In this document: piece by piece, positions 1 to 64,000 of the stretch
Layout of the letters: each line of letters opens with the position of its first letter
Numbering within the stretch: the first letter of the stretch is position 1
Sequence record: DRR723986_9796
Strand: one strand, 5' to 3'
Length of the DNA stretch: 64,000 bases
Translations under genes and position numbers: made by a program
Notes under the pieces: generated by a model
Told to the model about the DNA's origin: nothing
What the model saw: the letters and a program-made list of their open reading frames with translations, nothing else
The model's database searches: none

Positions 1-24
1 CGCTATACGTCCGTGCGACTCGCA

Positions 25-2109
25 CTAGAACCGAGGTGGCGGAAGCCGACGGTTGCGACGTTCGGCATCTAAATCGGCCAATGCAATATCCACGGCACCT
101 GGCGAGAACACTGGCGGAGCAGCTCGACGATCGGTATCTTCGCCTTGTCGACTGTTGCGATCGCTGTCTTCGCGAGAGTCGTCTCGTCGGCCAGCGTCAC
201 GATCCATTGATTCGGTCTCCAAGGCAGACGCGAAGAAGACGTTCTGCCCTCTTCCGAAATCAACATCTGAATTGCGTTCAATGACATCAGCCAAACTCGT
301 ACGTTGAATGTCGCGCAGTTCCCGGCCTTCGAAGATATTCTCGAAGTAGAAGCGATCGCCGTCTCGTAGGGCAGTGAACTGTTCCGCGATGACCGTTGAT
401 GCTGTAACCCCCAACGCACTTCCTGGAGCGTGCTCTTCGGCCAACATTCCAACCCAGGCGTCGATCGAATCCACATCGCCATACGCCTGCTCAAGCCGCT
501 CGATCACATCGACGTCTGACGTGATCTCGCTGAAATCACTAACGGCCCCCAAGCCCATCGCTTCGCGGACAGCGTTGTATCCCGGCAGTCCGTGGTCTCG
601 GCCACGCTGGATGTTGAGTGCTGCCAAATCGAAACCTCCCGAACCTGGAGGACCGAATAAGAAGTTGCGAACATCATCAACCAAGAATGGATCCACCTCC
701 TGAGCAGCTTGCACCGATGCACCTCGCAGCAATTCCGATATACCATCATCAGTGACAGCACCAACGTTGAAAAAAGCGTTCTGCAGCGGCAGGTTGCCCT
801 CTTCAATGACCTCACCGTTTTCGTCTAAACGCAGCAGCTCTGGCGAGAGCATCGTGTGGCCGAAACGATAGGCAGCAGTCGAGAAAACGTTGGATAGATT
901 CGGATTCACGCTGGGATCGTATCCGCGATAATCCGCGATTGCATTCTCACCAAGCAGTGCCGGAAGGAATTCGTTGTAGGTGATGGATTGCAGTTGTGCC
1001 GTTACGATTCGGCGTGCGCTCTGGAATAATTCCTCATCAGATAGATCGGGATTTTCCTGCGAAAGCTCGTCTGCGATTCGGTTGTGCTCGCGGACCCAGA
1101 TAGTGTGCATTGCCGTGAGGGCTGCATTCTCGTTGGCCCGAATGTCACCGGCAAGGAACAGGCTATCACTCGTTCCCCCCGCATTCGACAGCCCGGCAGT
1201 GTTGAACGGGAGCAAGTCTCCATCGCTAGTTAATAGCCTCCCACCTTCAAACGCTCTTAGTGCATCTGCTCGTTCTTGATCACTTCCGTAGATGACAGAA
1301 CCATCAATGAAGGCGCTGATTGTATTCAGTTGTTCTCGAACCCCTTCGCCGGACTCTTCGTAGCCGGACCTTTCAAAGCCGATCGTTTGCTCTCCACTGC
1401 CGGTCGGATCAAACTCGGGGTCACCTGCGGGAACATCGATATCGAAGGATTCACTATGCCCTTCACCCGACAGCGTGATATCGTGGTCGATGAATTGTCC
1501 CCAGATCCAAGTTAGATCACTGAGGCCGCGTTCATTCTCGATGTCTCCAGGCGAGTCGTTGACGATGTTGCTGACCTCCCGTGCGCTGACGCGGTCCTGC
1601 CCCGCTGGGCTCGCTACACCATCTTCATAGTCAGCGTCGGCCCAGCGTTCGAACGTCTGCCCAGCGCTTCCGAGATCAGGATTCTCTAAGTTGTTGCCGC
1701 TACCATCCAGAGTTGGTACTTCATCCTGCAGAGTTGGGTCTGGTTGCGGTCTAGGTTCTCTTTCCGGCCGTTCGCCTCGACGCTCAGCGTCAAACCTCCG
1801 GTTAATTCCATTGACAACCATTAGCGCATCAACTGGACTGAGGATTCCATCGTTATTCACATCGTGAAAGCCGCGTCGTTCAGAGCGATCAGCGCTGCGC
1901 TCGGCTTCGCTTCGGTTCAATTCATTGATTAACACCAGCGCGTCCGATGGACTCACCTCAGCGTCATCGTTGACATCCAGTGGCTCGAGCGAATTGTGAA
2001 AATGCCCTATGTCGCCAGCCAAGAGCTCACGGCGCTCTAGGTTCTCCAGTTTGATTGAACGCGTGCGGCGGCGATTGGCCCTAGACTTCTTAGACTTTCG
2101 ACGAGACAT
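25..2109 (-). CDS. Animal-type heme peroxidase (peroxidase-cyclooxygenase family) with planctomycete extracellular signal and dockerin-like repeats
   Basis: N-terminal basic stretch + LENLERRELLA; DVNDDAEVSPSDALVLIN / DVNNDGILSPVDALMVVN repeats; peroxidase motifs WGQFIDHD, GDIRANE, AYRFGH, NIQRGRDHG. Confidence 0.92.
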   Translation of the reverse strand: MSRRKSKKSRANRRRTRSIKLENLERRELLAGDIGHFHNSLEPLDVNDDAEVSPSDALVLINELNRSEAERSADRSERRGFHDVNNDGILSPVDALMVVNGINRRFDAERRGERPEREPRPQPDPTLQDEVPTLDGSGNNLENPDLGSAGQTFERWADADYEDGVASPAGQDRVSAREVSNIVNDSPGDIENERGLSDLTWIWGQFIDHDITLSGEGHSESFDIDVPAGDPEFDPTGSGEQTIGFERSGYEESGEGVREQLNTISAFIDGSVIYGSDQERADALRAFEGGRLLTSDGDLLPFNTAGLSNAGGTSDSLFLAGDIRANENAALTAMHTIWVREHNRIADELSQENPDLSDEELFQSARRIVTAQLQSITYNEFLPALLGENAIADYRGYDPSVNPNLSNVFSTAAYRFGHTMLSPELLRLDENGEVIEEGNLPLQNAFFNVGAVTDDGISELLRGASVQAAQEVDPFLVDDVRNFLFGPPGSGGFDLAALNIQRGRDHGLPGYNAVREAMGLGAVSDFSEITSDVDVIERLEQAYGDVDSIDAWVGMLAEEHAPGSALGVTASTVIAEQFTALRDGDRFYFENIFEGRELRDIQRTSLADVIERNSDVDFGRGQNVFFASALETESMDRDAGRRDDSREDSDRNSRQGEDTDRRAAPPVFSPGAVDIALADLDAERRNRRLPPPRF

Positions 2110-2514
2110 AGCACTTCCCCAGATAAGACGAGCGGTTAGTTATGCCGCCGCTTGAAACAAATTCACCTGGTGCGTTAGAACGCCAGGCGCTACTTGTCGA
2201 CAGCAACGACCCTCCCCGTTTCTGTAAGGCAGATCACATAGCAACGGCGCAACGAGCGAATCACAGAGGCCACGCAAAACACCAGTTTGCACCGTAGAAC
2301 TTCACCTATGAACCCTAGATGTCCTCGCGCATCGAAGACGGCCTGCTGAGTAACCAACGGCCACTAGCGTCCCTCTAAGGTTTTGTCCAAAACAGATCTA
2401 AGCGCGAAGTTCGACCGACGTCCGCTCATGTGGTTGCCACTCTGCAAAGCGGTTGCAACGCCACCCGATGCCCCCCAGGCTCGGTGAGGCCGTATAAAAG
2501 CCACAAATATGAAA

Positions 2515-2531
2515 TTGAGATTTAGTTTCAA
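2515..2531. promoter_or_regulatory. Fur-box-like imperfect palindrome
   Basis: TTGAGATTTAGTTTCAA resembles the 7-1-7 Fur box and lies in the AT-rich spacer about 100 bp upstream of hemP. Confidence 0.5.
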
Positions 2532-2631
2532 CAAAGGCATTGCTTTAGGGGGCATTTGTTACAACAATTAGTGTGGAAACTGGGCAGGGTTGCCCAGGCA
2601 AATCATCGCGACCCACACATTGTTGGCCCTT

Positions 2632-2823
2632 GTGCACGACTCTGAGAGAAATTCAGAATCCGAAGAATCGCCCGGTTCAAAGGCAGTCGTTGATCCAAGA
2701 CTGCCCAAAATCGTGGATTTTCGCGAGCTTTCACGATGCGGAGATGAAATCTGGATCAGCCACGAAGGAAATCTCTACCGGCTGAGAGCGACCAAGCAAG
2801 GTAAGCTCATTCTGACAAAATAG
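2632..2823 (+). CDS. hemP: Hemin uptake protein HemP
   Basis: C-terminal EIWISHEGNLYRLRATKQGKLILTK is the HemP signature; GTG 2632 chosen (track ORF starts 2590). Confidence 0.88.
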   Translation: MHDSERNSESEESPGSKAVVDPRLPKIVDFRELSRCGDEIWISHEGNLYRLRATKQGKLILTK

Positions 2824-2840
2824 GCTCGTACAATAGCGAG

Positions 2841-3062
2841 CTAGGCAGCGTCTGGATGCGTCTTCTTCCAGTGCTTCATTGCGGGCTTAATCTCCCGCAT
2901 CGGCATCCAGTGGCCGTGCGTCTTGGAAGTGCTAGACATCATGGTCTCTGGATTGAGCTCGCCTTTTTCAATGCGAATCAGCAGCTCGTTCTCGCAAATT
3001 GGACCAATCCGCTTTCTTCGGTTGAAGAACCCGTTCTTTAAAAAATACCAGTCGGCTGACAT
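2841..3062 (-). CDS. Small GYF_2/DUF4339-like domain protein
   Basis: MSADWYF...IGPI.ENEL..RIEKGEL.PET....HW.P; ATG 3062 (track ORF starts 3233). Confidence 0.7.
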   Translation of the reverse strand: MSADWYFLKNGFFNRRKRIGPICENELLIRIEKGELNPETMMSSTSKTHGHWMPMREIKPAMKHWKKTHPDAA

Positions 3063-3297
3063 ACCGATCTCCCCAAAACTTCCAGCCGCAAGCACCGGCT
3101 GCTCACTCGGACGAGTGCCCAATTTGTGGAGCTGCAAGTGTTGAAGGCTTTTCGAAACTCCGTTTTCGTAAAAATCTTCTGCAAAATCAAGTAAATTCTG
3201 GGCAATTTCCCTCACAAAACAAACTAAAACCACCTTATCAGGCTACAAAGGACACCCAGCCCCCCTTGAGCGAATCTGTGGCGATGCCGTTAGTGGC

Positions 3298-6200
3298 TTA
3301 GGGTCGAAAACTAACGATACCCGCACTTCGCAGTGAAAGCCGATTTGTGTGAAGTAGCGCCCACGTCTCAGCACTCCGGCTCGGGCCGACACGACGAGCT
3401 GTAACGGCCCAAGCATCGAGATCTTGTGGCGACACAGTGGTCAGCTCACTTAGCGGCATTGCGATCTCGGCCGACCACCGGTCAGCTTCCTGTGCGACGG
3501 CAACGTACCACTTTGGATTGTAAGCCGCATTTCCCCCGCACCGGTCGAAGGTCCGCCCATCCTCTGCTACAGCAATATGTACACCAACGCTGTAGTCCCG
3601 ATCCGTATCTATCAGTAGCTCAACTCGGTCGACTTCGCCCAGTTGCGAATCGTACTCACTTCGTGGAACCACCGGCTTCATCGTTGCTGCCGGGGAAACA
3701 GGGCAATCAAGTGCAAGGTAAAGGTATTCCTGGTCGAATGCCCAACGAACCTGAGTACCCGATGCGTCTTTGCGGCGCGTATCGCTCGATTGCAACTCCA
3801 TGACGCCCGCCATCGACCAGCATGGCTCATCTAGGTTCCCGTCTAGGACGGGTGGTTGATCGGCACGACCGGCGTCAACTTGCCATCGCGGCCGGCGGCC
3901 GGGAGACCTCAACAATACTTCCTGTGCCGCCGCTTGAGGCAGCCCAATGAATCCCTTCTGAAGCGCCAGCTCCGAAAGCAAATTTGAGCCCCCTTCGTGA
4001 TTGGCAGCGCGTTTACGGGCAGAGAACATTAAATTGAACTGAGGCCATCTCGACAGACTGGAACCGACGTCTGGTACGGAAGCCATCAGCGCTTGCCAAG
4101 GTTGTGCCGGCTGTGCTGCGGTCACTGGACGGTCGACATGACCAACCGTCTGAACACCACCTGAACCTGGACTGGTTTCGCCAAACGGACTAGCGTTCCA
4201 CACTGATGTTGCGTCAGCGCTTCTCGTCGCCTGCGCGGTTTGCACGGCCGCTTTCGAAACCAAGTCTCTGTCCCGAAGCGAGTTTTTCCATGCCGCTCGT
4301 TCATCACTATCAGCTCTGCTGAGCAACTGCCACTTTGCATAGGTAGCGATATCACGCCCCTTGCCATGTGCCATGATCTCTCGAAGAGCGAGTCGCCGAT
4401 AGTGCTCTAGCCTTGGATCCTCTAGCTGTGAAATGAGCTTGATGACAGACCGATCAAATTCATACACCGGCATTCCGCGGAGCACCGCGCCAAGCTGACG
4501 CCGCCACAGTTCGTCGGTCTCCGCCGTACCACTTCCATTGGACGCGTACTTCTGAGCCTCTTCAACGACACGCTCAAGAATCGACTCACGGTGAACTCTG
4601 CCCATGATTAGCTGATAGTTGCCAAGTTCAATAATAGGCCGTTGCAGGCCTGTCTGCTTCGATGGTGGAATTGCTCCCAAGAGTGACTTCGTGGCCGACG
4701 CGGCCTGACTACTGCTCCAGAGCGTTCGCAAGTAGACAGTTTCGTCCAGATTGCAGCAGTCGGTCGGCAATGCGGCCATCACGTCGCGAACAGCCAAACC
4801 GGCAGACGACAAGACTCGCTGCGGAGATTCAGAGTAGTGGTGTGCGCCCTCACGGCTCACGGCTGCCAACTTCTTGACCTGCCAAGGTGCAAGGTTCAGC
4901 TCCGTGGCGATACGTTGCTGCCCAGCCTTCGATGCAAACCGAACTGCGGCTGCAGCCAGATCGCTCGCTTCGCGTAGACCATGGTGAAATTGCGCGTCAC
5001 CACTGTCACGGCTATCATCTACCAAGACAACATCCGGTCGCTGGGAAAGTATGCGAATCGCTAACTTGTCTTCCAACCATTGCTCGTCGGCGCTGAGCTC
5101 ATGATACTCCGACACACCAATTTGACTTGCAATCGCCTTGGAAGTTTCTACTGGTGAAGGGGTACTATCGGCATATTCAACTGGATCAAACGGTCCTAGG
5201 ACCAACATGCCACTTGTGCATTGTTGTTCCCAACTAGCGGATACCGTTGGGACCCAAGTCTGTCCCATCGCGGACCGAGAAACCGCCAAGACTCCCAACC
5301 TATCCGCGGCATCGCGCTGGACGTACCAACTCTTTCCACCATCACGAGTCGCTAGAATCCGGCCGACTCCACAAATGGCCCAACCTCGATCATGATCGTA
5401 AAAGCCAACACTCTTGATCGGGGCAGCCTGATCAGTGGGAACCTTCTTCCATGTCTGCCCAAGGTCTCTACTATGCATCAAGAACGAACCGGGCGTCCCA
5501 CCAACCCAAATCTCTTGGGCAACCTGGGAAATGAAATCAAAGTCTACACAACGCCGTGCATCTTCACTTAGCGGAAGCGGAATGCTTCTCCAGTCTTTGC
5601 CGTTGACGCTGGTGATTAACTCACCCGATGCACCGGCCGCAATCCAAGCGCTGCCGGTGTGATGAATAGCACGAAGGGGGCGAGCAAAATCCGAGATGGG
5701 AACTCCCGACGTTTGCCCTAACCTCAAGACGGCTTGCCCAAGGCGGTCAACTGCAGCAAAACCACCAACTTCAATGCCGCCTGCAGCAATGACATGTCCA
5801 ATCGGAAGCTTAAGTGCCTGCCAATTCAAGCCACCGTCTGTTGAGCGAAAAACACCGGTTCCAAAAGTGCTTGAGAGATCTCCCCATGCCATGAAGACAC
5901 CGCCTGAAACTTTGACCCCGACCAGTCTCGGAAGGCCCGGCACAGGGACCACCTCCCAACTGGAACCGCCATCAGTCGTCCTCAGAACAGTCGCCCGACT
6001 ATCACGTGTGTGGGCACCGTTGCGACCGCCAACACAAACACCTACACCCGAAGGCGTCATGTCGACTGAATGCAGATTGTCCGTCGACGGGCTTCGTGCA
6101 TTGACCCAATTCCGCCCTCCGTTCTCGCTATACGCAATCAATCCGCAATTGCCGACTGCAACGATCCGGCTCTCCGAGACTACCGCGAGATCGTTTAGCT

Positions 6201-6384
6201 GCGCGTTTTCGCGAATACTGGAGACAAATTCATCCTGAGGCAAAACTACCGGCCGCACCTGACCAGCCACTCGCACCTGCGCGGCCGCAGGACCAGGCTG
6301 TAGCAGGGTACATATCCCAGCTAGGGCAATCGCAAGTGGAAATCGCGTGAAGTTGGCTACACTTGTGATGAGTAGAATTCGCAT
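3298..6384 (-). CDS. Secreted YCF48-related BNR-repeat protein with C-terminal CBM9-like sugar-binding domain
   Basis: Signal peptide; repeats SENGGRNW, TTDGGSSW, STDGGLNW, TRDGGKSW; C-terminal PPVLDGNLDEPCW...D.VEL.ID.DRD...WSAEIAMPL; track ORF starts 6435. Confidence 0.8.
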   Translation of the reverse strand: MRILLITSVANFTRFPLAIALAGICTLLQPGPAAAQVRVAGQVRPVVLPQDEFVSSIRENAQLNDLAVVSESRIVAVGNCGLIAYSENGGRNWVNARSPSTDNLHSVDMTPSGVGVCVGGRNGAHTRDSRATVLRTTDGGSSWEVVPVPGLPRLVGVKVSGGVFMAWGDLSSTFGTGVFRSTDGGLNWQALKLPIGHVIAAGGIEVGGFAAVDRLGQAVLRLGQTSGVPISDFARPLRAIHHTGSAWIAAGASGELITSVNGKDWRSIPLPLSEDARRCVDFDFISQVAQEIWVGGTPGSFLMHSRDLGQTWKKVPTDQAAPIKSVGFYDHDRGWAICGVGRILATRDGGKSWYVQRDAADRLGVLAVSRSAMGQTWVPTVSASWEQQCTSGMLVLGPFDPVEYADSTPSPVETSKAIASQIGVSEYHELSADEQWLEDKLAIRILSQRPDVVLVDDSRDSGDAQFHHGLREASDLAAAAVRFASKAGQQRIATELNLAPWQVKKLAAVSREGAHHYSESPQRVLSSAGLAVRDVMAALPTDCCNLDETVYLRTLWSSSQAASATKSLLGAIPPSKQTGLQRPIIELGNYQLIMGRVHRESILERVVEEAQKYASNGSGTAETDELWRRQLGAVLRGMPVYEFDRSVIKLISQLEDPRLEHYRRLALREIMAHGKGRDIATYAKWQLLSRADSDERAAWKNSLRDRDLVSKAAVQTAQATRSADATSVWNASPFGETSPGSGGVQTVGHVDRPVTAAQPAQPWQALMASVPDVGSSLSRWPQFNLMFSARKRAANHEGGSNLLSELALQKGFIGLPQAAAQEVLLRSPGRRPRWQVDAGRADQPPVLDGNLDEPCWSMAGVMELQSSDTRRKDASGTQVRWAFDQEYLYLALDCPVSPAATMKPVVPRSEYDSQLGEVDRVELLIDTDRDYSVGVHIAVAEDGRTFDRCGGNAAYNPKWYVAVAQEADRWSAEIAMPLSELTTVSPQDLDAWAVTARRVGPSRSAETWALLHTNRLSLRSAGIVSFRP

Positions 6385-6662
6385 GTGTCTTGTCACCCGC
6401 CGATCAGCACCCAAGCCCGCAGTCGGGCTCATCAATCTTCCCTAGCAGGACAATAACGAATACCTGTGCGCAGAAGCTAGCCCGCTCCAAACCACCATCA
6501 CACCCGCCGCGCGAAAATCGATGCTAGCAATCAATAGAGAGACCTCATTGGCTCGGGCGAGCAGCACTTTCGTCGAGCTGCATTCTGGCGGTCTTGCGTC
6601 CGATGCCGAAGATTTGGTAACCAGCAAGGCGTCCGTTCTTGCATCTGCCAAGCTGACATTGG

Positions 6663-7868
6663 ATGACTACGATGAGCGTCGAAACTCAACCCGAACAATT
6701 GAACCAAGATCACTTGGTACGCAACCGCAGTGTCTTTCTGATTGGTGGTTACGAACCCAAGTCATCCGACGCGTTTTTCAAACGGACGCGTCGAGAAATG
6801 GGTCGTTTCTGCAATACATGGGAAGTCAGCGCAGAAATGGGCGAGGAACTCGTCAGCGATGATGGCTTGCTAGCAACGGGGCACGTATCGGCCGACATGC
6901 CTGAAGGTCGAGTCGACACCGACATCAATTTCTTCGTTTGGAATGACATCGTTTTAAGCGATTTTTCCAAGCCTACGGTTGTTCGCGTCGCGAAGTACTT
7001 GCTGACCTTCTTTGACTATCTACTCACTGGAACCTTTTTCCGAATCATCAAACAAGCCTGGCGATTCTCGCTCTACTTCCTGTACCCATTCCTTGCCCTC
7101 AGCCTGATAACCGTGCTGAGCGCCGGCGTTGGTTGGGGAATCGGTTCGCTACCATTTGCGGCGAGCGGGTTTGTTGGTGCTGGAGTCGGAGCCGCGCTCT
7201 GGTACGGCCTGTTGCTCTACAGCGGTCGACGCTGGTTTGTACTGCATTTAATGGATCTCTGGTCATTCTCTCGCAGCTATCTGCGTGAGAACCGCGCCGA
7301 CGCGCGAGAACACATTGATCGATATGCTCAAGCTGTCGTCGACAGATACCTCGCTGGCAGGGACGACGAGATCATCCTCGTTGGACACAGCACCGGTGGC
7401 GCCTTGATCTTAGATATTGCATCAACTGCAATTGCAAAGTGTCCGTCTCTGGGCGCTGACCGCACGCGTGTCACGGTCCTCACAGTTGGATCGACAGCGC
7501 TGAAAATCGGTTTGCATCCGGCTGCATCAGCCTTTCGGGGACGCGTCCAACGGATCGTTGATACGCCAAGCGTGGATTGGATTGAATGTCAAGCGATGAC
7601 GGATGTCATTAACTTCTACAAGACCGATCCAGTCAAAGCGATGCACCTACCATCGACGCGGGAAGAGAACTTCCCCAAGGTACATGTGGTGCGAATCCGC
7701 GACATGTTGCAACCGGAGATATACAAGAAGTTTCGTTACAACTTCTTTCGGGTCCACTATCAATTCATCATGGCGAATACGCGGCAGTACGCTTACGACT
7801 TCTTCATGATGTGCTGTGGTGAACGACCATTCTCCGAGAAGCTTGGCAAAACGCTTCGGCGGAACTAA
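6663..7868 (+). CDS. Membrane-associated alpha/beta-hydrolase fold protein
   Basis: VFLIGGYEP near N-terminus, internal hydrophobic helices, LVGHSTGG nucleophile elbow, later D and H candidates (TDVINF, RVHYQF). Confidence 0.7.
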   Translation: MTTMSVETQPEQLNQDHLVRNRSVFLIGGYEPKSSDAFFKRTRREMGRFCNTWEVSAEMGEELVSDDGLLATGHVSADMPEGRVDTDINFFVWNDIVLSDFSKPTVVRVAKYLLTFFDYLLTGTFFRIIKQAWRFSLYFLYPFLALSLITVLSAGVGWGIGSLPFAASGFVGAGVGAALWYGLLLYSGRRWFVLHLMDLWSFSRSYLRENRADAREHIDRYAQAVVDRYLAGRDDEIILVGHSTGGALILDIASTAIAKCPSLGADRTRVTVLTVGSTALKIGLHPAASAFRGRVQRIVDTPSVDWIECQAMTDVINFYKTDPVKAMHLPSTREENFPKVHVVRIRDMLQPEIYKKFRYNFFRVHYQFIMANTRQYAYDFFMMCCGERPFSEKLGKTLRRN

Positions 7869-7957
7869 ACACAAAACCACTGGCCCACAAAACGCGACGA
7901 AACCGTGCATTTCAACGGGCAGACTTACATTTCGCAGCCGTTTGCGAGGACAAGATA

Positions 7958-8542
7958 ATGATTGAAACTGCTTCCTACATCGTTTGGTCACTTGGGATCA
8001 TCGCTTGGTGTGTCATCCGCTTCCCCCATCAACGTCGAGCTCGAAAAGTTGCCGTGGCGACGCACAAGCGGTCAACGGAAGAGCGACTGCTGCTGACCGG
8101 TACGGCCATTGGATTGGTCGTCTTACCCACGATCTGGTTGTGTTCGGGTTGGCCTTCTCAGTTCGACTATGCGGTACACCCGTTCGTTCATGTCGCTGGA
8201 ATGGCATGCATGATCGGTTTCCTAGTTTTGTTCCGACGTGTGCACAAAGACCTCGGTAAGAACTGGTCAATTACTTTGGAGATTCGCAAGGAACACAAAC
8301 TTGTCACTGAAGGTCTCTTTAGACACGTACGCCACCCGATGTACTCTTCGTTCTGGCTTTGGGCGGTCGCTCAGGCTTTGCTGCTGCCCAACTGGATCGC
8401 TGGCTTCGCTGGGCTGATCTCAATTGCAGCGTTGTACTTCCGTCGGGTTTACCGAGAAGAACAAATGATGAAACAACAGTTTGGAAACGAATATGTCCAG
8501 TACATGCAGCGGACCAAACGAATCGTCCCTTGGCTATTCTAG
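7958..8542 (+). CDS. Isoprenylcysteine carboxyl methyltransferase (ICMT) family membrane protein
   Basis: LGKNWS...HKLVTEGLFRHVRHPMY...REEQMM..QFG.EY..Y..RT.R..P. Confidence 0.92.
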   Translation: MIETASYIVWSLGIIAWCVIRFPHQRRARKVAVATHKRSTEERLLLTGTAIGLVVLPTIWLCSGWPSQFDYAVHPFVHVAGMACMIGFLVLFRRVHKDLGKNWSITLEIRKEHKLVTEGLFRHVRHPMYSSFWLWAVAQALLLPNWIAGFAGLISIAALYFRRVYREEQMMKQQFGNEYVQYMQRTKRIVPWLF

Positions 8543-8623
8543 CTCCGATTAGCCGCCCGCCTGTTTAGTCATCTATGCGAATAGATGCGCTCAATTTAAC
8601 GACACTCATCTTCTGCAGAGCAA

Positions 8624-9523
8624 ATGCAAAACCAAGACTCAGAAAATCATCTAGGGCAATACATTCCGCTGCACTACCATTACGTAATGCTTCAAGACGA
8701 GTTGCGGATGCAGTCGTTTCGGGAAGCCATCACCAAACACGTCAAGCCTGGTATGCGAGTCGTTGAACTAGGTGGTGGGACGGGTGTTCTGTCGTATTTC
8801 GCCGCTCAAGCCGGTGGTCGAGTGACATGCGTAGAGCGTAACCCAGAGATGGTCGAGGTCGCCCGAAAGCTAACCAAACTGAATGATGTAGACTCGCGCG
8901 TCGAGATTGTTCAGTGCGATGCATGCGACTTCATACCAAGTGATACAGTCGATGTTGTCATCTGCGAAATGCTGCATGTCGGCCTACTGCGTGAAAAGCA
9001 GTTGGAGGTCATCGCGGCGTTCAAAGAAAACTACGCGAAACAGTTTCCCGGTGAGGAGCAGCCACGGTTCATCCCCGAGGCATCCGTCCTAATGGTCCAA
9101 ACGGTTTCGCAAAACTATCACTTCGAAACCTACCATGCTCCTGTTCCGCTTTTCCAAGCGCTCGATCGAGAACACGAGTCAACGACTGGCAGCATCTCAG
9201 AACTAACGCCATACGCACTCGTTCATTACGGCGAGGATTTTCCGACGCGTTTCGACGTTGCGATGGAGTTAACGTCTAATTGCAGCGGCACCGTCAACGC
9301 CCTCCGGTTTGTGACCCAAAATGTACTCAGCGTTGACGTTGAGGAACAGTCCGCGGTTAGCTGGCCGAACCAGGCGCTCATCGTACCCACGGCCGAACAA
9401 CCTGTTGGGATCAATGATCGTGTGGAAGTGGGTTTCCATTATCATGCCGGTGATCCATTGACTCAATTGACGCAGTCATTAGTTGTCGCCCATACTCCTG
9501 AGCAACTGCGACGCGCTGCCTAG
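8624..9523 (+). CDS. Class I SAM-dependent methyltransferase, PRMT-like
   Basis: H..MLQD..R...F..AI; VVELGGGTG motif I; VDVVICEMLHVGLLRE resembling the double-E loop. Confidence 0.82.
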   Translation: MQNQDSENHLGQYIPLHYHYVMLQDELRMQSFREAITKHVKPGMRVVELGGGTGVLSYFAAQAGGRVTCVERNPEMVEVARKLTKLNDVDSRVEIVQCDACDFIPSDTVDVVICEMLHVGLLREKQLEVIAAFKENYAKQFPGEEQPRFIPEASVLMVQTVSQNYHFETYHAPVPLFQALDREHESTTGSISELTPYALVHYGEDFPTRFDVAMELTSNCSGTVNALRFVTQNVLSVDVEEQSAVSWPNQALIVPTAEQPVGINDRVEVGFHYHAGDPLTQLTQSLVVAHTPEQLRRAA

Positions 9524-9581
9524 AGAACCTGGACAGCATCGAAGACATCGTGACCGCAGGTTCCTTTGGTGTGACTACACT

Positions 9582-9618
9582 AAAAAAGGCCGCTGGTATT
9601 ACCAACGGCCTTCTTTCT
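9582..9618 (-). terminator. Rho-independent terminator (probably bidirectional)
   Basis: Minus strand AAGGCCGTTGGT-AAT-ACCAGCGGCCTT followed by a T run, between convergent genes. Confidence 0.8.
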
Positions 9619-9650
9619 TGTAGCAGTACAAGCGATATCGCTCGCGACGC

Positions 9651-11312
9651 TTATTCTTCTACTTCGCTTTGAGCGCCTTCTTCGATCGCGTAGATACGAT
9701 TTCGGTTGGAAATATAAAGCGAGCTATTCGCAACCACGGGCGTCGTGTAGACGGCACTCTCCATGCTGATCTCCGCCATTGGCTCTTGTGGCTCACTGGA
9801 TAGTTTGAAGATGCGAATGTAACCGTCTTCGTCACTGATGTAGACACGATCTTCTACGATCAAAGGGGATGCCCATGACGCGCTGAACATGTCGTACGTC
9901 CAATGTGCTTTACCCGTCTTGGCGTCGAGGCAGTGGAATACACCACTGAAGTCGGAAACGAACAAGAGGTTGTCTTTGATCGCAACCGTACCACAAGTGC
10001 GGTGCATGGTTGTCTCAAACTCTTCAGGATTGCTACCGACGTAGTGCCAGATAGCAGCAGAATTTGGATTATCCCGTTCGAAATCACCATCCTTCGGCAC
10101 GAGCGCTTGCAAGCGTTTGTGGTCGATTGGTGTTTCAGGATCCTTTGCGTTGTAAACCAAGGTAGGGCTCACGTCACCGCGCTTCGTTGGATCAATGCAC
10201 CATAGGTGCCCAGATCCTTCGCCGTGTTCTGGATCTTCGCCAACGCCAACGTAGACGAGTCCATCGTAGACAACTGGAGTCGCGATGATGTGATTGCGAG
10301 TTGCGCCTGCACCCAATTCGTAGAATGAATCTTTGGGATTGCAGTCGAACTTCCAGAGCAGCTTACCTTTACCGTCTTCACCGGCTGGATCGTAACTGTA
10401 AAGCCATCCGTCGCCGCCACCGAACAACACTTGGGCTTGTCCGCCAAGTTCCGCATAGGTCGGGCTCGACCATTGTCCGTGAAGAACATTCTCACCTGGC
10501 GTATTGTCAGCCCAAAGCAGTTTACCGGTGTCGCGATCCAAGCAAATAAAGCTGGGAGCGTCTTCAGCGGGCAGGTTAATGTGACCTTCGTCAACACCAT
10601 TGGAAGTGTTGACGAACAACATATTGCCGGCACAGGTGACCGAGCAGCTACACATATTGTGCTGACGAACATCCAGCTCTTGCATCATGTTGTAAGCCCA
10701 GATGACGTCGGCTTCATTCTTGTTTTCGTTCGGCTCATCCTTGGTTCCATCATTTTCGCCATCATGGAAGCCTTGGGTATCCAAACAAACGACTTCACCG
10801 CGGCTAGACACGTACCACAGTCGTTCGCCATCGATCAACGGTGCGGCGCAGATTCCTTGCTGCGGCCAATCGTGAACGCGTCCCTGCGGCAACTTTTCGT
10901 TTGAGTGCTGCCACAAGAACGTTCCGTCGTCTTCCTTGAAGCAAAGCAGCACACCGAGGTCGGTGGTGGCCGGATAGCGCTCAAGATAGCCAGCACCGTT
11001 GTTGGTACCCACGTAGACTTGGCCGTTTGCAATTACAGGGTTCCCGTAGGTTTCACTTCCCAACGGCATCGACCAGCGTACGTTCTTCCCGGAAGTCACA
11101 TCCCAGTCAGTTGGTACGTTTGGTTGATCGGTGACGTTGTTCCGAAGTTGCGAACCAGCCCACTGGGGCCAATCGGTCGCGCCAACCTCCAACGCACCGA
11201 TCCGCTTCTTTACTTCGCTGATCGCGTCGTAGTCTTCAGCAAGTGCAGATGGAGCCGCCGTGATGGCAACTCCAACGCACAGCAATGACTTATTCAATAG
11301 GTGTCGTAACAT
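9651..11312 (-). CDS. PQQ-binding-like beta-propeller repeat protein (BamB-like), secreted
   Basis: Signal peptide, DWPQWAG, repeated CLD..TG..LW and SSP/ATP blades. Confidence 0.9.
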   Translation of the reverse strand: MLRHLLNKSLLCVGVAITAAPSALAEDYDAISEVKKRIGALEVGATDWPQWAGSQLRNNVTDQPNVPTDWDVTSGKNVRWSMPLGSETYGNPVIANGQVYVGTNNGAGYLERYPATTDLGVLLCFKEDDGTFLWQHSNEKLPQGRVHDWPQQGICAAPLIDGERLWYVSSRGEVVCLDTQGFHDGENDGTKDEPNENKNEADVIWAYNMMQELDVRQHNMCSCSVTCAGNMLFVNTSNGVDEGHINLPAEDAPSFICLDRDTGKLLWADNTPGENVLHGQWSSPTYAELGGQAQVLFGGGDGWLYSYDPAGEDGKGKLLWKFDCNPKDSFYELGAGATRNHIIATPVVYDGLVYVGVGEDPEHGEGSGHLWCIDPTKRGDVSPTLVYNAKDPETPIDHKRLQALVPKDGDFERDNPNSAAIWHYVGSNPEEFETTMHRTCGTVAIKDNLLFVSDFSGVFHCLDAKTGKAHWTYDMFSASWASPLIVEDRVYISDEDGYIRIFKLSSEPQEPMAEISMESAVYTTPVVANSSLYISNRNRIYAIEEGAQSEVEE

Positions 11313-11325
11313 GAATCGGTGCCTC

Positions 11326-13578
11326 TTATTCGTTTTCGTAAACGTTTACGTTGTCAATGTAGAACTCAGCCAAGTCGCTCTTGCCGAACATTCCGGGGCT
11401 TCCGGTTGTATTCGGTACGGCGTCGGTTGCTTCGATTTGCCACTCGGCCGGCTCTTCTTCGTCACGCTTCCATACCTTGCCGCGTAGAACGGCCTTTCCA
11501 TCCACGTTTTCACTTCGGAATTTCATCCGATACCAAGTGTTGCCTTCCCATGGAAACTCAATCGTAGCGCTAAATCGTTGCTCGGTTCGAGGAGTCCAAG
11601 AGCGAATCTGCAATTGCCCTTCGCCCTTGTTCATCATGTCGAGCGTGTAGCGCTGATTGATCAGCCCCATGTCTGCTTTGTTGCCAGTCGTTTCGTTGAT
11701 GGTGGAATACACGTCTGCTTCGATCGTGTAATCGTGCAGCGTCGTCCAGCCCATCCAGCTCTGACTTCTTGTTCCGAGAGGAATCGTGCTGATCTTGCAA
11801 AGCACCTTCTCGCCCAGGACTTCCTTGGGCTGGTGGCGGTAGCGAGCACCGATCCAAGTAATCGGGACTTGGCCGTCGTTGAAATCGAACGACCAAGGTA
11901 GCGATGGCAGAACGCGAACACGTGCAGAACCTTCGACACCCTCAGCCTTTGCAGTAATGTTTACCGCCAAGTGGTCTGTGCCTTCGGGGGCAGTGTAAGT
12001 GCCATCGTCAGCGACAGTACCGCCACCATCGTCGACGGCAAACTCAGCGTCTTCGATCAGTTTCAAGTACTGGCCGTTAGCGTTGTAAGCTCGAACCTGA
12101 TAGGGAGTTGTTTGGCCGGGAGCAAGCATGGCTTCGACAGGAGCAACTTGCAGCCAAGCCACCTTGGTGTCTTCTTCAACCGGAGTCTCTGATGCAACTT
12201 CTGGCAAAGGATCTGCTGACACTTCGGCATCAGCATTGCCAATGCAGTAGATTCTCGATGCCGTGGTCAAATACATGCGACCTTGATAGAAAATTGGCGC
12301 TGCAATGATCTCATCGCCGTTCAATCGAACTCGAGTCACTTGTTCAACACCATCTTCGGTAGGATCGAAGACCCAGAAATTTCCGGCACCTTCGCTGCAG
12401 TAGATGTGCCCATCGCCGTAAAGGACATAGCCTGGCTTGCGTCCGACCTTACGTGAGTAGATTTCTTCACCAGTCTTCGCGTCGACAACCATGAACTTGC
12501 CTTTGATGTCGATGACGTACAATCGACCGTCGACAACAACTGGCTGGCCCTTTTCAATTTCTTCCGCGTCGATCTTCCACAACAGATCCTCTTCGTTGAT
12601 GGTTCCGCTAGTTCGACCATCGAAGGCAAACAATCCGCCCCGAAGCCGGGTGTCGGCGGCGCTTTGTTCGTGGAATCCGCAGTAGACGATCCCGTCCACA
12701 ACAGTTGGTGAGGTGAAGATACCGCGATTGGATGCCAGATAGCTCCAAATGATCTTTCCGGTCCGAGGCTGCATGGCGTGGACCTTTCCATCACCTGCAC
12801 CGAAGACGATCGCAGCCTGCCCGTCAAAATTGGTCAAGAACGGAGTACTGTAAGTCGTATCCTTCGGTTTCTTTGTCGTGCTGCTATACCAAATTGCCGC
12901 ACCGGAATTCTTATCAAAACCAATGAAACGATGAGCTGGAACTGCGTTGTCGCCCCACTGCGTCATTACACCACTAATGATGACAAAGTCCTCGAAGACG
13001 ATCGGGAAGTTTGTACGACCACCGTAAGTGCTGAGCATTCCGTATTCTTCGCTCAAAGCGTGCTGCCAGACAACTTCGCCGGTTTCACCTTCCAAGCACA
13101 AGAACTCGCACCCGAGTCCCAACCAGAAGACGCGGCCCGTTTCCGGATCACCAATCACGCTTGACCAACCAACGCGTTCGGCTGGTGCGTCGGACAAGAA
13201 CACGTTGTGCGACTTCGACCAGATCAGATCCCCTGTATTGGCATCAATGCATAGCAGTTGCTCGCCTTCTTCGCTGGTGTCGGGCTTGTAGCGCTTCACC
13301 ACGTACAGACGGCCGTCCATGATGATCGGCGTGCATCGCGTACCGTAGTCCTCATTCTCCCAAATGACGTTTTCACCCTTCGGTGACCAGTCTGTGGGCA
13401 AACCTTTGTCGCGGCTAATTCCGTTCGCCTCTGGCCCTCGCCAGTGGTACCAATCCGCTGGCTCTGCCGCTGCGGCCACTGGAGCAAGCATGGCGGTGAG
13501 CAAGAGAGACGCGATCAATAATGGCGTCTGGCGTTTGCCACGTTCAATCCAACGATGATCAAGGAGCATTTGTTTCAT
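11326..13578 (-). CDS. PQQ-binding-like beta-propeller protein with Ig-like and lectin-like C-terminal domains
   Basis: DWYHWRGPEANG, repeated D..TG..IW blades, C-terminal beta-sandwich region. Confidence 0.88.
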   Translation of the reverse strand: MKQMLLDHRWIERGKRQTPLLIASLLLTAMLAPVAAAAEPADWYHWRGPEANGISRDKGLPTDWSPKGENVIWENEDYGTRCTPIIMDGRLYVVKRYKPDTSEEGEQLLCIDANTGDLIWSKSHNVFLSDAPAERVGWSSVIGDPETGRVFWLGLGCEFLCLEGETGEVVWQHALSEEYGMLSTYGGRTNFPIVFEDFVIISGVMTQWGDNAVPAHRFIGFDKNSGAAIWYSSTTKKPKDTTYSTPFLTNFDGQAAIVFGAGDGKVHAMQPRTGKIIWSYLASNRGIFTSPTVVDGIVYCGFHEQSAADTRLRGGLFAFDGRTSGTINEEDLLWKIDAEEIEKGQPVVVDGRLYVIDIKGKFMVVDAKTGEEIYSRKVGRKPGYVLYGDGHIYCSEGAGNFWVFDPTEDGVEQVTRVRLNGDEIIAAPIFYQGRMYLTTASRIYCIGNADAEVSADPLPEVASETPVEEDTKVAWLQVAPVEAMLAPGQTTPYQVRAYNANGQYLKLIEDAEFAVDDGGGTVADDGTYTAPEGTDHLAVNITAKAEGVEGSARVRVLPSLPWSFDFNDGQVPITWIGARYRHQPKEVLGEKVLCKISTIPLGTRSQSWMGWTTLHDYTIEADVYSTINETTGNKADMGLINQRYTLDMMNKGEGQLQIRSWTPRTEQRFSATIEFPWEGNTWYRMKFRSENVDGKAVLRGKVWKRDEEEPAEWQIEATDAVPNTTGSPGMFGKSDLAEFYIDNVNVYENE

Positions 13579-13868
13579 TGCCTTGTTGCCTTGGGACTAA
13601 TTCAGAGATGGGGTGGGTCGAATTTGAGGCGCGGATCTCTGGTGGCTCTTTCGTGCAAGCCTGATCGCGGCCATTCTGGCAGTAAGTATCCACCGAAAGG
13701 GCAGCCGCATCTAGTAGCGGTACGAAGATCGGCATTCACGCTAAGTGCTAGCGATAATGATGTAACTCCAACTAGTGGCTGGAGTTCTGTCGATCTCGAG
13801 CTGAATTTGCGGTCACAGCTCGCGGGAGGAAGCAAATTTCGGGGAGGGAATTTTCAGGCGGGAGCGCT

Positions 13869-13896
13869 ATTATACTCCTCAGACGCCCACAATCAA
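13869..13896 (-). promoter_or_regulatory. Candidate sigma70 promoter for the PQQ-propeller pair
   Basis: Minus strand TTGATT-16 nt-TATAAT about 290 bp upstream of ATG 13578. Confidence 0.5.
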
Positions 13897-14122
13897 TTTC
13901 GCCCACCCCCGCAAGTTGCTAGGCCTGCAGGTTACTTAGGCGCAGGGCAGATCAGAGTTAGAAGCTGGGACACACACCGCGCAATGACGGCTGGTCTTTC
14001 GCATGAAGCGCGAGCTCTACAGCGACTTGTAGTCCGCAAGCCTAAGTTGGCCAATACTGATCATCCCAAGCCCGTCGTGCCCAGGGAGGAACTTCCAAAA
14101 GCTGTTCGGTCGGACCAGTGTA

Positions 14123-15982
14123 TCAACCGGCCGCTGTTTCGGTATTCTCAACCCGCGCCGCTTCTTCCGACGGACGCCAATCCACGAGATGCATTTCGAC
14201 ACTTCGGTAGCCGCGAAACTCATTGATAACTGGCCGGAAGGCGATATCAATTTTCCCCTGCACAGACGCCAGGGCTGGCAACCACGTCTCCGCGCCTCCG
14301 AAATGAACCGCTCGAATCTGCTTACCTCGCTGCGACAGCCGAACACTTAAGTGCTGCCCGGTCGCGCCCAGCGGCTTCGCTTCATCAGCAATCTCAACGC
14401 CTCGTGCGTAGAAGGCTGGCCTCGGATTCTCCGCCCCGAAAGGCCCCATTCGTTCAACCTGGCTGATGAGTGTCAAATCCAGTTGATCGAGCGTGGCCTC
14501 AGCATCCAATTGCAAATCGTTTAGCTGCTCAGCTTCATCTGACTGCTCAGCAACGGATTCTAAGAACGCGGAACGAAACGCCGCGACATTTTGATCTTCA
14601 ACGCGCAGCCCAGCCGCAGCAGCGTGACCGCCACCGGACACGAGCAAATCGCTGCACTGTTGGAGGGCTTGGTGAAGGTTGACGCCATTGGGGCTCCGCG
14701 CCGAACCGCTCCCAGGCGCCTTGCCAAGTTTATCCAGTGCAATCAATACAACAGGCCGATGATACTTCTCTGCTAGCTTGCCTGCGACAATTCCAATGAC
14801 CCCAGGGTGCCAACCAGGCGATGCAAGCACGAACGCCGGATCAGAATCGACGTCGTGGGTTTCCTTAAGCTGCTTTCCAGCCGAAAGCGTAATGCTGCGT
14901 TCCAGCTTTTGCCGGTTGCCGTTGAGTTCTTGGATATAGGTTGCCAGGGCTTCAGCCCGATCTGCATCTTCAGTAACCAGAAGCTCTACACCAAGCTGCG
15001 CCTGACCCAATCGTCCAGCAGCATTCAACTTCGGCGCCATAGTGAAACCGATGTCTTCAGAATCAAAGGCCGCTTTCGTGTCGATCTTATTCAGCTCCAT
15101 CAGCTTGCGCAAGCCGATCGGAGCATGACTTTTCAAGGTCTTGAGTCCGTTACGGACAATGACGCGGTTCTCATCTAACAAGGGAACGACATCGGCAACT
15201 GTTCCAATAGCCGCCAGACCAACCGCCTGCAACAAGTACTCTCGCAACCGTTCGCTTACGCGGGGTGAACCACTCTCGCGCTGGCAAAGACACCACGCAA
15301 GTTTGAACGCGACACCAGCACCACAGAGCCCAACGAACGGATAATCAGTCCCGGGCAGGGCAGGGTGCACAATCGCATCTGCCTCGGGAAGAGTGTCTCC
15401 GAAACGGTGATGGTCTGTCACGATCAATGTCAGACCCAGCTCCTTAGCGCGTCGAGCGGGTTCCAGACTGGCAATTCCGCAGTCCACGGTAATCACAACC
15501 TTCTTGCCACGAGCAGCAAGTTTTTCGATGGATCCTACGTGCAATCCGTAACCTTCTTCCATACGGTTGGGCAAATGATACGTCACCTGTGCGCCGAGCA
15601 ACGTCAAACACCGGTAAAGGATCGCTGTAGCCGTCATCCCGTCGGCATCATAGTCACCGTAGACGACGATACTTTCACGTGACTGGATTGCATCCCACAG
15701 CTTGTCCGCGGCTGACTCCAAGCCTGGCAACATCTCCGGCGGTCGCAGGTCCGTCAACTTTGCCTGTAGAAAGCGATTGATACTATCGGGCTCAATAATG
15801 TCACGCCGCAACAGCAACTGCGCAACGATCGGATGTACCTGAAAATCGTCGCTTAGCTTGCGTATTTCTCCGACATCGAACAGGGGCAAATGCCACCCTC
15901 TTCCAGAGATTGCGTGATTGTGCGGCCGAGCTGTTGGTTCGCTGCCTGCATCCATTCGAATCTGCCTGTCCTCGGCTGCCAC
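14123..15982 (-). CDS. recJ: Single-stranded DNA-specific exonuclease RecJ
   Basis: YGDYDADG, TVDCG, TDHH, NAAGRL, GSARS, GGHAAAAG; AGGAG 8 nt before the GTG. Confidence 0.97.
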   Translation of the reverse strand: MAAEDRQIRMDAGSEPTARPHNHAISGRGWHLPLFDVGEIRKLSDDFQVHPIVAQLLLRRDIIEPDSINRFLQAKLTDLRPPEMLPGLESAADKLWDAIQSRESIVVYGDYDADGMTATAILYRCLTLLGAQVTYHLPNRMEEGYGLHVGSIEKLAARGKKVVITVDCGIASLEPARRAKELGLTLIVTDHHRFGDTLPEADAIVHPALPGTDYPFVGLCGAGVAFKLAWCLCQRESGSPRVSERLREYLLQAVGLAAIGTVADVVPLLDENRVIVRNGLKTLKSHAPIGLRKLMELNKIDTKAAFDSEDIGFTMAPKLNAAGRLGQAQLGVELLVTEDADRAEALATYIQELNGNRQKLERSITLSAGKQLKETHDVDSDPAFVLASPGWHPGVIGIVAGKLAEKYHRPVVLIALDKLGKAPGSGSARSPNGVNLHQALQQCSDLLVSGGGHAAAAGLRVEDQNVAAFRSAFLESVAEQSDEAEQLNDLQLDAEATLDQLDLTLISQVERMGPFGAENPRPAFYARGVEIADEAKPLGATGQHLSVRLSQRGKQIRAVHFGGAETWLPALASVQGKIDIAFRPVINEFRGYRSVEMHLVDWRPSEEAARVENTETAAG

Positions 15983-16059
15983 TGACGCATCTCCTACGCA
16001 GGCGGTCTCGTTACCTTGAAATCACGATATTAAAATCGCGGACGTGTCGAATGGCGTGC

Positions 16060-16761
16060 CTAGCTTGGCACGTAGAGCAACCGCCCACAGGCCGGACAAA
16101 TGATAGGTTGGCCGATTTTGGTTCGATCGAGCAACTGGGGCGTCAGACTTTGGTAGCAGCCGCCACACGACTTGCCTTCCAACTCTGCCATCCCATCTTC
16201 GCCCTTTGCGCCGACCATTCGCTTGTACTCTCGGAGAAAATCGCCGGAGAGTTCTTTTTCGGCTTCGGTCAATTCTCCACCAACTCGCTCGAGTTCTGAT
16301 TCTAGCTTAACGCGTTTGTCCGCGATTCGTTGGGTTACCTCCTCGACCTCTTTCGCCACTTTGGCGAGGTTTTCTTCCGAGGCCTTGACGTCCAACTCCT
16401 GCTGATCGATCGACTCAAGGATTTCGAGAATCTCATCCGACAAAACGACGTTCGCCTGCGTATCCGCCGCTATCTGATCCTTGAGCGCTTGATACTCACG
16501 ATTCTCCTTGGCAGCGTTCAGCTTGCCATTGAGATCGACGATCTTGTTCTCACGCTCCTTCATCTGAAGCTGCTTACTATCAGCTTCGACCTTGGACCTC
16601 TTCAAGCCGTCACGGATCTCTTGCAACTGATCTTCGGCCGCCTTCAGCTTCAGGCCCGCAGCCGCGACAGCTTTGGGACCGCGTTGCAGTTGAGAATTCA
16701 GATCGGCTTTTTGTCGATTGATTCGATGCAATCGCTGAATAAGTGAGGCAGTTACCGTCAT
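16060..16761 (-). CDS. Coiled-coil C4 zinc-ribbon protein (DUF164-like)
   Basis: Long coiled coil, NREYQAL, C-terminal CGGC...CPACGRLLY. Confidence 0.9.
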   Translation of the reverse strand: MTVTASLIQRLHRINRQKADLNSQLQRGPKAVAAAGLKLKAAEDQLQEIRDGLKRSKVEADSKQLQMKERENKIVDLNGKLNAAKENREYQALKDQIAADTQANVVLSDEILEILESIDQQELDVKASEENLAKVAKEVEEVTQRIADKRVKLESELERVGGELTEAEKELSGDFLREYKRMVGAKGEDGMAELEGKSCGGCYQSLTPQLLDRTKIGQPIICPACGRLLYVPS

Positions 16762-16853
16762 GGGTCGTGAATTGTTCTTGAAACGAATAAACTAGGGTTC
16801 TGGGACGCAGCCAACACAGCGATTTTACCCTAGCAAACGTCGAAAGCATAGCA

Positions 16854-18242
16854 ATGGCATCTGCCCTGGAAAACCTGCAACGTTACGGCCAAGAACACCT
16901 GATGGCCTTCGCCGAAGAATTGTCCGAAGCGGACCGCAAAACACTTACCGAGCAAATCTCGGAAATCGATTTCCAGCAACTGGACAAACTCAACAACGGC
17001 TCCGAAAAGGTGATCGACTGGGCCGCACTGGCCAAGCAGGCCGAACCACCGACTGCATTTAAGCTGCTGGATCCCAACCCAACCATCACGGCCGAAAACG
17101 CCGCTGAAGCCGGGGACGCGGCACTGCGGGCGGGCAAAGTCGGAATGATCCTTGTCGCTGGCGGCCAGGGAACGCGACTTGGTTTCGACAAGCCGAAGGG
17201 CATGTTCCCGATCGGACCGTTGAGCGAGCGGACTCTGTTTCAGATGCACTGCGATCGCTTGCTGGCAGTCATGAAACGCTACGGCGTCGAAATCCCATTG
17301 TACGTAATGACCAGCCCCGCCACCGACGCGCTAACGCGCGAGTACTTTGCGGCCAACAACAATTGCGGACTGCCCGACGGTCTGCTGAATATCTTCTGCC
17401 AGGGCACCATGCCCGCGGTAGATGACTCAACGGGCAAAGTCCTGCTTAAGTCGAAACACGAAATTGCAGTTAGCCCCGATGGTCACGGCGGACTGGTCGC
17501 CGCTATGGCAAAGCGAGGCTGCCTGGACGACGCAGACTCACGCGGCATCGAACTGTTCTATTACGCCCAAGTCGACAACCCAATGGCGGAACTCTGCGAT
17601 GCTACTCTACTGGGATATCACTTGCTTTCATCTAGCGAGATGACGACTCAGGTCGTGAAGAAGCGATTTGCGACAGAGAAGGTTGGCAACGTGGTGACAA
17701 TCGATGGCAAGACCCAAATCATCGAGTATAGCGACCTGCCCGATGAAGCAGCCGAACTAACCAACAGTGACGGTTCCCTAAAGTTCTGGGCGGGCAATAT
17801 TGCAATCCACATTTTCGATCACAAATTCTTACGCTCCGTTGTCGACGACGCTGAAGGACTGCCATTCCATCGCGCACACAAGAAAGTGCCCTTCGTCGAC
17901 AGCGACGGTAACGCAGTCGAGCCAGAACAACCAAACGCTATTAAGTTTGAACGCTTCGTTTTTGATCTCTTGCCACTGGCGAAGAATGCGATCGTTGTCG
18001 AAGGTGATCCGGCAGAAGTTTTTGCGCCCGTCAAGAACGCTGATGGCGGACCTGTCGACACGCCCAGTGACACCCAAGAAGCTTTGCTGTCGCTACATCG
18101 ACGCTGGCTAACAGACGCAGGGGCCAAGATTGACGATGACGTGGAGATCGAAATCCACCCTGCTTGGGCACTCGACGCACCGGAGGTTCAATCTAAGCTA
18201 GAGCAAGGCACTCAATTTTCAGCCGACACGTTTTTGCGATAA
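16854..18242 (+). CDS. UDP-N-acetylglucosamine pyrophosphorylase (eukaryote-type UDPGP family)
   Basis: LVAGGQGTRLG..PKG, SPDGHGG, QVDNP, EKVG, EYSD, KFERFVFD, FAPVKN. Confidence 0.93.
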   Translation: MASALENLQRYGQEHLMAFAEELSEADRKTLTEQISEIDFQQLDKLNNGSEKVIDWAALAKQAEPPTAFKLLDPNPTITAENAAEAGDAALRAGKVGMILVAGGQGTRLGFDKPKGMFPIGPLSERTLFQMHCDRLLAVMKRYGVEIPLYVMTSPATDALTREYFAANNNCGLPDGLLNIFCQGTMPAVDDSTGKVLLKSKHEIAVSPDGHGGLVAAMAKRGCLDDADSRGIELFYYAQVDNPMAELCDATLLGYHLLSSSEMTTQVVKKRFATEKVGNVVTIDGKTQIIEYSDLPDEAAELTNSDGSLKFWAGNIAIHIFDHKFLRSVVDDAEGLPFHRAHKKVPFVDSDGNAVEPEQPNAIKFERFVFDLLPLAKNAIVVEGDPAEVFAPVKNADGGPVDTPSDTQEALLSLHRRWLTDAGAKIDDDVEIEIHPAWALDAPEVQSKLEQGTQFSADTFLR

Positions 18243-18269
18243 ACACCACACGAAAAGCAAGGCAAGACC

Positions 18270-18713
18270 ATGCACCGCAAACTATTCCCACTCCTCGGGC
18301 TCGCCACGATTTGCTTTGTCGCTTGTGCTGACTCGGGCGAATCGACCACCTCCAACGACGGAGCAGATGATCAAGCTTCCGGCAGCGAAGTCATCGCCCA
18401 GAAAGCTGTCGCTGGAGTCGGCAAACAGGGACAGAAGCTGAACCAACACTCCGATGCTCAAAAGATCATTTCCGGACCAGCGGCTGCGCTGATCAACTTC
18501 AAGCAGAAAGCCGTCTTGGAATTCAGCATCCCACAAGCGCTTCAACTCTTCAAAGCCAGCGAAGGGAGAATGCCCAAGTCACATGAAGAGTTCATGCAAA
18601 AGATAGTTGATGCAAACCGCCTTCAACTACCAACGCTGCCAGACGGGGCCGTCTACCGATTCAACACGGAAAAGGGCGAACTTTGGGTTTACCCTGAAGA
18701 TGAAGCCCCGTAG
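18270..18713 (+). CDS. Hypothetical lipoprotein
   Basis: Lipobox-like FVAC after a hydrophobic core; ALQLFKASEGRMPKSHEEFM. Confidence 0.75.
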   Translation: MHRKLFPLLGLATICFVACADSGESTTSNDGADDQASGSEVIAQKAVAGVGKQGQKLNQHSDAQKIISGPAAALINFKQKAVLEFSIPQALQLFKASEGRMPKSHEEFMQKIVDANRLQLPTLPDGAVYRFNTEKGELWVYPEDEAP

Positions 18714-18753
18714 CAGCCGGAAATCAACGGCAACCGGGAATCGACGGCAGCCG
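18713..18753. repeat. Imperfect 17-bp tandem repeat (about 2.4 units)
   Basis: gcagccggaaatcaacg / gcaaccgggaatcgacg / gcagccg between convergent genes. Confidence 0.6.
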
Positions 18754-18773
18754 CAACGACACTGGCTTTCGAC

Positions 18774-19919
18774 CTAGGTCACTACTGTTGCATCAATGAC
18801 TTGGTCCCCGCGCCGACGTTGCATTCTGTAGATCAAATAGCTACCGACTGCAGCAATCGCCAACAAGCTAACACCCAATATGGGCCGTACCGCAATCCAA
18901 GCGATCCCAATCGTCGTCAATGAAACGATAGCCGCCAGCAACATCGCAACGACGAACAAGATGCCCGATGTAATGTCGCCCAAGAACGGTAGGAAACTGA
19001 CCGCGGCACTGAGGGGGCGGAGGGTCATTGCGAATCCCATAACGCAGATGACCAATCCAACAAATCGCAGCACCCAGGCGAGGATTTTGTTCTCGATTCG
19101 AAGCTGCTCCATCACATCCGCTGCGCTCATGACACCCATGTAGAGCGAGTAGATCGGCTCACCGTTACTCGTACGATATTCGCCGAACGTCTCGCCTCGC
19201 AACTGGGCCACAAAGCTGACGTCGCCCGGGTCCACACACTCAAATCTGATTCGCATATCACCGACGATCGGCTGATCAGGATTGGGTACGACCTCTCTAC
19301 CGATAAACACTTCATTGTTTCGGAAAACCATCTTCTCCAGTTCCTCGGCTGGAAAAGTTTCACGCATCGCAGCCTCCGGGATCTCGATCGGTCGCCACTC
19401 GTCGATCATATCCACAAGTGGTTCACTCAATCGATATACGCCTACGTCGACTTCATCAGCCCTCCACGTCTTCTCACCGAAGGGCATGTCAGGATTGGAG
19501 TGCCCAGCGGACTCGCGAAACTGACTGCTGTCGATCGGCACATTCGACCAAACTCGCCGATAATCATAGTCCGTCCGATTGTTCTCGCTGTCGCGTCTCT
19601 CCGTTTCATCCCACTGATACATCTGTGGACGACGCGCCAAGTGGATTGCGCGCTCGCGAACAGGGAACTTGTCATCGCGAAGAATTTCGTCGGTATCGGC
19701 CAAGCCACTCATGTGCACCAGCTTTTGATCCAACTCACTTTGCAGCAGGCTCGGATCAGCAATGCTGACAACATCGGCAGCCGCTTCCTCGATTCCGCGA
19801 GCACGTCTTACCGTTCGATACTCGTTCCATGCATGCAGAACGACCGAACCTGGAATCATCAACAGGCCGATAAACATGGCAACAAATGAATTCTTCAGTC
19901 GCCGAAAGTAGCCAAACAT
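18774..19919 (-). CDS. TMEM43 (DUF1625) family membrane protein
   Basis: N-terminal TM then WNE, MYQW.E, P.VGD.R..F, C-terminal W.LR..G and AWIAVRP helices. Confidence 0.88.
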   Translation of the reverse strand: MFGYFRRLKNSFVAMFIGLLMIPGSVVLHAWNEYRTVRRARGIEEAAADVVSIADPSLLQSELDQKLVHMSGLADTDEILRDDKFPVRERAIHLARRPQMYQWDETERRDSENNRTDYDYRRVWSNVPIDSSQFRESAGHSNPDMPFGEKTWRADEVDVGVYRLSEPLVDMIDEWRPIEIPEAAMRETFPAEELEKMVFRNNEVFIGREVVPNPDQPIVGDMRIRFECVDPGDVSFVAQLRGETFGEYRTSNGEPIYSLYMGVMSAADVMEQLRIENKILAWVLRFVGLVICVMGFAMTLRPLSAAVSFLPFLGDITSGILFVVAMLLAAIVSLTTIGIAWIAVRPILGVSLLAIAAVGSYLIYRMQRRRGDQVIDATVVT

Positions 19920-20017
19920 CGTTGATATTTCCCGGTTTCAAGTTTGGACCAACGCCGCAGAAGGCAAGCTGGCTGAATCATAGCAGAAGAATTTGTCAGG
20001 GATGAAACCGCGGGGAA

Positions 20018-20293
20018 CTATGACTGTCGCTTTCGAATCTGCTCTCGCAGTTGGTCCACACGCTCGTGCAGCTCCGCGGTTGACCTCTCTTCAAGGACAC
20101 TTTCGTCGCTGAGCGACTCACCCATCAAATCCTCCAACATTCGCACGGTCGAGACCATCGCGGCTCTGTGCCCCTCTTCGCGGCCTTTCTCTAGGCCTTC
20201 TAACCTTGCCGCCATCATATTGGCTTGTTGATCGCGCTGGAATTTCAGCCGAGCTTCGTAGTAATGGCGTTCTTGCGGGGTGCGTGAAATCAT
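20018..20293 (-). CDS. Putative in-frame internal small protein (RpnS-like, 91 aa)
   Basis: AGGAG (20306-20302), 8-nt spacer, in-frame ATG 20293 at the start of the C-terminal domain. Confidence 0.5.
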   Translation of the reverse strand: MISRTPQERHYYEARLKFQRDQQANMMAARLEGLEKGREEGHRAAMVSTVRMLEDLMGESLSDESVLEERSTAELHERVDQLREQIRKRQS

Positions 20294-20923
20294 TTCTAAA
20301 ACTCCTACGGCCTCTCGGAAAGCAGGACCAGGCAACCGATCATGCAACTCTCCGACGTCCAGGTGTTCAGCGTGTTGAAGGAAATACAACCACTTCTCGA
20401 CCGGCAACAAACTCTCGGTTTCGACATTATCGCAAACCTCAGCGAACTTTTCCAATTCAAGGGTATGAAACTCGAGAGCATCAGAGAAAACAAGATCAGC
20501 TTGATCGCATCTCAACCGAAAACTCAAATGGTAGCCAGGAATCTGCGGAAACAATTTACGTGACAAGACGCAAATGCTAATGGAGGGCCGAAGAGCAAGA
20601 TAAGCATCCCCTTCGCTGATCTGACGCGCGAGATTCAAACTACCGTAGTACGTCAATCGCTGGGGTAAATCCAGAGGAATGGTGGTCTGCATTTCTATGT
20701 TGAAACAACGACCAGAACTATCGGTTGCCAACACGTCAAGCACCACCAGCTTGTCATCCGATCGATCTTTCCCCTGAATCGGATTCAGGATCTCCACATC
20801 TACAATCGGCTCCGGCAGACTTAAGACGGAATTCAAGAAGTGAATGGTCACCGATGTATGGTCGGGACTACCAAACACTAACTTAAATGCAAAATCAACC
20901 TTTGGATCAATCCCAAGCGGCAT
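20018..20923 (-). CDS. Rpn family recombination-promoting nuclease / PD-(D/E)xK putative transposase
   Basis: PKVDFAFKLVFG, LDVLA...NIEMQ, RL.YY, EFHTLEL.KF, KWLYFL, EGLEKGREEG tail. Confidence 0.93.
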   Translation of the reverse strand: MPLGIDPKVDFAFKLVFGSPDHTSVTIHFLNSVLSLPEPIVDVEILNPIQGKDRSDDKLVVLDVLATDSSGRCFNIEMQTTIPLDLPQRLTYYGSLNLARQISEGDAYLALRPSISICVLSRKLFPQIPGYHLSFRLRCDQADLVFSDALEFHTLELEKFAEVCDNVETESLLPVEKWLYFLQHAEHLDVGELHDRLPGPAFREAVGVLEMISRTPQERHYYEARLKFQRDQQANMMAARLEGLEKGREEGHRAAMVSTVRMLEDLMGESLSDESVLEERSTAELHERVDQLREQIRKRQS

Positions 20924-20928
20924 CTGAA

Positions 20929-22635
20929 TCACTCATCAATAAACAGACTCATACGACGAATGCGGCGAATCGTGGAAAGCAGTGTCATGCAGATTACGCC
21001 GAGCCCGACCACAAAGATCGTCGCAAAGTCCTTCTTAACAAAGTCCTGCATTGGTGCAAAGACCGCAAGGAGGATGAATCCGGCGATGCATACACCCGTC
21101 GTAAACAGAACGAATCGCGCTCGGTAGAACAGACTGCTCGCGACAACCATCATCGGGTAGCCGATCAGCAACATTGACCGGGGTTCGTCGGCAAAGGCAA
21201 GCAGGCTGGTATAAATGGTGACATCAACCGTTGCCCAGGTCAGACAGGCGAGATCGCGCCAGCGAGCTTTAATGACCCACAACTGGAGAAAGTAGCTGGC
21301 TGCGATCCAAGAAAACAGCAACACCATGCGAACAGGAAACTCGCGAGTCGGCTCGGCACCTCGCCAATAATGCCAGCCAGCGACGATGGCCGTTGTCAGT
21401 CCAATTCCGCACAGGTGCACGACCAAGATCGGCTCCCGCCGCCACCACGAATGGAGTCGCCCCGCCAACGTTGGAAGTGGACAATCCAGCGGCTGACCAC
21501 GTAGTAGTTTCTTCAGATCCTGCGCCAGCGCCTCAGCACTTGAGTACCGCAGCTTTGGAGCCTTATGAAGCGCTCGTTGGCACACAAAATCAAGTTCATG
21601 CGACACTCCGCGGCGCACCTTACTCGGCGGCGGGGGCTCACGATCAAGAACTTGCATCAACACATCAAAAGGAGTTGGACCAGTAAACGGAGGTTGGCCA
21701 GCACAAAGAAAATACAGAATCGCACCGAGTGAGTAGACATCCGAACACGGCGTTGGCTGGGTCGCGTGACCGCTGGCGTGCTCAGGGGCCATGTAGGCCG
21801 GAGTTCCCAAGATCTGGCCTGTGGCCGTCAGACCGGCGTCTTGGTTGACAATCTTTGCCAGCCCAAAATCGATTAAGATTGGCTGACCCTGCTTATCAAT
21901 GAGAACATTGGCGGGTTTGATGTCACGATGCAAAACGCCCGCTTTATGGGCATGCGTGACTGCCGCACATAGCTGAACCACAATTCGAGCAGCATCCATC
22001 GGGTCCATCAGTTCATCACATGTGGCTTGCGCCAAACTGACCCCATCGATGTAAGCCATTGTGTAATAGACCAACCGGTCAATTACGCCAACTTCGTAGA
22101 TAGGAACAATGCCGGGATGAGTTAACGCGGCAGCAGCCTCTGCCTCGCTGCGAAACCGTTGCACTTCGTCATCGCTAGCCAGTTCACCTGATCGAATAAC
22201 CTTTAGCGCTACAGTACGCCCAAGCTCTTGGTGCCTGGCTTTGTATACGACGCCCATGCCGCCGCGGTCGATCTCCTCCAAAATTTCATACGCGCCAAAG
22301 TAACGCGGAGGCGATGAACCAATACTCGATGCCTGCGCCGGACCAATCCCGGCATGTGTCATCGAACCGTCACCTTCGGCGGTGTCACAAACCTGTTGCT
22401 GACTCGGCGGCGCATGATCGGAAGCACTTTGGCTTGGGGCCGAATTACCGCTGTCTTTAATACTATCGCCTGCAGCGGAGAACTGCTCATGCATATGCAT
22501 GAAATCGAGAAGCGCTTGACGATGCTCTGCGTGCCTGGCAAGAAACTCTTCACGGTCAATACCGCGTCCGCTTTCAGCACGCTCCATAAATTCAGCTAGA
22601 GCCGCATCGAGACTCTTCGGCGTTTCCATGTTCAT
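20929..22635 (-). CDS. Hanks-type Ser/Thr protein kinase with C-terminal multi-pass membrane domain
   Basis: RGGMGVV, VALK, HRDIKPAN, DFGLA, GTPAYMAPE, DVYSLG; several C-terminal TM helices. Confidence 0.95.
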   Translation of the reverse strand: MNMETPKSLDAALAEFMERAESGRGIDREEFLARHAEHRQALLDFMHMHEQFSAAGDSIKDSGNSAPSQSASDHAPPSQQQVCDTAEGDGSMTHAGIGPAQASSIGSSPPRYFGAYEILEEIDRGGMGVVYKARHQELGRTVALKVIRSGELASDDEVQRFRSEAEAAAALTHPGIVPIYEVGVIDRLVYYTMAYIDGVSLAQATCDELMDPMDAARIVVQLCAAVTHAHKAGVLHRDIKPANVLIDKQGQPILIDFGLAKIVNQDAGLTATGQILGTPAYMAPEHASGHATQPTPCSDVYSLGAILYFLCAGQPPFTGPTPFDVLMQVLDREPPPPSKVRRGVSHELDFVCQRALHKAPKLRYSSAEALAQDLKKLLRGQPLDCPLPTLAGRLHSWWRREPILVVHLCGIGLTTAIVAGWHYWRGAEPTREFPVRMVLLFSWIAASYFLQLWVIKARWRDLACLTWATVDVTIYTSLLAFADEPRSMLLIGYPMMVVASSLFYRARFVLFTTGVCIAGFILLAVFAPMQDFVKKDFATIFVVGLGVICMTLLSTIRRIRRMSLFIDE

Positions 22636-22922
22636 TGTCCATCTGCAACCCGAAACAGAGCTAGATCGAAAAGGAGTGCAGTTGCATCGGATTGCACTGC
22701 GACCAGTCCCTTACCACCGGGTGTAAACGCCGTGTTTAAATATGCAAAGTGATTTCCGACCAGTCGATAAATGACCTGTTGAGTCTCGATATCGTATATG
22801 GTTAACGAGTATTTACGCAGAAAACAGCTCAATAGAATCGTGATCGACAGATGTTTCCGAGAGACCGTGAACCGCATTTTGTGCTCCTGGATCGCTAACC
22901 AGACTGAACTTGCCTGGGTCAA
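22632..22922 (-). pseudogene. Possible WD40 terminal-blade fragment
   Basis: LTIYDIET....L.G......AFTPGGKGL....D.TALLFDL; stop overlaps the kinase start; no convincing upstream coding part. Confidence 0.35.
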
Positions 22923-23083
22923 TATAGCGAACCTTCCCTTAGAAGCAAAAAATCGATTACGACAACAACTCGCCGACCAAGAACAACTGTCTACACCTAC
23001 TTAGATCTACGGGCACATTGCCCAAAGTGACGAGAACGGCAGCTTCGAAACTACAACCCGGCAATGAGATCCGTCTTGCCTGC

Positions 23084-23530
23084 TCAACTTTGGCCTGGCA
23101 TCGCTTGCAAAAAGTACCGAGTTTCTTGCTTGAGCCAAAAAATGAGCAGCGGAATCGAGGCTGGCAAACAACAAGCACTGGTCAAGCCGATCCCGATCGT
23201 TGCGAACCCAAGATACCAGGCCGTCTTGCAGGGCCGCATCCACAATGCAATGCCATAGAGAACCGACAGCACAGATCCGATACCGAAGAAGACTACACCT
23301 TGAATCACGTATACGATCGGGGATTCGTCTGGGTCATCGGCCGCAAGTGTCTCAGCAGACAGGAATATAAACACGCCGGCGACAAGACAGAGGAGGTACA
23401 CCAACAGCATGAATAAACAGTAGATCTTGTACCACTGCCAAACTTTAGGGGGCTGAGAGGGAATGGCAAAGCTAGGTGCGACGACAGGTTGCTCAGGTAT
23501 CTGCGGTGGATCGTAGGGAGAACCGCTCAT
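23084..23530 (-). CDS. Hypothetical membrane protein
   Basis: SPYDPP motif then 3-4 hydrophobic helices. Confidence 0.75.
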   Translation of the reverse strand: MSGSPYDPPQIPEQPVVAPSFAIPSQPPKVWQWYKIYCLFMLLVYLLCLVAGVFIFLSAETLAADDPDESPIVYVIQGVVFFGIGSVLSVLYGIALWMRPCKTAWYLGFATIGIGLTSACCLPASIPLLIFWLKQETRYFLQAMPGQS

Positions 23531-23569
23531 TATCTTCAACCTCGCCAGTGGCCCAGGTGTTTTTCAATG

Positions 23570-24142
23570 CTATTTAACTCGAAGCCGGAATGACCACTGC
23601 GCTGTGGTGTCAATTGAGGCTGGTGGTACGGCACTGATAACAGCCGTCGAGTCCGACTTGGAAGCTTTGGCCGGCGCGATGGCTTCTAACGTCAATCCAC
23701 CGTGAGCATCCAAGCTGACAACCTGTCCAGTATTAAGCGCCTCAACTTGGGTGCATTCGGCGGCAATCCAATCACCGCTAAGCTGATAAGTCGCCGCCAG
23801 CGCTTCCGCCTCGACAGGGCTTCGGAACGCATGCTCGACGATCCAGCACTTCAGATCTGGAACAAGCGTATAGCTGACCGACCAGTGCCCACGACCAGCC
23901 ATCCCAACTCCGAAGACGACTTGCCGTCCGTCCGGAAAATCCTGTTGGTGTATCTGCTGGATCGGGGGACTATGAGGCCAACCGCTTGGCGAATCCCCTT
24001 CGATGCTCTGAAGCACACATTCGTTATCAAACCGCCACGAATGCTGGTAACGATCTTCTTGCCACAGGAACTGTAGAGTTCCAAGGCGACCGCCATCGAG
24101 TGTGATTTCGTCGCTACCGCGTCGCGTTTGCTTTTCCGCCAT
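23570..24142 (-). CDS. Hypothetical protein
   Basis: Follows prfB; DRYQH...SIEG....WP.SPPIQQ...GVGMAGRGHWS looks like a conserved domain; ATG 24142 avoids overlap with prfB. Confidence 0.75.
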   Translation of the reverse strand: MAEKQTRRGSDEITLDGGRLGTLQFLWQEDRYQHSWRFDNECVLQSIEGDSPSGWPHSPPIQQIHQQDFPDGRQVVFGVGMAGRGHWSVSYTLVPDLKCWIVEHAFRSPVEAEALAATYQLSGDWIAAECTQVEALNTGQVVSLDAHGGLTLEAIAPAKASKSDSTAVISAVPPASIDTTAQWSFRLRVK

Positions 24143-24165
24143 GTTTAGCCTGAACTTTCGTTCGC

Positions 24166-25294
24166 CTAAGAATTCGCGTCCTTGACCGCCTGGTTCTGGC
24201 CCATACGCCACACCAAGAAAGAATCTAGAAAACCTTGGATATCACCGTCCATGACAGCTTGAAAGCTACCTTGGTAATGCTCGGTGCGAGCATCCTTCAC
24301 ACGCTGATCCGGGTGCAGGAAGTAGTTTCGAATCTGTGATCCGAATCCTTTCTGACGTACCTTGTTCTGGTACTTGGCTGCCTGCTCCTCTTCGCGGCGT
24401 TCTTCCTCGATGCGAGCGATCCTGGCTCGCAACATCTTCCAAGCCTGCGCGCGATTCTTATGCTGACTTCGCTCGCTTTGACACTGGGCAACCTCACCGG
24501 TGGGCAAGTGCGTCAACCTGACGGCACTGTCAGTCTTATTGACATGCTGCCCGCCAGCGCCGCTGGCGCGATATGTATCCTCGCGGACATCTTTCTCATC
24601 GATCTCGACATCCACACTGTCACTGATTTCAGGCGACACATCGACGGCGGCGAAACTAGTCTGCCTTTTCCCATCAGCATTAAAAGGACTGATTCGCACC
24701 AACCGGTGGATGCCCTCTTCACCCTTCAGGTAGCCGTAGGCCATCGGGCCGCGGATGGCAACTGTTGCTTGAGTGATTCCCGCTTCTTCGTTGTCTTGTC
24801 GGTCGAGCAGTTCAGCGCTCATGTCATGCTTGGTTGCCCAAGCGATGTACATCTTAAGCAGCATCTCGGCCCAGTCATTGGCGTCAACGCCACCATCCCT
24901 GGCATGCACGCTTAGCAGCGCGCCAGCAGAATCATGCGGACCGTCCAGCATCGCTTGCAGCTCGAGCTCTTCGACTTGTTTTTCCAGTCGAGAGATTTCA
25001 CTGACGACTTCAGCCCGCGCAGATTCGTCCTCATCTAAGAAGGCGATCAAATCGGCCAAGTCACCCGACGCGTCGAGCGATTCTTGCAGCGGGCCAACGA
25101 CACTTCGAAGCCCCTTCAGCTCAGCAACGGTTGCCTGCGCAGTTTCTTGATTGTTCCAAAAGCCCTCGGCAGCCATTTGTTCTTCGATGGCTGCGACTTG
25201 TCGCGTTTTGCTATCGAAGTCAAAGACTGTCCCGGAGCTGTGTCAGGCGGCTTCGAATCGCTTCCGCGCGATCCGACAGTTCGCTGTCACTCAT
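24166..25294 (-). CDS. prfB: Peptide chain release factor 2 (programmed +1 frameshift, about 375 aa)
   Basis: SPF and GGQ motifs; upstream frame MSDSELSDRAEAIRSRLTQLRDSL ends in CTT TGA C and continues +1 as DFDSKTRQVAAIEEQ into the 336-aa ORF. Confidence 0.97.
25219..25225 (-). other. prfB programmed ribosomal frameshift site CTTTGAC
   Basis: Canonical CUU UGA C at codon 24. Confidence 0.95.
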
Positions 25295-25859
25295 CCTAGG
25301 ACGCCTCGTAATATTTCGTGGGATTGTTCGTGAAAGCGGATTCTCTTCGCACCACAAGCCAAGCTCGCGTGCAACCAGGATTCCACTCTTCGTCAAATGT
25401 TACTGAAGGGCTCGATTGTAACCTTGGCAGTCAATGCCCCACAGCCCACTGGAGCCGCCGCAACGATCGGAAACGACAGACAGTGTCAACAATCGGCGGT
25501 ATCCGCGGCGGGTAAGCAACTTCCCAGAGTGTCCAGACAAAGTGTTCAAACAAACCGGAACGCTCCCAAACAAACCAGAGCTGGGCTGTAAACGATGCTC
25601 CGTTTGCCCGGTCAGCTCGACGCCACTGGCTGGCTGAAGGCATAAAATAGTTACAATCGGAGCATCTCACGCGGCGAAGCCTCTGGTCGAGCGGCAGCGG
25701 CGTGATGGCTATCACCAACGGTGCCACGTTGCCGAATGAGTCTTCTGAGGTCACGGGCGTCGGTTTAGCCGCGCTGGTTAGCCACACGGGCGATCGTTAC
25801 AAACTGAAAATAAATCGGCCTGATAGATCCTCAAGCGGAAAAGAACAGGGAGACTCTGA

Positions 25860-26891
25860 GTGGCTGATAAGCCGGTTGCAAAGCCTAAGAATGTCGGTGA
25901 CCTGCTGCGCGAGTTTCGCGAACACCGAGATACAATGCGAGCAGAATTGGCCAAGGTAGTCATTGGCCAAGACGAAGTCATCGAACAATTACTAGCTGCG
26001 ATTTTTACTCGCGGACATTGCTTGCTCGAGGGCGTACCGGGACTCGCAAAGACACTCATGGTCAGTTCGCTGGCGCAGATCGTCGATGTCTCTTTCAATC
26101 GTATCCAGTTCACGCCTGACCTGATGCCATCTGACATCACCGGAACGAACGTGCTGGACGAAGACGAACACGGACGGCGACAATTCCGCTTCGTCGAAGG
26201 CCCCATCTTCACAAACATTCTCTTGGCGGACGAAATCAACCGAACGCCACCCAAGACCCAAGCCGCTCTTCTGCAAGCAATGCAAGAACGAGAGGTATCG
26301 GTCGGACGCACGACCTACGAACTGCCTGAGCCGTTTTTCACCATTGCGACTCAGAACCCAATCGAACAAGAGGGCACGTATCCGCTGCCTGAAGCGCAGC
26401 TTGACCGGTTCATGTTCAACATCAAAGTTGGATACCCTTCAGCCGAGGAAGAGGAACAAATCCTGCTAGCGACAACGCGGAACGAAAAACCTGAAGTCGG
26501 CAAAGTACTGTCAGCCCGAGCCATTATCAACATCCAGAAACTGGTGCACTCAGTTGCTGTCAGTCCGTTTGCGGTGAAGTATGTCGCGACGATCGTCCGT
26601 GCAACACGTCCAGGCGATGCTCGAACGCCACAATTTGTAAAGGACCTCGTCGATTGGGGAGCGGGGCCGCGGGCAGGGCAATTCCTAATTAACGGAGCCA
26701 AGGCAATTGCTGCCATGGATGGACGATTCAGCATCGCACTGGAAGATGTGCGGCGGGTCGCCGTGCCCGTGCTACGCCACCGAATCAGCACCAACTTCCA
26801 AGCGCAAGCTGAGGGCATGAGCAGCGAAAAAGTAATCGAACGACTCCTGAAAGAGATCCCTGAACCAGAAGTTCCGAAGTTCAAGAAGTAA
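25860..26891 (+). CDS. MoxR family AAA+ ATPase
   Basis: EGVPGLAKT, RIQFTPDLMPSD, DEINRTPPKTQAALL, ATQNPIEQEGTYPLPEAQLDRF. Confidence 0.96.
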   Translation: MADKPVAKPKNVGDLLREFREHRDTMRAELAKVVIGQDEVIEQLLAAIFTRGHCLLEGVPGLAKTLMVSSLAQIVDVSFNRIQFTPDLMPSDITGTNVLDEDEHGRRQFRFVEGPIFTNILLADEINRTPPKTQAALLQAMQEREVSVGRTTYELPEPFFTIATQNPIEQEGTYPLPEAQLDRFMFNIKVGYPSAEEEEQILLATTRNEKPEVGKVLSARAIINIQKLVHSVAVSPFAVKYVATIVRATRPGDARTPQFVKDLVDWGAGPRAGQFLINGAKAIAAMDGRFSIALEDVRRVAVPVLRHRISTNFQAQAEGMSSEKVIERLLKEIPEPEVPKFKK

Positions 26892-26989
26892 CTCGCAGCT
26901 TCGGGAAAACGACTTCGCCGATCGCCACTTGGCCGCCGAAGACAGCCCAGCAGTCCCCTGACAGTTCCATTTGGCATTGAGAGCCACGC

Positions 26990-27886
26990 ATGGCGGCCGT
27001 TGAACAATATCTAAAGCCAGAGCTGGCCGCTCAAATCAAACGCCTGGATCTGCGCGCACAGATGGTGGTTCGCGGTTTCATGCAGGGACTCCACGCGAGC
27101 CCGTTTCACGGCTTCAGCGTTGAATTCAGCGAACACCGTCGATACGCGGCCGGCGACGACCCGAAAGACATTGATTGGATTGCCTACGCCAAGACCGGCA
27201 AGTACTACATCAAGAAGTTTGAATCCGAAACAAACCTGACGGGTTACCTGGCTATCGATTTGAGCAAGTCGATGGACTACACTTATCGACAAAGTCTGAC
27301 AAAACTAGACTACTCGATATGCCTGGCTGCAGCGCTGTGTTACCTGATGATTCAACAGCAGGATCCAGTCGGCTTGGTTACCTTCGACAAGACTCTCCAT
27401 GCAAGCGTGCCACCGCGCAGTCGCCGAAGCCAACTGCCTACAATCCTCAGCCGACTGACTAAATTGAGTGCGACCGGCGAAACGGATCTGGCCGCTTCGT
27501 TGATCCAAATGGCTGCGATGTTGCGGCACCGCAGCCTGATCATGCTCTTCAGCGATCTGTTGACCGATGAAGAAGAAATGCTCAGATCACTTCGCTCACT
27601 TCGCCACGGCGGACACGACATCATCGTGTTTCACGTTCTCGATGAAGCTGAAGTCAGCTTTCCATTCGATGGTATGGTAACACTGCGTGACACCGAAACG
27701 GGACAATCTGAATCGGTCAGCGCGCGGGACGCGGCCAGCGAGTACCAACAGACGATCGCCGACTTCCGAGAGAGAATGGATCGGGAGATGAGCGCCAGCC
27801 GCATTGACTACGTCCCGATTGATACGAGCATGCCATACGACAAAGCACTGATGGAGTACCTACTGAGTCGACGGGCTCGTTGCTGA
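26990..27886 (+). CDS. DUF58 domain (vWA-like) protein
   Basis: G.H.S...G.SVEFSEHR.Y..GDD...IDW, D.S.SM, FSDL. Confidence 0.94.
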   Translation: MAAVEQYLKPELAAQIKRLDLRAQMVVRGFMQGLHASPFHGFSVEFSEHRRYAAGDDPKDIDWIAYAKTGKYYIKKFESETNLTGYLAIDLSKSMDYTYRQSLTKLDYSICLAAALCYLMIQQQDPVGLVTFDKTLHASVPPRSRRSQLPTILSRLTKLSATGETDLAASLIQMAAMLRHRSLIMLFSDLLTDEEEMLRSLRSLRHGGHDIIVFHVLDEAEVSFPFDGMVTLRDTETGQSESVSARDAASEYQQTIADFRERMDREMSASRIDYVPIDTSMPYDKALMEYLLSRRARC

Positions 27887-27889
27887 TCC

Positions 27890-30274
27890 ATGACATTTTT
27901 GCACATTTCGCTGATCGCCGGAGCTGCTACCATTGCGGTGCCCATTGCCCTCCATCTTTTCGGGCAGCGGCAACCGAAGGTCATGGACTTTCCGGCCCTT
28001 CGATTTGTTCGACAAACCGCGCAGGAAAAACGCTCAAGTTGGCAACTTCGCCACATCCTGCTTCTACTACTCAGGATCCTACTTCTGGCGCTAGTCGCTC
28101 TAGCCCTTGCTCGGCCACGCGTTCATTCGGCCCTTCTGGGAAGCTCCATCGGCATCTCGCTGCTGGCCGTCGTGGCGCTGCTGGTCTCTGTTGCTGCCGC
28201 AGTGACCTGGGTGACCGGCCGCAATCTTGCCGTACGGATCATCGCGACCACAATTGCAGCGGGCCTGTGGTTGGTAGCTGCTGGCTGGCTGGTCAGCGCA
28301 TCGCGAGGGGCACCCTCGATACCTGGCGGTGATGCAGACGCACCGATTGCTGCGGCCATCATTGTCGACAACGGACCGCCGATGCAATACATTGTCGCCG
28401 GAGAAACTCGACTGGAAAAAGCGAAAGACTTTGCTGGATGGATTCTTGGCAAACTGCCCAAAGAGAGCCGTGTCGGAATCTTGGCCGGCGCGCCGATTGG
28501 AGCCCTTTCGCTCAGCCCGGTAACAGGCCAAGCTCAGGTCGATGCGGTTCAAGCCCTGGGGGTTTCGGTCGATCTTGTTTCCCGTATCCAGACCGCCGTC
28601 GAGCTAGTCCTCAAAGAAGACCTGGATCGCAAGGAAGTATACGTTGTCACCGACCTGAGCAAGGCTGGTTGGCAAAGTGAAGACCAAGCACTCCTGACAT
28701 CATTGGCCGAGTATCGCGATGAAGTGCTGGTGCAAATCATTGATATCGGCGACGAAGCTAACACCAACTGGGCGCTCGGCAATGTTGATATCGATCTGCC
28801 GGTAGCTTACGAAGGTGCAGATATCAACTTCACCGTGCCTGTGACCAGCCCGGCCGACGCAGAACAGTCGCCGGTATCCGTCGAACTAGTCTCAGAGGTC
28901 TACGATCCTTCTTATCCCACCAACCGCCAAGGTGAAAGAGCCTATGCCGCACGACGTGTGATCGACCGCAAAATTATCGATATCGGAGCAGGGGAAACAG
29001 TTCAGGTCTCGCTCAAGGCCACCAGCGTCGTCCAACCGACGAACAACTTTATCATTCGCCTGAATCAGCAAGACCCACTTGCGCTCGACAATGAACGTTA
29101 CGTGAGTATCCCCACCTTTCGGCAGCGGCCAACGCTCATGGTCGCAACCGATCGCCGAATCGGCCAGTTGCTCACCGCATTGGTCGACCCAAATGCACGT
29201 GCCGCGGACAGCAAGGCCGCTCAAGTTCAGTACGTGCAGTTGGCTGATACGGCCCTGGAAAACTACGACGTGGTTTGCCTGTATGACCCGCCGATGCTGT
29301 CTGATTCTGCTCTCGAGAAACTGCGACGGCATGTCGCCGGTGGCGGCGGTTTGTTAGTGATTCTTGGACCACAACTGGCCGCTTCAGCCGGCAAGGCAAA
29401 CGCAATGAACGCTTTGCTGCCGGGACCGCTGGATCGTGTTGTCGATCGCAGCAGTGCATCGGCGTTCTTTGACATCACCGCACCCTCTGATCCGATTCTC
29501 GCGGAATTGGGCGAATGGGCCGATAGCGCAGAATGGAATCGACTGCCGGTTAAGACGAACTGGCAACTCGGTGAATTGACCGAGTCGGCTCGAATCATCG
29601 CACGGTACCAGGACAACCAGAACCCCGCGGTGATTGCTCATGATGTTGGCCGCGGGCAGGTCATCACTTTCACGACTCCAATTCCTGAGCCAGACCTGCG
29701 ACAGCGGCCTCTGTGGAATTTCATGTGGGCCAATGACGAACCCTACGCAACCTTCGGCCTCTTGCTTGGCGCGCTGCGCGTTCTCAGTGGAGCTGACATG
29801 AGTCCAGGAACATTCACAACCGGCCAAGCTGTCGTATTGGACAACGAAGTGCAGCGCTGGCCCACCGCCTACTCATATTATCCACCATTGCCGCTAACGA
29901 ATCGAAATCTGCCTGCATCAGAAGGAGCCATCTCGGTGGCCGGAGCTGAGGCGACGGGGCTGCATTACTTGAGGGGTGTCCGCTCAGGAAAGCCGGTTCT
30001 ACGCAGTTTCGCCTGCAACACCCCGGCCGAAGCAACTGCTCTTGAGCGAATGGACTCCGAATCGCTCGACATGACGCTTGGCGAAGACAATTATCGAATT
30101 GCCAGAAGGCGGGACGACGTCGAAAGCAGCATCGGCTACGCTAGGTTCGGTCGCGAGCTATTCCCAATGCTTATGGCAATCGTGGCAGCAGTTTTTGTAG
30201 CCGAACAAGCGATGTCCAATCGTTTCTACAGCGTCAAATTCTCCGGCTCTGCCTCTGGGCGAAAGGGGAAATAG
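27890..30274 (+). CDS. BatA domain-containing membrane protein
   Basis: PIALHL......FPALRF...LLLLLR.....ALARP N-terminus, degenerate vWA, DN.RY, GGGLL GATase-like segment. Confidence 0.88.
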   Translation: MTFLHISLIAGAATIAVPIALHLFGQRQPKVMDFPALRFVRQTAQEKRSSWQLRHILLLLLRILLLALVALALARPRVHSALLGSSIGISLLAVVALLVSVAAAVTWVTGRNLAVRIIATTIAAGLWLVAAGWLVSASRGAPSIPGGDADAPIAAAIIVDNGPPMQYIVAGETRLEKAKDFAGWILGKLPKESRVGILAGAPIGALSLSPVTGQAQVDAVQALGVSVDLVSRIQTAVELVLKEDLDRKEVYVVTDLSKAGWQSEDQALLTSLAEYRDEVLVQIIDIGDEANTNWALGNVDIDLPVAYEGADINFTVPVTSPADAEQSPVSVELVSEVYDPSYPTNRQGERAYAARRVIDRKIIDIGAGETVQVSLKATSVVQPTNNFIIRLNQQDPLALDNERYVSIPTFRQRPTLMVATDRRIGQLLTALVDPNARAADSKAAQVQYVQLADTALENYDVVCLYDPPMLSDSALEKLRRHVAGGGGLLVILGPQLAASAGKANAMNALLPGPLDRVVDRSSASAFFDITAPSDPILAELGEWADSAEWNRLPVKTNWQLGELTESARIIARYQDNQNPAVIAHDVGRGQVITFTTPIPEPDLRQRPLWNFMWANDEPYATFGLLLGALRVLSGADMSPGTFTTGQAVVLDNEVQRWPTAYSYYPPLPLTNRNLPASEGAISVAGAEATGLHYLRGVRSGKPVLRSFACNTPAEATALERMDSESLDMTLGEDNYRIARRRDDVESSIGYARFGRELFPMLMAIVAAVFVAEQAMSNRFYSVKFSGSASGRKGK

Positions 30275-30276
30275 CC

Positions 30277-32589
30277 GTGTACGCAGCGACCTTGAACAAC
30301 ATGCTTACCCTGAGCCAGCTGGGCGTTGATCCAGTCTTTGGATGGCTGCCAACCATCATCATCTCAGCACTGCTTGCACTCAGCCTGTTGTTAACGCTGA
30401 CGGACACCAACCTCAGCCTTCGCGGCCGCTTGGTGCTTGCCGCGCTGCGCCTGCTCGCCATGGTCGTGTTCCTGCTAGCTTGGCTACGCCCCGGTTTTGT
30501 CAGCGAGGATGAACTCGAAACACCGGGCAGCCTTGCGGTACTTCTGGATCGCAGCGAGAGCATGACACTGCCCAGCGGGAGCAGTGACGAAAATCGCTGG
30601 CAAGTCCAGCAACGTGTCTGGAATCGAATTGCTGCCGAAACGAACCTCAAAGTTGGGCAGACAACCATCATACCGTATTTCTACGGCAGCGATCTCAAGA
30701 AGGTCGATGGAGAGTCCTTGCCTAACCTGGAGCAACAGTTTGGCAGCCCTCCTGGCGCGAAACTAACCGATATCGGCAACGCCCTCAAACAAGTCGGCCA
30801 AACGCAACTCGATCCTCCGCTGCGTGGCGTTGTACTAGTGGGCGACATGACCCAAACGCTGCTCCCGGCCGCTAACGATCCGGCCGTCGTTGCTCGACAA
30901 ATGTCGCAGCTTGATCAGTCGGTGGTTGTCGTCGGAATCGGCGCGGAAAGCAAAACGGGCCTACGCGATATTGCCATTGAACAAATGCCAGCGGAAATCA
31001 CTGCGTTTGCCAAGAAGGAAGTCCGTGTCCCAATGGTGATCGCTGCTTCTGGCGTCCTCAACCAACCCATTCAAGTCGATCTGTTTCTGCAGTCCGATGG
31101 CGAAGCTCCGAAACGAATCGGCCAGAGGGAAATCCGTGCCGGTAAGGCCGAAGATAAGATCCCCGTCGACTTTGACATCGTCCTTCCAGAAGTTGGCGAC
31201 TACCTCCTCAAAGCCAAGGCCTCTATTGACGGCCGTGAGCAGATACCAACCAACAATGAATCCATCGGATTTGTTACCGTTCGCGAGGGCGGCGTCCGCG
31301 TCCTCTATATCGAAGGAACAGTACGGTGGGAATTCAGTTTTCTGCGGCGTTCCATGGACGAGGCGTTGGAGTTTGAAATTGAAGTGCCGACTGAATCGCT
31401 GACCCGACCACGCGATGGAAGCGCAGGCGCGCTCGATTTGCGACGGACTTACGATTTCAAACAGTACGATGCCTTCATCATCGGCGACATTCCCGCCGCA
31501 GCGATCTCGCGAGCGACACAGCAAGAGATTGTACGACGCGTTGAACGCAGTGGTGCAGGAATACTGTTCATGGGTGGATCGCAGTCGTTCATCGGCGGCG
31601 GCTACGAATCGAGCGAGTTGGCCAAGATTATGCCGGTCCAATTGCCGCGCGGCCGACAAGCAGTCTATGCACCACTGGATCGACGATTCCACATCTTTGG
31701 CGAGCAACAGCTTCGACCAACACGCCCACACGAGATCACCCGTTTAGATCGCAACGCGCCCGACAACGATCTACTTTGGGAATCCCTGCCGGCCATGATC
31801 CAGATGAATCGCCTTGGGCAGCTCAAAGCGGAAGCTGGCGCGACAGTCCTGCTGGAGAACCAGAATGGAGATCCTGCACTAATCACCTCGCTTGCCGGTC
31901 GAGGACGCGTCGCATTGTTCGCTCCTGACACAACCTACCAATGGCGACTCAAGGGCTTTCGCCAAACTCACCAGCGATTTTGGCGACAAGTAATCCTTTG
32001 GTTGGTGAAGAAGAATTCCTTGGAAGAGGGCTTCCAGCTTTCCATGGATCGGCGAAGACTCAATCTAGAGTCAGGTGCCACAATCGACGCCCAGTGGATC
32101 GGCGGGACGTCAAATAGTGAGATGCCGTCGGAGGTAAAGTTCTCCCTGTATCGTGACGGCAAGTGGCTACGCGACGTTCCATCGGTCGATGCCGGCGCAG
32201 GAGCAAAACAGGTTGCCATCGATCGAATTGGGGAACCGGGAATTTACAAACTAACGCTACAGAGCCCTGAATCCGACGGAAAATTCGACGAGGAGATCGC
32301 CTTCGTCGTCCAAGATCAATCCGTCGAACTCGCCCGACCATCAATGGACCTGCAAATGGCAAGGGGCATTGCTGCAGCCAACAGTAAAGTAGGCGGCCGC
32401 TTTGTTCGCCCTGACGAAATTGATTCAGTGATCGAATGGCTACGCCAGAGAGACGAAGCGGCGACGACCACGGTCGTTCAGCGACGCGCCCTAGGTGACA
32501 AGGCCTGGGATTCGTGGGTTGTGTTGGTGCTGTTCTGTTTCCTGCTCTGTTTCGAGTGGACGCTCCGCAAACGCTGGCAATTGCCCTAG
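30277..32589 (+). CDS. vWA / glutamine amidotransferase-like membrane protein of the MoxR operon
   Basis: LDRSESM, RVLYIEG..RWEF.FLRR, G.GRV, RFWRQ..LWL, C-terminal EW.LRKRW. Confidence 0.85.
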   Translation: MYAATLNNMLTLSQLGVDPVFGWLPTIIISALLALSLLLTLTDTNLSLRGRLVLAALRLLAMVVFLLAWLRPGFVSEDELETPGSLAVLLDRSESMTLPSGSSDENRWQVQQRVWNRIAAETNLKVGQTTIIPYFYGSDLKKVDGESLPNLEQQFGSPPGAKLTDIGNALKQVGQTQLDPPLRGVVLVGDMTQTLLPAANDPAVVARQMSQLDQSVVVVGIGAESKTGLRDIAIEQMPAEITAFAKKEVRVPMVIAASGVLNQPIQVDLFLQSDGEAPKRIGQREIRAGKAEDKIPVDFDIVLPEVGDYLLKAKASIDGREQIPTNNESIGFVTVREGGVRVLYIEGTVRWEFSFLRRSMDEALEFEIEVPTESLTRPRDGSAGALDLRRTYDFKQYDAFIIGDIPAAAISRATQQEIVRRVERSGAGILFMGGSQSFIGGGYESSELAKIMPVQLPRGRQAVYAPLDRRFHIFGEQQLRPTRPHEITRLDRNAPDNDLLWESLPAMIQMNRLGQLKAEAGATVLLENQNGDPALITSLAGRGRVALFAPDTTYQWRLKGFRQTHQRFWRQVILWLVKKNSLEEGFQLSMDRRRLNLESGATIDAQWIGGTSNSEMPSEVKFSLYRDGKWLRDVPSVDAGAGAKQVAIDRIGEPGIYKLTLQSPESDGKFDEEIAFVVQDQSVELARPSMDLQMARGIAAANSKVGGRFVRPDEIDSVIEWLRQRDEAATTTVVQRRALGDKAWDSWVVLVLFCFLLCFEWTLRKRWQLP

Positions 32590-32633
32590 TCGCCAGGCTG
32601 AGGACATGCCTTCAAAGGTCACACGGCCCTTGT

Positions 32634-35528
32634 TTAGGGCAACTTTATCTTGGCAAGATAGATTGCCGACTTGCATTCGGGGTTCTCTTGGATCTGCCCA
32701 GCCTCGTGCGACGAGTAGTAGCTAATCCAAAGGTGGTCGTTGTGGTACACCAACCCCGGATAACTCGTATCGCCGCCAGACGGCAGTCTGAGCACTTCAG
32801 TTACTTGTCCGGTCACCAGGTTTAATTGGCAAAGCGAAGTTCGAACGTCGCTCAGCGCTTTGCCGTCCAGCCCATTTGACGTATAAAGCCGTCCCGCGGC
32901 AAAGACACGACCATCGGGCACTCGGATCATGTGCGGCCCGCCGATGCGAACGCCTAAATCTGTCCATTGCCAGGATTCAAATGGCGCGTTGGCGACGCCA
33001 AGCTGAGCGGTGGGTTCGCTCCCATCGCGCCGCAACAAACAGTAAGCGGTCTGTCCTTCAAAAAGGAGACTCGTTTCGTTTGCATACCCTTGGTCGAACA
33101 ACCGCGGCACCAGCGTCTCGAAGTGCTCGCCGTCGCGACTCTTGAAAAGACGGACGTGCCGACCTCCCGAAGCACCCGTGTGATATCCCACTGAGTAAGC
33201 GACCTCGTCATGCCACGTTGTCCGCCACAGCCAATAGTTGCGCGGGCCAATCTCGACTTCATCGCTCCACGACTGACCGTCCTCGGAGAACCAAGCAAGT
33301 GATTGATGTCGGTATTCAGCCCCCTTTGGCAGGGCCACGGCACCGGAAAGCATTAGCCTCCCCTTTGGTGTGACGGTCAGCTTTGCATCTCTCAGGTCTC
33401 CCGAATTGCTTTCTATCAAGGCAACGGATTCCCAGTTCGCTTCGGGATCGTCGATATCCTCCGTTCGCAACACACGCAGCTTACCCTCGGGCGAAACATG
33501 GCCACCACCTTCGCGAAAAACGCAGTACCACTTCCCATCATGCCCGCACAGGTCCGTGAATGCATTGTGTGCAGCTCCTGACCAGATGCGCCGATGTGAT
33601 TCGATCCTGCTTGTCACAAGACGCTGATAAAGTGCATCCAGGGGCAAACGTTTGATCGCTGTTGTTGCCAAGTGTTGCCCAGCCGCATTCCTACCGGCAC
33701 AGGTTCCGAGCAGTAAATGGTCGCTATCAAAATGAATTGCGGTGTAGCAATACCAACCATCGGGATCGGTCATCAACGGCACCGATTCACTCCAGGTCTT
33801 GCCATCATCACTCGATATCGAGTAGCTCAGCGGTGTGCGCAAACTGCGTTCTTTGATCGGGACAAACTTGTGGTCATTCCAGACAGCAAGCAGATCTCCC
33901 GTTTGCGGGATCCGTTCAATCGAAGCGGGCGATCTGGGTGAAGGCAGTTGCATTCTTTCAAACGCCGTCCACGTTAGCCCTGAGTCGTGTGAGACGCTTT
34001 GATACTGGAACCCAGCGTCAGTTCTTACCCACATGAGCAAGCTGCCGTCACCAAGCTCGAAGACGCCCGGCTCCTGAGTCATGATTCGCTTGCCGTCAAC
34101 TTCCGTGGTCAGCAACTTTTCGGATCTATCCCATGATTGGCCACCATCGTCCGAGAAGAAGCAACCGACCCGCCCAGCCCAGTCTGGCCGAGGCTCTTTT
34201 GGGGTGCTGTGAAGAGCAATCGGCACGATGATCCGCCCGGACGACAACTGCACAACACGGTCGTTGTTGACGATGTAATATCCTGTCATTTCGTCGGAAA
34301 CAATCTCTACAGGCGGTCCCCATGAAGCAGCTTCGTCACTGCTGACGCGAAGAACAGGACAACAGTCGGTGAGACTATTCTTGCGGAGATAAAACATCGC
34401 GATGCGTCCGTCTTGCAGCCGCAACAACGAGACACTCATCGTGTTCATATCGCCTTCGTTGGCCAGCACGAGGGCATCTTGATCGCTCCATGTCATCCCA
34501 CCATCGGAGCTGAACCGCGAAACCAAGTCCGCAGCGGCATGGTCGCTGGGACCACCGGAGAACTTGGAATAGACGAACAGGATTTTGCCGTCGGCAAGAG
34601 TGATAAAGTCTCCTTCACTATTGCGAGGATTGTCGTTCGATGGAGGCAGCTCAAGACGGCTGCGAGACATCTCATGAAATCGCCATACGTCATAGTACCT
34701 CCGGCCGAACTCCCGAGCCGATGCGGCGCTGAAGTGAGTTCGATCACCCTTGTGCACTAGACCGTCGCTGGGAACGAAGTAGGTCAGCGTTTGGCTTGCG
34801 GCGAATTGTCGGTGAGCTTGATCGACGACCTTGCGACCGTCTTTCCAAGGCACATCGCGGAACTGCCCAAGGCCACCCAGCAACCACGGAAGCTCCTGCC
34901 CCAGTTCGTTTCGAAAGTTCTCTGCTACTTGTCGCAACCGCCCTAGGTACTCTTTGGAGCGAACGGGCGTCGAGTCCGATTCACCTTGGTGCCATAGAAT
35001 CCCTCGAATCGTCCCTGCCTCAGCGGCGTGCTTGCACCGCGCGAGTGCGTCGTCATAGGGGTGCGACTTGGTCTGTTGGTGAAATCCTCCAGGCAACCAC
35101 GTTTCAATTGCTGATCCACCCACCGCGCAGGGCACCAATCCGACGGTAACTCCTGGATGATCTGCCGCGTACTGCAGAGCAAAGGTTTTGCCGAGCCCGA
35201 CGCCGGCTATTTTGGGTTTATCAAAATGCAGCGGGTCGACCGCCTCAACCCACTGCAGTTCCTTGTTGAGCATCAAGACTCTCGGCGAGGTCTTCAGATC
35301 AGCTTCATGCACCGCCCCTCGGCCAGCCATGTTCGACTGCCCAGCCAGGACGAACAAGTGAAAATTCTCCCGCGCCGGCAGCTTGACCGCGTCTTGCTCG
35401 CGTCCCTGTTCCACACGCTCTTCTACTTTTTGCCCTGCAGCCACTTGCGTTGCTGCCGCTTGCCCCAATAACAACAAAAAGCACGCGAGCCCAGTCATTC
35501 GACAGTCTTGATATATCTTCACAATCAT
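32634..35528 (-). CDS. Secreted fusion: sialate O-acetylesterase (SGNH) + two BNR/sialidase-like propellers
   Basis: LAGQSNMAG, WHQGESD, DRTHF; five Asp-boxes (e.g. SSDGGMTW, SDDGGQSW); third domain HNAFTDL...FREG..H...DLRD...GDTSYPG...YYSSH. Confidence 0.88.
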   Translation of the reverse strand: MIVKIYQDCRMTGLACFLLLLGQAAATQVAAGQKVEERVEQGREQDAVKLPARENFHLFVLAGQSNMAGRGAVHEADLKTSPRVLMLNKELQWVEAVDPLHFDKPKIAGVGLGKTFALQYAADHPGVTVGLVPCAVGGSAIETWLPGGFHQQTKSHPYDDALARCKHAAEAGTIRGILWHQGESDSTPVRSKEYLGRLRQVAENFRNELGQELPWLLGGLGQFRDVPWKDGRKVVDQAHRQFAASQTLTYFVPSDGLVHKGDRTHFSAASAREFGRRYYDVWRFHEMSRSRLELPPSNDNPRNSEGDFITLADGKILFVYSKFSGGPSDHAAADLVSRFSSDGGMTWSDQDALVLANEGDMNTMSVSLLRLQDGRIAMFYLRKNSLTDCCPVLRVSSDEAASWGPPVEIVSDEMTGYYIVNNDRVVQLSSGRIIVPIALHSTPKEPRPDWAGRVGCFFSDDGGQSWDRSEKLLTTEVDGKRIMTQEPGVFELGDGSLLMWVRTDAGFQYQSVSHDSGLTWTAFERMQLPSPRSPASIERIPQTGDLLAVWNDHKFVPIKERSLRTPLSYSISSDDGKTWSESVPLMTDPDGWYCYTAIHFDSDHLLLGTCAGRNAAGQHLATTAIKRLPLDALYQRLVTSRIESHRRIWSGAAHNAFTDLCGHDGKWYCVFREGGGHVSPEGKLRVLRTEDIDDPEANWESVALIESNSGDLRDAKLTVTPKGRLMLSGAVALPKGAEYRHQSLAWFSEDGQSWSDEVEIGPRNYWLWRTTWHDEVAYSVGYHTGASGGRHVRLFKSRDGEHFETLVPRLFDQGYANETSLLFEGQTAYCLLRRDGSEPTAQLGVANAPFESWQWTDLGVRIGGPHMIRVPDGRVFAAGRLYTSNGLDGKALSDVRTSLCQLNLVTGQVTEVLRLPSGGDTSYPGLVYHNDHLWISYYSSHEAGQIQENPECKSAIYLAKIKLP

Positions 35529-36018
35529 CCGCCCACAGACACAATCACAACAACAGAATTTCCCGCGCCATCATAGAAGAAGCCACTACAACGCAGGGCT
35601 TACAGCACCACCAATCTAGCCCGATACTTCATAATTCAATGACAGTACTCTACTCTTCAATAGGCAGATCAGAGTTTCAAACGCGCTGGGTTGCAACGTA
35701 GACGAAGAGGTCGCGTGCCCCACCGAAAGCTGGTTCGGAAGGCATTCTGAAGAAGTTGCTACGCCGTTTGCGAAGACGTCGTGCGACTCGTACGCTTCGG
35801 AACCGGGCGGCGGCAATCCACGGACCTAAGACGACTCTTAACCTATGAATTATCATTGCTGCATTCGCGGCATACTTGGCTTGGCGTTCCACGCGTGGCG
35901 ATTTGCCATATTTGGAGCTAGACTTTATGGACATACGAGAGACTAGACTGGAGGTGTGCCCCGAGGACTGTGCAAGGACTCAATCCGGTTTGGTACCTTC
36001 GATAAGCTGAGGCAGTCT

Positions 36019-36576
36019 ATGAGCACCGAGCTAATCAACACAGTTGCGGAACCATCTCACGCTACCTGGGACTGGCAAGCCGATCATGAGTTTTGTGAGC
36101 AATTGATGAAGGACTTGCGTCAACAGGCCGGCATCAGACTGAGCACAGGAATCCGCGCTATCTCAGCGTCATCGCTTGTCCAAGAATCCATTCTAAAGCT
36201 CCTGTCCGCCAAGTGTCTTGAGCGTGCCAAGGATCGCCGCCATTTGTATGCACTGGCCGCGCAAGCCATGCGCTATGTCATCGTGGATCATATCCGTTCT
36301 AAAGCAACACTCAAGCGCAAGAGGAATCCAATCGAAGCAAACCTAGACTCGTTGGTGGGCGTGTTGGAGTCCCGAGACATCGACGTTCTTGGAATTCATG
36401 AGGGCCTTGAGCAACTTCAAGTTCTCAAGCCACGACAAGCCCAGGTCGTGGAAATGAAATTTTTTGCTGGCTACAGGATGCGTGAGATTGCAAACCGGTT
36501 GGGGGTAGGGCTTAGCACCGTCGAGAATGACTGGACTGAAGCAAAGCAATTCCTGCATCGATTTCTTGCTGATTGA
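36019..36576 (+). CDS. ECF sigma factor of the kinase-associated type
   Basis: ASSLVQES.LKL, AAQAMR.VIVDH.R....KR, VVEMKFFAG....EIA..LG....TV..DW..A. Confidence 0.9.
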   Translation: MSTELINTVAEPSHATWDWQADHEFCEQLMKDLRQQAGIRLSTGIRAISASSLVQESILKLLSAKCLERAKDRRHLYALAAQAMRYVIVDHIRSKATLKRKRNPIEANLDSLVGVLESRDIDVLGIHEGLEQLQVLKPRQAQVVEMKFFAGYRMREIANRLGVGLSTVENDWTEAKQFLHRFLAD

Positions 36577-36604
36577 ACAACTTCGCAACACTTGACTGTG
36601 GTCC

Positions 36605-38635
36605 ATGCATCCTCAATCGCCCAAACGACTTGACGACTTTCTCGAAACGAGCCTGCCTGATCTGCTAAGTTCAGAATGTGGCGCTCGATGGTCTGAGAAT
36701 TGGGTTGGGCAGCAGTTGGACGTCTATCGCATCGAGGATCTGCTCGGTACCGGCACCCATGGTGTCGTCTTTCGCGCGCGACGAACGACACCTTATGAGC
36801 AGATCGTTGCCATCAAACTGCTACCGAACCTTCGAGGCCAAGCAAATGCGGCGCAGTTTCAAAACGAATGCCAAGCGTTGGCCGACTTAGAGCATCGCAA
36901 TATTTGTCAAATTCTCAACGCAGGACTCACGGAAGATGGTACACCCTATCTGGTGATGCCGCTGCTCAGTGGCATAACCATTGATCGCTATGTGGACGAC
37001 GCCAATGTCGACGACTTTCAAATCGCGAGATTGGTCAAGCAGGTAGCCGAAGCAGTTGCTTTTGCTCATGAGAGAGGAGTCGTCCACTGCGATCTGAAAC
37101 CGGACAACATTGTGGTTGATAAAGATGGCCATGTTACCGTGACGGATTTCGGCTTGGCCGTACGAATCAACCAAATAGACGATCTTGTTGAACAGCCGTC
37201 TTGGGGGCCCGGCACGATCGGCTATGCGGCACCGGAAATTCTCTGGTGTCGAAAGGACGCATCGCACGCCATGGACGTTTACTCTTTGGGTGCGATTCTT
37301 CACCGCCTACTGACAGGGAAGGCTCCGCATGAGACGTCAGATTGGTTGGAATCACTCGTTTCCCTTGCAGGTAGCGTGTCGCCTCCCGTGCAGACACTTC
37401 GGCCAGAGATCCCCGAACACCTAGCTGCTGTCTGCGATCAATGTCTCGCACCAGTGCCCAGCCAACGTATCCGATCTGCGGAACAGGTTAAGAAACTGCT
37501 CGAGCAGTGGATCAGTTCCAATCCGCCAAGCAGCTCAGGACAACGTGAACACACATCACTGCGCCCGTTTCGCTTTGGCGTACTTGCCAGTGTGGGCCTT
37601 GCTATCACCCTGGCTGTTGTTTATTCAATCCGTCATAGCTCTTACTCGAATTCACCCGGTCGCGAGCAACCTAGAACTGCGGTTTCCAATGAGTTTACCA
37701 GCGAGGAGATTGAACTTGCATTAAAGCGGATCGAAGAAGAATGGCTGCAGCCTGGACTTCAACATCCATCGCAGCCTGGCGATTTCGCTGAGGCATTTGC
37801 GAAACTACAGCGAGCAACCCGAGAGCTCGACATCCTGTTGGCCAGCGCACCAGAGAGCAAGACGGTACGGCACCGAACCGCCACCGCGTACTTCTTGCTC
37901 GGACGAGCCGCACACTGGGTGCACGAAGATGAACGGGCGAGGAACAGTTTAGCTTATGCCGAATGGCTCTTTCGCGAACTGCATCGCGAATACCCGCAGG
38001 ATGGATTCATGTTCGATTTCTTTCACACGATCTACGCGCAGACTTCTGCGGCTCCGTCACGTCAACAGCGAGATCTGTATCTGATGATGCTTGGGATCAT
38101 CGAAGGATTGCACGAAGCACATCCTATGAATCTCGACTACTCCGATGCACTGGCCTGCACGCTCGTGAGTCTTGGATTTAGCTACGCGGATGAAGTAAAT
38201 TCTAACCTTAGAAATGTTGAGAAGGCTGGTGACTATGCTCAACGCGGACTGGAAATGGCCGAGTGGACCTGCGATCAAGCAGCAAGTCGAACAATCCATC
38301 GTAAACAGATCATGCAAGCGTTGATGGTAAAGAGCATTGTCGCGCGGCTGCAGAACGAACATCAGCAGTCAATGCAGTTTGCGAAGGTCGCGTATGCAGA
38401 GGCGATTCGCTTGGATGATGCCATGCGAATTGCGGATACCAAACAACATCGCTTCCGAAAAGCGCTACGGCTCGCAATCGCTTATCAAGAACTTGGCAGA
38501 ATCGACGACGCGCGTGAATTGCTCACGGAATTGGAGAGACTCCTTACAATACTGAGCGAACTTGGGTGGCCAAGGTATCATGTGCTTGAGCAAGACCTAT
38601 CGGAATTCAAGCAATCCTTGCCTCCTCTGTCGTGA
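36605..38635 (+). CDS. Ser/Thr protein kinase with TM helix and TPR-like C-terminus
   Basis: LGTGTHGVV, VAIK, HCDLKPDN, DFGLA, GTIGYAAPE, DVYSLG. Confidence 0.93.
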   Translation: MHPQSPKRLDDFLETSLPDLLSSECGARWSENWVGQQLDVYRIEDLLGTGTHGVVFRARRTTPYEQIVAIKLLPNLRGQANAAQFQNECQALADLEHRNICQILNAGLTEDGTPYLVMPLLSGITIDRYVDDANVDDFQIARLVKQVAEAVAFAHERGVVHCDLKPDNIVVDKDGHVTVTDFGLAVRINQIDDLVEQPSWGPGTIGYAAPEILWCRKDASHAMDVYSLGAILHRLLTGKAPHETSDWLESLVSLAGSVSPPVQTLRPEIPEHLAAVCDQCLAPVPSQRIRSAEQVKKLLEQWISSNPPSSSGQREHTSLRPFRFGVLASVGLAITLAVVYSIRHSSYSNSPGREQPRTAVSNEFTSEEIELALKRIEEEWLQPGLQHPSQPGDFAEAFAKLQRATRELDILLASAPESKTVRHRTATAYFLLGRAAHWVHEDERARNSLAYAEWLFRELHREYPQDGFMFDFFHTIYAQTSAAPSRQQRDLYLMMLGIIEGLHEAHPMNLDYSDALACTLVSLGFSYADEVNSNLRNVEKAGDYAQRGLEMAEWTCDQAASRTIHRKQIMQALMVKSIVARLQNEHQQSMQFAKVAYAEAIRLDDAMRIADTKQHRFRKALRLAIAYQELGRIDDARELLTELERLLTILSELGWPRYHVLEQDLSEFKQSLPPLS

Positions 38636-38739
38636 TTGGCCGAAAAGTTACCTTTGACATCTTTTGGCACTTCATTGGTGCATTATGGATCATGCTGTCA
38701 GCTTGTTCCCGGGTCTTGTAGTGCCCTCTGGCAGGCTAC

Positions 38740-39687
38740 TCACTGCGGATCTTCTCGAGCTGGCTCAGGAGCGTGGACCCAGAATTTCACTTCTGGCTTC
38801 CGTTCCCGGAGAAAGTTCTCTTGCGATTCCGTCAAATGACAAAAGTGCAATTCAAGTCGCTTTACGTTCGGCAGGACGGATAGCTCCGAAATGGCATCGT
38901 CATCGAAACGGCAATAGTAAAAACTGAGTGTGTCAATATTTGCAAGCACTCTGATCTTGTCGCTAAGTGAAGTCTCGGGCTTTTCACCCTGAAGCTGGAC
39001 AAACTTTAGCTTAGGGCACTGCTGTAGTGCGGACAGGTCGTCGCCGGACAGATGCCCCATGGAAAATAACCGTAAGGTTGCTAGCGAACCGCATTGAGCT
39101 AAATTCTGAATGCCTTCGCCACTCACGTTCGGGAGCGACTGAAGTAGAACTTCGGAAAGATCTGGCAGTGAGGCTACGTGAGCGATTCCTTGGTCGGTGA
39201 TGTCGGGAAGCGCTGTGTAATAACGGCCGATGTGGACTCTCGTAAGAGTGTCGACGGTGGCAATCGTTGCAAGGTCACCGTCGCTGAGTCCTTTGAATGC
39301 GATCGCTAGCTTTCCCAGTCGCTGCAGCGTCGCAATCTTTGCGATGTCTTTCGAGTTGAATTCATCCTTATCCATTCGAGAAGCCGTAACAAACAGGTCT
39401 CCCTCGGGCAGTTCGTCGGAGGACTTGACGTTGACACGTTGGCCGTCCTTCAGGACGCCAACGCTGCCGCCGAGGTTCAAGATACGTAACGCTACTTCAC
39501 GTTCGGTGAGCTCTGGCGGTTGGGGTTCGGCTTCCGGAACGGATGGCGAAACCAGCGGCTCTTCGGGAGAACTGACCAGCGGAGCATTCGGTGGTGCTGG
39601 ATCAGGCGATCGTTCACTGCACCCTGGAAGGGTGGCCAGCGTGGTTGCGAGGGAAATTACTGCCCAGGTAGCTCGCATCTTTGTCAT
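38740..39687 (-). CDS. Leucine-rich repeat lipoprotein
   Basis: Lipobox LPGC, Pro-rich linker, LRR units (ITDQGIAHVASLPDLSEVLL); frame stays open upstream through repeat copy A1. Confidence 0.8.
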   Translation of the reverse strand: MTKMRATWAVISLATTLATLPGCSERSPDPAPPNAPLVSSPEEPLVSPSVPEAEPQPPELTEREVALRILNLGGSVGVLKDGQRVNVKSSDELPEGDLFVTASRMDKDEFNSKDIAKIATLQRLGKLAIAFKGLSDGDLATIATVDTLTRVHIGRYYTALPDITDQGIAHVASLPDLSEVLLQSLPNVSGEGIQNLAQCGSLATLRLFSMGHLSGDDLSALQQCPKLKFVQLQGEKPETSLSDKIRVLANIDTLSFYYCRFDDDAISELSVLPNVKRLELHFCHLTESQENFLRERKPEVKFWVHAPEPAREDPQ

Positions 39688-39726
39688 ATCCTTAAATGTT
39701 TCTGTCTGACATCTAAAGGATCCGCC

Positions 39727-39784
39727 CGAACGCACACTTGAACGTGTGGACAGGACCCAGCTAAACGAATCATCAGCGCGCTCA
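39727..39784. repeat. 58-bp direct repeat, copy A1 (intergenic)
   Basis: 51/58 identical to 40346-40403; first 26 bp identical (CGAACGCACACTTGAACGTGTGGACA). Confidence 0.95.
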
Positions 39785-39787
39785 TTG

Positions 39788-42700
39788 TTAGGCGGGCGGC
39801 TGCTCCGGGCCTTGAAGTTCTTTCGCTAGTTCTTGGTAGCGTTCCAAGCCCTCACCTTGCAGTTCAATGACTCTGCGAAGGTTTTCTGCACGCGAGGCAT
39901 CGTCTCGAGGTTGAAGCTCTGCTGCCTTGATAACGCAGGCTGCGAAAAGATACTTAAACTCTGGGAACTGATAGGCTTTGCGAACTAGTTCAGCAGAAGC
40001 AGCAGCCGGATCAGTTTTCCAACCGGCACAAGTCTTTAAGACCCAGTCATTCATAAATGACTTCTTGAAGATGATATCGATCTGTTCGTATGCTGCTCTC
40101 TCATCTCCGACTTGAAAGTAAGAGTGTCGTAGCTTGCTGTGTGTCCGCCAGCCAACCTTATCAGGATTCTTACCGATTATGTCCTTAAGGTACTCGATCT
40201 TTTCCTCGTCCGAGAACGAGTCAAAATCGTCCGAAAGCGCATCGTAATCAACCTTAGCTTGTTTATCTGAGGGGACCCTTTGTGGTGTTGGAACTGGGGC
40301 AATGGCGTAAGCGGGCGTTTGCTTGATTGGTCCCTTGTCGAGCATCGAACGCACACTTGAACGTGTGGACAAAACCCAACTACCTGAATCATCAGCGTGC
40401 TCACTCTTGAAGCTCTCATCGAAATCATCCACGGGGCGTTCCCATTCCAACATAGCACCCGCCAGGATTGTCTCTTTGGCTTCGGCTGCCTTGCCAGCTT
40501 GATGCTGATAGTAGGCAAGTTCATAGAAATGTTCTGCCCACAGCGGTTTGACGATTGGAAGACCGAACAGCGCAGCTTTGGCTTGTTCGACTTCGCCTGC
40601 TTTTAAGAGCGCACCGAATTGACTCAGCTTTTCCCGCATTGCTGCCTCTGTATAAACAGGCGACGGAGCTTCTTGAGGGATAAATTGCGCCACGACAGCG
40701 TAGCTTTTGATGTTTCTCGTAACCATTTCGGGAACGAGACTCTGTTCTGGCTGCAGTTCGAGGAATGAGCCGTAACGACTGGCGTAAGCTAGAAAAATCA
40801 ACGGATGTATTCGTTGGCCGGTTGCTCGAAAGCAGCGGAGAGATGTCCAAACGCCACCCGCCTGAAACTGTGTAGCCATCGCGGAAGGCGGCTCCTTGAA
40901 GCGTTCCTGCTGGACTGGAACCATTACGGAGTAAGTTTGCTGAATGCTCTCCTGGTAAGGCACTTGCACCGTGTATTGCACCGTATCTGTTTGTGGTTGA
41001 CCATCGACAGTTTTTGTCACATCACGTGTTCGCGTTTCCATTCTGTATTTGGTCACCACATACTCCCTAGTCCTAGTCTCTGTCGTGTAGACTACCATCG
41101 AGGAGATGTAGTTTGGCTTTTCAGATCCCAGCGTTTTGAGCTGCAGATTGTCATGCGGCTTGAATGGCAGTTTGTTTCCAAGACCTTCCGCCTCTTCAAA
41201 CGCTCGTGTTTGCATGCTTGAGTAAGTTTTGCCATCCGAGTGCTTCCAAGTGAACTGTTCGATGCCCACCACAATCGCATTTGGATTCAGTTGATTGGCC
41301 CAGTTGGCATCGCCAGTTCCGCCGGGTAACACGAACACATACTGTTCCTCGCTCAGCAACTCTCTCGCCTGATCAGCCAACACCTGTTCGCCATTGCCGC
41401 GATACACTTTGACGCGTTCAATGGGAAAACGACTGACGAGTTCTCTGTTGGGATGATTCCAAACCGGTACGCCGTCTACTTCTTGGAGTTCGGGAATTGC
41501 AGCCTCAAAGCACATGAGGAACTCGTCATCAACCATTCGGCCCACCGTTGCGAATGGATTGGAGCCCAAGGAATTCAGCAGCCAATCATCCCGCAAAGCT
41601 GGAGGGCACGTCTTAGGTGCTAATTCCGCAGTTTGTGCGTTTGAAGTAGATGCACCGTCTGCGGTCAGCTTGCTGGTCACCTTCCCAAAGGTCTTCAGCA
41701 TTTCGCGGATTTGATCGATTTCTTCGCGTCGGTCGAAATCGGGTCCGTTATAGAAACTGATTTTGCCGGTTCTTGGGTCCAAGACAGCGATCCGTTTTGC
41801 ATCACTCGACATGCCGATCAGTTGTGTACCAGCTTCCTCGAATGGCAGGCTGATTTGCTTTTCAGTGCCCGTCGTTGGGACCGCTTGCAGTCCCGTTTGA
41901 TCGTGGAAGACGATATGGCGATTGTTACCTGCAAAGCGATAACCGTAGAACATTCCGGTAGACAGCGTTCCCTGATGGAGCACCTTTTGGAACTTGCCCG
42001 TGTCGGTGTTCCAGACGCCTATGGCTGTTGTGGTTGCCACATCGGATTGATGACTTAGCACGGCTGTGAGCAGCGGTCTGCCTGGGATTTTCTGCCATTT
42101 GAACGGTGCTGAGGCAAGGCGTGAGTTAGCATACGGTTGCGCCTCTAACTCGATGACCTTTTCGCCTGTCAGACTATCAAAGATGACCGGGACTAGAACT
42201 ATGTAGTCGTTTCCGAGCATATTTTTGCGACTCTCCGTGCGACCTAGCAAATGTGTGCCGGCATCATTTGCGAATATCAAATCGCTGGGATCACTTTTGA
42301 AGGCTTTGCTAGGACCGAGGCGGTCTCCGCTGGCGACATCCCAGACATGAGTTTTGGTGTTAGTCGCCCCCAGCAGCTTCGAGCCGTCAATGGAAAACTC
42401 CAGCTTGATGATTGGCTGTCGATTCTGATCTTTTAGGTCCGATTCCCACTTAAGCGTGCCATCCGTCGCGTCAAAGACTTTGACCGAACCCCCCGTCCCA
42501 ATGGAACAAGCAACCAGTGCATCGTCACGAGAAATCGCGATGCTCGATGCTCGGTTAGCATCGAGATCAAGTGTTGCACCCGAATCAATGTTGACGACCT
42601 GCGGTGCAGGCGAAGTATTGGGCACATAAGCGAACAAATTTCCCGAGCTGGACAGCGCCGTCTGGAAGGCTCCACCTTGAGCTACCTCGACACTTAGGTC

Positions 42701-42820
42701 GAGCTTCTCGAGTTTTGGCAACTCATCAGCGGACAACTTGCCGGGCAATAGAGCCACAGAGCCTGTAAGAAGGCAGAACCACACGAGCCGAGCGTAGTTG
42801 TAATTCAGCAAACGATTCAT
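39788..42820 (-). CDS. Secreted multidomain protein: WD40-like propeller, YTV-type segment, helical C-terminus
   Basis: Signal peptide from ATG 42820 (track ORF 42892); blades AISRDD, VKVFDA, FSIDGS, VWDV; ETRTREY...ETRTR...YTVQVPY...TYSVMVP. Confidence 0.8.
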   Translation of the reverse strand: MNRLLNYNYARLVWFCLLTGSVALLPGKLSADELPKLEKLDLSVEVAQGGAFQTALSSSGNLFAYVPNTSPAPQVVNIDSGATLDLDANRASSIAISRDDALVACSIGTGGSVKVFDATDGTLKWESDLKDQNRQPIIKLEFSIDGSKLLGATNTKTHVWDVASGDRLGPSKAFKSDPSDLIFANDAGTHLLGRTESRKNMLGNDYIVLVPVIFDSLTGEKVIELEAQPYANSRLASAPFKWQKIPGRPLLTAVLSHQSDVATTTAIGVWNTDTGKFQKVLHQGTLSTGMFYGYRFAGNNRHIVFHDQTGLQAVPTTGTEKQISLPFEEAGTQLIGMSSDAKRIAVLDPRTGKISFYNGPDFDRREEIDQIREMLKTFGKVTSKLTADGASTSNAQTAELAPKTCPPALRDDWLLNSLGSNPFATVGRMVDDEFLMCFEAAIPELQEVDGVPVWNHPNRELVSRFPIERVKVYRGNGEQVLADQARELLSEEQYVFVLPGGTGDANWANQLNPNAIVVGIEQFTWKHSDGKTYSSMQTRAFEEAEGLGNKLPFKPHDNLQLKTLGSEKPNYISSMVVYTTETRTREYVVTKYRMETRTRDVTKTVDGQPQTDTVQYTVQVPYQESIQQTYSVMVPVQQERFKEPPSAMATQFQAGGVWTSLRCFRATGQRIHPLIFLAYASRYGSFLELQPEQSLVPEMVTRNIKSYAVVAQFIPQEAPSPVYTEAAMREKLSQFGALLKAGEVEQAKAALFGLPIVKPLWAEHFYELAYYQHQAGKAAEAKETILAGAMLEWERPVDDFDESFKSEHADDSGSWVLSTRSSVRSMLDKGPIKQTPAYAIAPVPTPQRVPSDKQAKVDYDALSDDFDSFSDEEKIEYLKDIIGKNPDKVGWRTHSKLRHSYFQVGDERAAYEQIDIIFKKSFMNDWVLKTCAGWKTDPAAASAELVRKAYQFPEFKYLFAACVIKAAELQPRDDASRAENLRRVIELQGEGLERYQELAKELQGPEQPPA
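40346..40403. repeat. 58-bp direct repeat, copy A2 (intragenic)
   Basis: Encodes EHADDSGSWVLSTRSSVRS of the WD40/YTV protein. Confidence 0.95.
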
Positions 42821-43355
42821 TTGAGGATCTATTCCAAAGTTGATTTTGTGGGATTGCCTCGGACATGTTGTTGAAGAAATCGGCTCAAACATTCATTTCA
42901 AGACATACGACATCTGTGCCTATAAAGCCGAAGGAAGCTGCTTTCGATACGCCTTCTCGGAACCTGGCAGGTTACCGAATCTATGACGCTTCAATAGTCA
43001 ACTCGTTAACCGCGCAGAAACCCCCTGGCTAATTCTCTAGCTTTTTCTAATTCGATCGACTGAGCATCATGTATCGCAACGGCAAGCTGTCCGATCTGAG
43101 CATGAAGAGAACTACCTACGGTTCGCAATTTGCTAAATGAAACGGGGCATGCGGGCGGCTTCCGCAGCATTTTCTGGTACGGATCTCACGCCGCGTCGAA
43201 GTCGTGAATGAGCCCTGCCGTTGCGATCGTGCTTTTCTTCAGCAGCAGCTAGTCCTGGTCACTTTTCTATGCAAGATGCCGCGTCCGAGATACTTCACTG
43301 CGCACGGGCAGCGTAGAACTTGTGAGGCTTGGCTTCGCGCGGACGCGGGCATGGT

Positions 43356-43376
43356 GGGTTACTTCACTTGGACGTC
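43356..43376. repeat. 21-bp perfect direct repeat, copy B1
   Basis: GGGTTACTTCACTTGGACGTC, identical to 45030-45050. Confidence 0.93.
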
Positions 43377-43509
43377 GAAGCCGCGGGGGATGAGCATGCT
43401 TATGCCCAACTGTTAGCCGGGTACGCTGACTGGCTTTTATGACATCCAATACCGAACGCGTGTTGGATCAGCGCTTCCGGTCAAACGGCCATCGGTCGAG
43501 TAGACCACA

Positions 43510-44961
43510 TCAACTATCAGTGTCGGTGGTTATGTGATCACCCATGGGAGCGTGCTGCCTCTTGGGTGGAAAAAGCGTTCGATCAATCCACTCGTTTCTG
43601 AAACGCCCTTTCGGGTCCAGATCATTCAAGATATCACGAAATTCTGAGAGCCGAGGATATAGGCGCTCGACACTTTCAGAGTCTACAGGACAGACTTTGC
43701 CCCAATGCGGCCTTGCGCCGAAGAGCACAGCAGTTGAGCGTGCCAAGAAACTGGCGAAACCATAGAAACCGTCTCGGTTGTTCGGGCCATGGTAGCTGAT
43801 GAAGCTGACTGCGTAGTAGGACTCATCGCCGCCGCTCGACGTAGAAATGAGGGTCGTGTCAGGTAACACTTTGCGAATGCAAATCGGATAGTGATGCGTG
43901 TAGGTGCCGGCCAACGACTCCAAGTCCTCAAACAGTTCTGGGTTATCAAGATTGCTCAAAACCTGCATGTCAGTCGCAGACGGCCTTCCATCACAAAAAC
44001 ACAAGAGGCTGCGAACGAATTCTAGGAGTCTCTCAAGGTTCGAGTGCTTCACGAACAGCTCGATCTCGATGTGTTTGAACAACTCGTGCTTCATTGTCAG
44101 CAATCGCTGCGACTTATCGACTACCTTCCAGTTGCGGAAGATGGTCCACGGTACAACGAACCGATAGAAGAAACGAATTAAACTCTTCGCCCTTATCACT
44201 CGTGTGAGCAACAGAAGAATAGCATGCAGGCCAACGTCAACGACTAAGAACCAGTAGATTTGATAGAGCATCGAAGATTGTGATCGCTGCTTATCCGATA
44301 CACGTCGATGTTGGGCCATCAGATCCCAACTGTGCGGCAACAAGAAAAACTGCTGCAACGGATACTCTTTCTCGGATTCCAAGACGGTTGGTAAACTATC
44401 GAAGAATTGGAAGTGCTCTTGAATGTTGTATTGCACCTGACACACCATCTTCACGGCGATGATTACACCGACACACCCTACTGAGCACTGAGCCGCTGAT
44501 AATTCAGCCCCCTCGCTTATCGTCTTGATTACAGGCTCATCTGTATCTGGATCATACGTAGCGACGGTAACCTCTTCCACAAAATGCGATATGCATTGCT
44601 TTCCTGAACCGTGAGTGCCTGTAGAGATTGCACCCGCAACGGTTTGTTCTGCAATGAGTCCCTGTGTGGGGAGAGCTAGACCGACAGCATCCAAGGCACC
44701 GATCAGTTGCTTGATCTGACAGCCCGCACCAACGACCACAGATCGCTGAGATTCGTCGACTTCGACCTGATCAAGATGTGCGAGATTGATCAAAACATCT
44801 TCGGACTTCTGCACTTCACTCCAAGAATGTAGGCGACCAATCGTACGGATTCGGCTAGTTCGATTAAACCGCAGAATCTCGAGAACATCGTCGGCGCACT
44901 TAGGTTCGAAGTACGCTGACGGTTCAAAGGACACATTCCTTCCGAAGTTCGTGACTCTCAT
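43510..44961 (-). CDS. FAD-binding oxidoreductase, D-arabinono-1,4-lactone/L-gulonolactone oxidase family
   Basis: GRLHSWS, QTVAGAISTGTHG, C-terminal ARPHWGK and DPKGRFRN; ATG 44961. Confidence 0.9.
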   Translation of the reverse strand: MRVTNFGRNVSFEPSAYFEPKCADDVLEILRFNRTSRIRTIGRLHSWSEVQKSEDVLINLAHLDQVEVDESQRSVVVGAGCQIKQLIGALDAVGLALPTQGLIAEQTVAGAISTGTHGSGKQCISHFVEEVTVATYDPDTDEPVIKTISEGAELSAAQCSVGCVGVIIAVKMVCQVQYNIQEHFQFFDSLPTVLESEKEYPLQQFFLLPHSWDLMAQHRRVSDKQRSQSSMLYQIYWFLVVDVGLHAILLLLTRVIRAKSLIRFFYRFVVPWTIFRNWKVVDKSQRLLTMKHELFKHIEIELFVKHSNLERLLEFVRSLLCFCDGRPSATDMQVLSNLDNPELFEDLESLAGTYTHHYPICIRKVLPDTTLISTSSGGDESYYAVSFISYHGPNNRDGFYGFASFLARSTAVLFGARPHWGKVCPVDSESVERLYPRLSEFRDILNDLDPKGRFRNEWIDRTLFPPKRQHAPMGDHITTDTDS

Positions 44962-45029
44962 AATTGGCGTATCCAAGCGCACTGGTGTGTGTGCTAAATG
45001 GGGTGGTGGAAAGGGTCAGTCAGGCCGAA

Positions 45030-45050
45030 GGGTTACTTCACTTGGACGTC
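45030..45050. repeat. 21-bp perfect direct repeat, copy B2 (covers last codons and stop of the 473-aa gene)
   Basis: Minus strand GAC GTC CAA GTG AAG TAA CCC. Confidence 0.93.
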
Positions 45051-46454
45051 ATAGCGCTGTTTCAGGCGACCGTACTTGTTCTCTGCTACGAGCCATAGTT
45101 GAGTTCGTCCGCCGTCTTGGAGCATGTGTGATGGTATGACGGTTCGCCCGGTGTGACGGTCCTGCTCGGAAAAGAAATGGTTGTACCGCGCCAGTGGATG
45201 AGACGGATTGGAGACGTGGATCATGATCGCGTCGGCGTTGTGGGCTTCGAATGCCAGCTCCAAATCAGCGCCGCGAGCGACCCTTTCTGGTACTCCCTTG
45301 AGCTTTAAATCACAGACAGAAAACTCACAGGCCAGGCTTTTCGAACCATCGGCGAGAATGCAGTAAGCCGTGTAGTTGCCACACTTCTCGAAGACTCGTT
45401 TCACCACTTCACCAGCGGCCGCCGAAATCTGCTCCACCAGTTGTCCATTTCTCCTGATCACGAGTTGCTGAATTCCCCGCCGATCGCGATCCATAATGTG
45501 AATGCGAACGGGCTGATCGACTTTGTAGGCAACCCAGTCCCCAAGGTCCAGCAACAGCGTTCGGTTGATCTCTGGGGTCGCGGAATCCTCCTCAAAGTTT
45601 GGAAACCGAAACGACTCGAATCGATTCTCACGAAGCCACTGGTCCATGTTCGTGATTCGCAACAACTGTCGATTCTGCAGGCCAAGATGCTTATCAAACT
45701 CCTGAGCCGAATAGTCGGTCGAACGAGTCGTGGGCGGGCGACTTTCTTCAACTCGAACATGTGAAACCTCGCCTGAGGGATCACGAATCACGTCGGTCAC
45801 GATTTCGATATGGGCAGCTCGCCCAGGCGGACGAAAGATCAGATCACCGATTCGCACGACCTGAGAATTCGGTGAATCGATCCGTTCAACTCCATCGCGA
45901 TGATCCGGCCCGTGCCGACGACTCACCAACCAGTTGCCGCACCCGAGAGCGTAGCTGGTATATGTGGAACAAACCTTGCCGTAGAAGCACTCCGCATTGT
46001 TCAGATGAGGCTTCAGGCTTTCGGTGTAAAGCACACTCTTCGGATTCTGGACGGCAGCCAGAAATGTCTTCAGGTAAATATCGAACCCAATATCACGCCC
46101 TCGTTCTTTGACACTTGAATAAGGAACTCCAGTGTATGTTTCCCCCTTTAAAAAAACGCCGCCGTTGTAGGGCATGCCGTCTGCGACCGGTGTCCATTGC
46201 ACCTGCGACATCAACCGAGCTCGGCGGGCAACCTCTTTTTGCCAGGAAGTCGGGTCTTCCTGCTGGCCCTCTGTGGACGGCAAATCACCGCGTTGACCGA
46301 GTGGACTAAATGGAGCCGAACCGCCGCCCGGAGTCGTCCCGTGATCCGGGCTCCTTTGTAGATCAGGGCTCCGTTGTAGCTGCGGATGAGCCACCGCAGA
46401 ATTCAAGACAAGTGTGGTCAACAGAATTCCGAAGACGCAATGGGTCAAATGCAC
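45033..46454 (-). CDS. Secreted protein with probable NlpC/P60-CHAP-like Cys/His domain and Ig-like C-terminus
   Basis: Signal peptide; GVPYS...G.VCSTYTSYAL...IGDLIF......HIEIV...VEES. Confidence 0.6.
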   Translation of the reverse strand: MHLTHCVFGILLTTLVLNSAVAHPQLQRSPDLQRSPDHGTTPGGGSAPFSPLGQRGDLPSTEGQQEDPTSWQKEVARRARLMSQVQWTPVADGMPYNGGVFLKGETYTGVPYSSVKERGRDIGFDIYLKTFLAAVQNPKSVLYTESLKPHLNNAECFYGKVCSTYTSYALGCGNWLVSRRHGPDHRDGVERIDSPNSQVVRIGDLIFRPPGRAAHIEIVTDVIRDPSGEVSHVRVEESRPPTTRSTDYSAQEFDKHLGLQNRQLLRITNMDQWLRENRFESFRFPNFEEDSATPEINRTLLLDLGDWVAYKVDQPVRIHIMDRDRRGIQQLVIRRNGQLVEQISAAAGEVVKRVFEKCGNYTAYCILADGSKSLACEFSVCDLKLKGVPERVARGADLELAFEAHNADAIMIHVSNPSHPLARYNHFFSEQDRHTGRTVIPSHMLQDGGRTQLWLVAENKYGRLKQRYDVQVK

Positions 46455-46568
46455 GACAAACTCCGGTGTTTATATCAATTACTAGCCAATGACCGTACCA
46501 ACCACGTTCCCGTGGCGCGACTAAAGGCTCCCATCAGCAACGAAGATGCTCAAGGCTGATGTACTTAA

Positions 46569-48302
46569 CTAGCGGTTCACTCTCTGGAGAATCCAGTCGG
46601 TCATGAGCTGGAGGGAAGAGGGGTCAAAGGTTTCTTCAATCTGGCTGTATTCGTCCATTAATCCGGTCGAAGCTTGCTGGAAAAGGTGGTTCAAACCAGG
46701 AAGCTCAACCGTCTCAAAGTCGTCCGTCGGTGCAGCCTCTAGTGCGCTCTCGATTGCGGGCAAATTCAATTTGGCGTCAACCTGCAAGTCCTTTGAGCCG
46801 TTGATTGCCAAGACCGAGCACTTGAGCTTCTCTAGACTCTCCGTCGGTTCGTATCGCATAAAGTACTCAAACCACGGTGAACGCAATTGTGTGGCGGCGG
46901 TTTGCACCGCGGCGGCAATCTCTTGAGGTTTCAACGAGTCTTCCGTGCTGCTTCGGATCAGGTCAATCGCCTGAGCTGCGAAGTCTCTGTCACTGAGTCG
47001 CGGTTCTGCTTTGGCTAAGCCGATCAGGCCTTGCTGGATGGCAGACTCCCTTTCAACGTCGCTCTCCTCCATACCACTGGCCCGCATGATCAAAGCCGCT
47101 TGGCTGACCAAGATTTTCTCACCGTTAACGCCAGGCCCCGCCATCAGAACAATGAAAGGAATCGAATCATCCTTGGCAGCCACCATCGGTGCAATCAACC
47201 CTCCTTCACTGTGGCCCACGATACCCACGTTCTCAGCATCGATCCCCTCGTGGCCTTGCAAGAATTTCACTGCACAGTGCGCATCGTTTGCAAGATCAAC
47301 GCTTGTTGCCGAGGCAAAATCCCCGGTTGACTTTGCAGTTCCGCGATCATCGTAACGAAGCACCGCGATTCCGCGACGGGAGAAGTAATCAGCGATCACC
47401 CAGAACGGCTTGTGGCCGGCAATGGATTCGTCACGATCTTGCGGCCCCGAACCAGATACCAATACCACCGCGGGTCGCTTGGCGGCGGCCGCATCAGCGT
47501 TGGGAATCGTCAACGTTCCCGACAGCGTCACTCCAGCAGTCTCGTTTTCAATGCTGACTTCGACAATCTCGTACGGAAACGGACCCTTCGGTGTTTGAGG
47601 TCGCTTTGGAGTCTCCGTCTTGGCAATCACCGCCTGATTGTCCGCTTGCCGAGTCAGTTTCAACGAGGGCGAAAAGAGGCCTTGTTTCCAAGTCCCATTC
47701 ATTTCATTACCGTCATCACTCAACTCACCAGTGAACGAAGCCTTGAGCGCGGGAACGTCGAGCGTGACCGTTGCACCTTCAACCGTCTTTTCCGCAACGA
47801 ACCCACCAATCTTCTGAGTCAGACTATCCAGATAGACCACTCCGGATTCTAGCTCGCGAATCTGAATATCAACTTTCTGAACCAAAACGTTGATTGTGCC
47901 CGACCAAACAGCCCGTAGCTCTTCCTTGGGCAGCTCGTCAACTCGATCAAACACAAGCTCAAACTCTTGGCCACTTTGTCGCCACTTTCCGACCATACTG
48001 CCATCGACGGCTTGCGCTGAATAGTCTGCCTTAGTTTGAGGCAACGAAAACACGAGCGCTGAATCATCCACTTCCACATTGGAAAGCTCGAATTCCTGTG
48101 CACCTTCGTCCAAACTGATTAATGTCCCACTCCCAGCATCTGTAGGTGTCAGCTTTAGGGCAAATCGAAAATGACGGCCCGGCGTCTCCATCTTGCCGTA
48201 CCAAAGCTGCTGATCGGCGGCCACCGAAGCTTCGATTTGTGCAAAAGCCATTGATTGCAATAGCAACAGGCTGACAAGCGATAGTAGTCCTTTGATTTTC
48301 AT
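46569..48302 (-). CDS. Secreted alpha/beta hydrolase (serine peptidase/esterase-like)
   Basis: RPQTP..P.PY, SGSGPQDRDE, RYDDRG, GHSEGG, KDLQV, LNHLFQ. Confidence 0.92.
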   Translation of the reverse strand: MKIKGLLSLVSLLLLQSMAFAQIEASVAADQQLWYGKMETPGRHFRFALKLTPTDAGSGTLISLDEGAQEFELSNVEVDDSALVFSLPQTKADYSAQAVDGSMVGKWRQSGQEFELVFDRVDELPKEELRAVWSGTINVLVQKVDIQIRELESGVVYLDSLTQKIGGFVAEKTVEGATVTLDVPALKASFTGELSDDGNEMNGTWKQGLFSPSLKLTRQADNQAVIAKTETPKRPQTPKGPFPYEIVEVSIENETAGVTLSGTLTIPNADAAAAKRPAVVLVSGSGPQDRDESIAGHKPFWVIADYFSRRGIAVLRYDDRGTAKSTGDFASATSVDLANDAHCAVKFLQGHEGIDAENVGIVGHSEGGLIAPMVAAKDDSIPFIVLMAGPGVNGEKILVSQAALIMRASGMEESDVERESAIQQGLIGLAKAEPRLSDRDFAAQAIDLIRSSTEDSLKPQEIAAAVQTAATQLRSPWFEYFMRYEPTESLEKLKCSVLAINGSKDLQVDAKLNLPAIESALEAAPTDDFETVELPGLNHLFQQASTGLMDEYSQIEETFDPSSLQLMTDWILQRVNR

Positions 48303-48465
48303 GACGGTGGCTTTCGGCGATGCTGCTCTTCGATGGCGATTGTAGGATTCGTGCTAAAATCCGAACGTCTTCCGTCATCCTTGGCGCGACACGGCATCTA
48401 ACGATGAACGTCTTTCGCTTTGGATTGTCCCGGACCACTGTGCATGCATCTTCAGGAGTGAAGGT

Positions 48466-49185
48466 ATCTCTGAGAAACGATTCGAAACTGTATTCTACGG
48501 GGGCCTGCTCACCGCGTGTTTTGCGGTTGGCACACTCATTCCAGGTTACTACGACTGGACAGGAGCGGACCAGAGTCGTCCGTCGTGGTTGATTCCCGCC
48601 GCTGCCGGCGTCCTTCTGCTGCTCGCGCTGACGACCTGGGGCATTTTGCCATGGATTACGCTGCCGAAGGAATCGCGTCCAGACAGCGGCGGCGAAACGC
48701 AGACGCAAGGCCGCTCGTCGATTCGCACTCTTCTGTTAGCGATGGTCGTCGTAGCATTTATCCTAGCAGCGGTCGCGGCGGCACCCAGCCTAACCGCCAT
48801 CGGGCTAGCGATCGTTGCGGTCGGTCTGGCAGTTTGGTCCATCGCCACCGCGCGGCACAGAGCACCGGCCCAAGTCGGCGCGGCTGCGGCAATGTACTTA
48901 CCGTTCGCTTGGGTCCTGGGCGGCGGACCTGGCTTGCAGAATGCGGAGCAAACGTGGCTAGTTGCAGGAGTGCCAGGCTTTTTTCCCGCCGCACTCGTGT
49001 CGTCACTGATGAATCAGAATCACCACGACAATCCCTGGATGCCCCTACTGATCACTGCACTATTCTCGATCGCAACGACATGGCTGCGAATGCGGGGCGT
49101 GAAAAGAGCGGCTGCGTTTGCAATACTACTCGCGCTGATGAGCGCTTGTGGGTCTATGGTATTGAACATGCTGATGCGCATGTAG
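48466..49185 (+). CDS. Hypothetical multi-pass membrane protein, apparent ATC start
   Basis: Frame open upstream of track start 48589; AGGAG then ATC at 48466; S.RTLL.AM..VA helix motif. Confidence 0.65.
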   Translation: MSEKRFETVFYGGLLTACFAVGTLIPGYYDWTGADQSRPSWLIPAAAGVLLLLALTTWGILPWITLPKESRPDSGGETQTQGRSSIRTLLLAMVVVAFILAAVAAAPSLTAIGLAIVAVGLAVWSIATARHRAPAQVGAAAAMYLPFAWVLGGGPGLQNAEQTWLVAGVPGFFPAALVSSLMNQNHHDNPWMPLLITALFSIATTWLRMRGVKRAAAFAILLALMSACGSMVLNMLMRM

Positions 49186-49254
49186 AAAGGACCGGTAGAG
49201 TACCAACACCACAGGACAGCAGGGCAGGGTGGTGGCATCAGTTCGTCGAAACGG

Positions 49255-50316
49255 CTACTTCCAACGACTCTTACCCGTTCCTGCATGGGCCGTCCCAACG
49301 ACGGAACAGCTTAGGCCGCATTCTTCGACAATGTCCATAACTGTCTTGGCGTAATAAGGGCTAACGACGAGGGCGAGTCCCATACCCATATTGAAGACCT
49401 TCTCCATTTCGCCTTCGTCAATTTGCCCAAGCTCTTGCACCCAAGGAAAAACTGCGGGCACATTCCACGAACCCCGCTCGAAGACTAGATCGACGCTCGG
49501 CGGCAAGATCCGTTCGGTATTCTCCAGCAGACCACCACCGGTCACGTGAGCAATACCGTGCACTATGTTTTTCACTTTGTAGTGATTGAGTATCTTTCGA
49601 ACCAAACGGGCGTAAATGAGCGTCGGCCGCAAGAGTGCTTCGCCAGCCGACTCCCCAAGTGCATCAACATGATCCGTCGGCGCTAAACCTGCCTTCTCAA
49701 AGACGACCTTGCGAACGAGGCTGTAACCGTTGGAATGAAAGCCATTGGACTCGACACCAATAACAACGTCCTCAGGTGCAATTTGCTTGCCCGAAATCAG
49801 ATGCTTCTTCTCAACGACTCCGACACAAAAACCGGCGAGGTCGTAGTCATCGCCCTGGTAAAGATCTGGCATGATTGCCGTCTCGCCACCTAACAGCGAG
49901 CTGTCCGCATCGACGCAACCACGACTGATCCCGTCGACGATTTGCTCAAGCAGCGGAGGATTGTCGCGACTCATCGCGATGTAATCAAGGAAGAACAATG
50001 GCTCGGCACCACAGCACAAGATGTCGTTGACGCACATGGCGACCAGGTCGATACCGACGGTATTGTGCTGCCCCATCATCTGAGCCACCTTCAGCTTGGT
50101 GCCCACACCATCGGTGCCAGAGACCAAAATCGGCTCGTCGTACTTGCGGCTGAACAGTGCACAGTTGAAATCCAACTGAAACAGGCCCGCAAAGCCACCG
50201 TCGTTTTTCATCACCCGCGGGCTGAAGGTGCGGTGCATCAGTGCAGGCAAACGCCGCATCGACTCTTGATAGACTTCAAGATCGACACCACTATCCTTGT
50301 ACGTCGTTGGACTCAT
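49255..50316 (-). CDS. purM: Phosphoribosylformylglycinamidine cyclo-ligase
   Basis: [44 protein letters not shown]. Confidence 0.97.
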
Positions 50317-50593
50317 CTGTAGCTTGTTCCGTCGTGGTTTCTTGACTGCAGCGCTGAATAGTTCGGCTCAAAACGTCGCCGCGAGGATTCCCGCCTACCA
50401 CCAACCGGGCTCGGCTCGCGGCGCTGTTGCTGATCGGCGGCCATTTGTAGGCGGCCCGAATTGGCCAATTATCAACAGATAACCCCGCTTTGCTACTACC
50501 CGTCAGATTGCCCCCTGTCAAAGCGACCACCCGGCGCGTGGCGTCACGGCTGGCCGCGGAAATCCCGACGGCGTCCTCATTTAAGCCCTCAAG

Positions 50594-51778
50594 ATGCAAT
50601 CAGTCCCCCGCAGCGTCTATGTTCACGTGCCATTTTGCGGGAGAAGGTGTGGTTATTGTAATTTCACGCTAGTAACCGGAAGAGACGATTTGGTCCCAGG
50701 TTTTCTGGACGCACTCCAGATTGAGGTGAAGCGTGCGGTCGAGCGTGCTACGCAAAGCGGATGGCCGACCGAAGTGGAGACAATCTTTCTAGGCGGAGGT
50801 ACGCCAACGCATCTGGGCGGCGAAGACCTTGAACGGCTGCTTGGCATCGTCACCCAAGCGTTCCCACTGGTCGAAGGCGGCGAATTCTCTACCGAAGCCA
50901 ACCCCCTAGACTGCGACCCAAGCCGGCTAGAGACACTTAAGCAATTCGGCGTCAATCGAATTTCACTCGGCGGGCAGAGTTTTCAAGCAAAGAAGCTTGA
51001 CGTCCTGGAGCGGGACCACAATCCAAAGCAATTACATGCATCACTAGACGCCGTCTGCCAACTTTTTGACAACGTCTCTTTGGATCTCATATTTGCCAGC
51101 CCAGGCGAAACGCTACCCGAGTGGCAAGAGGACCTCAGACAAGCCGCCGCGTATCCGCTCGCCCACCTATCGACCTATGGACTGACCATTGAACGCGGTT
51201 CAGCATTCTACGGGCGGATGCTCAAGGACACTATTCGCGAAGTTGACGAAGACTTGCAGGCCGAGATGTACGAAACGACCATCGAGCATCTCACGCAGCA
51301 GGATTTCGAGCACTACGAAATATCGAGCTTCGCAAAGAGCCAACAGCGATGCCGACACAACCAAGTGTATTGGTCTGGAGAGCCGTGGCACGCGTTTGGT
51401 CCCGGAGCAGCGTGCTACGTTCCCTCCGGCACAGCCACCAATCAGCGCCAAGGGTTGATGGAACGGCGCGTCAATCACCGGAGCACAACGGCGTACATTC
51501 GTCGAGTGCTTGGTGGGCGTTCGCCGGTTGCCGAACGTGATGAAATCCCTCCCGAACAACAACTGCGCGAACGGTTGGTGTTTGGACTTCGTCAGATCGA
51601 CGGTGTCGACATGGACGAATTATCTCAGTGGTGGGGCTCTTCGATCGACGCTCTGTTTTCACCCTACTTGGAACGTTACATCGACTCTGGCTGGCTCATT
51701 CGCCACGCAAACCACCTCCGACTCACTCCCACCGGCCTGCTCATCAGCGACTCACTATGGCCAAACCTTCTGGGATAG
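50594..51778 (+). CDS. hemW: Radical SAM heme chaperone HemW
   Basis: YVHVPFCGRRCGYCNF, GGGTP, YEISSF, HNQVYW. Confidence 0.9.
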   Translation: MQSVPRSVYVHVPFCGRRCGYCNFTLVTGRDDLVPGFLDALQIEVKRAVERATQSGWPTEVETIFLGGGTPTHLGGEDLERLLGIVTQAFPLVEGGEFSTEANPLDCDPSRLETLKQFGVNRISLGGQSFQAKKLDVLERDHNPKQLHASLDAVCQLFDNVSLDLIFASPGETLPEWQEDLRQAAAYPLAHLSTYGLTIERGSAFYGRMLKDTIREVDEDLQAEMYETTIEHLTQQDFEHYEISSFAKSQQRCRHNQVYWSGEPWHAFGPGAACYVPSGTATNQRQGLMERRVNHRSTTAYIRRVLGGRSPVAERDEIPPEQQLRERLVFGLRQIDGVDMDELSQWWGSSIDALFSPYLERYIDSGWLIRHANHLRLTPTGLLISDSLWPNLLG

Positions 51779-51912
51779 CCTGAGCAAGGCGATGGGTTAC
51801 GAGACGCTAGGAAAAGCTCTTGGAAGAGTGGGGATATGCCTGCCTCCGTCCACCTTTCGTTGTGAGTGGCTACAATGTGGCCATCACGCACACCATGCCG
51901 AGGAGTTTCTTG

Positions 51913-53301
51913 ATGCCTATTCGATTCCTATTGTCCGCTTGTCTCGCCATCCTTGGCTCAGTAGCCGCCGAGTCGCGAGCCTGCTCAGCGACTGAGAAGA
52001 CGAATACCGAAACGACGAGTGCTGAGAAGCCGAATATCGTGCTGATTATTTCAGACGACCAGGCGTGGGAAGATTATGGGTTCATGGGTCACGAGGTCAT
52101 TCAGACACCTCGTTTGGATCAGCTTGCAAGTCAGAGCGCTGTCTTCGGTCGAGGTTATGTGCCGACGGCGCTGTGCCGTCCGTCGCTGATGACGATGATC
52201 ACCGGCCATTACGCTTCAGTGCATGGTGTTACCGGAAATGATCCATCACCCAAATACGTCGACAAGGGTTCGAAACTGTACAACATGAGGCGAGCAGAAC
52301 TGATTTCGAAAATTGACAAATTCGAAACGCTCCCTGAACTGCTTGTCGAACAAGGCTACGTCTGCCACCAAAGCGGAAAGTGGTGGGAAGGCAACTTCTC
52401 ACGAGGTGGATTCACCGATGGCATGACACGAGGCTATCCGCAACGAGGCGGACGACATGGAGACGACGGCCTAAAAATCGGACGCGAGACGATGCAACCA
52501 GTTACATCGTTCATCGACCAGGCCGTCAACGACGAAAAGCCCTTCTTTATCTGGTACGCACCATTTTTGCCTCACACGCCACACAATCCGCCCGCAAGAA
52601 TTCTGAGCAAGTACAAGAACCAGGGCTTATCAGAGTCAGTCGCCAAGTACTATGCGATGTGCGAGTGGTTTGACGAAACTTGCGGACAGTTGCTCGACCA
52701 CGTTGATCAGGCCGGAGTTCGCGAAAACACGGTGGTCGTCTACGTCACCGACAATGGCTGGATTCAAGATCCGAACAGTGGCAAGTATGCCCCTCGATCG
52801 AAACAAACGGCTTACGAGGGCGGCATTCGGACGCCCATTCTTTACTCGTGGCCCGGCAAGATTCAGCCGGGACAACGCGACGAATTGGCTACAAGCCTGG
52901 ACTTGTATCCGACAATCGCGGCTATCGCAGGAGCCGAATCGCCCGAGGGCCTGCCAGGGCTAAACCTGCTGGACAACCTCACGTCCGGTTCCGAAATCAA
53001 GCGAGACAAGATCTTTGGCGAAAGCTTCGCACACGATGTGGCCGACGTGAATGATCCAAAGAAGACTTTGGTTTACCGTTGGTGCATCGAAGGAGACTGG
53101 AAACTGCTCTTGAGCTATGACGGGGAAGTCAACCGTTACAAGTCGACGCACCCGCGTGATGCAGGCGGCCCCGAACTATTCAACCTGTCCAACGATCCCT
53201 GGGAGAAGCAGAACTTGGCCGATAAACATCCCGACATTGTTCAGCGACTGCGCGGCGAGATTGAATCGTGGTATCCGAGCGCTCCCCGCAAAGAGATGTA
53301 G
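51913..53301 (+). CDS. Formylglycine-type (S1) sulfatase, secreted
   Basis: PNIVLIISDD, TPRLDQLA, LCRPSL, GKWW, PHTP, DNG, K...YEGGIRTP, ELFNL..DP.E; AGGAG before ATG 51913. Confidence 0.92.
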   Translation: MPIRFLLSACLAILGSVAAESRACSATEKTNTETTSAEKPNIVLIISDDQAWEDYGFMGHEVIQTPRLDQLASQSAVFGRGYVPTALCRPSLMTMITGHYASVHGVTGNDPSPKYVDKGSKLYNMRRAELISKIDKFETLPELLVEQGYVCHQSGKWWEGNFSRGGFTDGMTRGYPQRGGRHGDDGLKIGRETMQPVTSFIDQAVNDEKPFFIWYAPFLPHTPHNPPARILSKYKNQGLSESVAKYYAMCEWFDETCGQLLDHVDQAGVRENTVVVYVTDNGWIQDPNSGKYAPRSKQTAYEGGIRTPILYSWPGKIQPGQRDELATSLDLYPTIAAIAGAESPEGLPGLNLLDNLTSGSEIKRDKIFGESFAHDVADVNDPKKTLVYRWCIEGDWKLLLSYDGEVNRYKSTHPRDAGGPELFNLSNDPWEKQNLADKHPDIVQRLRGEIESWYPSAPRKEM

Positions 53302-53328
53302 CCACAACGAGCGATGTAGCCGGCAAGC

Positions 53329-54429
53329 TTACAGCTCGACCGTTTGCCCATCATTTTTTGAGGATTCAAAGCACGCGTCCATGACGCGCTGAGTATCCAG
53401 GGTCCACTTTGGCCAAGATGGATCGAGTTTGCCGCTCAGCACGATGTCGCAAAACTTTCGCACCAAGTTCGCTTCTTGCGCAGTTGCGTGATTCGAATCA
53501 TACTCACGAACACTGTGACGCGTCTGATGGTGTTCCATGTGAAATTGGCAATTGTCGACGTCAAACTGGTCATTCGTGACCGTAAATTCGACTGTGGGAC
53601 GATGGTAGGGTAGAACGAAGTCGTCCACCCGCAAGTTGCCCTTATCGCCACTTGCGTGAATCCACTGCTGGTTTTCGGTGATGAATGAGCAGTAGAACGC
53701 CGCGGTCACTCCGTCAGCGAATTTTAAATCTGCGGTAAACTGCCCCGGCACCGTATCGGGACTTCCCTTTGCCTGAAGCGTCGAAAGTACGCGGGCGGAG
53801 ACCTGCGTAGGCATTTGCCCACCTCGCAACAACATGAAGTACCGAATGCAGTACCAGCCCAAATCACCGAGGCAGCCATGTGGTTCCAGACTGCTATTGG
53901 CGCGGATATTGGACTGCTGAAATTCTTCGTCGCCGGCAAACGAGAATTGCGAACAAAGCCTTCGCAGTGTACCGATCTCGCCATCTTCGATTTGCTGCCG
54001 CACAAGTGGCGGTCGTTTGCTATGCATGAACATGACGCCATCCATGTACTGCACCGAATTGCTCTCGCAAGCCGATAGCATTTCATCCACCTGCGACGCG
54101 TTCAGCGCGGCGGGTTTCTCTCCGATGACGTGCTTGCCTGCATCGGCTGCCTTGATGACCCACTCGTGGCGAAGCGCGGTTGGTAGGGGAATGTAGACCG
54201 CATCAATATCATCTCGCTCAAGCAACGCGTCGTACGATCCAAGAGCCGCTACATTTACATCAGGCGGCACCTGTGCAGAGCACTCGTCAATGAAACGCTT
54301 GGCAGAATCAGCACTGCGACTAGCAACCGCAGAAACGACCGCGTTGCCCGACAGCTTCATTGCCATCCAGTTCTTGTGTGCAATGCCAGCGGTTCCAAGG
54401 ATGCCGAATCTAACTTTCGCGTCTGCCAT
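53329..54429 (-). CDS. Gfo/Idh/MocA family oxidoreductase
   Basis: GILGTAGIA, AVYIPLP...H, GKHV..EKP, G.LGDLGWY. Confidence 0.92.
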   Translation of the reverse strand: MADAKVRFGILGTAGIAHKNWMAMKLSGNAVVSAVASRSADSAKRFIDECSAQVPPDVNVAALGSYDALLERDDIDAVYIPLPTALRHEWVIKAADAGKHVIGEKPAALNASQVDEMLSACESNSVQYMDGVMFMHSKRPPLVRQQIEDGEIGTLRRLCSQFSFAGDEEFQQSNIRANSSLEPHGCLGDLGWYCIRYFMLLRGGQMPTQVSARVLSTLQAKGSPDTVPGQFTADLKFADGVTAAFYCSFITENQQWIHASGDKGNLRVDDFVLPYHRPTVEFTVTNDQFDVDNCQFHMEHHQTRHSVREYDSNHATAQEANLVRKFCDIVLSGKLDPSWPKWTLDTQRVMDACFESSKNDGQTVEL

Positions 54430-54642
54430 TTTTCTGTCTCAGTCGAACTTGCTTTTGCGCATCCGTCCACTGGAAAAATGTACGAATGCCGATAGATGCT
54501 TGGCGACAGAGTTTAGCGAATTGCCCCAAGCGCGTCGATCAACCTGCGCAGCCACCGTATCAACCGGAGCAAAACGACGCCCTGAGAATGCACGTCGACT
54601 AGCCAGGTTGCACTGCAGACCAACACAATCTGTACGCAACGG

Positions 54643-55032
54643 CTAGAAGAAATCGCCGCCGGTGATGCTCTCTTCCAGCATCCGATAGAGTTCGAGGCGC
54701 TCCGTTCCGTCGATGATTGCTCGTGACTCAGCCAGTCGTTGATTTACGGCAGAGTCCGGAACACCCAGATCCTTGAGCAGCTTTCGCGCCTGCTCCCAGG
54801 TTGGCAACCAGCAGACACGCTCCTTAAGCCCTTCAATGCTGGCAGCTCGGCGAAGGAAGTGCTTCATGTCCAGGATAAAGTAGACACGCTCCTGGAACGG
54901 ACTAGGCACCTCGATCAACTCGGATTGATCAAGCACGAAACAACCCACTCGCGGCGTCCACTCCATTCCAAACGCCTTCAAGAGTTGAGCAAGCTCAAGC
55001 TCTTCGTCAGAAAAGAACTTCTCCTGATTCAT
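54643..55032 (-). CDS. Hypothetical protein
   Basis: Clean ORF from ATG 55032 (G.EW.P..G, WLPTW.Q.R). Confidence 0.7.
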   Translation of the reverse strand: MNQEKFFSDEELELAQLLKAFGMEWTPRVGCFVLDQSELIEVPSPFQERVYFILDMKHFLRRAASIEGLKERVCWLPTWEQARKLLKDLGVPDSAVNQRLAESRAIIDGTERLELYRMLEESITGGDFF

Positions 55033-55204
55033 AGCGCTGATTACAGATGTTGACATTGGAACAATTCCACAAAGAGGCCCTACACCTTCGGACGCGGTAT
55101 TGTTCAGCGGCGGCAAGGGGGCGACGAGCCTACTTGCGAGAAAGCAAGTGCGAACGAGTAGTCAGGCACGTACTACAACATGTCAGCAAACGCTCGAGCG
55201 GTCG

Positions 55205-55903
55205 CTATTTCTGGCAACTCGAAAGGCCACCATCGACGTGAAGAACTTGCCCGGTGATCCAGCCTGAATCCGCCGAGAGCAGCATTGCGGCGGCCGCTGC
55301 CATGTCTTCTGGCGTACCGACCCGAGCGAGTGGGTACATCTTTGCCATCGCCTCGCGCTTTGCGTCGTTTGCCAGCAATCTTGCGGCAAGGGGTGTGTCT
55401 GTCAGGGCCGGAGCGATGCAGTTGACGCGAACGGTCGGAGCGAGTTCAGCGGCCCAGGTTCTCACGAGTGCTTCCAGCGCGCCCTTGGCAGCGGCGATGC
55501 TAGTATGCATCGCGATACCTCGAGCGGCGGCAATTGTGCTGAAGAAAACTGCACTACCGCGCGCCTTCTTCAGCCCTTGAAGTGCGGCTTGCATGCTGGT
55601 CACCGCACCAATCGTATTGAGTTCGAAGTCAGCCCGCATTTGCTCGGCCTTGACGCCGCGAAGAGGGCCTAGCTGAATACTCCCGGGACAATAAACGAAC
55701 CCATCGATCTGCTCAGGCAACTGCTCAGGTGGCAAACTTGAGGAGAGAACGTCAAACGTTTGGTGCTGAACACCGGGTGCATTTGTTTGACCGCTCGTCC
55801 TACTGTACGTAAAGACTGCCGCCCCCAGCGACGAACAACGCTGCGCCAGGGCCGAACCAATCCCAGAGCTACCGCCAACGATAACAATGTTTTTGCCTTG
55901 CAC
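55205..55903 (-). CDS. SDR family oxidoreductase
   Basis: GGSSGIG, RVNCIAP, WITGQVLHVDGG; catalytic YxxxK replaced by IAAAK. Confidence 0.9.
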   Translation of the reverse strand: MQGKNIVIVGGSSGIGSALAQRCSSLGAAVFTYSRTSGQTNAPGVQHQTFDVLSSSLPPEQLPEQIDGFVYCPGSIQLGPLRGVKAEQMRADFELNTIGAVTSMQAALQGLKKARGSAVFFSTIAAARGIAMHTSIAAAKGALEALVRTWAAELAPTVRVNCIAPALTDTPLAARLLANDAKREAMAKMYPLARVGTPEDMAAAAAMLLSADSGWITGQVLHVDGGLSSCQK

Positions 55904-56073
55904 GTCACACTCTCTACGACAGACCACCGAACCAGTTCAATCAAGCCGATTGCGACCGGATTACCTGCTGGAACTATACGAATATGACAAGCAACGGCCT
56001 AGCGCCCGCGCTAGAATGGAGCCATCTGGGGGCTGCGAGAGAGGATCAATTAACCGCCCGCCGCTTGATCTGT

Positions 56074-56973
56074 TTACGCTAGTGCTATAGCCAAAGCGAA
56101 GATGATGACCCCCAGTACAAGTCCGCCGCCAAGTGCAGCATAGATTTCGTTCATGGTTGGGGCGAACGCCTTTCGCGCGTCGGGGGTGAAGACGTACAAG
56201 GCTAAGAGCACTGAGATCACCAAGCTAAAGAACGCCAGCGCACTGGCAGATCCGTTGATGATTCCCCCAACATGTGCTATCACCCGATCAAGCACGCTGA
56301 AAATGGCGAAAGCGCCAGTGGCACACCAGCCCCAGGTCCGCTTCATCGCGACTCCGATGCCACCAGCCAAGCATACGACTCCATTAATGAACGCCAACGG
56401 CACAAAAAACGCGGCTGCAATGCCAACCTTTTGAAGTGACGACTGCAGCTCGGCAGAGCTGAGGATGAAGCCCCCAAACGCAAAATAACCTAATCCGCTG
56501 AGCGTGAGAAGTATCGAGACGATCGCCATGCCAATGGACACTGGCGGACGCTCGCTGGCAGGCTTGCGTTTTTTATTCTGCACGGGCGGCTTGGGCTCAA
56601 CTGTCGGAGGAGCATAGGGCGAGTAGAAACCTCCTCCCGGTGCACCACCCTGCACAGGCCCAGATGTGCCTGCCAGCGGAGATGGTTCCGCGGGGGACTG
56701 CATAGCAGGGAAGTCTGCGGCACCAAACTCGGGCAGCGAATCAACGAATGCCGATGGCTGAGCTTCAGTGACTTCTTCAACAACCTCTACCGTATCAATC
56801 AACTCCGCCGTTACCAGTGGCGCAGTTGCTACTGGGCTACTCCCACTCGGATATGCTTCTGGACTTGGAACCGTCATCGACTTACCACATTTGCACTTTG
56901 CGGATCGTCCAGCATACTTCGACGAAACGCGATGCTGCTTGCCACACTTGACACACTTAAACTGAATGCTCAT
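56074..56973 (-). CDS. Zinc-ribbon + Pro-rich linker + multi-pass membrane protein
   Basis: CVKCGK...AGRSAKCKCG, SPYAPP, C-terminal TM helices. Confidence 0.8.
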   Translation of the reverse strand: MSIQFKCVKCGKQHRVSSKYAGRSAKCKCGKSMTVPSPEAYPSGSSPVATAPLVTAELIDTVEVVEEVTEAQPSAFVDSLPEFGAADFPAMQSPAEPSPLAGTSGPVQGGAPGGGFYSPYAPPTVEPKPPVQNKKRKPASERPPVSIGMAIVSILLTLSGLGYFAFGGFILSSAELQSSLQKVGIAAAFFVPLAFINGVVCLAGGIGVAMKRTWGWCATGAFAIFSVLDRVIAHVGGIINGSASALAFFSLVISVLLALYVFTPDARKAFAPTMNEIYAALGGGLVLGVIIFALAIALA

Positions 56974-57452
56974 TTCGGTTCCGCTACATGATCAAGGGTT
57001 AGTCGCGATGGTGCGAAACTGAGGGCAGACTACCGGACTAAGATCTCAGCCAACAACACGAGCGCGACGCTGACTGGCTCTCCCAGAGAAACCAGTTCAG
57101 CAGCTTGAAAAGTATAGAACGACCAAGCAACGACTTGCAACCTTTTGCGACACGTTCAGCGCGGAAAAGATGGCTCCAACGCGGTGACCGCACAGGAAGC
57201 TAGGGCGATCAAGCTAACTTCGTATTCGTTGCACAGCCACGCTTAGTTCAACTGAGGAATCACACTCACCCAAAGGTCGTACCAGGTGGCCGAACAATTC
57301 GTCTATAATCACCGCTTCGTTGGGCTCAGCAAGAACACGTCGATTGCTAACCGCGGCCTGCCCACGCAAACCACACACTTACACTCGAGCCCCTTTTGCC
57401 GCAAACGACGTTTCCGGTGCTTCGAGTCAGTTTCAGTTTTGAGGCTAGTCGC

Positions 57453-58715
57453 GTGAAAAGACTTCTACAAGCGATTGGTCCGGCAATCGTTGTTGCCGCC
57501 GTAGTTCTCGGCCCAGGTTCAATCCTGACAAGCTCAAAAGTGGGCGCTTCGCTAGGCCTGCTGGGACTACCCGTCATCGCCCTGGCAACTGTGCTGATGA
57601 TCGGCATGGTATTGCTGGCCGCGCGGCTAGGCGTTGTCTACGAAAAGAGCATCGGCGTCGAACTGCGCAATCGTTTGGGAGCCGCAACGGCAATTTTTAT
57701 CGGTGGAGTTCTCTTTACGCTCGTCGCGCTGTTTCAGTCGTCCAATAATTCGGCGCTCGTCGGCGGCGTTGAACCCTTGTTGGGGAACGGCGAAATGAGT
57801 TTCGGCAAGCGGCTCACTGTGCTGATTGCCGCCAACGCAATAGTACTTGCAATACTGTACCTGATGAAAGACGCCTACAAGACTATCGAACGGTGCATGA
57901 AAGTGCTCGTAGCTTTGATGGCGGCCGCGTTTGCTGTCAATCTAATCGTGGCCATCACGCAGCCAGTTGAAAAGACACAAGCTGCTATCCCTGACGTCGA
58001 CTGGTTCGCCTTGCTTGGCCTGATTGGAACTACATTTTCAGTAGCCGGAGCCTTCTACCAAGCCTACTTGGTCAAAGAGAAGGGCTGGAACATCTCAGAT
58101 GCAAAGAATGGTGTATTTGATGCGGTTTGCAGTATCAGCCTGCTGGGCATCGTAACGAGCATGGTACTGCTGACGTCATACTTTGTATTCTACGGGCGGA
58201 CCGGAATAGAGCTCAAATCCGTTGGAGACGTTGCCGTTCAGTTGGAGCCAACATTTGGTGCGTCCGCGAGAATCGTATTTGCGTCCGGAATCCTTGCCGG
58301 CGCGGTTAGCTCGTTTCTTGTCAACGCGCTGATCGGTGGAACCGTCATGAGCGACTGCTTGGGGCTAGGTTCAAAACTAACCGACCGATGGCCCGTGCAC
58401 CTGACCGCCGCGGCTCTGATCATTGGGATGCTGGTTAGTGTCGCTGCCATGATTCAGGAAGGCAGCACGGTGATGCTAATCACTTTTGCTCAGGCCCTAA
58501 CGGTTGCGGGTGTGCCCGCGCTGGCTCTTGCTCTGATCTACCTAGGCACACGACGTGAACTTAAGGGGGAACGGGCGATACCGAAACCTGTGCTTGGTCT
58601 AGCAATTGTTGGATTCGCTGTCGCCTGCCTTCTGGCAATCCTGACAGCACAAAAGGTTGCATCAAAGGTTTGGCCAGCGGATCCTCCGGCAGCGAGTGCT
58701 TCTGCTCGTGCTTGA
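57453..58715 (+). CDS. Nramp-related divalent metal transporter
   Basis: IGPAIVVAAVVLGPGS, FQSSN, GTTFS, about 11 TM helices; GTG 57453. Confidence 0.85.
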   Translation: MKRLLQAIGPAIVVAAVVLGPGSILTSSKVGASLGLLGLPVIALATVLMIGMVLLAARLGVVYEKSIGVELRNRLGAATAIFIGGVLFTLVALFQSSNNSALVGGVEPLLGNGEMSFGKRLTVLIAANAIVLAILYLMKDAYKTIERCMKVLVALMAAAFAVNLIVAITQPVEKTQAAIPDVDWFALLGLIGTTFSVAGAFYQAYLVKEKGWNISDAKNGVFDAVCSISLLGIVTSMVLLTSYFVFYGRTGIELKSVGDVAVQLEPTFGASARIVFASGILAGAVSSFLVNALIGGTVMSDCLGLGSKLTDRWPVHLTAAALIIGMLVSVAAMIQEGSTVMLITFAQALTVAGVPALALALIYLGTRRELKGERAIPKPVLGLAIVGFAVACLLAILTAQKVASKVWPADPPAASASARA

Positions 58716-58844
58716 TCCACTGACACGGTTGCCGATGATGACGGCGGCAACCTGGAAGCGGCTGCGGGGCTAGTCTTCAGCGCGCCATTCCCGCAGAGTC
58801 GCTCGAAACAGTCGTCTTGATTGTGCCGATAGCCCCGGTTTGCT

Positions 58845-58862
58845 GCGTGCGTTATCGCACGC
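58845..58862. promoter_or_regulatory. Palindrome, candidate enhancer-binding-protein site
   Basis: GCGTGCG-TTAT-CGCACGC about 205 bp upstream of the -24/-12 element. Confidence 0.4.
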
Positions 58863-59066
58863 TCCATTGTGCGAACTGTCGCGCTGAGGGGCTTAGCTCG
58901 TCTTCGCAGGAACTTTCAACGGCCGATGCATGCCATCCAGCCGCGTCGCATCCCCTCCGTCACGGCCAGCTACCAGGCTCTTTACCGCGTCTGGAGGCAG
59001 GTTCTGAGCCCAAATGAGCTACTCCAAGTTGGCGAATACTGCTGTTTCGCTGATTTCTGCAGATGT

Positions 59067-59081
59067 TGGTACGCGGCGTGC
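59067..59081 (+). promoter_or_regulatory. Candidate sigma54 (-24/-12) promoter
   Basis: TGGTACG-CGGC-GTGC, correct GG-N10-GC spacing; sigma54 activator encoded downstream. Confidence 0.55.
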
Positions 59082-59236
59082 CTTCTGAACTCCTGCCGCG
59101 ATACTGCCCCTAGCAGCGCTCCTTGCAGGTGAGCGTCCACGCAAACGCTTGGCAAGACAGCCGAGCCCATAAAGTTGCCCGTACCGACGCCTGCACCACG
59201 AATACCATTCTCCAGACTTGGAAGCGAAATCAAAAT

Positions 59237-59608
59237 ATGAGCGAGCTGTTTGACGAACTCGGCGGTGCTGAGACGGTGGCTGCGATCGTCGAGACAATGT
59301 ATGCCCGCGTACTAGCCGACGAAGAACTGAAGGGCTTCTTCAAAGGAGTCGATACGCAACGGCTTCGCAAGATGCAGTTCGAGTTCATAGCAAGTGCGTT
59401 GGGTGGACCCGTTTCGTACAGCGGAGCGGAGCTGCAGGCTGCACATGCTGGACGTGGAATCACACCACTTCACTTCTCGGCATTTGTTGGCCACTTGGCA
59501 GAATCGATGAAAGAGCACGACGCTTCACCTGAGCAGGTCGACCGCATGCTCGGCCTCGTTGCAATGTATCGCGACCGGATTGTGGGTGCTTCGAACGTCG
59601 ACGGATAA
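59237..59608 (+). CDS. Group I truncated hemoglobin
   Basis: LFDELGG, Y.RVL.D..L..FF, Q..F...ALGGP..Y.G..L..AH, HF. Confidence 0.93.
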   Translation: MSELFDELGGAETVAAIVETMYARVLADEELKGFFKGVDTQRLRKMQFEFIASALGGPVSYSGAELQAAHAGRGITPLHFSAFVGHLAESMKEHDASPEQVDRMLGLVAMYRDRIVGASNVDG

Positions 59609-59703
59609 AGGCGCCTTCCCTAGTGAATACTGCCCCCTTGGGCATGCGGCTTGAAGCGCAAGCCCAACAGTACAGTTCAGATTGATGAGTCTTGTCTAAC
59701 ACA

Positions 59704-60792
59704 ATGCCTGCCGAACACTCAATTTTCTCGAATTCTGAGCTCGCTCGGATGATCGTCGATGTGTCTCCTGCTGGGATGATCATTGTCGATCACACTGGCA
59801 CGATAGCGCTCGCCAATCCGCAGGCACTAAAGTGGTTTGGGTACCAGCCCGGTGAACTGATTGGAAAGCGAATTGAAGTCTTAGTTGCCGAGAAGCACCG
59901 AACGAAACATTCCAAGACTAGGGCTTCCTACCAGCGCGCACCTTCAACGCGCGAAATGGCTGGTGGCCAAGATCTATTCGGGCGCAGGAAGGACGGATCA
60001 GAATTTCCGGTTGACATTAGCCTGCATCCAATTGAAACCGATTCCGGCCCCATGATCCTAGCCAACATCATCGACGCGGGGCCGCGGCACGAAGCAGAGA
60101 AGAATCGCAAGATGCGCGAATCAATGGAGAAGCTCGCGCTGCTTGGTCAGTTGGCTGGAGGAGTTGCCCATGAAATTCGAACCCCCCTTTGTGTGATCAG
60201 CAATGACGTTTACTTCTTGCAATCCGCCGTCGAAAAACTTGGCGAAGACGCTCGTGAATGCGTGCAAGAGATAAGTGACGCTGTTGCGAAGGCGAACGGT
60301 ATTGTCAGCGAGCTGCTCGATTTCACACGTGATATTAGCAGCGAATTGCAGAGTGCTTCCACAGCTAGAATTGTGGAGTCCGCCGTAAAGCTGGCTGCTC
60401 TGCCCGACAACGTGACGCTGGAGGTGGACGTCGAGAAAGATTTTGAAATCCAAGTCGACGCTGATCAAATCGAGCGGATCCTCGTAAACTTGTTACGGAA
60501 CGGAGCTCAGGCCATTCCAAGCAGAGGAACTGTATCGCTGAGCGTGTCCGATCACGGCGAGCACATTGTATTCCGAGTAAAAGACACCGGTTCCGGTATC
60601 AAATCGGATGACTTAGATCGAATTTTTGAACCTTTATTCACGACAAAACCTAAGGGCATCGGACTTGGGCTTGCCGTTTCGAAGCGTTACGCGGAACGTA
60701 ATGGAGGACGATTGGTCGTCGTGTCGTCGAGCAAAGATGGAACGACTTTTGAATTGCGATTGCCGCAAAATGAAGGAGCCGCGAGCGAATAG
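59704..60792 (+). CDS. Cytoplasmic PAS sensor histidine kinase
   Basis: PAS (GRRKDGSEFPVDISL), AHEIRTPL, NLLRNG, DTGSGI, GIGLGLA. Confidence 0.93.
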   Translation: MPAEHSIFSNSELARMIVDVSPAGMIIVDHTGTIALANPQALKWFGYQPGELIGKRIEVLVAEKHRTKHSKTRASYQRAPSTREMAGGQDLFGRRKDGSEFPVDISLHPIETDSGPMILANIIDAGPRHEAEKNRKMRESMEKLALLGQLAGGVAHEIRTPLCVISNDVYFLQSAVEKLGEDARECVQEISDAVAKANGIVSELLDFTRDISSELQSASTARIVESAVKLAALPDNVTLEVDVEKDFEIQVDADQIERILVNLLRNGAQAIPSRGTVSLSVSDHGEHIVFRVKDTGSGIKSDDLDRIFEPLFTTKPKGIGLGLAVSKRYAERNGGRLVVVSSSKDGTTFELRLPQNEGAASE

Positions 60793-60967
60793 CCAACCCC
60801 TCCTGAGCGGGTCCGACGCCAACGAGAAATGACAGACTGCCGAGTGGACGGATGTGAATGGACTCCGCAGTTCCGCGGCCGTAGCAGCTTCTCACCGGTA
60901 GGTAGTCGGTGCGACGGCAATCGATGAGATAGCGACTGGTGAATGCCACTCTTTGAAGAACAGTTTG

Positions 60968-61705
60968 ATGAACGAAAAACGTCGGATCTTAATCGTTGAT
61001 GATGATTCGATGATCCGCAGATCCCTCTGTAGGATCCTGAAAATAAACAATTATGAAACGTTCGAGGCGGCCGATGGATTGGAAGCAGTCAAGATCGTAG
61101 AACAGGTCCGGCCCGATTTGCTTGTGCTCGACATCCGCATGCCAGGCATCGATGGAGTCGAAACTTTTTTCCGGATACGCAAGCTTCTTCCAAGTGTGCC
61201 GGCTGTGTTCATGACGGCCTATTCATCCAGTGACAAAGCGGTTGCTGCCAGTAACGCCGGCGGCCTGTGCGTGCTCATGAAACCGCTGGACGTTTCCGGA
61301 CTAATGGACGTAATTGGAACGGCCGTCGCCGAAGCCCCGGTGCTTATTGTTGACGACCAAGAGGACTTCTTGCTTTCACTCGCTCGAGCACTCGACTCTC
61401 AGGGTATCGAGAATGTCACCGCCAGTTCCATTAAAGAAGCGGTAGCTCAACTGCGAATGCGTCCGCGGCGCGTGGTCATTGCGGACGTATTCTTGGAAGA
61501 CGGCAACGGCCTAGAACTGCTCGCAGAGATCGATACTGCATGTTCGCCACCGCCACTGGTCCTGGTAACCGGACACGCCGACTGGTTTGGTGGCCAAGAA
61601 GCACCCAAGAAGCTGGGCGACGCCGGAGTGCAGTGCATTGAAAAGCCTCTAGACATCCCTAAGCTGATTGCAACGATTGATGCACTTCGCCAGTCAGTTA
61701 CGTAG
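60968..61705 (+). CDS. Response regulator with two receiver domains
   Basis: ILIVDDD...DIRMPG...MTAY...KP and VLIVDDQ...DVFL...VTGH...KP. Confidence 0.92.
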   Translation: MNEKRRILIVDDDSMIRRSLCRILKINNYETFEAADGLEAVKIVEQVRPDLLVLDIRMPGIDGVETFFRIRKLLPSVPAVFMTAYSSSDKAVAASNAGGLCVLMKPLDVSGLMDVIGTAVAEAPVLIVDDQEDFLLSLARALDSQGIENVTASSIKEAVAQLRMRPRRVVIADVFLEDGNGLELLAEIDTACSPPPLVLVTGHADWFGGQEAPKKLGDAGVQCIEKPLDIPKLIATIDALRQSVT

Positions 61706-61731
61706 GAGCCCAATCGCTGGGCAGGTGAATC

Positions 61732-63258
61732 GTGGATAGCATCGATGAAAAAGCTGAACTGTGCGTACTGGTCGTCGATGACGACGCAGCCATGTGCAAG
61801 AGCATGCGTCGAGTGCTCAGGTTAGACGGCTATACCGTCGCAACGGCAAGCTCCGCCGCAGAGATGTTGGATCGAAGCGATCTACCCTCGTTCTTCGCTA
61901 TCTTGCTCGATCGTCGCCTGCCTGACGGAGACGCCAGTCACGCCGTTGAACGGCTGCGCAATCGTGCCCCGGATGCAGCCATCCTGATTGTCACTGGCCA
62001 CGCCGATCTCGATAGCACTCTGGCAGCAATCCGTCAGGGCGTAGACGATTATTTAATTAAGCCGGTTGAGCCGGGGGCTCTGAGGGCTCGGCTGAAGTCT
62101 CTGGCGGAACTCTATCGCGTTAAATCGTCGCTCAAACAGAGCGATGCAAGAATGCGGTTTCTCGTCGAGAATCTGCCGGCAGGTGCAATCTACGTCGATG
62201 ACGGCAAACTGGTCATGAATCGTGCCGTCGAAGAAATGACGGGATTCCAAGGCCGTGAAATTGCAACGGTGTCTCGCTGGTTCGATGTACTCTGTGGTGC
62301 TCAAGCCGAGGAGTGCCGAACCAAGTACGATCAAGTCAAAGCGGAAGGTTTCTCCCATCCGTGCTTGCTGCCCATCACTCGACGCGATGGCATCCAGCGC
62401 ATGCTCGAAATTGCTGGCTACCGTTACGACAACCGTGAAGTGTGGCTGGTAACCGACGCCACTGAGCTGGAAGATGCGCAGCAGCGTCTTGTACAAGCCG
62501 AACGTCTTGCTGCTATCGGACAAATGGTGACTGGACTGGCCCACGAAAGCCGAAATGCACTCCAGCGGGCACGCGGCTGCTTGGATTTGCTGGAACTAGA
62601 CCTCGAATCCCAGCCTTCACAACTGGACTTGGTGAACCGCATTCGGCGCTCGCTTGGCGACCTCCAACGCAACTACGAAGAAGTCAGGAACTACGCCGCG
62701 CCGATCGCCTTAGAGTCGGAACCCGTTATGGTGTGTGATCTTGCGCGTGACGTTTTCGACGACCTGCAGTATCAGTATTCAGAGGCGGGACACAGCCTGG
62801 TTGTCCAGTGTAGCAGCGACTGCGAACAGCCAATTCTGCTTGACAAACACCGGATGCGTCAGGTGCTTCAAAACGTACTCGAGAATGCAATTGCAGCTAG
62901 CCCTTCGGGAACTCCCATCACTGTCCGCACGTCACTGGAGAAGCAGTCCGGTGGCGAGTATCACGTTCTTGAAGTCTCCGACTGTGGCCCTGGATTAACG
63001 ACGGAAACGAAGGCTCGCATCTTCGAACCGTTCTATACGACCAAACAATCCGGTACGGGCCTTGGCATGGCAATTTGCCAACGAATCATTGACGCTCACT
63101 CCGGGACGATTGAAGCCCGTTGTCAGCACTGCACTGAATCGGTCGCCAGTGAGCAAGTGTCGGAACAAGAACCACCTGGCTCCGGAACAACGATTCGTAT
63201 TTCTCTGCCATACCGCCGTGCCGCCAGCTCAACCGGGCAATTTCCGAAGAACAACTAA
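61732..63258 (+). CDS. Hybrid histidine kinase (REC-PAS-HisKA-HATPase)
   Basis: VLVVDDD...DRRLPD...KP; PAS; AHESRNAL; NVLENA; GTGLGM. Confidence 0.93.
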   Translation: MDSIDEKAELCVLVVDDDAAMCKSMRRVLRLDGYTVATASSAAEMLDRSDLPSFFAILLDRRLPDGDASHAVERLRNRAPDAAILIVTGHADLDSTLAAIRQGVDDYLIKPVEPGALRARLKSLAELYRVKSSLKQSDARMRFLVENLPAGAIYVDDGKLVMNRAVEEMTGFQGREIATVSRWFDVLCGAQAEECRTKYDQVKAEGFSHPCLLPITRRDGIQRMLEIAGYRYDNREVWLVTDATELEDAQQRLVQAERLAAIGQMVTGLAHESRNALQRARGCLDLLELDLESQPSQLDLVNRIRRSLGDLQRNYEEVRNYAAPIALESEPVMVCDLARDVFDDLQYQYSEAGHSLVVQCSSDCEQPILLDKHRMRQVLQNVLENAIAASPSGTPITVRTSLEKQSGGEYHVLEVSDCGPGLTTETKARIFEPFYTTKQSGTGLGMAICQRIIDAHSGTIEARCQHCTESVASEQVSEQEPPGSGTTIRISLPYRRAASSTGQFPKNN

Positions 63259-63272
63259 AGCGATCGATCGCC

Positions 63273-64000
63273 ATGTTAGCCCAGCCAATCAATTTGTTGA
63301 TCGTTGAAGACGATGCTGACTTCCGTGACACCAGCCTGCGCTGGATGCAACGCAAGGGCCACGAAGTCGCTGCGGCCGCAAGTGGTGCCGAAGCACTGAG
63401 CCTGTGCGAACACCATCATTTCGATGTGGGCATCTTCGACATGAACATGCCTGGCATGAGTGGCATTGAACTGCTGCATCGTGTTCGAGAGCAGGGCATT
63501 GATATGGAGGTCATCATCCTGACAGGGCAGGGGACCATCGAATCTGCCGTGCAGGCGATGAAGATGGGCGCGAGCGATTACCTGACCAAACCTTGCCCAC
63601 TCGGCGACCTTGAACACCACTGTGAACTTGCCCGACAGCGGGGGCGGTTAAGACGAGAGAACCAACAACTCAAAGCGATCATTTCCCGCGACCGCCAGAC
63701 CGCCAACATCATCGGCAACTCTCAAGAAATGCAGTCGATCGTACGATTGATTGACCGTATTGCTCCGACCGACAAGCCCGTCTTGATCACTGGTGAAAGC
63801 GGAACGGGCAAAGAAGTGGTGGCCAAGGCAATCCAGCAAGCAAGTCCGCTGGCGGCCATGCCCTTCGTAACGGTCAACTGCGCCGCCCTGCCCGAACAAC
63901 TCGTTGAGAGCGAGCTTTTCGGGCATCAAAAAGGCTCATTCACCGGTGCAACGGCTGAGAAGCCGGGGCTATTCGAAGTAGCCGACGGGGGGACGCTGTT
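63273..64000 (+). CDS. Sigma54-dependent response regulator (NtrC/AtoC family), truncated by window end
   Basis: Translated by hand: LLIVEDD, DMNMPG, ITGESGTGKE, NCAALP, ESELFGH, GSFTGA; absent from the ORF track because it has no stop. Confidence 0.93.
   Translation, partial: MLAQPINLLIVEDDADFRDTSLRWMQRKGHEVAAAASGAEALSLCEHHHFDVGIFDMNMPGMSGIELLHRVREQGIDMEVIILTGQGTIESAVQAMKMGASDYLTKPCPLGDLEHHCELARQRGRLRRENQQLKAIISRDRQTANIIGNSQEMQSIVRLIDRIAPTDKPVLITGESGTGKEVVAKAIQQASPLAAMPFVTVNCAALPEQLVESELFGHQKGSFTGATAEKPGLFEVADGGTL

Follow-up and report, generated by a model that had tools for sequence, protein, structure and literature searches.

Two pairs of direct repeats lie within a strain-variable stretch of bacterial DNA, and one of them brackets an oxidase unit that is a strain-variable, recombinase-less islet, present in some strains and absent from others. 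We give an even chance to the reading that the repeats were left behind by separate events, insertions of DNA or rearrangements, in this stretch, and are not parts of one demonstrated cassette system. The sequence studied is a 64,000-nt window of record DRR723986_9796 (one strand), with the locus of interest at 39727..45050, and it reads as a Pirellulales-type (planctomycete) host chromosome. Strains were compared through assembled contigs, rather than raw reads, of four public runs (X1, X2, X3 and X4); gaps in the cover of some runs, such as that of X1 at 38961-39482, and the low cover of X1 over the oxidase gene were not counted as evidence of absence. No relative of the locus was found in genome_contigs, scanned with the 1034-aa protein and with its P0001 alignment, or in metagenome_contigs, scanned with the 1034-aa/P0001 alignment and with the 473-aa protein. 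The metagenome_contigs scan with the 473-aa protein returned L001 only, within which there was no relative. The protein database held no relative above 61% identity for the 1034-aa, 473-aa or oxidase protein. The features are collected in Table 1.

Table 1. Repeats, genes and strain-variable segments at the locus (window coordinates)
Feature	Position	Strand	Description
Pair A	39727..39789 (A1) and 40346..40408 (A2)	-	direct repeat, spacing 619 nt
A1, downstream copy	39727..39789	-	non-coding; begins at or 3 nt past the stop codon of the 1034-aa ORF
A2, upstream copy	40346..40408	-	codes for residues 829-849 of the 1034-aa ORF
Pair B	43356..43376 (B1) and 45030..45050 (B2)	-	direct repeat, spacing 1674 nt
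B1, orphan copy	43356..43376	-	non-coding; 133 nt past the oxidase stop codon; 92 nt from the left breakpoint
B2, gene end	45030..45050	-	last 5 codons (DVQVK), stop codon and 3 nt of the 473-aa gene
LRR lipoprotein gene	38740..39690	-	5' two-thirds within strain-variable segment 1
1034-aa ORF	39788..42892	-	beta-propeller/YTV-type secreted protein fused to a lipoprotein-family domain
Oxidase gene (cargo)	43510..44961	-	FAD-linked sugar-1,4-lactone oxidase/dehydrogenase; ALO and FAD_binding_4 domains
473-aa secreted-protein gene	45033..46454	-	conserved; no Pfam match
Strain-variable segment 1 (window version)			5' two-thirds of the LRR gene, 76 nt upstream and A1
76-nt skipped stretch	39651..39726		absent from one low-depth X4 contig; LRR start and first 13 codons
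Strain-variable segment 2	43264..45029		1766 nt; includes the oxidase gene and B1; replaced by 97 letters in X1/X3

Pairs A and B are the only non-chance direct repeats among the repeat families listed for the window. Pair A extends over 63 nt at 86% identity without gaps (51/58 in the local alignment, the last 26 nt exact) and pair B over 21 nt exactly, or 26 nt at 92%. Arithmetic puts the number of exact 21-nt direct pairs expected in 64 kb at about 5e-4, and the whole-window repeat search (best 20 of 23 families) contained no other pair with an exact run above about 15 nt. All four copies carry the core CACTTGRACGT (39735-39745, 40354-40364, 43365-43375 and 45039-45049 on the plus strand; ACGTYCAAGTG in its minus-strand form), and the window holds no further exact match on either strand. 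Shuffled sequences gave 0.10 matches on average and reached four in 0 of 100 cases; the four copies are two independent occurrences only, each pair being a repeat. With one mismatch allowed, two extra matches appeared, at 20355-20365 (-) and 36713-36723 (+), for a total of six against 2.46 expected, which 7 of 100 shuffles reached. The first-pass annotation had described the two pairs with these positions and spacings, the core in one orientation in all four copies, and the placement of A2 and B2 in the 3' part of secreted-protein genes with A1 and B1 downstream, all of which was borne out.

The cores of the two pairs agree at 10/11 bases on the same strand and, measured from the corresponding end of the exact block, lie at similar offsets (8 nt in pair A, 9 nt in pair B); beyond these 11 nt the blocks share nothing. 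Apart from the four copies themselves, the window has 31 forward and 44 reverse positions at which an 11-mer agrees with some A1 11-mer in at least 10/11 bases. By arithmetic, a random 21-mer would share such a core with pair A in about 0.5% of cases on the same strand and about 1.3% on either strand, and an earlier rough estimate of about 1% was thus correct. Multiplication by the matching offset (about 3 in 53) gives about 0.03%, a post hoc figure. No dyad symmetry was seen in the core on inspection, and a small CACAC/GTGTG hairpin is present in pair A only. The 11-mer shared between the pairs is most likely a coincidence.

At pair B, the contigs represent two alleles. An X1 contig (5534 nt, pieces 86-96% identical) and an X3 contig join 43263 to 45030 without the oxidase gene, with 97 unalignable letters at the joint where the window has the 92 nt before B1. 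The right breakpoint of this oxidase-less allele is the first base of B2 (45030) in both X1 and X3, and the left breakpoint is 43263, 92 nt away from B1. The oxidase-to-B2 junction as it stands in the window recurs in an X2 contig (804 nt) and in another X1 contig (290 nt). Since there are contigs with and without the oxidase gene, both alleles exist, and assembly did not create the structure seen in the window. The data are at most compatible with a clean empty site of one copy for pair B, because the left breakpoint lies 92 nt from B1. Within those 92 nt, a 9-nt partial repeat match was at chance level, and homology extended by hand upstream of B1 to the gene tail (8/15 to 8/18 nt with a gap) was not significant.

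The genes at pair B indicate which copy came first and what was added. The 473-aa protein belongs to a large Pirellulales family (best identity 56%) with a conserved C-terminal motif ending in D[IV]QVxD; of the 120 family members among the matches listed, 119 end with this motif region, which identifies B2 as the true end of the gene. The oxidase ORF, which has an alternative GTG start at 44982, finds its best homologues in Pirellulales proteins (61% identity), and its GC3 of 0.56 lies within the window range of 0.53-0.63. To judge from these sequence features, the cargo looks native to the order Pirellulales. On the reading of separate events, a 1.65-kb oxidase-bearing piece would have been inserted directly behind the conserved secreted-protein gene, duplicating its last 18 nt plus 3 nt, leaving the target gene intact and an orphan copy of its tail beyond the insert. 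We infer that circular or linear DNA may have recombined through the 21-nt match to the gene tail, either by an enzyme encoded elsewhere or by short-homology recombination, as in small integrase-free islands.

Pair A has a different structure. A2 is, by sequence comparison, the ancestral copy, because the homologue P0001 (54% identical to the 1034-aa protein) is colinear across it and for 27 residues further, where it ends. The 1034-aa ORF reads as a probable fusion of a secreted propeller protein with a lipoprotein domain that stands alone elsewhere: residues 1-876 resemble P0001, residues ~871-1024 match P0242, a stand-alone lipoprotein of 192 aa, at 80% identity but lack its signal peptide, and 74/122 relatives of the domain are no longer than 260 aa. 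This fusion, at about nt 40264 and 80 nt from the repeat, is the only domain boundary between the A copies. An X1 contig (92-96% identical) carries the whole stretch between them, with only 47 differences and 4 gaps over 39813-40979. That stretch is evidently the gene's own conserved tail plus the fused domain, and no cassette or cargo. The first-pass annotation had proposed that both pairs bracket modules of a cassette insertion system. Its module claim stands for pair B, whose unit is a presence/absence polymorphism, and falls for pair A, whose unit is no module; the cassette system itself draws partial support from the oxidase-less allele at pair B and none from pair A, where the repeats enclose a gene's own tail.

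The copy A1 sits behind the stop codon of the fused gene, at the edge of a second variable segment, and the start codon of the LRR lipoprotein gene follows 37 nt downstream. To the left of 39813, and to the right of 38907 or 38954, the X1 and X3 contigs continue with sequence that differs from that of the window, and the X4 joint that skips 76 nt has the first base of A1 (39727) as its right side; an X2 contig (record 6) spans 39690-39961 and covers A1 with both flanks. In A1 and A2, the 26 nt at the plus-strand left end are identical and the remaining 32 nt are 78% identical, so all 7 differences fall in the 5' 32 nt of A1 and 0 in the core-bearing 26 nt ((32/58)^7 = 0.016 by arithmetic). The mismatches are G/A, G/A, T/G, T/G, C/T, C/T and C/T, and 4/7 are synonymous in the A2 frame. 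On the separate-events reading, a 58-nt copy of an internal coding piece would have been placed right behind the stop codon of the fused gene, at the junction with the second strain-variable segment, that of the LRR gene; A1 may be a templated patch, or what is left of a partial duplication. None of the X1-X4 contigs skips the 619 nt from A2 to A1, which says nothing about excision, as rare variants drop out of contigs. A deletion between the two copies would create an in-frame fusion of the large ORF with the LRR ORF, an outcome with an estimated chance of about 0.18 that carries no weight.

Across the window, we searched for the features of known mobile elements. None of the 39 ORFs (at least 180 aa) encodes an integrase, resolvase or DDE transposase domain, and none a reverse transcriptase domain. 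DNA folds of 43330-43520 and 44960-45080 (-) gave z-scores of -0.29 and +0.25 against shuffles. The earlier statements that the window lacks an integrase or recombinase and that the repeats lack attC hairpins therefore hold, the flanks folding no better than shuffled sequence. The best terminal inverted repeat at the unit ends scored 14 (7 nt), no higher than the median for shuffled sequence (also 14; 95th percentile, 19). Rfam gave no match, and a terminator scan found 6 sites against a shuffle mean of 8.6, none at the repeat copies. A transposon or MITE with target-site duplication was rejected on the missing terminal inverted repeats, shufflon-type invertible cassettes because all four copies are direct on one strand and the window has no recombinase, and an RNA-family reading of the repeats for want of an Rfam match.

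Several observations sit uneasily with separate events. The only two significant repeats in the window share 10/11 bases at a near-equal offset on the same strand, and strain breakpoints fall exactly at repeat ends, at 45030 (X1, X3) and 39727 (X4). The A1 combination of an identity block with a diverged flank resembles attachment sites, a 21-nt exact target duplication exceeds the usual footprint of end joining or transposition, and the reading does not account for a patch that is 14% diverged (A1).

Some of these features could reflect a recombinase encoded elsewhere, as in the first-pass model, that recognizes ACGTYCAAGTG and moves small modules into or out of sites behind secreted-protein genes, each pair being one of its attachment-site pairs, although we consider this doubtful. 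The common core, orientation and 8-9 nt offset, the oxidase-less allele breaking at the first base of B2, the X4 joint at the first base of A1 and the bipartite structure of A1 all fit such an enzyme, and the H47 island offers a precedent with trans-acting functions and imperfect direct repeats (PMC3191183). Against it, the unit of pair A consists of the gene's own tail and a fused domain, is carried by a 92-96% identical relative and, for at least its first 27 residues, by P0001, and has a fusion point that does not coincide with A2, while the left breakpoint of the pair-B polymorphism lies 92 nt from B1. Furthermore, the core has no dyad symmetry and its flanks no hairpins, the 64-kb window contains neither a further core copy nor a recombinase, and viral_contigs yielded 0 matches to the exact 21-mer of pair B and the exact 26-mer of pair A. 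Equally unlikely, in our estimate, is a broader form of the proposal, a sequence-directed installation of genes in the Pirellulales lineage, in which a recombinase or nuclease encoded elsewhere would read ACGTYCAAGTG, break 8-9 nt downstream, right behind genes for secreted proteins, and add or remove single native-type genes, leaving footprints at gene ends. Such a process would require no attC hairpins, inverted repeats or linked integrase and, on the same slim chance, would be undescribed so far.

Ranked below these, and also unlikely, is a hot spot of breakage or replication stalling, at which a nuclease or the CACAC/GTGTG hairpin would cause breaks 8-9 nt from the core and repair would copy A1 and B1 and capture the oxidase and LRR DNA; template switching or end joining, no more probable, would carry out the repair. 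The repeat ends at a fixed core offset, with two strain breakpoints exactly there, the native-looking cargo without mobile-element features, and the size of A1, which is that of a templated patch, are consistent with this scheme. The window also encodes an Rpn-family recombination-promoting nuclease at 20018-20932 (TIGR01784, 107 bits, cut-off 52), a family reportedly tied to RecA-independent horizontal transfer (PMC5350276). However, the Rpn gene is 19 kb away, and a 2023 paper treats Rpn-family genes as antiphage defence toxins. The scheme is also entirely inferential and concerns two sites only, the hairpin is restricted to pair A, and A1 differs by 12-14% from the template proposed for it, with no differences in the core block.

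It is improbable that the repeats are instead selected cis elements for protein binding or RNA processing at the 3' ends of co-oriented genes, with the oxidase-less allele arising by deletion between them. Three of the four copies do coincide with, or closely follow, the stop codons of successive minus-strand genes, and the 26-nt block of non-coding A1 is unchanged next to a diverged flank, but A2 is within a coding region, nothing similar follows the LRR gene or the hydrolase gene, there was no Rfam match and no terminator site at the copies, and only 11 nt are common to both blocks. Finally, mis-joining of strain variants during metagenome assembly is a very improbable source of the 21-mer and 58-mer duplicates, for even though several strains coexist in the runs and 21 is a common k-mer size, the same junctions occur in independent contigs (X2 record 10, 44401-45204; X1 record 3, 44769-45058; X2 record 6, 39690-39961).

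Among known systems, some integrative elements target a gene's 3' end and bring a replacement for it, examples being e14 or phage 21 at icd and tRNA-targeting islands; these elements span many kilobases and code for a tyrosine integrase of their own. The islet resembles them in its duplicated tail with stop codon, the intact upstream gene and the orphan tail beyond the insert; unlike them, it has no integrase and no phage or plasmid gene, and its cargo looks native. Integron cassettes are likewise single-gene units, lined up one after another in one orientation, with the recombinase outside the unit, whereas the repeats at this locus duplicate the coding end of a gene, and an integron/attC array was rejected for lack of a hairpin fold and of intI among the 39 window ORFs. 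The repeat does not match the integron core consensus GTTRRRY. Patches made by MMBIR/FoSTeS or short-patch illegitimate recombination are identical to their template when made. The 58-nt patch at a junction of conserved and novel DNA, with its source a few hundred nucleotides away and no mobile-element features, is akin to such templated insertions, but A1 departs from its source by 12% while keeping a 26-nt block unchanged. A diversity-generating retroelement would share the imperfect repeat in the 3' part of a surface gene, the non-coding downstream copy and the identical 3' block; it was rejected because the mismatches are not adenine-specific and no RT domain occurs in the 39 ORFs.

The nearest comparison is the H47 island of Escherichia coli, a 13-kb, multi-gene element whose excision and integration were demonstrated by experiment (Azpiroz et al. 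2011, PMC3191183). It has imperfect direct repeats with identity segments and no integrase or excisionase of its own, and its mobility is provided in trans (PMC3191183). The oxidase unit is likewise small, repeat-flanked, without its own integrase and present or absent among strains, with one repeat at the end of the target gene. The differences are its length of 1.65 kb, its single gene, the 21-nt repeat and the lack of an excision product among the assembled contigs, and pair A brackets no island, its repeats flanking the gene's own sequence. In the extracts seen of the literature on planctomycete integrons and on bacterial templated insertions, nothing specific to the present structure appeared.

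Planctomycetes have large, plastic genomes, and their mechanisms of gene gain are poorly known. Against this background, the locus documents an islet of one gene, without a recombinase, that sits at a gene tail and occurs in natural populations in both allelic states; it also pairs a gene fusion (a secreted propeller with a lipoprotein domain) with an adjoining putative templated patch. It can serve studies of how such genomes acquire accessory genes, but does not yet amount to a new system. If the shared core were real, it would suggest that planctomycetes assemble variable arrays of genes for surface and secreted proteins in a cassette-like way.

A repeat search of the whole window placed both direct-repeat pairs and all four copies of the core they share (CACTTGRACGT on the + strand) exactly where the first-pass annotation had put them. 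Across the 64 kb, no direct repeats besides pairs A and B have exact runs longer than chance would give (26 nt in A, 21 nt in B); other repeat families reach ~15 nt. The core occurs four times, always within a repeat copy (0.10 occurrences expected; 0 of 100 shuffles reach four), and a search allowing one mismatch returned two more matches, which is chance level. When the four copies are excluded, a match of 10/11 or better to some 11-mer of A1, the downstream copy of pair A, occurs at 31 forward and 44 reverse window positions. By arithmetic from these counts, a random 21-mer would share such a core with A1 in about 0.5% of cases if only the same strand counts and 1.3% if both strands do, in agreement with the ~1% estimated initially. 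A feature absent from that earlier reading is the offset of the core, which lies 8 nt (A) and 9 nt (B) from the block end, at the same end in both pairs, downstream in the coding sense.

By its gene content, the window is a piece of planctomycete-type chromosome. Domain searches of its ORFs placed a planctomycete ECF sigma factor (PF07638) next to a Ser/Thr kinase and gave a borderline YTV-repeat match in the 1034-aa ORF (20.9 bits vs a gathering score of 21). Housekeeping genes include recJ, prfB, and purM, and three local proteins have top homologues from Pirellulales (54–61% identity). Every gene between 38.7 and 48.3 kb lies on the minus strand. Only one gene of the recombination type is present in the window, at a distance of 19 kb from the repeats; it encodes an Rpn-family recombination-promoting nuclease/putative transposase (PF12784, E 3.8e-49; TIGR01784, 107 bits vs a cut-off of 52). 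In the prfB (release factor 2) gene, a short reading frame upstream of the ORF is followed by the classical site for programmed +1 frameshifting (CTT TGA C), a known feature. Elsewhere, one gene fuses a haem peroxidase domain of the animal type (PF03098, E 1e-165) with a dockerin domain, a combination unusual for a bacterial secreted enzyme.

Positions (nt) and strands of genes, repeat copies, and other features in the window
Feature	Position	Strand
Haem peroxidase–dockerin fusion	25-2109	-
Rpn-family gene	20018-20932	-
prfB ORF	24166-25176	
prfB frameshift site	25216-25225	-
LRR lipoprotein gene	38740-39690	-
Repeat copy A1	39727-39789	
1034-aa ORF	39788-42892	-
Repeat copy A2	40346-40408	
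Repeat copy B1	43356-43376	
FAD-linked sugar-lactone oxidase gene	43510-44961	-
Repeat copy B2	45030-45050	
473-aa secreted protein, no Pfam family	45033-46454	-
Alpha/beta hydrolase gene	46569-48302	-

Contigs of four public runs (X1–X4) were aligned to 38700-46500. In a 5534-nt X1 contig, which aligns in four pieces at 86–96% identity, 43263 is linked to 45030 through 97 other letters, and an X3 contig carries this joint too; a related lineage therefore lacks the oxidase gene. The oxidase-to-B2 junction as it stands in the window is found in an 804-nt X2 contig (44401-45204) and a 290-nt X1 contig (44769-45058). Natural populations therefore contain both alleles, and the window is correctly assembled at this junction. 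The proposal of a 1674-nt unit bounded by pair B thus holds in part: its oxidase gene is absent in relatives and the break on the right coincides with the first base of B2 (45030), but on the left the breakpoint (43263) lies at a distance of 92 nt from B1. It is plausible that the 97 letters represent a diverged form of these 92 nt, because the same X1 contig has two other hyper-diverged patches, both inside the 1034-aa ORF: 40979-41094 (114 nt, same length, too diverged to align) and 42072-42299 (226 nt replaced by 232 letters). Alternatively, the 97 letters may be unrelated sequence. A clean single-copy empty site for pair B is compatible with the data, though unproven. For this surface protein, the two patches point to mosaic recombination or to diversifying selection. 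The 92 nt separating B1 from the relative's breakpoint also hold a third, weak resemblance to the pair-B block (43291-43310; 9-nt exact TACTTCACT), at chance level.

The oxidase looks native, with top homologues among Pirellulales oxidases (61% identity) and a GC3 of 0.56, inside the window's range. The pair-B unit lacks the features of a mobile element: terminal inverted repeats are absent, it does not fold better than shuffled sequence, and it gives no Rfam match. The family of the 473-aa protein is large (615 proteins at E <= 0.001 among 8000 candidates scored). B2 (DVQVK, stop codon, 3 nt) is the genuine gene end, because 119 of the 120 relatives listed from these 615 end in a conserved ...GENxYGRLKxRxD[IV]QVxD region, the sole exception being a 647-aa protein. 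B1, 133 nt beyond the oxidase gene, is an orphan copy. Chance cannot account for 21 identical nt at a spacing of 1.67 kb, and pair B is thus the product of the insertion event. Incoming DNA could have recombined via the 21-nt match to the gene tail, in attachment-site style with an enzyme in trans, or the target could have been duplicated during illegitimate or replicative insertion.

P0001 (876 aa, 54% identity), the only full-length homologue found for the 1034-aa ORF, matches ORF residues 1-876; the alignment is colinear through A2 (residues 829-849) and 27 residues further, then ends. An exhaustive profile-free search with residues 829-1034 yielded 122 relatives of the last ~155 residues, 74 of them no longer than 260 aa; the best match, P0242 (192 aa), has its own lipoprotein signal peptide and is 80% identical from residue 871 onward. 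Because the P0001 match ends beyond A2, and P0242 and the short relatives match the C-terminus, the ORF is best read as a P0001-like secreted protein fused to a small lipoprotein that lost its signal peptide, with the junction near nt 40264, 80 nt from A2. P0001 sits on a 3201-nt contig, so its end could be a contig cut, a caveat countered by that end lying at most six residues from the start of the P0242 alignment. The same C-terminal domain also ends the Ser/Thr kinases P0247 and P0250. The X1 relative has the entire A2-to-stop stretch (39813-40979; 47 differences, 4 gaps). P0001, the fusion junction, and this contig contradict the 619-nt module originally envisaged between the pair-A copies; the unit is old gene sequence, and A1 is the secondary copy.

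The stop codon of the 1034-aa ORF is immediately followed by A1, which lies 37 nt before the LRR start codon and borders a second strain-variable segment. Left of 39813, X1 and X3 contigs are unlike the window; 30 loose letters, translated by hand, give a different last eight residues (...LAKELQGLEHSPTK) and then a stop, and other contigs, which approach from the left side, part from the window at 38907 or 38954. A low-depth X4 contig (187 nt) joins 39650 to 39727, the first base of A1, with no shared letters, and so skips 76 nt (39651-39726) in which the LRR gene has its start codon and its first 13 codons. This joint may reflect either a sequencing chimera or a deletion allele present in nature. 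A1 and A2 differ at 7/58 positions (4 synonymous), all in the first 32 nt, and the last 26 nt, core included, are identical (chance of such clustering, 0.016). Tail-copy integration could yield pair A only from an ancestral gene of a form at odds with P0001. The better fit is a templated patch, or what remains of a partial tandem duplication at a rearrangement junction, though this does not account for the divergence pattern of A1.

It is about as likely as not that the two pairs arose as scars independently of each other and that pair B marks a real single-gene islet without a recombinase. A common sequence-directed process would be favored by the core common to both pairs and its matching offset, the exact coincidence of two strain breakpoints with block ends, and the identity-block pattern of A1. 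The H47 island offers a precedent: it reportedly moves between imperfect direct repeats without its own recombinase (PMC3191183). Against a common process stand the lack of cargo between the pair-A copies, the placement of one of two pair-B breakpoints away from the repeat, a core without dyad symmetry, no additional core copies within 64 kb, and no integrase or recombinase among the 39 ORFs searched, as first noted. A site-specific cassette system at the core is unlikely, a break hot spot slightly more so, and a cis element quite improbable, with some probability assigned to none of the readings; an assembly artefact, which the oxidase-to-B2 contigs speak against, can practically be set aside.

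Gene-tail duplications around small islands are of an already known kind, and this locus is a small, clean example with population evidence. If such gene-tail islets share a motif, this assessment would change.
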